Origin: Sphyrna mokarran
Taxonomy: Eukaryota
Reading direction: 5' to 3'
DNA: 64,000 bases
NCBI GenBank assembly: GCA_024679065.1
Contig: JAGIQG010000001.1
Coordinates: 148,924,001-148,988,000, forward strand
Shown here: positions 1 to 64,000 of the stretch, one piece after another
How positions within the stretch are numbered: the first letter of the stretch is position 1
Layout of the letters: every line of letters starts with the position of its first letter
Made by a program: the position numbers and the translations under genes
Notes under the pieces: generated by a model
Told to the model about the DNA's origin: nothing
Databases searched by the model: none
Seen by the model: only the letters and a program-made list of their open reading frames with translations

Positions 1-2580
1 AATCCAGCTCATTATGTAAGGGTAAACTTATTGGAGAAGAACAATGAATGTAAGCGTTTGCATTTTATTTTGAAAGCAGTACTTTTAAGGGTTCCCTGCA
101 GAATTCAGAAGGGTATCCCCCTTTGGTTTAATAAAAGTCAGGCAGACATGCCAATGACGACCGACAGGGATATTCCATTGGAGAATGTTGCATGTCAAGA
201 GTTGGTATTGAGTTGGACCTTTTCCAGGGCAATTTTTTTTTTAAGTAACTCAGTTTGTATTGAGACCTTTCTGTGTTCTTCTTAAAGGAATGCGTTGGCA
301 AGAAACAACCGCAGCGATAGAGAGCATGAGAGACAAAGATCATTGTTATGATCTTAAGCGTTGTTAGCCAACGTGTGCTGCTTTAGATTCAACTGAGTAA
401 AACCATTTCATGATACTATTCATGATAGAAACAGCTGCTACAGATTAAGTCAGTTGAAGTTAGTAACTTTACAGGTTGCTGGTTATATGTAATACTAACT
501 CTTTTCTCTTTGTTAATGGCTACTTTTCTGCCTGCATTCTGCTCAGTGCTAACTTATTCTACAGACAGTAAGCAGAATACTTCTGATTAATGGGCAATCA
601 TACCTTTTATTAAAAAATAAAGCAGAAGCTTATATGTGAAGAGTTTTTCTTGGTCGATATGTAATGAATGTGATTGTTTATACAGTTGCTGCCGATGATT
701 TCAAGGCCTCTTAAAATGTCAGCTGCAATCATCTCAACTTACTTACCTTTGCTATGTGGATAATTGAAAATACCCATGAGTATGAGAAAAAGACAAAAGA
801 AGAATTTTAGTACATTACCTCTGGAGATTATCTATGCAGAAGTTTTATTGTGATCTACAACAGGCAATGTGACTAAGTGTCATGTCAGCACACTTAAAGG
901 GGAGGGGGGGGGATGGAATTTGTTCATGTAGCACCATTTCGAACATTGGTTCCAAAGTGATTCTGCCCCCAGGGAATAGTAGTCTATTCAGCACTCTTAA
1001 GCTTGTTCTGTTATTCAGTTGAATAATGGCTAATTTGCCAGCTTTAATTCTAAATCCTTTGATATCCTGCATAAACATAATCTATATTGCAATTGTCCAT
1101 AGCTTTTTGGGGAGATGGGATGGGATGAGGTGAGGTCATGGTGGGGGTGGTAGGGGATGTATGGAATCATGGGGGGAGGGTGGTTGCCTGCAGGGATGTG
1201 AGAGGGCAGAGGATTCCAGCTTTCCACAGTGTTTTTGTGTGGAAAGAAAATGCTCCCGTTTGAATAGTTTGGCTATCATTTCAAGATTTTTTTCTTCATT
1301 TTCGTACCAATCGAAATATTTTCTCTGGGCTGAATTTTTGCTCCAATCTCGAATGCGAAGAGTTGGGAAAATTCCCAGGTGAAGTTTCTTGCGTGGCTGA
1401 GTTTTCACTGAGCGGTGGGGGTTAACTGGAATTGAGCCCTCTGCCCCCTGTGAAAGTGCAGAGGCAACCTCAGGGTGCTGCTGGGGGAGGGTGAGGGATG
1501 TGGTCTTGTTTAAATGGTCCATCTCAGTACTGTGGAGCTGAGTTATAATGTCTCAGTTATAATAAGAACAATAAGACCCTCTACCACTCACCTACACAAC
1601 AGCAACACACTCTCAATACCCTATTCACGATAACTCATGATACTTCATACCCCCATTGCCAGCTTATAACTCTCTTTTTCGACACACCATGTTCCCTCTT
1701 GTCAACTTGTATTCCTCTATCTACTCTCCCCATGGCCCCAGAGATACTCTGTGCTAATCTTTACACTATCTACCCACCCTGTCACCCTCATAGCCTCTAG
1801 ACGAAGGGTGTCTGACTTCCTGCCCACTCTACTGCGCAATTCGCCTAGAAACTCCCAGCTGCATAACTAATGAGCTCAGTGTCATATGAAGCAGTGGATT
1901 TACCCACCAGGCTCTGTGGGGAGAGTTCCACTGATTCCTGTCCTTACCACAGAATTTCGGCCCGGACTAGAAAATTTTAAGCTCAATATGTGTACGCATA
2001 TAAACGACCAACATCCATTATTTTCTGCTGTACACTTTGAGGGGGGTTGCAGACTAAGAGAGTGCATTCTGTACCATTATGAATTACAATAGCTTTGGAT
2101 GACAAGTGGTTGTGATTTAGAATCCCAAACTGTGTGTTAGTTATTACTGTGGTACTTTGTGTGGTTATTGGGGGAGGTGTGAATGATCTTTTATGCTCAG
2201 AATCACCTACAAAAGAAAATACAGTTATATTTTCTTGACTACAGAGCTGTGACTTGTTAAGTGCTCTCTGCCAAATGTTGTCTCTCGGGAAATGGGGCCT
2301 CCTTGTTGAGAATAGTATCAAAATGTGTATTATATTGTTCTGATTTTATATAAGAAAAGTTACTTTAATAATGATACCCAAAATGATTTGGAAAAACATT
2401 GCAATGGTTGGTGTACTGCCAAGAAAGACTAGCACTCTTAAATCATATTGCTTTTTAATCAGTGTTTTTTCTTGGGCTGTTACAGCTTTAATTTGTTCAA
2501 CGTGTGCCTAATTAATATGGTTATAAATAATGTGTTCATTTTATGCTTCCCATAAAGTTGGTAAGTTTTTATAAACAACA

Positions 2581-2908
2581 AGAGAGACACATTGCTGAAA
2601 CTTTTGTTCCACACTCATCAGGACAAACACAGGAATGCCAAGTTTTAAACAATCACAATAATTCATGGAAGAGAAGAAGGGTGCTGTTGGCCGACAATGA
2701 TTGGCAAGACATTGCCATGGATAAAGCAATGAGGAGGCGAGTCTTGTAGTTCCCCATTGTTTACTCCATGGCAATGCCTCAGCCATTCAGAGACGACCAG
2801 ACAGCATCCCTCTTCTCTTGTGTGAATCATTGTGATCGTTTAAAACTTGGCATTCTTGTGTTTGCCCTGATGAATATAAGACAGAAAGCTTTGGCAGCAT
2901 GCCTCTCT
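2581..2908. mobile_element. Long imperfect palindrome, probably a head-to-head Penelope-like terminal-repeat remnant with degenerate hammerhead motifs
   Basis: Arms ~2581-2735 and ~2751-2908 are reverse complements (e.g. gaatgccaagttttaaac / gtttaaaacttggcattc; cattgccatgga / tccatggcaatg). Each arm has CTGATGA followed by a GAAAGCTT-like motif. Confidence 0.7.
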
Positions 2909-3049
2909 TTTCAAGTTCCATATTACCAAATAACTTACTTCTTTTATTTTTGCACATAACATATGTAAGTACTTGAGCACAACGTTTCTATTACTTAGCA
3001 TGGTTTCTAGTTGATGGATAACATGGATTCAAGAAATAATCTACAGTTC

Positions 3050-3800
3050 TGAGATTTACCCCATTGATCCACGGGGAGGGGTGGGAGACCTGGGCTGGGC
3101 TAGGCTGAATTGTAACTCAGCAGGTTTGAAGGCAATGTGGGCATGAAAGATCTAGTGGGCATTGTGCCTGCACCCACTGCAATGAAAGGGAGCTGGTTGG
3201 CAGTCAGCTGTCCCTCCATCCCTCCCTCTATCCCATTGAGGCTCTTAAGTGGGTAATTAAAAACCACTTGAAGGTCTCATTCCACATTACTTCTAGTAAA
3301 TGTTTAGCGGGAGCAGGTCCATGCTGGTACATTGGTTTTCAGAAAGGGAATGTGGAGCGGGGTAGAGGTGTGGGGGCACCTTCTCCATCCATTGAAGACT
3401 ATTCTCCCTTTTACTGGCCTCTGGAACCAGGCTTTCCATCCCTCACCCCTCCCTTGCCCCCTTACTGGGGCCTCCCAGCGCTGACAGACATACGTCTTCA
3501 GTATGGTGGGACTGTCTGTAGTCCCAGAAGTGATGAACACTGGGTGGAGGTGACACATTGGGACTGCAAAATGGCTGGCCAGCTGATTGGCTGGCAGCTC
3601 TCTAAGGCAGGATTTCTTCCTATGAGAGAGGTAGTAGTCTTGCTCCAGCTGCTTAACACAGCTCTCAGCATCAAAAAGTTGTGTGTCAACCATTAGAATC
3701 ATAGGAGGGCTACCCTCGACTTCTTAGCGGGGTAACAGGGACTACAGCACCCCATTGCATTCAGTCCAATATGACTGTACTACAAACACTGATTTTAGAC
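3050..3800. mobile_element. Degenerate non-autonomous DNA transposon (Harbinger-like)
   Basis: GC-richer island with the semi-palindromic motif ttgaggctcttaagtgggtaattaaaaaccacttgaaggtctc; variants recur near 9720, 13210 and 36650. Confidence 0.4.
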
Positions 3801-4409
3801 CAGTATCACCTTAGAATGATACAGGGTCATCAGATTGAATTAACACTGTGTTACTCTTGACTGAATTATTAATTTTGGAGAGCTTCTAGCAGTGCTTTTG
3901 AATCCTATACTGTACATAAGTGGCTAATTGTTTGCAGATGGAGAACTTCACTTGCGGTTATTTGTGAGTTCATTAAATTCAAATGTCTGCAAGAAGTTAA
4001 CAACAGAAATTCCCTTTGATAATGCATTTTTTTAATTTTTAGAAGGTCCTTAGACTATTAGTTGTTTGATCTTCATATGGGTTGCAGTTATGTGCCGTTG
4101 TGTGATTATCTGTTGGAGATTGTCTGTCACTGCTTGGCCAGGTTGATTCTCATAACATTTCCAACATAACATTTTTGTCCATCTGACAATAAAATTGCTT
4201 CATATTGGTGTAAATTGTTCAGCGTATGGTCAAATGGGACTCCTTTCCAGTGTAGAGCCCCAGAGGTGGGAATACATCAGGTATCATCCCTGATGCCAAT
4301 CCACCAAATGTTCAGCCCCGCCCACATCTTTCCTTGCATCCAGCAGGAGCAGAAGATTCCAGCTTGGTGATCGGTTTTATGCCTCTAGTCACCTTGCATC
4401 TTGGCAAGC

Positions 4410-4720
4410 AGCTTTTGACATGCAGATCTTGACGTAGTACTCAAGATGCCATTTGATCCGAGTACTAAGAAGTTTGATCGCATCTATTCGACTGTTTTGG
4501 CTATGTAGTTTAACAACATGTTGGTTTTGTTGATTGCTCCTTTATTTATCAGAAATATAAAACTTTAAGTCTGTTAAAATTCCTTGTTCCCTTTCAACTT
4601 TATCCTTGGGTATTTTGATGCCTTTCATGGAGTACATGCATCACTCATTTCCTATTCTATTTGTATATTTTTACATTTCTCTACATTAAATTTCAGCTAT
4701 TGTTCTGTACTTATTTGGAT
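4410..4720 (-). mobile_element. Very old CR1 LINE fragment
   Basis: Weak antisense similarity to the CR1 RT C-terminal region (tttacatttctctacattaaatttcagc). Confidence 0.4.
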
Positions 4721-5905
4721 TCAAATGTAAAAAGACCATTGATTAGAAGTAGCCTGTTGTTGAGTAAACTCTGAGGACTTTGCATTTTCTCTTGCTGTTA
4801 GCTAAGCTATATTGGGAAACTACTTGCAGTTGCTCCTGCAATACAGACATTATTTCAGTGGAAATGCAACAGAAAGAAATGGGCAGTTCTTGAGAAATTT
4901 CATGACCATAAGTTTTTGAAAAGAATCTAGCAGCTGATGTAGTTCACACTACCACACTGCAGATCATGCTCTGATCAAGAAGATCCTTCTCTTTCATTCT
5001 ACGTTTCACTTTCCATCTATTAAATTTGAAAACAATGATATTTCCCGGGTTCTAAATTTGATACTTTGATCTGGAGTCTGAATGTTTGATTTTAGGGTTT
5101 AAAATATTTATAGCTGATTAGATTATGACACAACTTGTCAAAGTTAACTTTTCACAGGCTCTTCCAGTGACTGCTTCAGTTTGTAATAGAACATCACTTT
5201 GGAGAATCACAGCTCATTATTTCAGTTCATCAGGTATCAGTCTGTCATTTTAATTCAGCCTCACTTTAATTCTTATCAGTTCTGTCTGTGAGTTGTATCA
5301 TTTTCGTGGTGGTGATTTACGAAAAGATGTTGTATCTATGGTAATAATTGATGTGAGCCCCATATAAACTGTACGGATGTTTTGTCTGCATCCTTTATAA
5401 AAAAAATTTTTCAAATGTTTTTGCAAAAATACCAGCAAAAGCCCCACAGCACTGATTCTAGTGACACTAATTCTTGACACTTGTATGTGAAACAAGACTG
5501 TCACAGGAAAGGCTAATAGCAGGAAACGTATACAGAGTGCATGTTTAATTCAGTTGAAGTGTTGTGCAAAATTCACCATGAATGTGTTCATTTTAAACAT
5601 GTACTGATTGTTTTACTAGAAATCCAATGCTGATCTAAAACTAGCTCAAACTGGAGTATAAATTAGTGACATAAAATTCCAATTAACATGTGCCTGCTGT
5701 TTTCTGACTACGATGAAAGTTGGATTGGAGAGGAGTTTTCAATATTATTGGAGCCATTTTCAAGCTCATATGTTGAAAGGATATTGTTGGAAATTAGGAT
5801 TGCACCTGGACTATTAAGCCAGACAGTGATAGTGTTTACAGAAATCCCAGCTATGTGACAGATAACATACTGCTTTTGTATTTCAATCGTACTCTGGAAT
5901 ACTAT

Positions 5906-6148
5906 GGGCAAGATTTTCCAGCCCTCCCATGACGTGTTTTCTGGCTGCTGGCTCGGGCTTCAGAGGTGATGGTGCTCTGGAATCACTAGTGAAGCATAGG
6001 GACTGGGGAGATGTTGTCTGGAACCAATTGATCTGTGAAGATGGCAGGGGGGCGAGGGGGGGGGGTGGCCTGTTGATTATGCAAATGAATGGTCACAGAG
6101 TATCTAGTTGCCATCTCTGAATCAGAGGAGACCTGGGAAAATTTTCCA
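5906..6148. mobile_element. MITE (Harbinger-like)
   Basis: Imperfect terminal inverted repeats gggcaagattttcc ... gggaaaattttcc, resembling other MITE ends in the window. Confidence 0.4.
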
Positions 6149-6399
6149 CTCAGCAGCTCTCCAGGACTCTCACTGGAGCTAAAGTCTCAGAAATGCCCAC
6201 AGCAGCTAAAGGTCACAAACTCAGTCTGCATGGCAATGGTGCTCAAATAAACACGCACAATAAAGGGTGAGTTTGAATAGTGATTTTATTATTAATGAGA
6301 AACTCAATAATGGCAATCTTATGATAACGATTAGATTATTGCTCGTATATGCACAGCATGGCCAATCAATCTTTAAGCATAGGCTGAGCCACATATAAC

Positions 6400-6700
6400 A
6401 ACCTCTGACAGCACTTTCCAAACCTTCAACTTCTGCCATCTAGAATGGTAAGGGCAACAGATGCATGGAAACATCACTACCTACAAGCTTCCCTCTGAGC
6501 CATTTGCTGTCCAGACTTGGAACTACATTGCCATTCCTTTTCTGTCACTGGGTTAAAATCCTAGAACTCTCTCCCTGTGAATGTACCTACATTTCATGGA
6601 CTGCAGTCATTCACAAAAGCAGCCATTAGGGATAGTCAATTAGGGATAGTCAATAAAAATGTTGGCCTAACAGGTGATGCCTACATCCTGTGAAAATTTT
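6400..6700 (+). mobile_element. LINE 3' end (CR1/L2 group)
   Basis: Tail attagggatagtcaataaaaatgttggcc...gatgcctacatcctgtgaa recurs antisense at 12590, 19800 and 57545; includes a local 14-bp tandem duplication (attagggatagtca x2). Confidence 0.65.
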
Positions 6701-9164
6701 TTTAACTTCAGGTTAATTAAAGATTTCTAGGAAGGTTAATGGGTAGTGGAAGAATGCTCAGATTAAGTCAGTTTCATTTCAGTGTTGAGCACGCTGGATG
6801 GATTTTGGAAGTTCTTTATGATCCAAGCTAATAACTTTCAGTCTGTACATATCCCTTGCTCCTTTTACATTTCATAATCTCCTCTTAAAGTGTGAACTCC
6901 TGTGTCAGGAAAGGAAGCTGACAGCTGAGGTGTAAGATGTGAGAGGAGGTAGAGTGGGAGGGTTAAATTGGGATATGTGAGGTGCAGGAGAACTGAACAT
7001 GTGTGATACAATAGATTGGAAAATGTGAAGCGAGCGAGAGTGGAATGTATACATAGATACGGAATACGACCAGTAGGAAGAGAGATTATTTATGGTGTGT
7101 GGGAATAGAAGTATAATATGACCTGTTTAAGAAGTGATGGTTTGGCAATTCTGAGAGTGGAGGTGGAGGTGGAATGGAAGCTTCAAGGGAACTAGAATAG
7201 AACTTGTGTGAGGACAGCAATGTTTTCTCAAAGATGTGCATGTGCCTAGCTGTGCAGCAATCTGAACCATTGAAATAAACAGGTCTGTCACCACTTGGTG
7301 ACATTTTAGTGACTTTAAAATGCAAACTGCCCATGGACCAAACTGTGTGCTCAGAAGGTTATAGTCCACCTGATACAAAGAAATGTAGAAGGAATAATTG
7401 TCAAGTTGGTGGGATATAATTTTGAGTGACAGGAAGTTGTCAACTAGGATGGAAGGAAAGATGACCAACATTCAGGGGAGTCAGGGAGAGTGAGTTTCAG
7501 GAGTGTCTCACATTCAAGAAGTGAGAGAGCCTATGGTGAGTAAGACCTAAACTTTACCTGTACTTTTGTTGTCCCTGATCACACATGGAAATCGTATTCA
7601 CTGTTTTTAAAAAATCTATCTGTTTGAACCTCCTCATAAGAATCTTCCTCATATCTTAATCTGGAGAATAAAACCACATGGTTTTCTACTTGGACCCCTC
7701 CCACTGTCAAAATTGCTTTTTGGCCAATAATATATTCCAGTGCATTGGAGACAAAAGACGGTTGAAGATAGAGCAGTAACTTACAGTAAGTGGATAGAAA
7801 TTTTGATGAATGGAGTTGATGACGGTTTTAAAAGGGAGGGGGATCCATTTATATTATCAGTTTGTAAATAGTCAGGATGGAAAATTGGGTTATTACTGGT
7901 TCAATGGAAATGTTGAGATAACAGATCTTGTGGACAAAATAGGCTTAAAAAATAAAAAGGGATAATAGAACAAATAGGGATAGTAGAACAAATAGAGAAC
8001 AATGTTGGTTCAAGGCTTGGTTCAGGGATTCTGGAGAAGATCTAGCATAGTGAGGAAGGAGAAATGCAGCAGAGCTAGCTGGATGGTTTCAGTTTTTGTG
8101 ATAAAGAAGTCTATAAGATGCCCAAATTTATTTTTGGAGATAAGGGAAGAGGAGGTTGGTTTGGAGTGGAAAATGAAACTGAATGTTACATTTGCTTCCT
8201 AGGATGATATTGGAGTAATGGGTAGTTTTAGCAGAGGAGAGTGAGGCTCAATAACACTTGATGTATCTTAAGTAGATCAGATGATGAATGGTTAAATGTG
8301 TTGGGTGTTAGAAACATCCAAGTGTATACCTCTTTGACTTAAAGGAATAAAGATGGCGCTGTATTTAAGGAGAACGACTGGGATGAAAATCACTGACTAC
8401 TTTTTGGGTATGAGGGAGTTAATGGTTGAGCACAAAGAAATAGGTCTGCAAATTCATGGCTGCTAAGATGTTGTGGTGACACCCTGTAATCGCTTATCAT
8501 TCAAAAAAAATTACTTGGATGCGAGTTTTGTCAGGAAAATTATGGAAGGATTTGAGCTTAGAATGGGTAAGAAGTATGGGAAGTGCAGAATAGCCGCAAA
8601 TAGTTGGAGCTGGCCTTATCAAGAACATAGGGTTAGAAAGTCTCTATCCCTTAGACTTCACTTTCTGTCACTTGTGTAATTCTTGGATGCGAACAACTAA
8701 CTTGCAGCAAATATTTACTTACTTCAAGTGTTTATATCTATGAAAAGCCATTTACATTTGGCTTTAGTGAAAAGCAAACTGGAAATAAGAATTGAATAAG
8801 GCTTTAGGAGGTTGGAAACATCTTTTATAGAATAATGTGAGCTTAGCATAAATTTATTCTAACTGGTTTTCTGAGGAATGCAAGTCTGACAACAATGGTG
8901 CAATCTCAGAAACTGTCCACTGTTTGTAGCATTTGTTTTTCAGAATCTCAACATAACCACAAGTAGTACCATTCAGAGGTGCTTGTCACAAGTTCGAGAG
9001 ACCAGTGGTCCAACAAGTGAGTTTTGACATGTTATGTACCTCAGAGAATATCAGAGTCTTCACCAAATATAAATATTAAATATGCTTTAAATGGCCACTG
9101 AATAGAAACATGATCCCTTCCCGAGCACAGGAGCTTTGAAACCAAAGACAGTTCTGGTTATTGT

Positions 9165-9600
9165 CATACAAGATCCTGTGATCAACAAGAGGATACAGAG
9201 GAGATTTACACGGACGTTCCTGGAGCTGGAGGATTATAGCTATAGGAAAGGACAGGATAGGTTGGATTTGTTTTATTTGAAACGGAGGTGCATAAAATGA
9301 AGGGAATCCTTGAGAGAGTAGATGGGTAAAGCCTGTCTGTCTCAGTAGAGACATAATAACCACGAGCAAATATGTAAAGTAATTAGAAGGATTTGGTTGA
9401 ATCCTTTTCACCCCGAGGGTGGTGGAGGTGTAAAACTCACTGTGAAATGGTGATAGGGATAGAAACCCACAACACATTTAAAAAGTACATGAATGAGTGC
9501 TTGAAGTTCTATGACTCACAAGGCTACGGACCAAGAGTTTGGAGGAAGGATAAAACTGGATATCTCTTTCTCAGCTGGCACAGTAAAAGGCTACCTTCTG
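9165..9600 (+). mobile_element. Old CR1 LINE 3' fragment
   Basis: Decayed match to the CR1 ORF2 C-terminus (cagaggagatttacac, ttttcaccccgagggtggtggaggtgtaa, catttaaaaagtacatgaatgag). Confidence 0.65.
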
Positions 9601-9939
9601 TTACAGACTGATAAAGGAGATAATCCGCTACCTCACTGTCCTCCATCAGTCAGAGAAGTGAACATTGCCAGGCTGCACACTTGGCACTGGTCTGCACACA
9701 TCTCAGTGATGGCAGGAGGAGCCCCTTTAACAGGTCATTAGTTGGCCACTTAACGAGTTGCAAATGATCCTTGGGTAGGTGGGTCGGCCTTTCAAAGTTT
9801 CACCCTGCGATGGGTAACAATTGTAGCAGCAGCGGAGGCAGACAGGCAAAGGCTTGTTTTGTACTCATGGCATGGTGTTCAATTTTAGGAATATCACTAC
9901 ACAGTCCCTGGAAACTGTAAAATCCTGGCTCTTCATCCA

Positions 9940-11223
9940 GTTTGGACTGATTAGAAATAGTCAGCATGGTTTTGTCAAGGACAGGTCATGCCTTACGAGC
10001 CTAGTTGAGTTCTTCGAAAATTGACTGAACACATTGACAAAGGAAGGGCGGTGGACATAGTGTACATGGACTTTAGCAAGGCGTTTGATAAGGTCCCCCA
10101 TGCAAAACTTCTGGAGAAGGTGAGGGGGCATGGGATCCAAGGGGCTTTGGCCTCGTGGATCCAGAACTGGCTTGCCGGCAGAAGGCAGAGAGTGGTTATG
10201 GATCGGTCTTGTTCTGCATGGAGGTCGGTAACCAGTGGAGTGCCCCAGGGATCTGTTCTGGGACCCCTGCTGTTTGTCATTTTCATAAATGACCTGGATG
10301 AGTAAGTGGAGGGATGGGTTAGCAAGTTCGCCGACGATACAAAGATCGGTGGTGTTGTGGATGGTCTGGAGGGATGCCAAAAGTTGCAGCGGGACATAGA
10401 CAGGATGCAAGATTGGGCGGAGAAGTGGCAGATGGACTTCAACGCAGATAAATGTGTAGTGGTCCATTTTGGCAGGAATAATGGATGAAGGAGTACAATA
10501 TAAGGGGTAGGAGTCTTAGCTGTGTTGTAGAGCAGAAGGATCTCGGGGTCCGGGTCCATAGGACTCTTAAATCAGCCTCGCAGGTGGAGGAAGTGGTCAA
10601 GAAGGCGTACGGCGTACTGGCCTTCATTAATCGAGGAATAGAGTTTAGGAGTCAGGAGGTAATGATGCAGCTCTATAAGACGCTTGTCAGACCCCAGTTG
10701 GAGTATTGTGCGCAGTTCTGGTCGCCTCATTATAGGAAGGATGTAGAGGCTATTGAGAGAGTTCAGAGGAGATTTACAAGGATGCTGCCTGGATTGGGAG
10801 GCAGGCCTTATGAAGATAGGTTGAGGGAGCTGGGACTCTTCTCACTGGAGAGACGTAGGTTGAGAGGCGACCTGATAGAGGTTTATAAAATGTTGAGAGG
10901 AATGGATAGGGTGGACTCTCAGAGACTATTTCCCCGAGCTGAAATGGTCACTACGAGAGGACACAGATTTAAGGTGCAGGGAAGCAAATACAAAGGAGAT
11001 GTCAGGGGTAGGTTTTTCACTCAGAGGGTGGTGAGTGAATGGAACCGACTGCCGTCGGAGGTTGTTGAGGCAAACTCACTGGGGTCTTTTAAGAGACTTC
11101 TGGATGAGTATATGGAAAAGAATAGGATAGGGGGTTATAGATAGGTCTGTGGATTGGTAGATGTGATCGGCGCAACTCGTGGGCTGAAGGGCCTGTTTGT
11201 GCTGAATTGTTCTATGATATCTA
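9940..11223 (+). mobile_element. Young 5'-truncated CR1 (HER1-like) LINE; reverse transcriptase pseudogene
   Basis: Translates to [56 protein letters not shown] and FFTQRVV. One stop (10303-10305), one frameshift (~10485), ORF ends at 11144, then a CR1 tail ending ttctatg. Confidence 0.97.
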
Positions 11224-11228
11224 GCATG

Positions 11229-11550
11229 GGTGTGGTGGCACAGTGGCTGGCACTGATGCCTCATATTGCCTGGGAGCCGAGTTCAATTCCAGCCTCGGGT
11301 CACTGACTCTAGGGTTTGCACATTTTCCTGTGCCTGTGTGGGTTTCCTCTGGGTGCTCTGGTTTCCTCCCACAGTTTAGCGATGTGCGAGTTAAGTTGAT
11401 TGGCCATGGTAAACAGTCCCACAGTGTCAGGGGATTAGCAGGGTAGTTACCTGGGGTTGTGGGCATAGAGCCTGGGTGGGAATGTTATTGGTACAGACTC
11501 GATGTGCCAAATGACCTCCTTTTGCATCTTAGAGATTCTATGATTTTTCT
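11229..11550 (+). mobile_element. tRNA-derived V-SINE (HE1-like)
   Basis: A box tggcacagtgg, B box gagttcaattcc, V core tgtgtgggtttcctctgggtgctctggtttcctcccaca, CR1-type tail gattctatga. Confidence 0.9.
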
Positions 11551-12589
11551 AAGTTCTGTGCCAACATCAAAACCCCTCAGTACATTCTCTTTCGTGCTTT
11601 CTGGAGCACAAATCTATTCTTCTGGCCAACAAGGTGGTCCACCATCTGTTTCAGAATCTGTGCCTGATCAAAAACATTTTACTGGGGTGATAATACACAG
11701 CCCTGCTTTTTAAATGAAAACATTTCAAAACTTCACAAGATGGTAACAAAAAGAGTTAATGGAATTTATAAAAAAAAAAGGCTGATTAATTGGGTTTGGA
11801 AGTTTTTTGGAAAGAAGCAACTCACCAGTTTCCAAACCACAAGAAATCCTATGCACTCCTTCAGTCTCCCAGCAGGTAGTCAGCTCTTAGCCTCTTAAAA
11901 TGTTCAGAGCTAAAAGCCAACATAAATCTGCTAAGCACATTTGAAATGCTCTTGAAAATCTATATTCCTAATGGTGAGTACTGGGACTAAATAATGTTCC
12001 ACAAATTGTTTTTTATACCCCATTTGGAATATCAATAATGTTGTGCAGTGTGTTTGGTTGCCAGGCAGATCTTCCATGAAAAAGTCTGATACGTGAAGCA
12101 TGTGTCTCTCTGTCTGCCAATGAATCTCTAATGCCCATTGCATAAACTGCATAGCCCTCGTATCTGCCCAGGTCTATCTTGGTTCTGCAAAAGTGAAAGA
12201 AAACATTTCACTGGTCTTGCTGAGTTTGGGAACTTACTGAGTTACAGTTGGTAATTATGTTAGTTTTTTTACTCAACCGAAAGGACTCCAGAAATTCATA
12301 TTCATTTGTACAATAACTTTTGTTGCTATATTGATGTGCAGCTAATGGTAAAGCTTCAAAGGAAAACTCAGTGAATAAATAGATTAAAAAACAGATGTTA
12401 GAAACTGAGCTCAGTTCCCAAAGTATATTTCATTTAAATTTTCAGTAGCGTGGCAGTTAATTTAATGGCCATAATGACAAAGGAATACAGACACAATTTG
12501 ATAGCCAGTTCATCCATACAAATGACATTGCTGGCTAGATTGAGTGAACAGCCATGTCAAATGCTGTGCATTGAAACAGTAGCCAATCT

Positions 12590-12680
12590 TAATTTGTTCA
12601 GAGGGTGTGGGTATCGCTGGCTAGGCAAGCATTTATTGCCCATCCTTAATTGTCCTTGAATTGAGTGATTTGACAAGTCA
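12590..12680 (-). mobile_element. LINE 3' tail fragment (same family as 6400-6700)
   Basis: gcatttattgcccatccttaattgtccttga is antisense to that tail. Confidence 0.65.
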
Positions 12681-13487
12681 CACATTATTTTGTGATGAAT
12701 GCACAGAAAGCAGTAATTGTTACAGCCTAATACAGCCATTCTGAGGCATTCCACAAGTGACCTCGAAAAGTAGCTATGGGAATTGTAGAAGAAATTTAGA
12801 ATGACAAGCACAGGAAGTGTGGGGCTGAAAAATATCTGGGAGCAAATGGACATGTGTCTCTGATGTCTCCACATGTTTGAGACTCCCAAAAGCAAAAACA
12901 TTTTGAAACTTCCCTCAGGACATTCAAGTTATACTAAATTGTTTTCAGAGTGTCAAAATTTGTATCTTTTGCAACTAATATGCTAAAGTATAGATTTGTT
13001 GGGACTATAAAATATATTGTGATATATACCGGCTGGATCTTCCCAAAAATGCACAAAGTGTTTGCACAGATGACAATGTAAAGCTCGCAAACTGCACAGC
13101 TGGCCTTTCTTGCTATAGCACACTACAATTTCAAAGGGGAAATGAAGTTCCGACAGTCAGGTGGAGGGGCAGGGCCTAAGAAAGCTGGCAATATCGGGGA
13201 TCTTGAGAGGGCGCCTCAATAGCCGATTGAAATGAAAGGTCTCCTCGTGGACAGCAAATCCCCTTATGGACATAGGCAACCCCTCTCTGCACATGTCAAA
13301 GTGAAACTGTGCCCCTATTGGATAAAGGGTCCCCTGCAATGAAACTCCCAAGAGGATCACTTGGCAGTGTTGGGGGGCACTATCAGAGTTCCAGGAGACA
13401 AGTCTGGTCATGTTCCTCACCAACCAGAGGCTATACTTAACTGTGGGCCTCTGGTGTGATCATCTTGACTAGACTTTGTTTTTGAAA

Positions 13488-13580
13488 ACCAGCAGGAGTG
13501 TTGGGACTAGGGGATTTTCACAGTAACATCATTGCACTATTAATGTAAGCCTTCTTGTGACACTAATAAATAAGTTTTTA
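13488..13580 (+). mobile_element. SINE 3' tail fragment
   Basis: gactaggggattttcacagtaac...aatgtaagcc..cttgtgacactaataaataa matches the tails at ~34570-34643 and ~61575-61651. Confidence 0.8.
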
Positions 13581-13633
13581 AAAAATTTAATGTTCACTGG
13601 TGTGACATCACTTTGCCTGGGTGGAAAGCTAGG

Positions 13634-14055
13634 ATAAGACCATAAGATATAGGACAGAATTAGGTAACTCAGCCCATCGAGTCTGCTCCGCCATTCAATC
13701 ATGGCTGATATTTTTCTCATCCCCATTCCCCATAACTCTTGATCCTCTTATTAACCAAGAATCTATCTACCTCTGTCTTAAAGACAGTCAAATACCTGAC
13801 GTCCACAGCCTTCTGCAGCAAAGTGTTCCACAGATTCACCATTCTCTGGCTGAAGAAATTATTCCTCAGCTCTGTTTTAAAGGATTGTCCCTTTAGTCTG
13901 AGGTTGTGCCTTCTGGTTCTAGTTTTTTCCACCAGTGGAAACACCCTCTCCATGTCCACTCTATCCAGACCTCACAATGTCCTATAAGTTTCAGTAAGAT
14001 CCCCATCACACTTCTAAATTCCAATGAGTACAGACCCAGAGTCCTCAACTGTTCC
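13634..14055 (-). mobile_element. CR1 LINE 3' fragment
   Basis: ORF 13717..13959 (TRTRRHNLRLKG..FFSQRMVNLWNTL) is the CR1 ORF2 C-terminus; tail repeat cataagaccataaga. Confidence 0.9.
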
Positions 14056-15406
14056 ATGTTAATTTATGCAAATTAGGCTCACACCATTCGTGAGTGTGAA
14101 CCCGATTATATGACAAGCAGGAGCTAGGGAAAGTCTCATTCTGAGATATTGCTGGCTCGGATCCTGTTTTTGGCCTCTCACGAGATTTAGCGACCATTAC
14201 AAGATTCATGAGGTCATTAGATTGCAGCTACTGTCTGTGCCTTACCTGTTCAAAGCTCTAGAATTGAACCAGTCTAGTTTTTCGTGGATTCCATTGGCTC
14301 CTTGATTTGATTATATTTTAAACTCTTCAATCTTGCATCAAATACAGGCACAACAATATGTCCATGCCATGATGGAAGAGATAATTCCTCATTATGACTG
14401 AGGCAAAGGCCAATGGCAGGGCTGAATCCATTGGAGATAACAGCATGCTCATACCTAATTATCTTTCTCACATTTCAGTCCTCCATCAGTGCACAATTGT
14501 TTCTGATTTTTAAGCTGCAGTTGGTGTAAGCTTCCACCCCATTCTCTTTTCTACAACTCTTGTGCTTTTCACCTTTGAAATACACAAAAACTGCAACACT
14601 AGAACTGGCAGAAACTCACGGAAGACAGGAATTAAGCATGTTTAGTTGATGTTTGTATGAATATAACAATGTTTCATTTTGAAATTTGGATTAGAATGTT
14701 CATTGTATTGTGTGTTCATTATCTGAGCATTGTGATCTGGTGAATGTTGTGGTGGACGGTAACAGAGAAAGTTAAAGTGTGGGACTGTTGTGAATGGGAA
14801 ATTGGGATTGCCTTTGTGATATTGTCATTGGATCAGTTGCTCATATAAGAGGACCGCATAGAAAGGGGCTGTGATGGTTGCCTCCTCCCTGTTGCTCACC
14901 TCCCTCCTGTACTACCATCTCTGTTTCATGTCCTATTGCTCCTCCTCCCCCTCTAGTCACTGTGTCGCTGATGGCAAGAGTTATACCTTTATGATGGTGT
15001 GGTTGTATGAGATGTAACAGACCATGACAAATCACTCTGCTGAATACTTCACAGCTACTCCACACATTGGAATCATTGCTTACGCACCTCAGTAGTATAT
15101 TTGATCACATTCCATTTGGTTATATAGCTTTTATTAAGTACTGCTGTTTGTGTGTGGATTGCACACCAAAATCATGAGTCATGTAATCAACAGATAGCTC
15201 TTCTCACCTTTGTTACTAGCCTGTAGCCTGTTGCTCAGTGTGGACATCAGTAATGCTGCCAGAAAGCCACGCATAATATGCTCTCTGAAATATTTGTATT
15301 GCATGCTCGTTGAATATTGAGGGAGTGAATAGCTTCCTTTTGTGGTACACTGCAACGTATGTGCTGCAAATGGCATCATGTATGGGAAAGTCTGCATCGA
15401 AAAAAA

Positions 15407-15541
15407 TTGTCTGTGCTGATGTGTGCTATTGCAGACCAGAACACTGCATTTGCCTGAGGAAGACACAGGAGTCGAAAGCTCGCGTTTTTACTATCAAATA
15501 AATCGGTTGGATTATAAATTGGTGTTGCTAAATTCTTACTG
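15407..15541 (+). mobile_element. Penelope-like terminal repeat fragment with hammerhead motif
   Basis: Homologous to 59732-59868; contains CTGAGGA-a-GAC-acagga-GTC-GAAA-GC-TC followed by actatcaaataaa. Confidence 0.75.
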
Positions 15542-18500
15542 AGTTCGAAAAAAATTGGCACTGTAGTTCTGAATTTTTGTGGCCTCAATTTTTCATATTT
15601 AATGTACCTTCAACCAGAAATACCTGCCAACAAGTAGAAAAAAATTAATCTTAGCTACTAAATTATGTTTCAAAAAGACACCTGCATTTCTGATAGATAA
15701 GAAGAATACACCAGCAATACTAATCTAGGCTGACAACTGATCAGTGCAAAAGTAGAGAATGAGTAAGATGATGTGGCACAGAATGTGCAATATTAAACTG
15801 TCTTTGCCTGTTTGAAGGCTACCTGGATTTTATGAACTGCAATGTCACTGTATTGTATTTATATCAGCTGCAAACACGACCTTAGCTATGTTAGATCAGG
15901 GCTGTTAAGAATCTTAGTGGAGGTTAGCTAATGAATGTAAGTAGGAAAATTATTTGTCAACTTCAATTGGAAAATATTGAATTTCAGTGACTTAAAAAAA
16001 ACACAATTAACACAACCACATTGCTACTTCATGAAACTGGAATAAAGGCACAGCCAACTGCAACCCAAACCTTCAATCTGATAGCTAACAATTACTTATG
16101 ATTGAAGTGCTAAGTGGCATTAGAAGAGAGTCAAAGAAAAGAGGACCCAGAGGTTGAGGGGAAATCAATGATCAGGCAGGTTGATCTTCCAGGATAAGTT
16201 ATGATCATGCAGATGGTTCGTCCAGGCTATGGTAGAGTCAATCATCAGGGTAGCTGATGAGGTTCAACCGTGGTATTGCCTGATGCAATTTTTCAAAGCC
16301 ATCTTAGGCATCCTTTTGGCTGAGATGCAGCATTAGTTCAAGCCCAGGAAAGGGTGCAATGCTTTATCTTGTCAGCTTGAATCTTGTTTGTCTGTTTTGC
16401 GGGGACCATGAATTGGATTCAATTTGAATTTTTTTTTTTGGATGGATAGTGGTTAATGCATCATCTAACAGTAGTAATTTTAATTCATCCTACTTAGTGG
16501 AAAATGAGTTGGCAGGTTGGTAACATGGCTAGAGTGACTTATCCCTGTTTATCCTGCTGTTAAAATTTTAAATAATATTATAGTGAATTTTTTTGGAGGG
16601 CAAGTAAGCATTTACAGCCCTTGACTTTAAATCAGGAAGATTGGGTGCTGCTTTAAAACATGTGTTCTTAATTGTTTTATATGTTATACTAATGAATATG
16701 TAAATATTCATTAGTATTCTTTGCAAATATACTTGCATATTTGTCTACTAGAAAATAGAAGTCATGCAAATTGCAAACCTTAGGTAAATTGACTGTACAA
16801 CAGAAGCTTTTTGCTTAATATCTGCCTATTTCTAATGTGCCGCCCTCACCAATCCTCTTGCAACCAACTCCTCCACTGACCGTAAGAGCTTTGATAGATT
16901 TAAATCTTTTATTTCTCTTCCCTTTCGATCCAAATTGGTTGGGAAAGATTTAACAAAGATTTGTCCTAATACTTTGTTGGATTAGTGTAAAATGTTACCC
17001 CTGTTGTTGTGACAATTTTGTGCTCGTCCATGAGAGATCCAAACTGAGGATGTATGAACGACCTTTTTTGTTTATTGATTTGGGTTGGTAATGTGTGAAG
17101 TTGCCTGATGTAAATCAACTCTGCCTCCATGAATGCTTTGCCACGAGAGTGATATAGTCCTTTTATAGACTAAAGAGACCTTTATAAAGGTTTCACTAGG
17201 AGTCTATGAATAATCCTTTAGCTGGAGTGCCTTGGCATTCATCAGCTTGTTAATAATGGAATTCAGTATCTCATTTAAATTATTAGCCTTTATACAATTT
17301 TATATTAAGCATCTCAAACATTGCTGCACTTTCATCAGACTTGTCTGGTGCTGTGTGAATAACTGTACAATGGTCAATGACTGTCAAAACTATTTTTTAG
17401 AACATTTGGGGTCACTTCCTAAACTTTTATCACAAATGCCATACAATTATTTGAAGAATCCTTAGTCTTAAAATGCTCAGATATATGTGAAAACACTTAA
17501 TGTGCTTGTATGAAGTGTTTTATCCACTATTTTAGTGAAGATATTAATCATTATGTGGATTAACTTTTCTATTAATATAACAGACAAAATCAATTCTGCA
17601 GCAGCAATCTTTCTCATTCAATCTATATTTGACTAGTTTCTTCATTTTTTCAGGTGATGTTAATCATGATAAAAGCTTAATAGTTGTGCGAGCACTTGCT
17701 GCAGTATGGACAGGTTCAAAAAAAATTCTGTGGTGCTGTTTTTGGTGCAACTTGCTGAATATGAGTCAGTTGCAGAATTGTTGCAGACAATTTAATAGTA
17801 GGGTGATATCAGATCAGCTGCCTCTTTTACATCTCTCATTTTCATTGTCTTCCATGAAAGGGAAGTCTGGAGAGATCTTTAATAGGTGACTAATCAATAC
17901 TTTTCATTTTACCCTTTCATCAAAATATTAAAGACCTCTATAGGAGTTTTATTAGATGCTGTGCTGTACCTGCTTAAGAGATAACTGAATTGCAAACTGG
18001 TGCAAACTTCTACCCATTGCATATAAATTACACACAACTAATATGAATAGACAATATAAAAACACTGGAAGACAATATCTCATTCTCTTACAGTCCCATA
18101 ATCTTTATTGTGAACCATCATCTAAACAAAAAAGAGCAAAAAGTCTGCTCTTTTTGTCTTGCAGCTTTCTGTAAGCCATTCTTTATTTTTTCCCCCCTTT
18201 TGAGCCCTAACATCTCTTTGTGTTTAAAGTCAGTAGTTCAACTGGATGCTTGTGATTTGTATGGGACTAATCTTGAGAGAGAGTAATGAGCATTTTTCAT
18301 TTAGCAAGCTGTTGACAAGGCATTTAAACTAATGCTCTTAGAGGGTCATTAGCCTTTTCAGAGTTATTCGGATAGTTAGTGGAAACACTAAAACCCTGTG
18401 TCTTCAAGCCCTGATTAGTGACACTTTGATAAAGTCATCTGAAGTTCCTTGGACTGAATTTTCTACCTTTTCTGCTGTTTCTATGGTCACTGTGAAACGA

Positions 18501-19794
18501 CCTGTATTCAGGCCTTTATGCAATCTTTTTAAATGCAACTCGTTTAAGAGTTTTGTGTAATTCTGTGCCTAAAATTTCCCACTTGGCCTCAAAAAGTGTA
18601 TTTATGAACAGCAACAACAGCATGTTTTTTTTTCCCTCCCCCTTCGGTTTTCTTAAAGTGACAGGGATTGACTAAACAGGGCCTTTTAAGTTGACAAAAG
18701 ATTCAGGAAATCTTTACACATTTTATTGCCGAAAGTTTCACAAGGGCCAAAAGAAACAAAGACGTTTCTCTTCCACTCGATTTGATAGGAAGGCGAGGAT
18801 GAAGTTTGGGGCCGAGATATATCTTAACATTCCCTGAATTTTTCTAAGCAGAAAAAATACTATGGCTAATCAGTCACAATCAAATCATTCATGGCTATCT
18901 CAGATAGAAGGGATTAATGCATTATGTATTGGATAACGAGCAGACTCAACATTTGAAACACGTGAGAACTCAGTAAAAAAAATGACTGCTGGGAGTTGTT
19001 TCACAGGAGATGCAGAGTCAGGTCATTGACTTGATTTTCATGGGAAGACTGACTAAGGACTGGGGGCTTTCAGAGTGTGAGTAGCGCAGTATTGACAGCT
19101 GCAGTTTTGGGAGGGGAGTGTGTAGCATTGTGACATGCTTTGTTGAGAAAAGACAAGAGATGGTTTGAACAAAGATGTGAATGGAAACACTGGGTTCTGT
19201 GTCCCATCACTGACTGACTCTAACTTGTTACTGCTTGGTAAATCATTACTTCTCCAATATAAATTATTACATAGCAGGGGCAGTCACAAACAAACAAATG
19301 TTTATCTGTTTGTACAAAAACAAATGCTCCTCTGCATACTTAGAGAACCGCTGGAGTTCTAGCTGCTTCTTTTGTAGCAAGGTATTGTTGGAAGAAATAC
19401 TTGTTTAAAGTTTACAGTTTGCTTTGGAAACTACCTATTTTCACAGATTGTGTTGACTGGAACTTTTCTTGGCTATGAAGAAAGAAAGCTTTCTCAAGTT
19501 TTGTTCATATTAATTTATGGAGATTTTTAAAGTTTTGCTGCATAACTCATACCCTTTGTGATAGAATGTCCTTTGAAGAAAGGGGACTCGATTTTTGCTT
19601 GATCTTGAGGAGAAAAGTTCTTGACATGGTCCCTTATTTTGGCTTTGAAATTGGAACTATGAAAACATCCATAGGCACACAACTAACTCCTCTGTTCAAA
19701 ATAGATTCAAATGTGGATGCAGCAGTATTACTGATCTCAAAGGGACAGAATTACCAAAAAAAGTCTGTAAATATGACACTTAAGGACAGTTACG

Positions 19795-20030
19795 TTCTTT
19801 TTACTTCACAGATACGGGCATTACTGACAAGGTTGGCATTTATTGCTAATACAGAAGTGCCGACTAGCTAATACAGAAGTGCCAAATGCTGTTAGAGCTG
19901 GGGTTCCAAGGTTTTGACTCAATGGTGATGGAGTTCCAATATCTTCCTAAGTTAGGAAGATATGCAGTTTGGAGGGGAACTTGAAAGTGAAGATGTTCTC
20001 ATTTACTTGCACCTCGTTTCCTTCTAAGCA
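19795..20030 (-). mobile_element. LINE 3' end (same family as 6400-6700)
   Basis: ggcatttattgc tail and ttggaggggaacttgaaagtg are antisense to the 6400 copy. Confidence 0.6.
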
Positions 20031-22649
20031 GCATCCATACAGTTTCTAGTTTGACTTACTTGTGCTTTTGCAATTATTTAACTATTACTGGGATAAATAA
20101 AAACAAGTGAAATATTTGCAGCAACTTATCCTTCATTATCTGGTACCAAGTTTAACTAGTATCCTGAGATTGTTAACCTGCTTTTGCTTGGTTAATTTAT
20201 GTGCATCCCAACCGTGGAAAGGACGTTCTTCAACCCTTCTGCTTGCCTAGGTGAGCAACTGCACAAACAACATTGCACAGGTATCTTTTCAGGTATATAA
20301 ATACACAATATGGAAGAATATAATCTCAGCAGAATTTCTAACTTTATCTTGGTTGTATAAATGATTGCACCCTCCTTTTGAGAACATAGCATATCTGAAA
20401 ATGTTCATAAGACTTAAGTTATTTCACTATTCAGTATTTAACCAACTAACAGCTACAGATTTGCCAAAGCAAATGTTTCTGCATTTTTGTTTGTCGAACA
20501 GTACTGCTAATAGGGCTCCAGTTTTAGTCAGAAGTATTATCAGTATCCAATGATTAAAAACAACAGTGGATGTTTCTCCTCCAGGCAAGTAACAGGAGTC
20601 TTGAAAATTCCCAAATGAGCCTGTCCGCCATAGCAGAAAGTTCCAGGAAAGGTGGTATTTTCATTTTGGAACAACAAGTGCAAGCTGCAGTTGGGCCAAA
20701 TGACCTGGGAAGAAGTTCAGAGGCACCCAAGTGTGTCTCAGTGAGCTGGTTAAAAGACTCACCTTGGTATTTTGGGTCTTTGCCCCAGCTGTAATGAAAA
20801 TAAATAAGGGCCTCTAGCCCTCACTCCCCGCACAATTCCCATACCCACATCCCTGATACCTCATGCAATCCCATTCAACACTATGGTCCCTCCCACATTA
20901 TGCCCCGTACCAAGGCATTCTTAGCTGAAGCTGAGAATCCATTAGATTGTTGAATCAGCTAAGCTGGGAAGACATTTCTTGATCGACATTTCAGGCTTTC
21001 TGATCTATTCTGTCAGTTACACCACATTTAATTACACAAGATAAAAGAGGTTCCAAGTGCTTGCAGTTTGTGTTATTGTTGCTTTAAAATGTCTAGATGA
21101 TTGATACTTTTATTGCTCTGTAGTAGAAAGGAGATTTTTTTAAGAAAGTGAACAATACATGACTTTTTAAGATCTTTCTTTAAATATACTATTGTCACTG
21201 TAGAGTTCATTGGTCTTTACAGTGTGTAGTAGATGAATGGGCATGGAAGTGCCATAGTTTTCCATGGGGGAGGTGGACATGAGGGACCAAGGGAGTAGCA
21301 GGAAGACTGGTTGAGGGCTGTATTTTGGCAAGAGAACATGAGAGGTTGTGGGATGGGGTGGGGAGGCATACCTTGGCATGGAGGGGTGCCATGAGGAGAA
21401 GCTTATCTTTCAAAAGATTCTGTCATACAGACTATGCTTCTGAAAAGACTGGCCTGACACCATGAAAACTGTGGAGGACTAGGTCAGGTCTATCTCTCAG
21501 TGGAGTCTGCCAAGTTTGTGAGCCATATTGATGTGCACTAATCTTGCATAGCTGTCATGAGAAGAGATGTAACAGCACCCTGTTAAAGTGCTTCCTGTCT
21601 GTTTGTGCTTTCATTCTCAACCTGGGTATTATTACTGGCAATAAAAAGGATTGGGTTGCTAGGCCGTGTCAACGCTCGCACATACACTTCCTGATTTGCT
21701 CCTGCAAGGTTGATTTTAAGCTGGAAATAAACAGGGTCCCCAAGTTTAACTTGCTGTAAGATACTGGAGTCGTTATGTGAGATATTTTCACTTGTTTGAG
21801 CAAAAGCTTCAATTAATTTTTAATTTGTGTTCACATCTAAATTTGGAAATGTGTCTGTGTGAAGGAATGAAGAGTATTCTTGAGATTTTTCAGCAGCACA
21901 TGAGTAAAGCACTATTGAAGTTCAATTTCATCATAAATATACATATGATGTATCTGAGGTTAATCCACTGGTGTGATCTTCCTTGAGGTGGCTAATTAAA
22001 AGCTCACTGTACAATTAAGGATTGTAAGCGGTTGGGAAGATTAAACAGAGTACCTGAGGATTGAGCGGCTGTTGCTCATGTAGTAGAATCCTGAAGTCAC
22101 CTCATGGTAAAGTTGCCCCCTGAAGATTTTTGAATTTGTTAAAATAAAGCATGACCACAGCTGCCAGACCATCAAAGGTAGAACCACTCAACTGGATAGC
22201 CTGTGCCCTTGACCTTTGCTCCTCTCAAATTGGGAAATTTACACCAGCCCTGCTCTACACATTGTCCTGCCCCATCTATGTATCTTGTTGACCAACAGCT
22301 AACATGGGTGTGCGCATCCTGATGATGTTTTCGGGAGGCAACTTCATATCTTAAATAAGGCACCCTCCATTCTGCAGCAGGCAGTTTTCCTGTACCTAAC
22401 TTCTAGTAAATTAAAATGATTAGGTCAGAATGAATTACTGACATCACCTTAAAATTCTTCTCCACTTTTACCATTTCCATCAAGTTGGGGGGGTGGGGGG
22501 GAGGAGGTGGTGGTGGTGTGAGAGCAGATGTTAAAATGCCCTTGAACTTTTTGATTTCTGTTACTTCCGTTTCCATGCACACAATTTGTTTAGGCATGTT
22601 TGTTGTAGGTGTATAGTAGCAGTATCATATCAGTTTCGTTACTCTCATC

Positions 22650-22806
22650 TTTGATTTATTTGATTTGATTTATTTTTGTCACGTGTATTGGTATACAGTG
22701 AATAGTATTGTTGCTTGCACATGAAACAGATAAAGTATATCGTTCAGAAAGACTATGTGGGGAGAAGGAAAGGAGAGGGTACAGAATGTAATGTTACAGT
22801 CATAGG
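22650..22806 (-). mobile_element. Rex1/Babar-like LINE 3' UTR fragment
   Basis: (tttga)n tail plus ttgtcacgtgtatt...cagaatgtaatgttacagtcatag, antisense to 59190-59311. Confidence 0.8.
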
Positions 22807-24320
22807 TTGGTTTCCTGCATGCTTCTAATTATACATAAAATACAAAAATTCTATTTTTGTGTTATGCTGTAGACAACATGTCCATCTAAACTGAAAAGTG
22901 CTGATGGTACTTCAGGGTTAATAAGCAACTGTTGCAATAATTGTTTTGTTCTTTATAGAATTTGCAAAAACAATGCAGTGCAAAATCCTGTTTCTATTTA
23001 TGTAGAAGCACTATTTGATAATCATTATTATTTCCTTCCTTTACATGATGGTAAGTTGACAATAAATGTGAGAAAAATAGTGGAAAATGGTTCTTTTGGA
23101 CAAATATCTCTTAAAAATAATTGGGAACAGAAACAAGCATTGTATCAGAACTGATGTTTCACTCAGTCTATTAGCTGCTTTGTCTCGTATTAGTTTTGCA
23201 AATATCTTAATGTGGAGAAAGATACTGAAATACACAACATATTAAAACAAAATTGCATGCTTAGTCAGATTTTGTTAATTCCAAGTATGCTAGGAGGATG
23301 CATAAATTACATATTTTCATTGCGTCACAGAATTTGAACATTTTAAAGTCTGGTACTTGGAGGCTGTATGTGGATAGAAATTTTCTATCAGAGATTTTCC
23401 TTGATTGACATCAAGAATTTACCTCCACTCAATGGGTGAAATTTCTAAAGATTATTCAAATTGCATTCTGCAACATGTACAAATGATAACAAGGGAATGC
23501 CAATTAATCATTCCCAAACTTGCAGAAATTCAACACTGCTTAAAACTCAGCAAACCACAATACTGAGAAAGCAAGATGGACTTTGTTTTTGCCTCATGTG
23601 AACTACGTATTCTCTACCTTGGTGCAAGTCAACAAATGTTACAGATCTGGAAGTATTGCTAAGTGTACTGGCTACAGATTAAGTAGGTGAACTTGAATAC
23701 CTTTATAGAACAGAGAACTAGGTTTCCACTTCTTTCCCAGTTAGGATCACAGTATTACATTGCTGAGTTACCTAAAAGTGAGTGAGGAAACCTTTCAGGG
23801 CTGGTCAGTGAACCATCTTAATTAGCAATTTATTATGATCATTGATTATTGCAGACTGACTTAACTAATAAAGTCATTCACCTTGTTTTCTATCTTTCCT
23901 TTGCCCAGCATATTTTGAGTCAGTTTAATCCTAAAGGATCTCAGTTGCAAGTATCTTTCTAATATTTAGGGATACATGGTGCTTATGATTAATTGACTTC
24001 AATAAACAATAGTGTTAATTCTTCAAAATAAATGACTATATTTGTGCTGGAATTATGAAGTAGCACAGGTTTCAGTTAAACCACTCATCAAAAATTGAAT
24101 CATTTAATTAAAAATGAAAGCATTAAACTGAGTAACCATACAGCAGATTAACAACATTCCTCCTTCCTCAACGCATACCTCTTTAATGTTTGTATCTATC
24201 TTGCTTACTAGTGGGAACTTTGGATGAGAAGAAAGTATTTAAGGAGCATCATAAATCAATAGTAAGAACTTCCTGCTAAGGATACCAGCAGACTGTGTGT
24301 ATAGTTTTGTATTATATATG

Positions 24321-24655
24321 CAGGTTGATAACCTTTACCTGAAACTTTTGGGGTCAGTTATGTTTTGCTTTTCAGATGTTTTTGGTTTTTAGACCTACCA
24401 TCTATACAGTAAGCAAAGGACTACAGGCATGAGAATAGCTTATGCCTTGGAAAGCTATTGTTGACAAATATTAGCTTGTTTCTCCTTCTGCTAACTTTCA
24501 GACACCCTACTTCTTACCTGCTAATCCTTACTATGACTGTAAAATAATATTACATTTCTTTCCTAACATACAAGTTTAACTGCATAGTTGTTCAATAAAT
24601 GTTTGGCTTTTGGTTATATTTGGTTTTCGGAAGTTTGGATAAAAGATATTAAATC
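24321..24655. mobile_element. Tc1/mariner pogo-type (Tigger4/MER46-like) MITE, decayed
   Basis: Left end caggttgataacctttacctgaaacttttggggtcag and right end ttttcggaagtttggataaaagatatt resemble Tigger-like termini (from memory of the consensus). Confidence 0.5.
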
Positions 24656-24904
24656 ACTTGCATGTGACCACTTGCACATGACCTCTTGTATGTTCAGATT
24701 ATTTTTGGTATTGCAGTATTACTGAAATTCAAAGTTAAAGAAAGAAGAAAGTGTTTACAAGTCTCAGGAATAAATCTATTGGGTGTGCCTACTTCCAAGT
24801 GCATTAATTTTATCTGTCAGATCTTCTCATTTTTATTCCCTGCTACCTTTCCCTGAATAGTTGCTGTTATTTCTCTTCCCGCATCTAGTGTGCACAAGGC
24901 AGAA

Positions 24905-25249
24905 TTTCATCTTTCATAGAATCCTACAGTGCAGAAAGAGGCCCTTCGGCTCATCGAGTCTGCACCGAACACAATCCCATCCAGACCCTAGCACCATCTC
25001 CCTACGTATTTTACCCAGTAATCTATGCATCCCAGGAAACAATGGGGCAATTTTTTATTTTAACATGGCCAACCAACCTATCCTACACATCTTTGTACTG
25101 TGGGAGGAACTGGAGTACCCAGAGGAAACCCACGCAGACACAAGAAGAATGTGCAAACTCCACACATACAGTGACCCGAGCTGGGAATTGAACCCAGGTC
25201 TCTGGAGCTGTGAAGCAGCAGTGCTAACCACTGCGCTACTGTGCCGCCC
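24905..25249 (-). mobile_element. Full-length V-SINE (HE1-like)
   Basis: Antisense head gggcggcacagtagcgcagtggttagcactgctgc, B box gggttcaattcc, V core and CR1-type tail. Confidence 0.93.
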
Positions 25250-25259
25250 TGTCGTATAG

Positions 25260-25655
25260 TGAGGTTTTTCCATGAATGGGTCACCAGCCTGTCACAAGAG
25301 ACTTGTAGCTTGAGGGACAACTTTCCACATCAAGAATGGTTGACCATCTGACTCTCCTGTTTTTATTGCCTGACATTGGCATGTTGGAAGGATTTCACCA
25401 GTTGCTACTTAACCTGTTAAAGAACAAAGAACAACACAGCACGGGAAACAGGCCCTTCGGCCCAATGAGCCCGCGCTGCCGTCTTAACGTCTTTATGACA
25501 TAACCATGACCTTAGGCTATGCCTATTGTGGAAGAATATTGTTGGCTGCATTATGAATGCACTTTCCATGTCTACCAAGCCCTGTCATGGGACTCAAATC
25601 TGGAGCTTTCGACTCAGAAGCAGCAACACTATCCACCAAGCAACAAGACCTCCCC
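25260..25655 (-). mobile_element. Older tRNA-derived SINE interrupted by a short tail insertion
   Basis: Antisense tRNA-like head at 25585-25655 (gggactcaaatctggagc...ctcagaagcagcaacactatccac). Confidence 0.45.
25419..25482 (-). mobile_element. Extremely truncated CR1/SINE 3' tail
   Basis: aaagaacaaagaacaacacagcacgggaaacaggcccttcggcccaatgagcccgcgctgcc is antisense to 44703-44762; cttaac occurs on both sides. Confidence 0.8.
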
Positions 25656-25695
25656 TACCCTAAGTAGTGCTTGAGGAGAAAAAGACAAGAATTAT

Positions 25696-25825
25696 GGCTG
25701 AAATTCTCCATCCTGTCTTGCGGTTGGGACTTTTTGGTACTGCTGAGAGTAAATGGCGTTTTGGCTGGGGCACCAAGTTTTCCATTCTCGCTGGCCATGC
25801 CACAGATAAGACTGGAGAATCGGCC
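25696..25825. mobile_element. MITE (Harbinger-like)
   Basis: Terminal inverted repeats ggctgaaattctcca / tggagaatcggcc. Confidence 0.6.
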
Positions 25826-28800
25826 TTGTGTAATTTTATGTTAATCAGGCTTTAATTTGCTGTGTTTAAAAACCACACCATAATGGAACACAACAGCACA
25901 TAAATCTTTGGATTTGGGAATGTATCATTGGGCTGTTCAGCTTTTTGGGTCTTGTTAAAGGACCATCTTTTACTCATTTATGACAATGAGGCAGTAATCG
26001 CTAACATCCAGCAATGCTATTCCTCTGTTTTAAATTTATTTTCTTTTTTATTGCAAATAAAGAAACCTCATCAGCATGCAAACTTTAAAGATAAAAAGCG
26101 GAACAGAAAGCGGAGGATATAAATGAAAACATAAGATGCTAGAAAAGTACAGCAAGCCCATCAGCAGATGAATACAACAAGAAAGCAGCAGATTATTTCA
26201 GTTAATGGTAACCTGTCTTTTATTTCTTCAGACACTCATAGACCTATGCCACATTTCCATCATTTTCTGATTTTGTTTTTAAAATTGAAAGCACTAGTTT
26301 CCTTGACAAGGAAGCTTCACCATCAGTGTTCCAATTCATAGTTCTGCTAATCTTTAACACTTTGTATTTATCTATTTTTGTTGGGCTTTATTTTGAAATC
26401 TCTTTCCCAATTCTGCTCCCTTTTGAGTTAGCTGGTCTTGGCTAGGGTATACAATTCCATGAGCATCAGCTGCCATTTGGTACTTTGCCAATGCAATAGA
26501 CCTCCATGAGTGAGCAGTGATGGTCAGTAAGCCATTTCATCACAACGGAACCCAGAGTTGTCCTTATCCTATTCGGACACACGTTCACTTTCCCATTGGC
26601 TACGGATGAGGAGTGGAAACATGGCTGAGTTCTCCCTATTGGACTCGAGAGACAAACGCTAATTGTGGTGCAATTACTGCAATTCTGGCTGAGATCACCG
26701 GAAGGGATCAATTCTTGGACACGTTTTGTATGTTGTCCCACAATACTTCTGTAAATGAATAACTTAAAACTTTTTTTTTAAACAGATCACAGAATCTAAT
26801 CATGTGAGGTTTGATATACGTAACTAGAATTTCACAGTTACTGAATCAGCTAATGACTGTAATTACTGATGAAAGCTCAACTCACTCATACTTTTGGCAT
26901 ATAAATTTTACTGGATGAGCAACTTGTTAAGATATCAAATGTTTCCCACAAACCAAAGTATCAGAGCATCCTTCAAAACCAACTGAAATAATTTGATGCT
27001 TCTCATGTCTGAGTAAGCTGATATAATGTGCGGTGATTTGGTTTTCAACCATAAAGACCAGGAAGTGACAGTTTTATTCCCTATCTGTTTTCAGTTAGTT
27101 AATCCCATTAGCTCCCAATTGGGATGCCCTGAAAGGATTTGTAGGAGCTATGGGGGGAATGAGAAGGAGAGTTCTTCTTTGCAGTTGCTGATCTGCTTGA
27201 GCGGACCTGAGGTGAGCCAGAATTAAGCCTAGCAATATTGCCTTGATGTGCCATAAATTATTGCACAAGACACATGAAAAGTCGACATTTGAGTAAGATA
27301 TCAGAAAGTCATTACCACATTCACAGTGGTACCTGATAATAGTTCCACGTGTTTCCATTGCATGGTCAATAATCAGTTGGAAATTCTTATCTCTTGATGG
27401 CCATGTGGGAATTATCATAAATTTAAAATTAATTTGCTGTTCCTTAATTTACCAACTTAATTGGTCTTTGTAGCTTTCAAGTGCCATTTGAAATGTGAAT
27501 GTATAAATGGATAAGATTCAGAGTTGATGATTTATTTTGTCACAGCTGCTAATTTCAGAATGAAATACAAATTTAATATAGATGCAGATCATTTAAAAAC
27601 ATCTTGTAATTATGGACAGAACAAGGCTTTTGACCTTTGTTAATGAAGGAGATGGGATTTTCTTTTGTATGCATCAAAAAAAAAATCTGCTTTGCATTTC
27701 AGTAAGAGAGACAAAGGAATCTGGGGGAATTTGATGGTTCGGAATAAAAGGGGAGAAATGAACTGCGTTGAAATGTTCCTTAAAGTGGGCCGATTCCTCG
27801 TAATCTGCGTATTGTAACTGCTCAGATATTATGATGCTGGCCACAGATGGCCTATTTTCACTGCAGACTCCACCCAGTGGATAACTGGATGATAAGTATG
27901 ACTAATATCAAGCAAAGTCCTAATAAAATAAAGATGAATGCCCAAAGGCTTCAGAATTAAATTGAAATGTGGGTAAATGGGGAAAAAAGAATAAAAACAC
28001 TTGCAATTTAATTTTTAGCCAACACATGCCTTCTGTGTTCAGATTTTTAATTCCCCAGTGGTGCGAGTGTATTAACCTTTGCAAACAGTGATTCTCAGAT
28101 GTCAAAAAAGCAGAATTTCATGAGAGATGAACACTGATGTCATGGTTGGTTGCAAACATGGTAGAACTCATCCGGTACTGATTTCAAATGCAAAATACAT
28201 GCTTTTCCTCAGCAAAGAGGAATTGCACAGCACTGTTTTCTTGCCAAACTTTCTGTTTGCCAGTCCCATGTGCTGCCATGTTTTTCTCTTGTATGAAAAT
28301 CATGGTTCCCTTGGTTGTTGAGGTTTTCTCTGGTAATATAGGCATTATCTTTCCATTACTTAACACCAGTCAAATGCTCATCCAGCTTTCCTTTTTGATC
28401 CCTTTGCCTGGCTGTCCATTTTTGATAAAGAGAAAGCTTATTTCAAACAAAATTGGATATAAAACAATTCCCTAATAATTTTTTGACACTTCCTTGTCTC
28501 AAATAGCTGCTTCAGGGGTTCATTTGTTCATTAACAATTGGAGATTAATTTAATGTAGTTACCATATTGAGTTCTATATTATTGTAAAATATGATTAACT
28601 GCTCTATATAATATATATTAGGTTCTCCTATTGTTTTGCTAAGTGTGTAGAATAATGGGAACAAATTGCTTGTCTCAGAGGACTGGACTCTAATAAACAG
28701 AGTACAATACCACTCTTTTAGAAAAATGCCTGTCAAAAACTAATATGAACAAGGCTTCCAATATTTCAAATATTGGTGCAAGCCAGATGAAATACATCTT

Positions 28801-30109
28801 CTGATGATTCTGACTGACTGAAAATACAAGTCTAGTTTAAACTGAGAAGCAACAATTAGAACCTCAGGTGCAAATGACAGCCCTGTATCTGGACTGTTTA
28901 TTAATTCTGAGCATGGTCCTGAGATTAGGACATAAACAGAAGCTAAGAATCTGGAACACATAAGCATCTAGACTTTCCAGTCGTAGATTCGAAAGGAGTA
29001 AAGTAACTTGCTTAAAGTGCCACTAATAGACAGGAATCAGCTTGAAACTCACACTGCCAGAGGCACCTACAAATTCTAGTAGAATGGTTTGAATTATAGA
29101 CTCAAAAAAACAAACCAAATGGTCGGAATCCAAGACACGCAAAGGTCACAATAATATCAGTTCAATCCAATTTTTAAAAAAAGTAAAAACAAAATGTGGA
29201 ATCAAAATGTGAATAGATTTAAAGAGACTGCGGAGCTTGACAGTAAGGCAATTCCACTGGAGAACAGAGCCAACAGCTGACAAAGGTTTGCAGCAACAAA
29301 AATATTATTGCTCTGGGAATAGCACATACCACAAGAAAACCAAAAAGATTTCCAAAACCAGTCAAAACTTTTTGATAAAAGTCTGCTGAAGAGCATATCT
29401 TTATGTGCATGATCCAATGCAGTGAGGAAGTTTGGTGACAGAATATGTCCACTGAATAATCAGAAAAGCTGCACATCCAGTGTAACTCTTATTAATTTTA
29501 AAGAATTTAGAAATCAGAAGTTAATCGTAGATAAACCTCTGGATTAGAATTTGCATAACAGGTTTTAGTGAAATCATTCATGTGGCATTTTCCTTTAATT
29601 ATTTTAAATTCCTTTAATTCCTTTAATTATTCTGGCAATTATGCACATGTAAACCAGTTGGGTAGTGGAACAGCCTGCACTCAAATCTACAGAGACATTG
29701 ACCTCCCTGCTCTATTCATGGCACTCATGTTTTAGATATTGCAGCTTACACATCTACATTTGAGTGTGCTCCATGCTGAATATATGCACAAAGATGCACC
29801 CACATCAGGATACCAAAATTGTACTACAGATTCTGGCAATACCAGAGTTGTCTGTACTTAAAGATAGCGTGACGAAACAAGTTGGGCCCTGCAGAAGTAT
29901 CATTTAAAGGCCAGACACCCAGCTGTAGATAAGTAAAATTTATTGAACACCTTCCACTGGAAAATATTTGAAAGTAGTCAGGAGTGTTATAGAAGTGTTT
30001 TATCATCTTTGCTGCTGGAGTGTTGCTGCATCTTTACAGGAATGGCAGAGAAGTAGGTGACCTGTTCTTTCTCTCACACGTTGCAAAAGGTATGTTGCAT
30101 TAATAACAG

Positions 30110-32180
30110 TGGGCTGGATTTTCAAGACTTCCCTCACAGTCTTCTGAGAGGTGGCTTCCTAACTGACTGCTTCCATGCTTGCCATCCAGTTAAGGGCAAT
30201 GAACCAGTCCATTGATGCTGCTGGCTCAATCAGAGGCTTGGTAACTTAGGCTCTTTGACAGGGAAATGAGTGTTACTGTTGGAGATCACAAGGGCACGTC
30301 AACATGAAAGTAACTCACTGGCTAACACACAACTGTCACATGGAAGACCCTGTGAAGCTGGTACAGACATTGGCATGGAGTAAAAACTCTTCTGCAGATT
30401 TGGGCACAGGCACTTTTGTGGTCTTTCCTGTATTGATCTGCATTCAGGCATGTGGCCTCCAGTGCTAACGATCCCTGGCTGCCTCTGATTTGTTGGTGGT
30501 CTCCACACAAGGCAGAGGAGCTGCTCTGCTTGTGAGAAAATTCCAGCGACATTACAAAAATGGCTTCTGATTGGGTCTTTTAACCATTCTAATTGGTTCA
30601 TGCCTCATTGTAGTATACAACCAATCCTGCTATCAGCCTAACTCTGAGAATTGCATTTTGGCTCCAACCCTATCTCCATCAATTGGCAGGTTGCTGGGGA
30701 GATGGAGCAGAAGTTATGCAAAGAGCAAGCTCTGTGCAGTGCCCTTTGTCATGGAACCAGGGTACTCCCTGCTGCTTTCTGTAGAAGTGGCAAATGAAAC
30801 ATTCTGTATATCTGGGCTCCCTCAATCCTTGTGCCGAGCTGACTCACCATCTGCTGATCCCACCTCGATACTCAACTTGAAGGCCTGTCCAGTATCCAGA
30901 TTTGAGTTGATGATCGCAACTGTCAGTTCAAGTGGCAAGGACCCTTCATCAGTCGTGTACTCTTGCTTTCTCTCTTTCACCAGGAACTAATGTGGCTGGG
31001 CAAGTGACAGTCCTTAAGTGTCTGAAAACAGGAAATCAGGAAGGGTAGGTTGGAGTGAGGAAGAGTTGGGTTGAAGAAAGGTCATGGATGGAAAGCAAGT
31101 GGTCCGTGATCACACCATCTACAATTTTCTCATCATGTTGCTAGCAGGCTGAGGTTGTATTGAGGAATTGAAAAAAGATGTAATGCAGGAAGATGCCATG
31201 ACCTTGGTGTTCCCAGTGATGTTGTGAGGCCCATCGCAGTCAGCTGTGTCACAATGCTGAAAGCCTTCTTTATAGGGATCAAGAGATGTAATCATCCTTG
31301 TCCCTGTTGGCTTTGCTCTGTTTGTTCATTATGTGCTATCTTATCCTGCAATGGAGAAGACAGAATGTCAGTGGTATAGCACTGTGCTTGGTGATGTGCC
31401 TGCCCGTGGCTGGAGGCTATTGCAGGTTGTGAAAAGTGTGTATGAGGCATTTTGTGGATATATGGTTAAGTTGGAATACTTGAATGTTAGGCTGAGTACA
31501 TAATGCTCATGAGTGTTGCTGGGTTAATGATGTAGATGTGGTGCACTGTGTGGCATGAACGGCTGTTGGAGCAGAGGTTATGTGAAGATTCATTCACTGA
31601 CATTGACTCCTGCATGATGTTGTTAATAAGGGTCTGTGCTGCCAGGCCCTCTGTATTAATACAGCAGTTGACCCTGCTGATGGTCTTCTGACACTTTCTT
31701 CTGAGGGCAGTTCTTGAGGCTCCCTCCCCAAGGAAGAATGGCATCTCTGCTCCTGCTCATCTGCAATGCGAATGTCTCTAGTACTGAATCCATCTGGATT
31801 CTCCTGTGGTCCAGGTTTTCATTCTTCAGGAATTTTCAGTTTGGCAGTCTTTTTTCCTCACCTTCCCTCTAAGTAGCAGGCTGCTTGCACCACATGGTTA
31901 GTAAAAACATTGCTGGTATTGCCATCAATCTGTAAACCAGGTTTGCAGAATTGAGAAGACCAATGTTGAATGCCAGATTCCTGTGTTGAAATCATTTGGA
32001 CGTGGTGGGTAGACCAGTCTATCTAGTTCGATTTGAATGGGCGTTGGCAGGTATGCCACAAACTGCATGCCCTCAAAACTTTGTGCCTGGGTCTTCAAGA
32101 GAGATGAGGTAAGTGCAAAAACTGGAAGATGTGCTAAAATTCTGCAGTATAGCAAACGACATGACCCTGAATTTCTGTGT
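30110..32180 (-). mobile_element. Decayed Harbinger-like element including a Myb/SANT-like gene remnant (~31640-31790)
   Basis: TIR-like gggctggattttc at 30110; antisense translation DSVLETFALQMSRSRDAILP / SRTALRRKCQKTISRVN weakly resembles Harbinger Myb/SANT-like proteins. Confidence 0.4.
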
Positions 32181-34367
32181 GATCACCTTCAGTGCTTTCC
32201 ACTATTTCTGAGTTTTCTCTGAAATCTTTTGCTAAAGTTAATGATAAATGATTGGATGAACTCCTGTCAAAATTCAGAGCCCATGCATTTCCATTTCATA
32301 GCACAAAAGTGGACAACACCGAAAATGGTGTTAACACAAAGACAACACTTGGTACAAAGTCTTGGTACAAAAGACTACTTTGTTAATTGGGTTACGAAGA
32401 CAAGGATGAAATAGTATGTCTAAGTTTCACTGTTACTGTGCGTCCTCATGACCAATATCTCACCAATATCAGTGTGACGATTGGGTAGTTTAAACAAAGC
32501 TTTTAAGTGTTAAAATTGTAAGAGATAAAATATCTGGGAAGTGGTAAGCATCGATCAAAGAATCAGGGACATAACATTTTAACCCTATCTCTAACCCACA
32601 TTCTGGCATCATATTAGGTCAACAATATAACAAAACTATTGTCCATGGTGTTAGTAGACCGTCACCATTATTCTGCATTCATAAAATCAAATGATAGGTA
32701 TGTTTGATTATTATAATTCACATTCAGCATACCAAACTTTTATTTTCTTTATTAAGATAATGCTGACAATTGCATAAAACTCCTTGATGGCACTGTTAAG
32801 TGCAGATTCTCTGGTGTTCATGGAAATTTAGGTTTGCGTTATTGAAGTTTTAAATCAGTTAAAGAAGGCATTCAATTGGAAACATGTACAGCTCTGAAGA
32901 TATCTTTGGAACAGTACCATGGCAGCTGTGTTGTAAATGGAAATATATTAAATATGAAGATTCATATCACATTGCGGTACCTCGTCGAATAAAATAATAC
33001 TGAACAAAATAAATATCTGCACGCAGGTATGTAAGTAATAGGATATCACAACAGATGTTACCTATTAAGACTTATACTTGGGGAAATTGGGCTCTTGGTC
33101 AGAATTAATTATTCAGTTATGTAATTGGAATTTCAAATACAGAACTGCTCAGATTTTATGGACAGTGACAAAACAATTAATAAACAATGCGCACAAGCAA
33201 TTTCTGTAGTGTGACTTCCTTTGTCAGTGTCAGTTTGAATCAGTGACCAAGTCAGGGGGATCTCCAGATGTCCAGCAACTTTGATATCATTAGGCAGGGT
33301 AAGCAGCCAATCACACTAAAGTATTCTCATAGATAATAGACCAGAAAGTAAAATTACAGAGCATGAAATAAATGTTGGAACACATGGGATTAAATTAGAA
33401 GCTAAAATGCAATAAGCAAACTTTGTTTCTGAAATAAAAATGAGATTTTCTTAACATTAATAAAAAATTTGATAGTCTACAAATAGAAAATTAATTTTCC
33501 AGAATAAGTGAAGTTTTTCAGCAGTAATTATGAACTTAGATTGTTGTTAAAGATCCAATTACATCTCATTCAACAAAATATAACTTTTTCAAGCATTTTA
33601 ACACTACACTAATATGTTAAAGACAAATTCTCATCTTTCGCTGGTTTCTACTAATTACAGGATAAGGGGACTTTAACAGCATCATACTGCGAAACACAGA
33701 ATTGCTGACAGTAGTTTCTGGATTTCAGCATTTAACTGAACATATTTGGATTCTGGACAGTCTGTTGATGCTGTCGGTTTCAGACAAGTAATGATAGTTA
33801 ACTGATAGTTTCGCTGTAAATTCCAGACCACATACTACTTTCCCATCATAAAACCCATCTTGCCATTTATTACTGTATGTTTTTTAAAATATGTACTCTA
33901 CGTTTGCCTTGAGTGACAGTGTAAACTCAATGATAGAGCATCGGCAGTCTATATTAGACACTGCCTAGGTTTCTTTTCCATTGTGGACCTTGGAGTACTT
34001 TTTTATTGTTCAAGACAAATTTTATCTCAAATCTATTCTAGTTGGTTACCTGTATTAAATCCATTTTGCTTGTTTGTACTGTTAACCTACTTGTCTCTGA
34101 TCTATCATTCACCTAGCGCTTAATTTCTTTATCTTTTATTCAGCATATATTAGTAACTGACCCATCTCATTGGCCACCATTCACACCCCTTCACCCTCAG
34201 CACCACCATATATTATTTGTTGTTACGTATATATGGCAGCAGCAAAAAAAAACTCAAGCATGCAAATTGGTTTTGGCCTCGAGTCCAAAAGAGGCTTGTT
34301 GTGAATTGGCAGCTGATTTTTACTGTGCCAATATGTATTGTCCATTGATTTGGAAAGTAGGAACCAA

Positions 34368-34643
34368 GGCTGCATGTGGTTAGCACTGCTGCCTCGCATA
34401 GCCAGGGGCCTGGGTTCGATTCCCAGCTCGGGTGACTGCGTGGAGTCTGCATATTCTCTCTGTGTCTGCATGGATTTCCTCCCACAATCTGAAAGCCATG
34501 CTGGTTAGGTGCATTGGCCATGCTAAGTTCTCGCTCAATGTGCCTGAACAGGCAGCGGAATGTGGTGACTAGGGGATTTTTACAGTAATTTCATTGCAAG
34601 TGTTAACGTAAGCCTACTTATGACACTTATAAATAAATTTTAA
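34368..34643 (+). mobile_element. V-SINE, second tail type
   Basis: tggttagcactgctgcctc head, B box gggttcgattcc, V core, tail gtaagcctacttatgacacttataaataaa. Confidence 0.9.
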
Positions 34644-37600
34644 AAGAAGATTTTTAATTTTAAACCAAGTAAAGGTGACAAGCAAGAGGTTGAAATGAGT
34701 TTTCAAAAAGGGTTTGAACTTCAGTGGATCAGGTACGATGAAAAACAGCTCTCGATTCACTAATGAGCCTATTTCATGCCGCCGATGCAGACCAATTCTA
34801 ACCCCCCCCCCCACCCTGAATTTCTACACTATTTCATTCTGTAGTATAATGGTGCACTAAATGAGTTAGTAGCATAACAATATATTTTGAATTCCATATT
34901 TAACTAATCCCATTGATTAATGTAAGCCTTGATATATACATTTCACTTTTGTGTGTTTTGATTTCTTTATGTTGTATTAGTACAAGGAGAATGACTTTAT
35001 ACTGTTATTTACTAAACTAAGAAATATGCATTGGATTAAGCAATTATTCACCAGACTTTGTGGGGATTCTAAGGGCTGAGCTTTGTAATTGTTAGCTACA
35101 CATTCGGGGAACTTTCTTTATCTTAAATCTTCCAATTGTACAATCTGTCATTAGCTGGCAATGGGTGATCATTTAGTCTATTGCACTGTTAACTCAATGA
35201 ACCTGCTTAACCTTTGATGGAAAGGTGTAAGGCAAGTAGAGCATCTGTTAGAAAACATATTTAAAGTTCACAGTTGTTTCAGCATTACATTTTTACATCA
35301 AGATCTGCTAACCTATTGCCACAAATCTGTTGCACTTACTTACCTTCTTCATAGCACATTTGCAGTTAATCTATATCTGGTTGTAATTTTACACTCCTAT
35401 CTATTTACAATGCATCTAGCTTGGTGTCATAGTTTGAATGCGTAGTTCAGCTTACGATACAACTTACTCAGATCTCTGCCCTTGGATAATGTCACATGAT
35501 TCAAAGCACTAGTGAGCATTACTGTCTGAAAGCTAATGGAACAATTTGATTGATTTCTGAAAGCTGCTGCGGTTTATTTTCACTGGTTAGGATCAACAAA
35601 ATGACATGGAGACAGGGATGTGTCAACGGTGTCGTGGTGTCTTGTACCAAAGCTCAGCGACGTGGAATTGACACTTATGACCCCTGTTAACCACACAGTC
35701 AGTTGCCAGGTCAGCTGCTGTGTTGGGAGAGTTTTGGGGAAGGAAGGGTGACTCAGATCGGGATGTTGGCACATAACTCCCTGTAACCAGAAACAGAGTG
35801 GTACTGGGTTAGGCCGGCACATTTGCCAAGCCGCTTTGTTGAGGCATGATGAAAGAGAGAAATAAAATTAAAAACAGCATTTTAGACGAAAAAATACTGC
35901 AAAATGTTCAGAGATGTGGAGCTGGTTTTTTTTGTTACTTCCTGGCCTTTCTACCATGGAATTTCATGAGTCAGCTACATAGTCCATATGATGTAAATTT
36001 GCAACTGTAGCATAAATTGGGCCTTTACTGTGGTAATGCGAACCCTCCTTTAACTTAGTTTGTTGGAGAAAGTCTTTGGATGTTACTATGAGTCATTTTT
36101 GATGTAGTCAGCATCTTTAGAACTGTGGCTACCCTCATATTTGAGCAATGATTGTGATTTCTGGAAGAATAATATGAAATAAGTCATGAGTGACTGCAGA
36201 CGTTCCTTTATTACTTCTGCGGATTATTTTGAGAACTTACATTTTGTAGTCAAAATGATGTGGCAAAGAACACTTGGTACAGTAGGAAATTTGATCAGTT
36301 TGGTTAAGGAAGTCAAGAGCAAAAAGAAGAACGCTACTTTTAAGTTATCATTTCCTTCTCAAGTCTGTAGTAGTCTCCAAACTCCTCTCTGCTGCTTGTA
36401 TGTTAAGCAGATCACTTAACCACTAATTGTTTGCAGTACCATTCTGCACTGGCCACTGGAAAGTGCATAATTTTTCAGAAGTTTTTTTTTCCCAACATTT
36501 TTCTTGCAATTTGGAAAAACTGCCAGGATATGGTGCGTTGAAAGCTATAGACTCAAGACTTGGTGGAGTGCCTGTCACTTTCTTGCCTTCCTCCAATTCA
36601 GTGAAGGACAGATAAGTTTGAAGATGGCTTTCACACCTAGAGGCCAGTTGAGGCCCTTGTGCAGCCAATCAATGAATAACTGCTGGTAAAAGCTGGCAGT
36701 TCTCTATTTGTGGGAGTACTCTAGTGTGGGCACCCTGTGGCACAGCGAAGGCCTCCAGCTGTCCTCTCAAGAAAACTCCCTTTTCCACTTCCCTCAAAAA
36801 ATGTTCTTTCATTTGACTCTGCCCAAACACTTGGCTTCATTTTGAGGCCACCTTAATGTGGTTGGTGCTGACTGTAATTGGAACACTTTTGGGACTATGG
36901 AGCTGCCAGGCTGCTATTTTGCCAGCAGTTCTTTAAGATTTCCATCCTTAAAGGGATAGAAGCCCCGATTAACATAATGGGCGTAGGTGCTCCTGGAAGT
37001 GACCACATCTGGGTTGCTCCCATCTTTCTTGTTGGTGGACAGGTCTGTCACAAGCGGTCATTAAATTCAATCTGTTGAGTAGAAGCATGAAGAACCAAAC
37101 TCAGTGAAATGCACAATGCTCCACTACTCATCATATGTTTTACCAAAATTGTCATGCCCCTGTAAACTTTAGACTCATGGAATTGCATCATCGTTAAACT
37201 AGGATTTGAAGTAACACTGAGCAGTAGAATAATAGAAGGAATGATTTGGTGATGTCTGCATTGCTAGGTGGGAGCATGCACCAGAACCTCTCAAGGATAC
37301 TTTAAGGTTGGATAGTATTTTGATTGATTAAGAATAGTTTATTTGTGCCTGTGTTAACAAATTCAGAAATAAATAATTAGCATTTAAGTCCAAAGATTAA
37401 TTTTTGATTCTTGAAGAGCTTCTGTATATGTAAAAATGACGCAAGGACAATCTACAGATTGAGATTTATTTTTTTTAAACATTGATCGTTGAGTGCCAAA
37501 TTTGCTCAGAGAAGAGGACTTTGGTAGCTTCATCAAGATGTGACACTGGTTAGAACAATGAGGTAATTTATTGCCAGCTGGAGACACCACTTTATCAGCC

Positions 37601-40600
37601 CAGCTTGGTGTTCTTGTAATAGTTTTACATTGCTGCTGATCCGATCCCCATACAGCTTTGTAAAAATTGTCTCTATAAATGTTGTAATTTTCCAGCATTG
37701 AGATTTCCACTTGGTCTGTGTTAAATGCTGTGAGAATACAGAACATTTATTGTGTCTCAGATTTCTGCTTTCAGGCATTAATAAGTGTTACGCCCTCTCC
37801 TCGTTTAATTTGACTGAAATGCATCTCAGTTTCTTTCGATGTTTCCCTGTTTCCTTTATGTATTTCATTCAGGAACAGATATATAAATACTGAAAGCTTG
37901 TTCAGAATGACACCAATAACCATGTTAATTTACTAGATGAAAACTCTGGACTTTGTTTGATTCAGGAGTTTTCATTATTTTGCTCAGATTCATAGTTTTG
38001 TGCCTTAATGAACTCCAGTGACTAGGCAAACTTCATACAGAACAAAGTGGTATGATTATTTAGAATGTTACAAATTTTCTCAATTATGAGCAGGATCACC
38101 AACAAAATAGGACGTACAGAAAAAATGGAAGAATGAAGGCTAATTGTTAATCTATTTCCTTCTGCCAAACATAAGGAAAGATTTCCTTTGTGCAATATGT
38201 AAAATATTGTAAACCCCTTCATAAAGATTATAAATATTATAATCTGGAGATACGTGATAGTGGAAATCTGCTCTTTGCTTATTTAAGAAAATGAAATGAC
38301 TACACCTGATGCGGTATAATTTTACCAAAAATCTACATGTATGTTAGTTGTTGCCACGGTACTTAAACATTAACGAGAGATTTTGAGGCAGTTACACGAT
38401 AATGTAACGGAGCTTGTCGCTGTTTTGGGAAAATAGAGAAAATTTCAATGGAGCATTGGCTCATGAACTTAAAGCTCTGATTGAAGCCAGACTGTGAAGT
38501 AATATTTCACAGAAAGATTCTCTATAATAACCTTATGAATGAGGGCAAAGTGCTATGGGCAAACGTTGTCATGCAAAATACTACCAGGACTTGAATACGT
38601 AATATCATAGAAGGAAAACACCAAGCGTTTAACCCTGGCAGTCATTGGCTGTTTTTAAAGCATATAACCAATTGCCAAAGTTTACTAGCATCTCTTTTCA
38701 TAGAAGTTAGGATCATGTAATTTTTCAGAGCAATATAATTGTTCTTTTTTTTAAATTTGATTTTATTTCATAGCCACTAGGTCCAAACTGAGTCACGTAG
38801 AAACACAAGCCAGAGAATACCTAGTAAAGTCCTTAGACCATGTTTTCAAAAAGACACAGAATCACACATAATGCAGCTGCAGCTATTGATTGACAGGACA
38901 GTGTCCTTAAAGCAGTAGTCCTGCTGTTTTAAACTTGTTTTCTCTGCTGTCGGCAATGTATAGCAAGCGGTCTCTGCTGTGTGTCCAACAAACCTAAAGT
39001 GGGATAATAAAAGCTGTCTTGCCATTGAGTCGATCTTTTGAAAGATTTGAAAGGGAAGTAGAAAGCAGCTGTGATAGTGTTCACACAAACCTAGCATGGT
39101 GGTCTGCCAGTAGAACCAACAGGATACTAACTAAAGAAGAAAAATCAGCAACATTTGCAATCCTGATCAGAGATATGGACAAGTAAACTGAGTTCTTTCT
39201 ACCAAATTATTAACTTATGATATAGTGGATTGATGCTGCATTTCCCTTAAATTGTTTCATGAAAGCGTACAATTTGCAAGTTATCACCAGGGACTGGACC
39301 TACAATTATAGGAGCCAGAGTTCATGTCCTATCGATGTGTTTACTCACAAAGGGCACTGCCCCACAACTTGGGGGCTGTCTCTTAAAATTGATGCAGCTG
39401 TGGATTGGTGTGAGATTATGTGTCAGACAATGTTTGTAAAAAGCTATAAATTAATGAAGTGGCAGAGCTGGGAATTTCCTGCCTGTAGCATTACTGGCAA
39501 CTCCTCAGCATATTTCTGGGATTATAGTTTTCGTCTACAGTGGTAACAGAAATGCTTTTGAAGTCAGTTAATCTTTGCCTTTGACAAATCATCGGTTGTT
39601 TCTAAGTGGATTGTTAGAAAAGCACGAAAAACAATCCAACTTCAAAAGATACAGAAGTAACAGACGTTCCTTTTTGTAATCACAGGTCAGTGAAAGGAAA
39701 ATGGAAAAAAAAACTCAGTGATTTGGGAAAAGGGGGAATTTCTGATTGCAAACTGAGATATCAGAACGTCAGTGATTTCTTTGTGACGTTCTGCCATTGT
39801 TCATCTGTGTTATGGCGAGGAAGATTTGAACTACTTTTCAAAGAATGACAATCCCTGAAAGTTTTGAAATCAAAATCACAATTTTAAACAGATTTTAGAA
39901 TCTTTTGCATCACAGTATCTGGTATAATCCTATTTTCAAATTTTGTAGTTGATCACAAGTCTGATGCTTCAGATGATGCCATGAAAAGACATTGCTGCGG
40001 AAACAGCTTCAGTGATTCGAGCTTGTTATCTAGTGTTCTTGACTGTTATCACAATCTGACTGCCGCTGCCTTCTTTCCCCCACAAAACAACATGACATTT
40101 TTAAGCACCAACCATGTTGTCGCTGACTTTGATGGTTGATTACTCCTAGAGATGATACTTTATTCAAGATTTTCTTTTGTTTGCCTGTAGTTTATCAGAA
40201 AGTTTAGTTTTGAATAGTTTAGCTCTGTTGGAAGGTTGCACTTTTAAGACCCCTGTTACACTGATGAACTTCAGATGGATTGAGTTGCTGTATTTGATTC
40301 AAACCAACGCAAGCAGCCAGCAGCTGCAATTTGTCATCCTGACCAAACTCAATGTTTGAAGCATTAATTCAAGGAATAGTATCCTTTTTGCAGCTCATGC
40401 AAGTTTTATGTCAGGCTAATACTGTACAAATAAGATTGATATGACCTCTCTAGACTAACACATTAGCCCAACTGGACAGATTCCCATCTGTTTTTGTTTA
40501 TTTCTCTTTCCAAAAATTTCATTTTTGCTTTGTTTTGGATTGATGTTGCTTTCGCAACAGAGGAGACTCCTGCACTTAAAAATTATGATTAGCCTAAACA

Positions 40601-41307
40601 TTGTGCTTGTAATCACATGGCCAAGTCATTATGGAATGGCTCACTGCCTTACTCAGGAGAGGCTTTGAGGAGCTTTTATAACCCTCAGTTTAATGATGTG
40701 GGGAAAGGAGCACATTTGACTTTGGAAAGACTTAAAAAAAATATCCATCATTATAGGGAGGTAAGGTAGGAATTAAATTCATTACCAAAACAAAGATACT
40801 TTGCATTGTACAGTTGGCTAGTCCTATTAAAGAAATAGATCATCTGATATTGACAGAGACTACCTCTCAGAACATACATGCACTGTTGTCAGTTTCCTTG
40901 TTATACTGCTGGATGGTCAGTGAATAAATATGATCTGTGAAAGAATAGGAACCTTTCCATCAAAGGTCTGTTTCCAATAGCACATCTAAGCACTATGGGT
41001 GGTCTGTCATCAGTGTTCACACAGCCTACTGATTGGGAAATCAGAACCTCATATTCCTTGATTTTCTGTCCATAGTATAAATGGACTCTTGCCAGGATGT
41101 GTTGCAGTGCCAGCTGTTCCCAATGTAGCCTGTACAGTGTGCCCAAATGAGAAGAGCAGCTTTGTGAATGTTCTGAGAATGTCGGAGGTCTATGAAGGAA
41201 GTTATCCTGCTGTTACGTAGCCCATCTGAGTATTGCACCACCAAGATCCATTAACTTTGACCATGCAGATCCAGATTGCAAATTTGTATATCAGTGTGCA
41301 AACCAAA

Positions 41308-41607
41308 CATAATCAAGGATCCCATACATCACAGCCATTCTTTCTTCCTCCTTCTTCCATCAGAAAAAAGATACAAAAGTCTGAGCACATGTACAAACCC
41401 TGACTCAAAAACAGCTTCTTCCCTGCTGCCATCAGACTTTTAAATGGACCAACTTCGCATTAAGTTGATCTTTCTTTCTCTGCACCCTAGCTGTGACTGT
41501 AACACTACATTCTGCACTCTCTCCTTCTCTATGTATAGTATGTTTTGTCTGTTTAGCACGCAAGAAACAATACTTTTCACAGTATACTAATATACATGAC
41601 AATAATA
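41308..41607 (+). mobile_element. Rex1/Babar-like LINE 3' fragment
   Basis: ctcaaaaacagcttcttccctgctgccatcagact (LKNSFFPAAIRL) and a 3' UTR shared with 59110-59311. Confidence 0.85.
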
Positions 41608-42739
41608 TTTCTGAGATGTAATGGTGAGTTTTTCTACATTTGTCAGAGGATGTTGCTGCATCCTTATAGGAGTGGTAGAGGATTAGTTGACCTGTCCACA
41701 GGCTGTACGGGTAAGAAGCAGCAGTGGCAGTGCCTCTGGGTTAGGGACAGAGACTCTGAAGAGAGCAAACTCTGCAGTGTCCTCTGTCAAGTTGGAACCA
41801 GATTCCTAATGCCATTTGACAGCTGGTAACGGGGCTGTCTGGCAGGCCAGCCAATATACGAGCTGTGAAGAATTAAGTTCTTTGAAGAACTTGAAGTATT
41901 ATTTGAGACTCGCTAATATACTCCTCTATGCCATCTCATCGAGTTCGCAATCTAGTTCTCTGCTGGAGAACTCACATATGATGTCTCCCCATGGTAAGCT
42001 GGCAAATGAATCATCATGGCCTTGTTGCAGCTCACTAATCCCCAGTGACTCATCATGTGCTGATCCAACTCTATATTTGCCTCCAGGCAACATGCAGTGC
42101 TAGTAGCTGTGAGCATTTGATCAAGTAATGGGGCTTTTTCATCAATGCTGTTTTGTTGCTCTCTCATTTCCTCCTCTGATTGGGCAGGCAGCAGTTCTTG
42201 GGTGTCTGAAAGCAGCAGAAGATTGGTGATAGGGCAGGGTGGAAGCATGAGATTCCAGATCCCCCTATTTGCAGCTTGTTCACCATGCCAGATAACGGGA
42301 TGAGGGAGAGGTGGGAGTTGAGAAGGGGCATAAAAGATTAATATATCATTACTGTCAATGTTCTTGTTGACATGAAATACCACAGGGTCTATAATGCTGA
42401 GAGCAATAGAACCTAAGAGTTGCAGGGAATAGTGTCTGGTATAGTCATTGGGTTGAGTTTGGGTGACGTACCTGCCATAGCTGAACAGTTATAGACTGCT
42501 AGCTAAAGTGAGAGGTAAGCGTGGCTAACAGCTTGACAGGTGTGTGAGAGTGAGGTGGAATGTCTGGATGGTGGTGAGAATTCCAGTGAGTGCAACTGGG
42601 TGTTTGGTACATGAGTAACTGGTGTTTTCATGGGAAGGTGATTTTGATATCCTGCATGAGGATAATATACCGCTTGTAAAACAAGAGTGTCAGATTTGCT
42701 GGCACCAAGAGCTGTACCTTCGTTATGTTGAGCTTGTGA

Positions 42740-43480
42740 GACATATAGGAGACTATTCACTTTGCCAAGTACTGAAAGGTACTTTCAGGTAGATCCAGGA
42801 GCAGAAGTGTTGTTTGATCATGGCAGTTGTATGGTCTATCGCATTTTGCGTGGCAACATTCCCTTTATTGTGTGCATGGGGTTGTACATGTAGATAGCAG
42901 TTCCACACTGGAATCCTGCAGCACATTGTTGGCAGCCAGAAACTCACCCTTGGGTTTCCCATATTGGTTCAAATGCGGGTGATACTGCAGACTGGAGACA
43001 TCATCATTGCTGCTGATATGGGGCATTGACTGAAATGACGTATTGCATATGGATACAAAATAGCTGAATGTTGAGGGAATGGTTCCTGTCCACCTCAGGA
43101 GTTAACTGCAATATCTGCAAAGCAGTGTTTGTGAAGTCAGTGGCTCCTCTGCTGCACGATGAAGCCTGTGAAACTGAAAGCCATGTTACTTCTGTTTCTG
43201 TCTGGCAAGAGAGAATGAAATATAGTCAGCTTTCCAAAGAACCTCTGTGACCTATACAGTAGTGGATGGCAAACTGTTAGTTATTGCAGAAATGTCTAGA
43301 TCCACCCTGGTAGGAACCTGTTGCATTAAAGTTCATTGTTGTGGTGATTTTGCAGCCATTGATGATGTACTGTCCTCTGAGATTGCAGTTATGGCCTCAG
43401 CAGATGGCAGAATTCAGTGAGGATGTCCTTACTAAAGTGTAAATGTCCTACATCTGTTCTTCTCTTGAGGGTTAAGGAGG
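42740..43480 (-). pseudogene. PIF/Harbinger (HARBI1-like) DDE transposase fossil within a larger decayed element (~40900-44070)
   Basis: Ordered antisense motifs LHFSKDILTEFCHLLRP, KITTTMNFNATGSYQ, GATDFTN (cf. GAIDCTH), HSLNIQLFC (cf. HSLNVQLVC) and ATQNAIDHTTAMIKQHF (cf. TRxxIExxxGxLKxRF); many stops and frameshifts. Confidence 0.75.
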
Positions 43481-44279
43481 AAAGTTTTCCCTGAACATCT
43501 TAGGTAGTTATAGGCTCCTACTGAGACCCTTCCTAACCAGCACTTCCCACAAAAAATTACTCTGCCCTTTGTGGTAGTATTCTCCCAGTTCTTTTATATT
43601 CCAAGGGGAAGATCTACTTCATCTTGTCTGGAAGCAACTGGTTTGTGTAGAAGCCATGAAGTTCACTTCCTGTGGACTTATGTAAAGCACTCCAGGCAGC
43701 ACCAAACACTGGTAGACCATAGCAGCAGTCAATAGAAATCAGTCAGCAGTAAATCTGAAATTAATTGATGATCTCTTTAAATAGTGCCAGTAATGTGGTC
43801 CTTCAAAGTGCACAATTAAGAGAGAATGTTAGATCAAGTGTTGACCTTCAAAATGGCAGCATGATATCATGTTCTGCCGACCCTGTGTAACTTTGGTGGA
43901 CACACAGTGCACACAAGTTAGCATGATCACTAATGTAACATCCTCTGGATTTGCTCCAGAGTTTTTCACTAACTTAATTGCAATGTTAAGCCTACTTGTG
44001 ACACTAAATAAACTTAAAATCTAGAGGTACTGTGGATGTCAGTTTGGGCCTCTAAAGGAAAATTTGAGTTTTGTGCCACAAAATGAAGTTTGTCCCTCTC
44101 ATATACCATGTCTAGTTTTGGATTTAGCATTAAGTGACAATCCTAGTCAAAGTTTAAAGGCGCCGGCCACAGTCAATTTCCTGTTATGTTGAAACACATG
44201 TTATTGTCATTTAATCATATTTAGATTGTTTTGTTATCCGTAAAGCAAAATGTGTAACAATTGTCACCTAAAAATAGAA

Positions 44280-44930
44280 GGGATTGCATTCATATGGTGA
44301 GTTTCCTGACCTCTGTCTCAAAGTGGTTCTCAGCTAAAGGATACTTTTGAAATGTTGCAACGTGGAACAGTCAATTTGTGTATTTTTCAAGAGTATCCTA
44401 GTGCTTCACGTCGTTAGTGTATGCTTGACCTGGACCATTTGATGGGCAACACGACAGCTCAGTGACTATCGCTGTGCTATGCAGATACGTGGATTTGGGC
44501 CTGTGTCTGTGGGAGTTTGCACATTCTCCCCGTGCTTGTGTGGGTTTTCTCCGGGCGCTCCAGTTTCCTCCCACGTCCCAAAGATGTGCTCTTAGGCTAA
44601 TTGGCAAAACAAATTCTCCCTAAATTGTCTCAAATTTGGTTTTTAATCTATAGATCTATAAACATAGACTGGGATCACAGGTAGAGGTGGGAACATCAGG
44701 GTGGCGGCGCGGGCTCGTTGGGCCGAAGGGCCTGTTTCCCATGCTGTTTTGTTCTTTGTTTTTTATAGTAAGATCCCACAACCCATCAATAAAATCAATG
44801 CACACAGATTATTGTTTTTTTCATTAATGCTGCCTAAGGAATAAATGTCAGCCAGAATGGGTGAATGCACCTGCATTTCTTTGACTAGTGCTGTAGGCCC
44901 AGCTGAAAGGGCATATAAGGCATTAACACT
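44280..44930 (-). mobile_element. Old Deu-domain SINE (SacSINE1-like) split by a younger insertion
   Basis: Left part ends cagtcaatttgtgta and resumes at 44766 tagtaagatcccacaac...ggaataaatgtcagccag, as expected for one antisense DeuSINE. Confidence 0.55.
44443..44764 (+). mobile_element. V-SINE with divergent head and (ttctttg)n tail
   Basis: V core ggagtttgcacattctccccgtg...tttcctcccac; tail gggccgaagggcctgtttcccatgctgttttgttctttgtt. Confidence 0.88.
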
Positions 44931-45316
44931 ATATTAGTAATAAATGGATGATCTTGTTCAGAGAGTTTGTAGGATGACTGGTGTGGAATAGGAATAACTT
45001 TGTTTCTATGCACTCGTATGCAATCTTCTGAGTATTTTGCTTACCCTGAGGAATGCTTGGTTTTCACTAGAGCAGTGTAAAAGTATTACATTCCTATAGC
45101 ATTGATATCTATTGCCTTTATGAACAGAAACAAGTGGAAATAAAGGTTTGACTTGGGTATCTCATGTGAAGCCAACCTGGCAAGAATGTTCTCCAGTCAT
45201 ATGAAGTGGTCGTCATCGACATGGGGGAACTTATTATAAGGCTATTTTCAGTACCCACATTTCAATTTGATGTTGTGATTGGGAGTCAGTGAGACTGTTG
45301 GCAAATTTGGTGACAT

Positions 45317-45755
45317 TTTGATTTGGTTTTATTTATTATTGTCACATGTATTAGTATAAAATATGTTTTCTCACATGCTATACAGACAAAGCATACCATT
45401 CATAGAGAAGACCTTGTAGAATGTAGTGTTACAGTCATAGCTAGGGTGTAAAGAAAGATCAACTTAGTGTGAGGTAGGTCCATTCAAAAGTCTGGTGGCA
45501 GCAGGGAAGAAGCTGTTCTTGAGTCAGTTGATACATGACCTCAGACTTTGATATCTTTTTCCCGATAGAAGAAAGTATATCTGGGGTGCACGGGGCCCTT
45601 AATTATGCTGGCTGCTTTTGCAAGGCAGCTGGAGTCAATGGATGGGAGGCTGGTTTTGGTGATGGATTGGGCTGCATTCATGACCTTTTGTAGTTTCTTG
45701 TAGTCTTGGGCAGAGCAGGAACCATACCAAGCTGTGATACAACCAGAAAGAATGC
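45317..45755 (-). mobile_element. Rex1/Babar-like LINE 3' fragment
   Basis: Antisense to 58070-58320 and 59110-59311 (gcagcagggaagaagctgttcttgagtc; tcaatggatgggaggctgg). Confidence 0.85.
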
Positions 45756-45774
45756 CCCATCAAGCAGTAATTAA

Positions 45775-45940
45775 AAAGCAAAATACTGTGGATGCTGGAA
45801 TCTGAAACAAAAGCAGAAAATGCTAGAAAACTTCAAAATGACTCTCCTGTGCCCGGAAGAAGAATCACACGCTCAAAATGTTAACTCTGCTTTCTTTCCA
45901 AGACCTGTTGAGTTGTTGTAGTATTCTCTGTTTTTGTTTC
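45775..45940. mobile_element. Penelope-like inverted terminal remnant (third family)
   Basis: Inverted ends gaaacaaaagcagaaaatgcta / tagtattctctgtttttgtttc; a weaker relative lies at ~26095-26280. Confidence 0.55.
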
Positions 45941-47564
45941 CATTAAGCAGTGTCTGCTTTATTTTCTGTCACAAGTGTCATTTTCTAATCACATTGAATG
46001 GGAATCACAAAGCAGAGAGGGTTATGTGCATGAAACTGGCACTTAACTTGCAAGTTCTAAACCTTGATTCTAAACTCAGCATGCGAATGATTTAAAAAAA
46101 GATATATCAGTTTTATTGCTCAGTAATTATTTCCAGAGATCTGCCAATAAGTCTAAGGGATGCCACTTGCATCTGCAACTGTGTGTGCTGTTCTTTGCTC
46201 ATTGAATATCGGTGGGAGCTCTATTGTGTAAGCAAACCAAAGGAAGAAGGTTTGTGGTTTCAGTATATGTTTAAAGCATATCAGCGACCACTTATTTACA
46301 GTATTATGCCAATAACTGAACTTTTTTACATAAGTGACTGTGGGGAATTCCACATGTTTCTGATGTGGCTTATTTTAGCCCAACTAAGTTTTAAAATTAT
46401 TTCAGATTTGTAAGCTTTCTACCAGTAACATGGTTTGAGGATTATTTTGTAACGTGTGAAGATATAGAGAAATGCCAACAGCAGTTTGTGACCAGATTTT
46501 ATACAATAACAATCTTTCTCGAGTGTCCTCTGAATTAAGAGAGCTGTGTTTGAAAAAAAAACCTGCTCTCTCAAATTCTTGTCCTGATACTCTCTAAAGA
46601 TCACATAAAGCTAAGGGAGACATTCTCACAACTTACTTACAGTGTGTTTCTTCTGTTTTTGTACAGATACTAGAATCTTCTTGTTGTCTTTTGGAAAAGA
46701 TCAGCAGTGAATGTTGCTTTCTGTTGGGAAAGATTGATAGATCTCATTTTCACTTCAGGTGTCCAGGGTAATTGTAAAGCTAAATAACTCAGAAATAACA
46801 GAAAATTGATTCTGGGCACAATGGGCTCCAAAATATGGGTTTCAGAATTATTCATGCTTCGAATTTTGGATCAATTATGTTTGCTGCACCCACATATTTC
46901 ACTTTGAAGCTGTTCTAAGTTTTTATAAATATGTGATGAACCTGATAGCTGATCAGTTTTTAGTTAACTTGCTTTTGAATTACTTTACCAAACCTAGTGA
47001 AGTAGCTCACCTGTTTGATTCATTTTCCTAACTCCACATTTTTAAGGATAATTGTTCACATTGTTTAGTTGCATGGCTGAGCAATATTCCTAAGTGCCAA
47101 TATTAACTAAAGCAGGATTAGATTCATGTTTAGTTTGAAAGACTTTTGACATGAGTTAGATAGTTGCCAAAATTCACAAATTTGGGGCATTTTGTTTATG
47201 ATCTCCTTTGTTGACAGTGGGTCAAGTAAACGGGACAGTCAGTATTTGTACACTTCCCTGCAAAATCAATATTTCTCACTAATGAGCATCACTACTAGTT
47301 CGAGATGACTTTAGCGTGAGATTATGATTCTATGTCACAGAGCCAGAAACTAATCTATCTCAAATTTGCCATTTAGAAACTAAAAAAATCTATATTTATT
47401 CTCATTCAGTTGAATCAGTTTCTGATCCAAAAGAGTAAGAATTTAGAAAAAAGATTTAAATTGATTTGAAAATAACAGCGTCCAAATGGTAAATAGATGC
47501 TTCTTAATGCATAGTTTATACTGTTTGGTATAAAATATCACGGAAATCTCTTTCATTCTGTCTA

Positions 47565-47872
47565 GGACAGTGGTTGGCCTCACATGCCAGGGACCTGGGT
47601 TCTGGCCTTGGGTCATTGTCTGTGTGGAGTTTGCACATTCTGCCTGTGTCTGTGTGGATTTCCACTGGATGCTCCAATTTTCTTCATGCTCCAGAGATGG
47701 ATGGATTAGGTGGATTGGCTATGCTGAATTGCCCCTTAGTGTCAGGGGAACTAGCAGGTAAAATACGTAGGGTTGCAGGGATAGAGCCTGGGTGGAATTG
47801 TTGTCAGTGTAGGCTTGATGGGCCAAATGGCCTTGTTCTGCATTGTAGGGATTCTATGATTTTATTCTATGA
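47565..47872 (+). mobile_element. V-SINE (HE1-like)
   Basis: Colinear with 11229-11550; V core and gattctatga tail. Confidence 0.88.
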
Positions 47873-47887
47873 CTGTATGACAATAAG

Positions 47888-48572
47888 CAGAATTCTCCCA
47901 TCTATGACTAAGTCCTGTGGCGGGGGTGGGAATGTGGAGTATTTCTTGTTGCAGAGGCCGGTGAGAAATCATGCTATATCTTCTGCCCCCTACCTCATTA
48001 ATAATACAACTGTGTTTTGCGCCATGTTACTCGGTGAAGCAGGCATGGTTGTATTTAGTTTGCCATTGTATCCAAGCGCCATATTGAAAAGGTGCTCAAT
48101 GTCATTGACCACAGTTTTGAAGAAAGAAGTTGGACCTCCTGAGAAAGCAGGACCTCCTCAATAACACCAAATCTGGAAGTCCACCTGTTGATGCTTCCTG
48201 CACACACTGCCATATTGTTTTGAGGTCCAGGGTTGCTGGTGGTCTCCATTCTGAACTGGAAGGTAGCCCCAGATGTTGTTCAAGTGGGACTCAGCATCTG
48301 CTTGCCATGTTACATGTTTTGGACTGCTGCGCTTTCCTGCTGGCATCTTGGAGAATCAAGCGGGATGGAAGATTCCAGTCATGCTTCAACCTGCATCCCA
48401 TTAGTTGGATGTAAATCAGTTTCAAGCCAGCCTCTAGCGGGTTTCCTGGTTCACTGTGATGGGCAACAGTAAAAAATACCGCAGGAAATTCATGCTGGTG
48501 TGAAACCTTTTTGGTGTCCTGCCAAATTCCTCCCTTGGGTTATTGAACCTCTTGGTGTGGAATCATTCTGCC
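47888..48572. mobile_element. Non-autonomous Harbinger-like element
   Basis: Imperfect ends gcagaattctccc ... ggaatcattctgcc around a GC-richer interior. Confidence 0.4.
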
Positions 48573-51332
48573 AACTGGTTTGAGAATGCACAAGTTCATT
48601 TAATGTGAAATCTCTTGCAGTTCAGAGAGGAAAAAAACATTTATTCTTTGTATACAAAAATAACTAGACAAAGAGATTCAGATGTAATGGAACAAAATTC
48701 CTCAATGCCTCAATGTGTTATGGTCCAAAAAGAACTAACACATTTAACCAATTGAACCTGTCACAATAATTGTGCATGATTTCTAAGAAGTAAACAGCAT
48801 TTTTGAAATGAAAAGGGGAAGGAAGAGCATCTTCTGAAGGTCCTGCATGTTGGTCATCAATTGAAAGCAAGCCTGTTTGCAAAGTAGCTTATTTGAAATT
48901 AACCTCCATTTGCGAAATAACACTTTCCTGGGTATTTTCAAAATTCAGCCCTTTGCCAAAAAATGTTCTGAAAATTGAGAGAGCTGCATTGTTATCTGTG
49001 AGAAGAGAGAAAGCTAATCATTTCCCGATCTCATGAGTCTAGACAAAGTACTGCCTAATTATAACTGAAATAGATTACACCCATGGTAATCTCCTTGGAA
49101 AACAAGTGGCTTCATAATTGCTTCAGTTTTCCAGTTGTTTTAATTTCATTTGTGTCTATAGGACCACTTGACACATGAAGCAAATTTTCTTTCTCATGTC
49201 AATTTGCGCTTTGCCCAAATGTTCTACTCTGTTCATTTTGAGTTAGATTTTCAGAGCAGAGTTAATGATTCTTTTAAGTGCATGACACAGTTCAACCTGA
49301 TAACCCAATAAGTACTTCAATACTTACTGCTTAAGGTGACAGAAAATACTGACATATTTACATAAATAATAATGGCACCATCCAAGCACGTGTTTTCCTT
49401 TGTTGGATGAAACTCGTCAGTACATTTCAGGAAAGATCAACTTCATTGCCCCATCTCCAGTCATCCTCATTCTGTTGTTTGTGCAAAGCTTAATGCTTTG
49501 TCACATGGACTAGCTGTGCCTCCACTCAACAATTTCCAATAGTTGGAATAGTCCATTGCATGATCGCCTCAAATTTGTGAAATTGAATTTATTAAAGATG
49601 GCATTACTTGCAATCAAGAAACTGGACAGAAATTTAGTATTCCCTTGGATTCATCTGTTATTTAAACAATAAACATTTTGAATTGAGATGTTAATATCTG
49701 GAAAATTAGAATTTCCTAGCCATAATTAGTTTTTGGATTGTAATTCTTCATGTGCAATTAGAGTGAAGAATAAGGTTATCAAGGAAATCCCAAGTTAGAA
49801 CAGTTCATTCATTCCATTACGTTGAGTAATCATTTCATTCATATCTGAGAGGTTATTGCTGTGTTTGGCTTTCTGATGAGTTTACATAGTACGCCAGCTT
49901 TAGTGTAATAATAATAACTTCAGAATTGAGCAAATTGGCCAAGAACTTGTCATGAAGAAGAGATATACCATGAATCGTCTTTGGCATAAACTGCCGGCAT
50001 TATGCCACTCTGCTGTTAGCTTTGCAAAAATGAATCTTGGTTTTAACCTCTCGTGAATGTCTGTGTTTTCACATGAATTATTCATTAACTCGATTACAGG
50101 CAATTCTTTTAATTAAAGGCCACATTTTAACAATAGGATTATTGTTAATGATTGCCAATCAATCTCTTTTGCGCAAAAGATTTTTTAAAGAGGTAAATGC
50201 TGAGTCTCGTGCCTTCAAACTGTGAATTGTTTTATGGATTTTTAAAAATGCCAAACATTATTTTTATTCCCTTTCTGTCTTTGAATCCGATATTTTTTAC
50301 AGAAGTAAAATAGAGGAACTTTTTTCATTCCTTGGTTTTGCTTTGTTTATTTCTCTTTCTGTACTTGATTTAGTATTAAATTTGGCCAGTTAATTCCTGA
50401 GTCCTTGTTGGGTTTATTTTCCAATTTGTAAATCTCAATGTTATACTGTTGCTGTCATTGTTTAATCTTGTCCGTGTTTTCCTCTGTGCACTCTTGACAA
50501 GTCCAATCAAGATACCCTGTTGCAGCAAAACCTGGCCCATTTTAATTTCTGAAAGATAAACTTTCCTTGCACAATCAGATTGATTTTTATTCATATTGTG
50601 GCAACATGATTTTTATAATTGTTGGAATGCCTATTTGCAGGCAAGTTCTTGTAGCCTTCATGTTTGATAAATCTAGTTTGACAGAAGTTGAGCATTTTGG
50701 CTAGTGTGTAATTCATTCACTGTGCCAAGTTGACATTTGACATAGAAAAATAACTGCTTGATAAAATTACTTTAGTGTTGCTTAATGCACAAAAACTTCA
50801 AGAAGAAAGATTTTTCAAAACCAGCCCTACCGTTTTAGTAGTCATAATAGACCATTAGACCTCCAGCATCAATGGTTACTTCGTTTTCTCCATGTTATTG
50901 GGTGGTTTATGGCAATCGCTGATCAGACCAGTAGGTGGAGCACTCTGCAATCATAGAAACAATAAATCCCAAGAGGGAGGTAAAAGTCACCTTTGTCCTA
51001 CAGAAGACAATTCAGAGGTGCTGACCACACAACAGTATGAAAAGTGAGCTTGGTGTTCACACCCAGTCTATCAAATGTCTTTAGGTGCAGGCAAGATTAT
51101 GTCCAGCTATGGTAGACTTGTAAAAGGAAAGAAATGAAAGGTTGTGAACTCTGTCTGTATCTGTTCATAGAAACAACTTGTACTAAGTTGAAGCTTACGA
51201 TTTGTCTGCTATACATTTCAGAAAATATGCTATACTGTGAGAGACAGTGGGAGTAGTTCAGGTTTCGATGTGGACAATGGTTTTGCAACCTGCTCCACTT
51301 TTCTTTCCATGGACAGGATCAATTTTAGAGAT

Positions 51333-51420
51333 AGAATTGCCAACCTTCTAGGTTTGCCCTGGAGCCTCCAGGAATGACATATTTCCCCTGGGCACAAGTG
51401 CAGCAATCCATGAGGAAAAT
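51333..51420 (+). mobile_element. hAT-like MITE end fragment
   Basis: tagaattgccaaccttctaggtttgccctggagcctccaggaat resembles TAGGGTTGCCA-type hAT termini. Confidence 0.35.
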
Positions 51421-53928
51421 TATAGAAGATACGTTAATAAACATGAATAGTCTTGGGTATCTTGTGCACTTGTTGTCAATGCCAAACACTCATTCTGTAA
51501 CACTGCCAACATAATATTTCTACAAAATAGTGTATCCTATGATTGACCATGGCCATCACCAGTAGAAGATTTGTTAGAATGTACATATGTAAAATCTTTA
51601 CTTTTAATTATTCTTTGGTTGTTGTTATGTTCTTGTAGATAGCTTTGCAATATGTAGGCACTTTTCATTTTGTGTAATCGTGTTGATTTACAACTTTACT
51701 TTTGGACTATACATTGGCTACTGTTTGATTACTTTTCCAGCCTGAAGTGAAACAGCTCTGAAAAAGCTTTGTTTCTCTTATTTATCATTGACATCCTTTC
51801 ATCTAATACAGGTAATAAGATCTACTCCAACATTCAGTTGGATTGCGCAAAAATCAAATAATAATTTGCAACAGTCAAGGGAGGAATTATTTTACACGGA
51901 GCACCATCACTGCACCAACTTCTGAGTAGTGTTTTACACTAACAAACAATTGTTAAGACTATGTGTCTAGAACAATGCTGCATAACAATTTGCAGCATTA
52001 TGTTTGAAGCTTTCAACAGATACATTCTGTTGAAGAATTAGCCTGTCTTGTGTTGACCTCTAATTTACCAGTACATAAAATCTCAGCATGTTATATATAA
52101 CACAATTATCATCCTGGATTGGCACTGTTGTGTAGAACCTCCTTCAACTGTTACTGTTTAGCACAACTAACTTTTTTCTTTCAGCTTCTCAGTCATCAGT
52201 ATGTAGGTTTCTGAGTTTTGAGATAAGATCAGCTAGGGTCTCAGGTATATTTTAGTATATTTAGTATATTCAAGTATATTTGCACAATGTAGAAACTTAA
52301 CATTGTGAGTTCAGAGACAGTATGGTTACAGTTGTTCATTCATTTATACTCGAGTGTTAAGTGGAACATTTCCGAGTATTAAATAAATAGATTTTGGTCA
52401 TAGATTCTAAAAATCTGATCATCAGTAGAATTGTTGCATCATTACAAAATGATTCCAACACAACATATGACCTTTACAGAATGGATAGAAAGGGGGAGCA
52501 GTTTTTAATTATTATTACTTTTGGCACAGAGTAAAAATAACGTAGCATCTAACCAATGTGGCAGTAAAAGTTTGTATGCAGTTGTCCTGCTCAGTTGGAG
52601 AATGACAGGGTTGGCAAGTGCTATTGTAGCCTTTGATTTTGACTCAGTATCATCAGTAAACAAATGGAAATGTTTATGTTTCCATCAGTGCAATTCTGAG
52701 CTCCTTTTGAACACCTTTTTATTATATGCCTTGATGTCCAGACAGGAAACGCAGCTAAGGGTACGCACAGGAAGATCACTTCAAATGAACACAAGCAAAC
52801 ATTAAATCAATTGATATAATTACTTCAGGTAATGGTAATAATGGCTGTTCTGCTTTTTTCCTTTGAAGCTGTTATGTCAGCTGCAATTTCTTATAGCATC
52901 AGTATACATCTTGCACAAAATTATCTCCAGATATGAGAGTTTGGGTTTTCATTTGGAAGAAGTAATTCAACTCAATTCCAACAATGTTTACTCATTAAAG
53001 TGATGCTTAAAATTACTTACCATGGTTTAAGCAGAGTGGCATTTTTAAAGATTAATGAATTATTGATCAGTGTGTACTCACTGAAGTCACTTGTATAAAT
53101 TAATTATCAGTGCAACAAGTTTTTTTGTGTGCCCTACTCTTAAATTATACATAGCTATCCATATTTGAAAGGTATATAATGAGGCTTTTTTTGATAAACC
53201 TCACTTCTCATATTAATAAAGCTATGAGATATGAGTTTTTTGAATGGCACCTTCTGAATGTGGCTCCCCACTGGGAGTGAGAAACCGATGAATTTATTGT
53301 TTAATTGATGTTATCTCTTGTTATAGTTGAGCAATCAGCTGTTGGTGACTGTCACCTTGGCAGATTTTGTCTTTAAGTTGACAAACCAAGGGAAAGGGTC
53401 GAGACCCATAATGCAGGCACCACCAAGATTGAGAAGGGCAAACGAACATGAGGTAAATCAAATTATGGCACTTGGGTGATGCCTAGCTTCGCTGTTGGAA
53501 GTCCTGCCGATCATGCAGGGAAGTAAAGACGAAAGAACTGTAAGTTGCCTCACGTGTCGGGCTGGGACACAATAATCAGTCAAGAAGTGGTTAATTTGAA
53601 CTAAACCCATTTCTATTCATGAGAAAAGATATTTGCAAGATAACATTTTCTTTTTGTATTGTATAAATACTGTGATGACAGCCTGTGGCAAGGCATCTCC
53701 CTGATTATGGTTAAGTATACATGTAGCTAGAGATAAAGAAGAGAAATATTAGAGTAAGCCCTTTTTTAGAATAAAGATGCTCAGAAATTGATAGAAATTA
53801 CTCCTTTGTTCTCAGCCTCAGACTTAACGTAAGCAATTAGGCCAGATAACACTTCATGGGCAACTTAGCTAATAATAAGCAACCTAAAGTGCCCTGCTTT
53901 GCTGGCAGTGGTTTTCAGGTATATCTCC

Positions 53929-54975
53929 TGTGGAACCCCTCTGTAAACAGTTGTCTATTTGTAAAAACATTGACCAGTTTGCTTATTCCAATATCTTACC
54001 CTGGTGCCCTTATTTGCAAGGTGGACAAAGGACAAACACAAGTAAAGGTTCAACAAGTTTATTAACAACAACACAATTAACCCTTAAATTACCCACATAA
54101 AACAAGAGAATACCCAAAAATCAGATATACTAACCGCAAAGATGATTTGGGTCAAACTGCAGGCTCGATTCTCTGAGTCCCTCTGGTCAGTCGTCACAAA
54201 GGTGAGTCTCGATGCAGCTTCTTCTTCCTTCCTTCTCTGGTCAGTCTTCTGAATCAAATCTTCCAAGTCTCCCCCCATCTACCCGAGTCTTCTGGAGTCT
54301 TCCCCCCAGAGTCTGAAAATGTGTTCCTTTATCCCCTGCCTGCTTGCCTTTCCAGAAACTTCTCTGGCTTCCAGCCAATGAAGTCACAGGAGGGGGTTCC
54401 AATATCCAGTGGGTTTCTTGATGTCTGCCTAACAGGACACCAGGGTCCGCCCCCAGGTGTCCACTTCCATGCTGCTGCTTACATGTGACTTGTTATCAGA
54501 TTAAGCCAACTGCAGGAACTCTCGGTGACTGAAAGTCTGGCCCTATCTGGGCTTCTAACAATAGGTTGATGTATTTCAATGGGGTGCAATGATCTCCTGC
54601 TAAGTACCATAGGGTGCAACAACTTTTGATAGGAGGTTGATGCAGTTAGCCACAGACAGGTTTGTGAATTGTACAACTGGCCTGCCTGAGGTTTGACTGC
54701 ATTTGATTTTTAATACGTCCAATTCTTTAATTTAGGATATCCAATTTTATCAGCCATAAAACTCGGCCCTGTGTTTGTTATATTCCCTCCTCTTGATCCA
54801 ATGAGCGTCAGCGAATCGGATCACACAATTCTCACCAAACTATCTCAGTAAGCAAGTATCCTGAATCTGGAGTTAATAGTATCATCCCTAACCTATAATA
54901 GCACCAACAAATTTAAATGAAGTAAAATAATAATAATAAAGAATAAGAAACAATACATCAATTGGGTATGTACAC
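53929..54975 (-). mobile_element. Endogenous retrovirus-like 3' LTR (53929-54782) with polypurine tract and short internal remnant
   Basis: Minus strand: PPT aagaggagggaa (54783-54794), LTR start tataac (decayed TG), GC box 54447, CCAAT 54375, GATAAA 54328-54333, AATAAA 54058-54063, end ..ttccaCA at 53929. Confidence 0.65.
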
Positions 54976-55880
54976 CTCTATTTCCTGCCATTTGATCAAG
55001 TTTTGTACCCAGTTTACTATATTCCCCTGGATCTCATGTTTTGTTTTAATCAGTCCACCATTTGGGACTTTTTTTAAAGTCTTGCTAAAATCTGTGCAGG
55101 CCACATAAATTGCACTACCATCATTAATCATCCTTATTATTTCCTCAAAAAATTAATTGAGTTAGTAAGGCGCAATTTTCCCTTTAACCAATTCCATGCT
55201 GACCATTCTTGATTATTCTAAGTGACAATTTATCCTATCTCTCAGAATTGATCCAAGTAACTTGCCCACTACCAAAGTTAAGCTACACGGCCTGTAATTA
55301 TTTGGTCCATCTCTTGCTCCTTTTTACACAAAGTTATGGTGTTAGCAGACCTCATATTGTATAATGTGAAGATTGGAATTGTTGATCAGTACTTCCACTA
55401 TTTTCTCCTCGCCTTCTTTTAATAGCCTGTGGTACATTTCATCCAACCTGTGATTTATCCATTTTCAAGAATGCTAATCCCATTAATATTCCTCTCACCC
55501 TAGGTTTATCACTTATACTTCATACTGTTGTTCTTTAACTACATTATCTGCATTGTTTCCCTCTTTTCTGAAGACACACGTAATGGGGAGAATTTTTCTC
55601 ATCCTGCCTGCCACGGGAATCGTAGCAGGTGGTGACCACTCAAGAACCTTTGCGTCCTTAAGTGTGATGATCATGCAAAGATCAGTTGACCTTGGGTGGG
55701 ATTTTCTGGTTTTGGGGCAAACATAGCCAGAAGACCCTGCCCAGAGTTTTCCTTGAGAAGCATATGTACACCTTACGCCTCCTCACGTAGTTGTCCTTTT
55801 GATCTTTAATGGGCCTAATAATATATTCCTTAATAATTTACTTAAATATTGTTAAATCATTATTTTTCTCATCTCTAATT
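54976..55880 (-). mobile_element. Old CR1 LINE RT-region fragment, interrupted by a MITE
   Basis: Antisense to QHGF..CLTNL..FF (ttcctcaaaaaattaattgagttagtaaggcgcaattttcctttaaccaattccatgctgac). Confidence 0.65.
55585..55742. mobile_element. MITE (Harbinger-like)
   Basis: Ends ggggagaatttttct / agaagaccctgccc; GC-rich insert within AT-rich CR1 sequence. Confidence 0.6.
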
Positions 55881-56280
55881 TTTTTTCTGTTAACATCTAA
55901 ATTGTAACAGAATCATCACTTAGCTGTGAATTACTCAACCTATCCTGACTAAACATAGTAGGAAGAAATATTTGTGTCTGATGTGAGTTTAAATAAAATG
56001 AAGACAATATTGAAACAAAGACTAATGTATCACATAATTAAGACACCCTATTTTAGATAGTTATTACCATTTAAATTTGCTCAATAGTTGATTCAAAGAA
56101 CTTATCCAGTAATACATTTCAGTCATTGATCTTTAGTCTAAATGGTGTCTTTGGCTGTGGCCTTAAATATATTATTACACATGGAGATGGGGAGGAAATG
56201 TGACTCTAGTTGTGCAATGTCACAGTTCTAGCGTGGCTGCACTGTGTATTGTCTGATATGACGATTCTGTGTGTAACTAC

Positions 56281-56376
56281 TAGTTTACTATCAAATAAAT
56301 CGATTGGACTTAAACCTGGTGTTGTCAGACTTCTTACTGTGTTCACCCCAGTCCAACGCCAGCATCTTTACATCAT
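56281..56376 (+). mobile_element. Penelope-like 3' terminal fragment (no hammerhead)
   Basis: Reverse complement of 59386-59478; flanked by tgtgtaacta / tgtctaacta, a possible target-site duplication. Confidence 0.75.
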
Positions 56377-57604
56377 GTCTAACTATTCCCCAGACAGCAG
56401 AATTATTTACTTGAAAACAAATAACGGGAAAGCAACACCATTCACTGTAATTGATTCACAGACTGTGTCCTTGCATTCCCAAGTAGAGGTGCTGCAGCTT
56501 GGTTAACATCTCTCGCTCTCATAACTCCCACCACTCCCTCCGTCTCCTGCCTTTTGATGGGGCACTAGATAAGAATGTTACTCCTCGAATTATCTTTTAT
56601 TGCATTATCTGTAATCTTTGTTTTGTCTGTTTTAATTTCATCAGTTTAATTCTTTATTTAGAGACTTGCAGTTCCCTTCTTCCTTCAGACTCCTTGGTCT
56701 CCATCTCTTTTCCATTCCATTCATTAAGCAAACCAATAAAAATGATATAACATTTAAAAAATATATTTCAAATTCAGAAACTGTTTAGAGTAAATCTATG
56801 TTATTAGGCATAGTAACGTTCCTTGCAATGACAGGAAGTAGGAAGGGTGTACTCTGCAACATGACAACTATGTCTCACCCTTTGCTTCTTAGCTGAAAAC
56901 ATGCCAAACAGTTTTCAATGTTAATTAAAATAAAAAGTTGTTTAAGTGTGCATGTAAATTCCCCTGGAAAAATACTAACAGCAAACCTGCTTTATGATCA
57001 GAATGAATTATAAAGATATCGCAAAACAATAATTCCTCCCAGTCCCCTCACTTCTTCATTGAGTAAAATATAGCAAGTTTATTTTACATTCTGGAGTCCT
57101 GCCAAAGGTAATATAATATCAAGCCTACAGTAATAATGAGATATTTACATTTATTCATGAGAACATTCCCCATCTTGTGAACTCCACTATTAACAGAAAA
57201 CATTAGAACACTTTTATTTTATAACTGTAGTAATAATACTTAAAGTCTCTTTTGTTTATGAAATTTTAACTTATTTGAGTTTCACCTTAATTTATAGATT
57301 CTTTATACTACAAGAAGTTTAAATAGAATAGCTGAGAGCAAAGTTATTTGCTAATAAATCAAGTTTTGTAAAGTGGCAGCTATATACGCTTACGAATATT
57401 GTAGCTGTGAGTGCTCTGAGCCCTATACCTTTGATTATCAACAATGCTTTTGCTTTTGTCTCATGCCAGTCAGAAAGATACTGCGATGCATGACCACTGT
57501 TAAATATAGACTCTTTGATACCACACTTTAGCTCCATTCTTTTCTTAAATCAATTCTTAGGATGTGGATATTGCTGGCAAGGCAGACATTTATTACCCAA
57601 ACTT

Positions 57605-57728
57605 AGGCTGGAATTTTTCAGCCTTCCATGTCGGTGGGATACTCCTGTCCCGCAGATGCAAACTGAGATTTCAGTGGCTCACTGGCTCCACTGTGGGCAG
57701 GAATGGTGTGGCTGGAAAATTCCAGCCC
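57605..57728. mobile_element. MITE inserted in a LINE tail
   Basis: 18-bp terminal inverted repeats ggctggaatttttcagcc / ggctggaaaattccagcc with one mismatch. Confidence 0.8.
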
Positions 57729-57769
57729 AACTTTCCCTGAGGAGATAGTGCTGGGTCTTGAAGTGCTAG

Positions 57770-59311
57770 TGGCTTGTTGACACAATGACATAATCTCTCC
57801 CTCAATGTCAACAAAACAAAGCAGATTGTCATCAACTTCAGGAAGCATAAAGGAGAACATATCCCTATCTACATCAATGGGGATAAAGTAAAAAGAGTCG
57901 AGAGTTTCAAGTTTTTAAGTGTGCAGATCACCAACAACCTGTCCCCATGCCAATACAATAGTTGAGAAAGTCCACCAATGTCTCTCACTTTCTCAGAAGA
58001 CTAAGGAAATTTGATATGCCAGCTACGTCTCTTACCAACCTTTATAGATGCACCATAGAAGGTATTGTTTCAGGTTGTATCACAGGATGGATATGGCTCT
58101 TGCTCTGCCCAAGACCGCAAGGAACTATAAAAAGTCATGAATGTAGCCCAGTCCATCATGCAAACCAGCCTCCCATCCATTGACTCTGCCTACATTTCCT
58201 ACTGCCTCAGCAAAGCAGCCAGCATAATTAAGAACCTCATGCACCCTGGACATTCTCTCTTCCACCTTCTTCTGTCGGGAAAAAGATACAAAAAACTGAG
58301 ATAACGTACCAACGGACTTAAGAGTGACTATTGGACTAGTGAAATGGAGTATTATTTAAATGGTGATAAATTACAACATGCTACTGTGTAGAGGGACCTG
58401 GGTGTCCTTGTGCATGAATTGCAAAAACTCAGTTTGCAGGTGCAGCAGGTGATCAAGAAGGCAAATGGAATGTTGGCCTTTATGGCGAGGGAGATGGAAT
58501 ATAAAAGCAGGAAGGTCTTGCTGCAATTGTACAGGTACTGGTGAGGCCGTAACTAGAGTACTGTGTGCAACTTTGGTCCCCTTATTTGTGAAAGGATATA
58601 TTGGCCTTGGAGGGAGTACAGAGATGGTTCACCAGGTTGTTACCGGAGATGAAGGGGTTAGCTTATGAGCAGAGAATGAGTAGATTGTGCCTGTACTCAT
58701 TGGAGTTTAGAAGGCTGAGCGATAATCTTATAGAGACGTATAAGATAATGAAGAGGCTTGATAGGGTAAAGGCAGAGAGATTCTTTCCACTTAGAAAGGA
58801 AACAAGAACTAGAGGACACAGCCTTAAAATAAGGGGAAGTCAGTTTAGAACATAGTTGAGCTGGAACTTCTCAGAGGGTAGTGAATCTCTGAAATTCTCT
58901 GTCCATTGAAGCAGTGGAGGCTACCTCATTGAATATGTTTAAGTCACAGGTAGATAGATTTTTGATCGATAAGGGAATTAAGGCTTATGGGAAGCAGGCG
59001 GGTAAGTGGAATTGAACCACTTTCAGATCAGCCATGATTTTATTGAATGGTGGGACAGGTTCGAGGGGCTAGATGGCCTACTCCTGCTCCTATATCTTAT
59101 GTTCTTATGAGAGCAACTTTTTCCCTGTTGCTGTCAGACTTTTGAATGGACCTACCTCGCATTAAATTAATCTTTCTCTACACCCTAGCTATGACTGTAA
59201 CATACATTCTGCATTCTCTCATTTCCTTCTCTATGAATGGTATGATTTGGCTCGCAAGAAACAATACTTTCCACTATATATTAATACATGTGACAATAAA
59301 TCAAATCAAAT
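57770..59311 (+). mobile_element. Rex1/Babar-like LINE 3' portion, interrupted at 58325-59109
   Basis: NLSLNVNKTKQIVINFRK, VESFKFL and HFLRRLRKF..LTNLYRCTIE motifs; 3' UTR ending (tcaaa)n. Confidence 0.88.
58325..59109 (+). mobile_element. CR1 LINE 3' fragment nested in the Rex1-like element
   Basis: ALEGVQRWFTRLLPEMKGLAYEQR..LYSLEFRRL..TRTRGHSLKI; tail tcttatgttcttatg. Confidence 0.92.
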
Positions 59312-59383
59312 ATATTTGCCTACAAGTAATGGCTTCAAAAATATTTCTGATTTACGTGCCGAAGTCCTGCTCATTTAAATGGC

Positions 59384-59868
59384 CGTGATGTAGAGATGCC
59401 GGCATTGGACTGGGGTAAATACAGTAAGAGGCCTGATAACACCAGTTTTAAATCCAACCGATTTATTTGATAGTAAACTTGCAAGCTTTTGGCTTTATGG
59501 CCTTTGTCAGGCGAATGAGGTGTTCTGGTCTGCAATAGCACACAGTGAGTGGAAGGAGACCCCCATGACTTGCCTGGGTTAGCAAAAAACCTCACTTACT
59601 GTGCTGTCTGGAGACAATCACATCTCTCTAACCTGTGCTCAGTGCTCCTTCCACTCACTTTGTTAGCCACTTTAAGACTTGAATAGCAGGCTAGGTATAA
59701 AGATTCACATTCTAATCAACAATCTGTAAACTGTCTGTGCTGATATGTGTTCTGTTGCAGACCAGAACACCTCATTCGCCTGACGAAGGCTATAAAGCCG
59801 AAAGCTTGCGAGTTTACTATCAAATAAATTGGTTGGATTTAAAACTGGTGTTGTCAGACCTCTTACTG
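59384..59868. mobile_element. Non-autonomous Penelope-like insertion with inverted terminal repeats and hammerhead motifs
   Basis: Inverted arms 59422-59545 / 59746-59868; 12-bp direct repeat catttaaatggc at 59372-59383 and 59869-59880. Confidence 0.8.
59774..59813 (+). ncRNA. Minimal type I hammerhead ribozyme motif
   Basis: Stem I attcgc/gcgagt, core CUGACGA, stem II GGC-uauaaa-GCC, GAAA, palindromic AGCU stem III, UH site at 59806-59807. Confidence 0.7.
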
Positions 59869-60054
59869 CATTTAAATGGCGATAGGAAGACTTGCATTTT
59901 GGTAGCATTTCCAAACTTTGGGACATATAGAACCTCATAACTAGTAAAGTTTTTAGTAGCATAGTCACTGTTATAATGTAGAGAAAAGAAGAAACCAACT
60001 TTCACGTAACATGATCCCCCCCCCCCCCACTAAATAACATTGGAATAAATAGCC

Positions 60055-60257
60055 AGATAATCTGTTTTAGGAATATTGGTTGAACTATAAGAGACCAGAA
60101 CCTTCCCCTACTCCCAGCTCTTTACTGAATAGAGCCATTCGATTGTTTAAATTCACCAGAGATGACAAAAAACGTCATGTTTTAATATGGCAGCCAGAAG
60201 ATGGGATTCGAACAATTCAACAGTACTTTACAACTGCTTCAAAGTGTCAGCCTAGGA
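60055..60257 (-). mobile_element. Old Deu-domain SINE fragment
   Basis: Decayed antisense Deu domain ending aagtgtcagcctag. Confidence 0.5.
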
Positions 60258-61373
60258 ACATAGAATATAGACCAGGAATAGGCTATTCAGCTCTTCAAGC
60301 CTGCTATGCTATTATTTTGACCATCAAAAATCATCAAATTCAGTATCCCGCCTCCCCCCCCATATTTCTTGATCTCTTTAGTCCTAAGAGCTAATTTTTA
60401 GATTTATTCCCAAACTTCTCTTTGATTTTTTTTTCTTATGTTTGATTTGTCATTTTCTTTCTTGGAGATTTCTTTTGTTTTTTGGGATTTTTTAAAGTTA
60501 TAACACTGTATAAACATCAAATATTATTTTCCATCAACTCTGCAATGCACAAATTCCACATGGAATTTGGTACATCGGCAGTTGGCCACAAAATACCGAC
60601 ACAAATAATTTTGTCACTTTTGTGTCAGCAAGTAATGCTTATCCAACAGTTTCTGCCAAGTATTCATGTGCAGTAACCTCTTCATTTGTTTGTAGCTTGA
60701 AGTTATAAAACAAAATGAAAAGTGGCATGCAACTGTAAATGTGCCCGTCCTGTTTAGCCAAAGCGCTCACAACACTAAACACCTACTTTTATTGTGCCAA
60801 TCTGTGTGTGTGTGTGTATGGCGGGGGATGGAGAGTAGGTCTGCACTATTATGGCGTTTTTTAAAATTGAGATACGGAGTTAAAATGAGAAGCCCATTTA
60901 TGTGAACCTCACACACAGTTGTAACTACTGCTATGCTGTTTATTTTTTTCCCAGAGCATCCAAACAAGATTACATGTGGAATTCATTTGTAAATGTTCCG
61001 TAGTAAGTAACAAATTATTTGGTCTATCCATTCATTATATAATGGAGTTAGAGGATAACTATGGCAGATTGGTTGACCGTTATTTTGTGGAAAAATGGTG
61101 AGGTCATCAGTGCCCCTGTAGTAAAACGTAAATCAAACTGCAACTGCACGTGCATGAGTCATACAATCATTTACAGCACAAAAGAAAGCTATTGAGTTGA
61201 CTCTCCATTGAGCGATCCAGTTCATTCCATTTTCCCATTCTATCCTCCTGCTTTTGTTGAAAACCTTAAATCTGTGTCCCTAGCCCTTGATACCACCAGC
61301 TTTTCCTTGTCAGTTATATCCAAACTATCATAACCTTGTACACCTCTGTGATAATCTCATCTCAGTCTCTTTT

Positions 61374-61651
61374 GGGCAGCACTGCTGCCTCAATCATAGC
61401 ATCATGCCCCTGGCTTAGGTCACTGCCTGTGCGGAGTCTGCACATATTCTCTCTGTGTCTGCGTGGATTTCCTTCAGGTGTTCTAGTTTCATCACAGAGT
61501 GCAAAAGACATGCTAGTTAGGTGCATTGGCCACTAAGTTCGTCCTCAGTGTACCTGAAATTGTGCCAGAATGTAGTGACTAAGGGATTTTCACAGTTAAC
61601 TTCATTGCAGTGTTAATGTAAGCCTATTTGTGACACTAAGAAATAAACTTT
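61374..61651 (+). mobile_element. V-SINE, second tail type
   Basis: Colinear with 34368-34643. Confidence 0.88.
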
Positions 61652-61793
61652 TCTCCAAGGAGAATGCCTCAATTTCTCCAACTTAACCTTGTAGCTAAAA
61701 TTAGAATCATTCTAGTGAATCTCCTCTGCAGTCTCTTGAGAATCTTTGTATCCTTAAGTGTGGTGATCAGAACTGGCTGCAGAACCTACCTCT

Positions 61794-62029
61794 AGGACGG
61801 ATATCAGAGGTAGGTTCTTTACTCAAAGAGTGATTAGGGAGTGGAATGCCCTGCCTGCAGCTGTTGTAGATGCGCCAAGTTTGGTGGCGTTTAAGAGGTT
61901 AGTTGATAAGTATATGGATGAGAAGGGAATGGTTTAGTTTGGAGGGGCATTGCTTTTTATTTTGGTCGGCACAACATCGAAGGCCGAAGGGCCTGTTCTG
62001 TGCTGTATTGTTCTATGTTCTATGTTCTA
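61794..62029 (+). mobile_element. Young short CR1 3' fragment
   Basis: Open frame RTDIRGRFFTQRVIREWNALPAAVVDAPSLVAFKRLVDKYMDEKGMV*; tail (gttctat)n. Confidence 0.92.
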
Positions 62030-63668
62030 GTACCCTAGTTGTTATCTAACTCGAGCTTTTTAAAGTTTCAGCATAACTGCTCTGCTTTTGTACTTTGTGC
62101 TTCAATTTATAAAACACAAACTGTTATGTACTTTGCTAAGCATTCTCTCATATATCCTGCCAACTTCAGAGACCTTTGGAAAAGCTCCACGCTTGTCCCT
62201 GAACGTGCTTTCATACTGTGCCATCAAGTTTTATAACATCTCTCTCTATCCCTTCTACCAAAATGCACCACATCACGTTTCCTCATATTAAATCCAATTT
62301 GTCACTTGTCCAGACATTTTTCTTGCCTGTCTTATGTTCTGTTGCAATGGATTTGTATCACGCTGATTGTTTGTCACTCCTTCAAGATTGGTATTGATAT
62401 ATTTTGAAATATTATTCTACGTTCCAATATAATGTCTGTATTATATATACTTATTGCATATTCACACTTATTGGCCCTTGGGGAACACCACTATTTACCA
62501 TCCTCCCATCTGAAACGTAACTATTTACCATGGCCCTCTTTCCAGCCCTTCAACCAATGTTTATTGAAGCTGGCACTGATCCTCCTAATTCAATGAGCTT
62601 CAGTTTTGTTAACCAGCTTTTTATGTGGTATTTTGTTAAACACTTCTTTAAGCACCATATGGATAAAATCAATTGCATTCCCTTCATCAATTTGTTGTTA
62701 CCTCATCAAAAAAAAATCAATGAGATTAGTCAAGCACAATCTGTCTTATATAAATCCATGCTGGTTTTCCTTCATTAAGTCCAACTTCTCCAATTGCATA
62801 TTGGTTTCTCCTCCTAATCATTGTTTCTAAAGTTTTATCCACCACTTACATTAAACCAACTGGCTTATAATTAGTATGTCTTCCTTTTCATCCTTTTTTG
62901 AATAAGGGCGACAAATTTGCTACTGTCCAATCCTCGGGCACCTCCCCTGAATCTAGGGAGATTGAAAGATTACAGCAAGCCCTTCCACTGTCTACACTCT
63001 ACTTCCTTCAACTTGGGATACAACCCATCTGGACCAAGTGACATGCATCCTAAACATAGCCAGCCTTTCCAGTACATCCTGACTGTCAACATTCACCCCA
63101 TCCATTATCTCTAACATCTCCTTCTGATACTTCGTCAGTATTCTCTCTCTTAGGAAACACAAATAAAAGTGTTCTTTAGCATTCTAATGACCATGGATCA
63201 CCCTTTTATCCTTATAGACCTATTCTACCATTTACTATCTGCTTACTATTTATAGAAGATCTTAGATTCTTTTTCATGTTGACTATTATTCTATTTTCAT
63301 ATTCTCTCATTTCCATTCTTATTTTTCTCTCCATTTCCCCTCTTAGCTATTTGTATTCATCTTGGTTCTTGTTTGAAGAATTAATCTGACATGTATTGTA
63401 CACATTCTTTTTTGTTTCATCATATTCTCTATCTTCCTCATTATCCAAGAAGTCCTAGCTTTGATTCCCTAACATTTCAGCCTTGCTGGAATGTACCTAA
63501 TCTGTTTGGGAAGCATCTTCTTAAAAGGCCTTCCAATTATATGTTACAAACTTTCCTGTCAGACTTTGGTTCCATTTTACCCTGGATAGATCCTGTTTCA
63601 TCCCATTTAGATGTTCTGCTTTAGATTGTTCCTTGCTCTTCTGCATTACCAGTCTAAACTTTACAATG

Positions 63669-63895
63669 TAGAATCCCTGCAGTGCAGAAGGAGGACATTC
63701 GGCTCATTGTGTCCGCACTGACAATGATCTCATCCAGGTCCTATCTCTGTAATGCCATATGTTTACCGTGTTATTCCCCTGACACTAAAGTGCAATTTAG
63801 CGTAGCCAATCCACCTAACCTCCATATCTTTGTGGAAGAAAATCGGAGCACCCGGAGGAACTCCATGAAGACATGGGGAGAACATGCAAACTTCA
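63669..63895 (-). mobile_element. 5'-truncated V-SINE
   Basis: Colinear with 24915-25160 (tagaatccctgcagtgcagaaggagg ... ggagcacccggaggaa). Confidence 0.85.
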
Positions 63896-64000
63896 TCATC
63901 TTATGATGATCATTCTTGTTCAAATGCTGCCCCATAAACAGAGTCCACTGAATCTACCGTATACTCTAAATCCAGCACTGTGGCCTTCTAAGGAGGTTCT

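What the first reader, a model, noticed from the sequence alone, without database searches (positions are those of the whole stretch)
59372..59880. Compact non-coding retroelement: divergent hammerhead-bearing repeats bounded by a 12-bp TSD
Seen: a 485-bp insert between exact catttaaatggc repeats, made of ~123-bp inverted arms, each with a hammerhead motif and AATAAA-like signal pointing outward, with no ORF; partial relatives lie at 15407 and 56281. Known: Penelope-like elements carry minimal hammerheads in their terminal repeats and often insert with an inverted repeat. Inference: a non-autonomous, retrozyme-like Penelope derivative. The element class is known; whether this family is described I cannot tell.
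Basis: partly seen in the sequence, partly recalled or inferred. Interest (0 to 1): 0.7.

Follow-up and report, generated by a model that had tools for sequence, protein, structure and literature searches.

The report
Head-to-head truncated Penelope retrotransposon insertion
This 485-base stretch is two cut-short end pieces of a very common Penelope-type jumping gene joined back to back, a layout already described for these elements; its joint occurs only once in the genome, so it is most likely a one-off scar rather than a self-copying ribozyme element, and it likely arose when the enzyme copied its RNA onto both strands of the cut DNA.

Summary
The anatomy is real; the non-autonomous reading is not supported. 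The insert (59384-59868) sits in an exact 12-bp duplication. Its right arm is the 3' repeat (pLTR) of an abundant RT + GIY-YIG Penelope-like element with a Neptune-type linker: 24 of 24 best 95%-identical matches run on into that ORF. The left arm is the same repeat inverted and carries the 35-nt tail that the right arm lacks. Both junctions occur once in 2.77 Gb. Of 77 head-to-head insertions surveyed, 64 of 67 with both ends resolved pair a tailed with a tailless arm, and 57 have 10-15-bp duplications (control 1 of 352); none of 58 share a junction. The right-arm minimal hammerhead is intact; the left has lost G8 and G12. The layout is in print (PMC8557442, PMC3846280, PMC4209133), and this scan noted the kind before on other DNA of this genome (27 notes fit the look-up). 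Residual interest: the strict one-tail pairing fits two-sided priming by a dimeric enzyme (inferred).

The parts
59372..59383 (+). Target-site duplication, left copy (12 nt)
   Evidence: Exact repeat; family duplications are 10-15 nt, mode 13; likely single copy in another organism (inferred)
59384..59421 (-). 35-nt PLE 'tail' (59387-59421) plus 3 nt at the place of the ORF start codon; present on this arm only
   Evidence: Aligns to the end of the pLTR in L007 and L052; in full-length L052 the tail runs straight into the ATG
59422..59544 (-). Left arm: inverted, 5'-truncated pLTR (reference 2863-2985)
   Evidence: 92% to right arm and to L007
59477..59516 (-). Decayed minimal hammerhead (G8>A, G12>A, one stem I G>A, all at CpG)
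59545..59558 (-). 14-nt junction filler copied from the element itself (reverse complement of 59645-59658)
   Evidence: (I5); junction unique in the genome
59559..59868 (+). Right arm: whole 3' UTR/pLTR from the last base of the ORF stop codon to the tailless end
   Evidence: 95% to 24 loci that all continue upstream into the GIY-YIG ORF; loose contig ends before 59559 read as the ORF end in three runs
59774..59813 (+). Intact minimal type I hammerhead: stem I 59774-79/59808-13, core, bulged A, stem II 59788-99, palindromic AGCU in place of helix III; predicted cut after 59807
   Evidence: matches the features listed in PMC4209133
59823..59828 (+). AATAAA inside the pLTR (mirror copy 59462-59467 on -); function untested
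   Evidence: Sequence
59869..59880 (+). Target-site duplication, right copy
15404..15545 (+). Separate insertion: single tailless pLTR end of another subfamily
   Evidence: 80%; candidate 13-nt duplication
56282..56375 (+). Separate insertion: single tailed pLTR end starting at about the hammerhead cut
   Evidence: 88%; no duplication found

Best explanation
The insert is one head-to-head pair of 5'-truncated ends of an abundant endonuclease-bearing Penelope-like retrotransposon with a Neptune-type linker, most likely made in a single insertion event and likely never copied again. Shown: both arms are the element's pLTR, one tailed and one tailless, inside a 12-bp duplication, with a junction found once in the genome. 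Inferred mechanism: the RT/GIY-YIG protein nicked both target strands about 12 nt apart; each 3' end primed reverse transcription on element RNA, one at the tail-end start site and one 35 nt further in; the cDNAs stopped after about 160 and 310 nt; the shorter one slipped about 90 nt on a 3-5-nt microhomology and picked up 14 more bases (from the RNA or from the other new arm); host repair joined the two. The hammerhead and AATAAA are passengers of the pLTR. The copy has since decayed (10 of 129 arm differences, 9 transitions, 4 at CpG), and a read-through transcript would fold both ribozyme motifs into one long hairpin. I put 0.93 on the identity and about 0.6 on the two-sided priming step.
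For: [quoted passage not shown] 24 of 24 top matches to the right arm continue into the ORF. Both junction patterns give 1 hit (itself) at up to 2 mismatches. Survey: 64 of 67 head-to-head insertions with both ends resolved are tailed + tailless (49 of 51 without the tail-selected set); 57 of 77 have a 10-15-nt duplication against 1 of 352 mismatched-flank controls; 15 of 15 further palindromes chosen only by their apex have exactly one tailed arm. 10 ORF-less head-to-head inserts in 864 kb of unselected DNA. The tailless arm is the longer one in 21 of 58, this insert included, so it cannot be a fold-back copy of the tailed cDNA. In vitro a PLE protein nicks and extends both strands and starts RT at two sites that define the tail, and is predicted to be a dimer (PMC11167929).
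Against: In 20 of 58 simple pairs both arms stop within 15 nt of the same position (18 of 28 in the two least biased sets, 5.4 expected), and apices favour short palindromes: these fit fold-back self-priming, proposed in PMC3846280, as well as or better than two independent cDNAs. The two arms are each other's best match in only 18 of 57 pairs (top 3 in 33). The DNA search scored 40 of 6281 candidates and the tool warns that very common words are skipped. No Neptune microsatellite target bias was seen. The empty site is inferred from table values, the joint row was not displayed.
Confidence: 0.9

Rival explanations
1. The 485-nt unit is a non-autonomous, retrozyme-like element that is transcribed, self-cleaved and re-inserted as a unit by a PLE protein.
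For: One intact minimal hammerhead; both pLTR ends and start sites are present; PLE-derived non-autonomous elements exist (bioRxiv 10.64898/2026.07.22.740005; PMC8557442). Five other loci look similar over most of the length.
Against: Those five have different junctions. Junction patterns are unique. No two of 58 insertions share a junction. The motifs face apart on opposite strands, so no transcript holds two in tandem; the left one has lost two core bases; the arms sequester both.
Confidence: 0.03
2. Same parent element, but the inversion was made by fold-back: one cDNA self-primed and copied itself, and the endonuclease trimmed the tail from one end.
For: Proposed in outline in PMC3846280 and PMC8557442. 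Symmetric short palindromes are common: 575 with the apex near the hammerhead, peaks at short palindromes.
Against: For this insert the tailless arm is 188 nt longer than the tailed arm, so neither arm contains the other; the same holds for 21 of 58 pairs. It would need a further template switch.
Confidence: 0.25
3. A longer head-to-head insertion that later lost its middle by deletion or palindrome repair.
For: Long near-perfect inverted pairs are common in this family (97-98.5% over 1.2-1.6 kb) and long palindromes are unstable (established knowledge).
Against: A 14-nt templated filler at the junction and frequent fillers or microhomologies at other junctions are typical of joining at insertion; long pairs persist in the assembly. 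Not excluded; it changes the history, not the identity.
Confidence: 0.08
4. A MITE or foldback DNA transposon with terminal inverted repeats.
For: Short, non-coding, inverted arms, duplication.
Against: Arms are not terminal on both sides (35-nt offset), derive from a retroelement pLTR, and size and junctions vary from copy to copy.
Confidence: 0.01

Closest known systems
Inverted, tailed insertions of EN+ Penelope-like elements (general scheme in Craig et al. 2021, PMC8557442 Fig. 2 legend; Adineta vaga Pen2/Pen3 in PMC3846280)
   Same: Inverted 5'-truncated copy next to a direct copy, 30-40-bp tail at one end only, 8-10-bp duplications reported in Adineta, short palindromes at the junction.
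   Different: Here both copies are cut back to the pLTR so no ORF is left; duplications are 10-15 nt (mode 13); host is a shark-like genome; a 14-nt templated filler sits at the junction.
Minimal hammerheads of metazoan PLEs (Cervera and de la Pena 2014, PMC4209133)
   Same: Type I core, extra base before stem II, G10.1-C11.1 pair, palindromic bases in place of helix III; that paper already reports pairs of motifs 100-700 bp apart on opposite strands in Schistosoma.
   Different: Shark-like host; stem II is 4 bp here; left copy has decayed.
Neptune clade of PLEs
   Same: C-terminal GIY-YIG-type domain with two cysteines between the core motifs and a CX2-5CxxC linker (CX4CxxC) in the parent ORF.
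   Different: No tree against reference Neptune/Nematis sequences was built; no microsatellite target bias seen.
Non-LTR (animal) retrozymes (PMC7229834; bioRxiv 10.64898/2026.07.22.740005)
   Same: Non-coding, type I hammerhead, pLTR-derived sequence of a few hundred bases.
   Different: Retrozymes are head-to-tail repeats of a recurring unit expressed as linear and circular RNA; this is a unique head-to-head pair.
Poseidon element of the green anole, PAc (Frangieh et al. 2024, PMC11167929)
   Same: Two RT start sites bounding a tail; both target strands nicked and extended in vitro.
   Different: Penelope/Poseidon clade, tail inside the ORF; here the tail ends at the ATG.

Membership tests
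EN+ Penelope-like element (parent family) | Single ORF with RT | tested here: met
   813-aa frame in L052, RVT_1 above cut-off; 967 homologues at E<=1e-30
EN+ Penelope-like element (parent family) | C-terminal GIY-YIG endonuclease with CCHH | tested here: met
   Read by eye from the translation; Pfam gave no GIY-YIG hit on this protein but many homologues carry PF01541
EN+ Penelope-like element (parent family) | Partial-tandem pLTR upstream of full-length copies | tested here: met
   27 of 30 loci with the ORF start have an upstream direct piece, one of them a 24-nt ORF fragment rather than a pLTR
EN+ Penelope-like element (parent family) | 30-40-bp tail at one end, inverted 5'-truncated copy | tested here: met
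   35-nt tail; 64 of 67 pairs mixed
EN+ Penelope-like element (parent family) | Minimal hammerhead in the pLTR | tested here: met
   (38 descriptor hits in 44 selected loci); cleavage not assayed
Neptune clade | CX2-5CxxC linker between RT and EN (shared with Nematis) | tested here: met
   CX4CxxC in L052 and L053; criterion from PMC8557442
Neptune clade | RT phylogeny with reference Neptune elements | not tested
   No named reference PLE proteins were on hand
Neptune clade | Insertion bias for microsatellites (reported for some members) | tested here: not met
   50 duplications are mixed sequence, AT 62.5% against 59.5% background; not a strict defining feature
Non-LTR retrozyme | Head-to-tail repeats, a hammerhead in each unit | tested here: not met
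   Head-to-head pair, one motif decayed
Non-LTR retrozyme | The unit recurs as a family | tested here: not met
Non-LTR retrozyme | Expressed as cleaved linear and circular RNA | not testable with these tools
MITE / foldback DNA transposon | Terminal inverted repeats and uniform size across copies | tested here: not met
   35-nt offset; simple pairs range from 132 to 4438 nt

The most novel reading that the evidence does not exclude
This shark PLE family records its insertion chemistry with unusual regularity: a dimeric RT-endonuclease makes a 12-14-nt staggered cut and its two subunits are obliged to start at different sites, one at the tail end and one 35 nt inside, so that nearly every two-armed insertion is tailed on one side only. 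The hundreds of tiny palindromes whose arms stop at the same place near the hammerhead would then be run-off copies from a shared RNA 5' end, in part made by ribozyme cleavage in vivo.
Probability: 0.4. Interest if true: 0.45.

Novelty: new member of a known kind. Interest (0 to 1): 0.15.

Why it matters
The insert itself matters little: by extrapolation from 10 in 864 kb it is one of some tens of thousands of ORF-less head-to-head stubs in this genome. It is a caution for scans: such stubs mimic MITEs and retrozymes. The family-level counts matter somewhat more. How PLEs finish an insertion is still open (PMC11167929 calls the later steps unvalidated), and a young, very large family with near-obligate one-tail pairing and a fixed 12-14-nt stagger gives quantitative predictions for an in vitro system. 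The parent protein has 79-86% identical relatives in three named sharks, so orthologous comparisons are possible.

Tried and rejected
Rfam, gathering and E-value modes: no hammerhead family, so the motif rests on a descriptor and a fold. Idea that the 14-nt filler marks an RT jump across a pLTR hairpin: the predicted fold of the L007 pLTR is no better than shuffles (z 0.51) and does not pair those segments; the jump is unique in the genome; dropped. Apparent pile-up of 5' ends at reference 2938: an alignment artefact of older subfamilies that continue upstream with a diverged hammerhead. Idea of a fixed RNA 5' end at a promoter or the ribozyme cut: upstream pieces of 27 full-length copies start anywhere from 1920 to 2962; among 50 of 575 listed palindromes the modal spacer (8 nt, 7 cases) puts the apex at the cut, but peaks at 12 (6) and 16 (5) also fall on short palindromes; inconclusive. 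A shared start at the stop codon in L001, L004, L005: explained by ranking against the query. No empty-site joint was among the rows shown for X1, X2, X3, X21 (408 rows not shown). Literature searches: (twin priming + Penelope) gave one review on human elements, (Penelope + Neptune + shark) one mollusc paper, two papers; seen as listings only except PMC3846280. Repbase, Dfam and the 2005-2006 reviews cited by PMC8557442 could not be searched, and no supplements were read, so the family and the one-tail rule may already be on record there.

Full report
Observation. The 12-nt repeat, the 485-nt insert and the inverted arms are as described. The right arm holds a minimal type I hammerhead (59774-59813) that folds as expected and is the only hit of a descriptor in the window, with none in 20 controls. 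The left arm's copy has G8>A and G12>A. Of 10 differences between the arms over 129 nt, 9 are transitions and 4 are at CpG. Rfam does not score the motif. The two other window copies are real and belong to other subfamilies.

What it is. Searching the own genome (2.77 Gb) with the insert gave 6281 candidates, 40 scored. The best matches cover only 59559-59868 at about 95%. In all 24 such loci (L007-L030; L013 and L029 are two arms of one insertion) the match continues upstream into a coding frame that reads as a GIY-YIG-type endonuclease. A full-length copy, L052, has an 813-aa open frame with RVT_1, a CX4CxxC linker and the endonuclease, followed by this repeat. The endonuclease part has 64,654 first-look candidates. 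The best named homologues are shark proteins at 79-86% identity, so the host is shark-like; I did not identify it. The linker is the mark of Neptune and Nematis elements (PMC8557442); no tree was built. With the ATG of L052 as position 1, the 3' UTR starts at 2679, the hammerhead cut is predicted after 2926, tailless copies end near 2985 and tailed copies at 3020, where the tail meets the next ATG. The insert is then: inverted 3020-2863, a 14-nt filler copied from the element, and direct 2675-2985. Contigs from three public runs also continue from 59559 into the ORF end (table 7), and one contig spans the left flank and junction with no difference (it may be the assembly's own sample).

Does the unit recur? 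No. A probe over both junctions and a probe over the first alone each match once, at this place, with up to 2 mismatches. The five loci that resemble the whole insert (84-89%) have other junctions. Among 58 simple tailed/tailless pairs, five pairs of loci have both ends within 3 nt, and none of these shares junction letters.

How common is the layout? I mapped the family in four samples: loci ranked by the insert, loci ranked by the endonuclease, 864 kb chosen blind (80 stretches of 10 kb plus the window), and loci ranked by the last 75 nt. Eleven duplicate loci and all insertions touching a locus edge were dropped. Of 77 head-to-head insertions, 64 pair a tailed with a tailless arm, 2 are tailed on both sides, 1 on neither, and 10 have one end cut short. 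Without the tail-selected sample the count is 49 of 51. A duplication of 10-15 nt (mode 13) was found in 57 of 77, against 1 of 352 controls with flanks from different loci. In the blind sample 18 of 39 insertions are head-to-head and 10 are ORF-less like this one. Fifteen further palindromes picked only by their apex each have exactly one tailed arm. Target sites show no motif.

Empty site. In run X11 (another organism) one 280-nt contig of depth 2 lies on 59872-60013; depth is exactly 2 over 59305-59364, the distance-to-end value places the end of that piece at 59374, and one record runs over the stretch's end. These values fit one contig that joins the two flanks across a single 12-mer. The joint row itself was not displayed, so this is an inference.

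Mechanism. Shown in print for another PLE: the protein nicks and extends both strands, starts reverse transcription at two sites that bound the tail, does not need ribozyme cleavage in vitro, and is predicted to be a dimer (PMC11167929, parts 1-2 of 4 read). I infer that here each nicked strand primed one cDNA, one from each start site, and that the two truncated cDNAs were joined. For: the strict one-tail pairing, the constant stagger, and the fact that the tailless arm reaches further 5' than the tailed arm in 21 of 58 pairs, this one by 188 nt, which a fold-back of the tailed cDNA cannot give. Against, or at least a second route: 20 of 58 pairs stop within 15 nt of the same position (18 of 28 in the two least biased samples, 5.4 expected by permutation), 575 tiny palindromes have their apex near the ribozyme, and apices favour short palindromes, as the self-priming idea of PMC3846280 would predict. 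The arms of a pair are usually close kin but best mutual match in only 18 of 57. A transcript through the insert would fold into one long hairpin that occupies both ribozyme motifs, and the motifs lie on opposite strands, so the dimer that minimal hammerheads need (PMC4209133) cannot form in cis.

What is known. [quoted passage not shown] PMC3846280 (passages) gives inverted pLTRs with tail and 8-10-bp duplications. PMC4209133 (parts 1-2 of 4) reports minimal hammerheads in PLEs, including pairs 100-700 bp apart on opposite strands. Retrozymes are tandem, recurring and expressed as circles (PMC7229834, abstract; bioRxiv 10.64898/2026.07.22.740005, part 1 of 5 and passages); this insert fails the first two tests and the third could not be run. 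Searches did not find a paper on this shark family or on twin priming in PLEs; Repbase, Dfam, the older reviews and all supplements were out of reach or unread. Earlier notes of this scan reached the same reading on other copies; I formed mine before opening them and tested it here.

Verdict. Real, ordinary, explained: a unique head-to-head stub of a very abundant Neptune-type PLE. Interest 0.15. The family-level regularity is the only part with some value, as a test bed for the unfinished model of PLE insertion.

Noticed in passing
G000 genome-wide (L213-L227): 575 tiny palindromic insertions have their apex within about 15 nt upstream of the conserved block that follows the hammerhead; the modal spacer puts the apex at the predicted cut, but local palindromes confound this.
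   Followed up: partly
L075, L101, L117, L162, L165, L174, L177, L179, L181: A cluster of 215-310-nt palindromes whose two arms both start at reference 2879-2898, at the 5' edge of the hammerhead, in different subfamilies; cause unexplained.
   Followed up: partly
L002:1830-1852: A second insertion with a junction filler copied from the same pLTR segment as the filler here; found by similarity to the query, so possibly selection.
   Followed up: partly
L183-L212: Direct pieces upstream of full-length copies reach up to 1.1 kb back into the ORF's 3' end, which implies templates longer than one unit (tandem or circular RNA).
   Followed up: no
L052:3845-6286, L053:3185-5536: Long open frames (813 and 783 aa) with 97-98% identical inverted partners: the family has young members.
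   Followed up: partly
window 59110-59311 and 59027-59108: 3' ends of two other abundant repeats lie just left of the insert; copies at 41412, 45321, 22654 and 13634. Not identified.
   Followed up: no
window 9961-11144: Frames that look like the C-terminal part of a CR1/L2-type LINE reverse transcriptase (recognised from memory, not tested).
   Followed up: no
L062:3113-5091, window 15404-15545: Single tailless arms with their own 13-14-nt duplication: one-armed insertions use the same stagger.
   Followed up: partly
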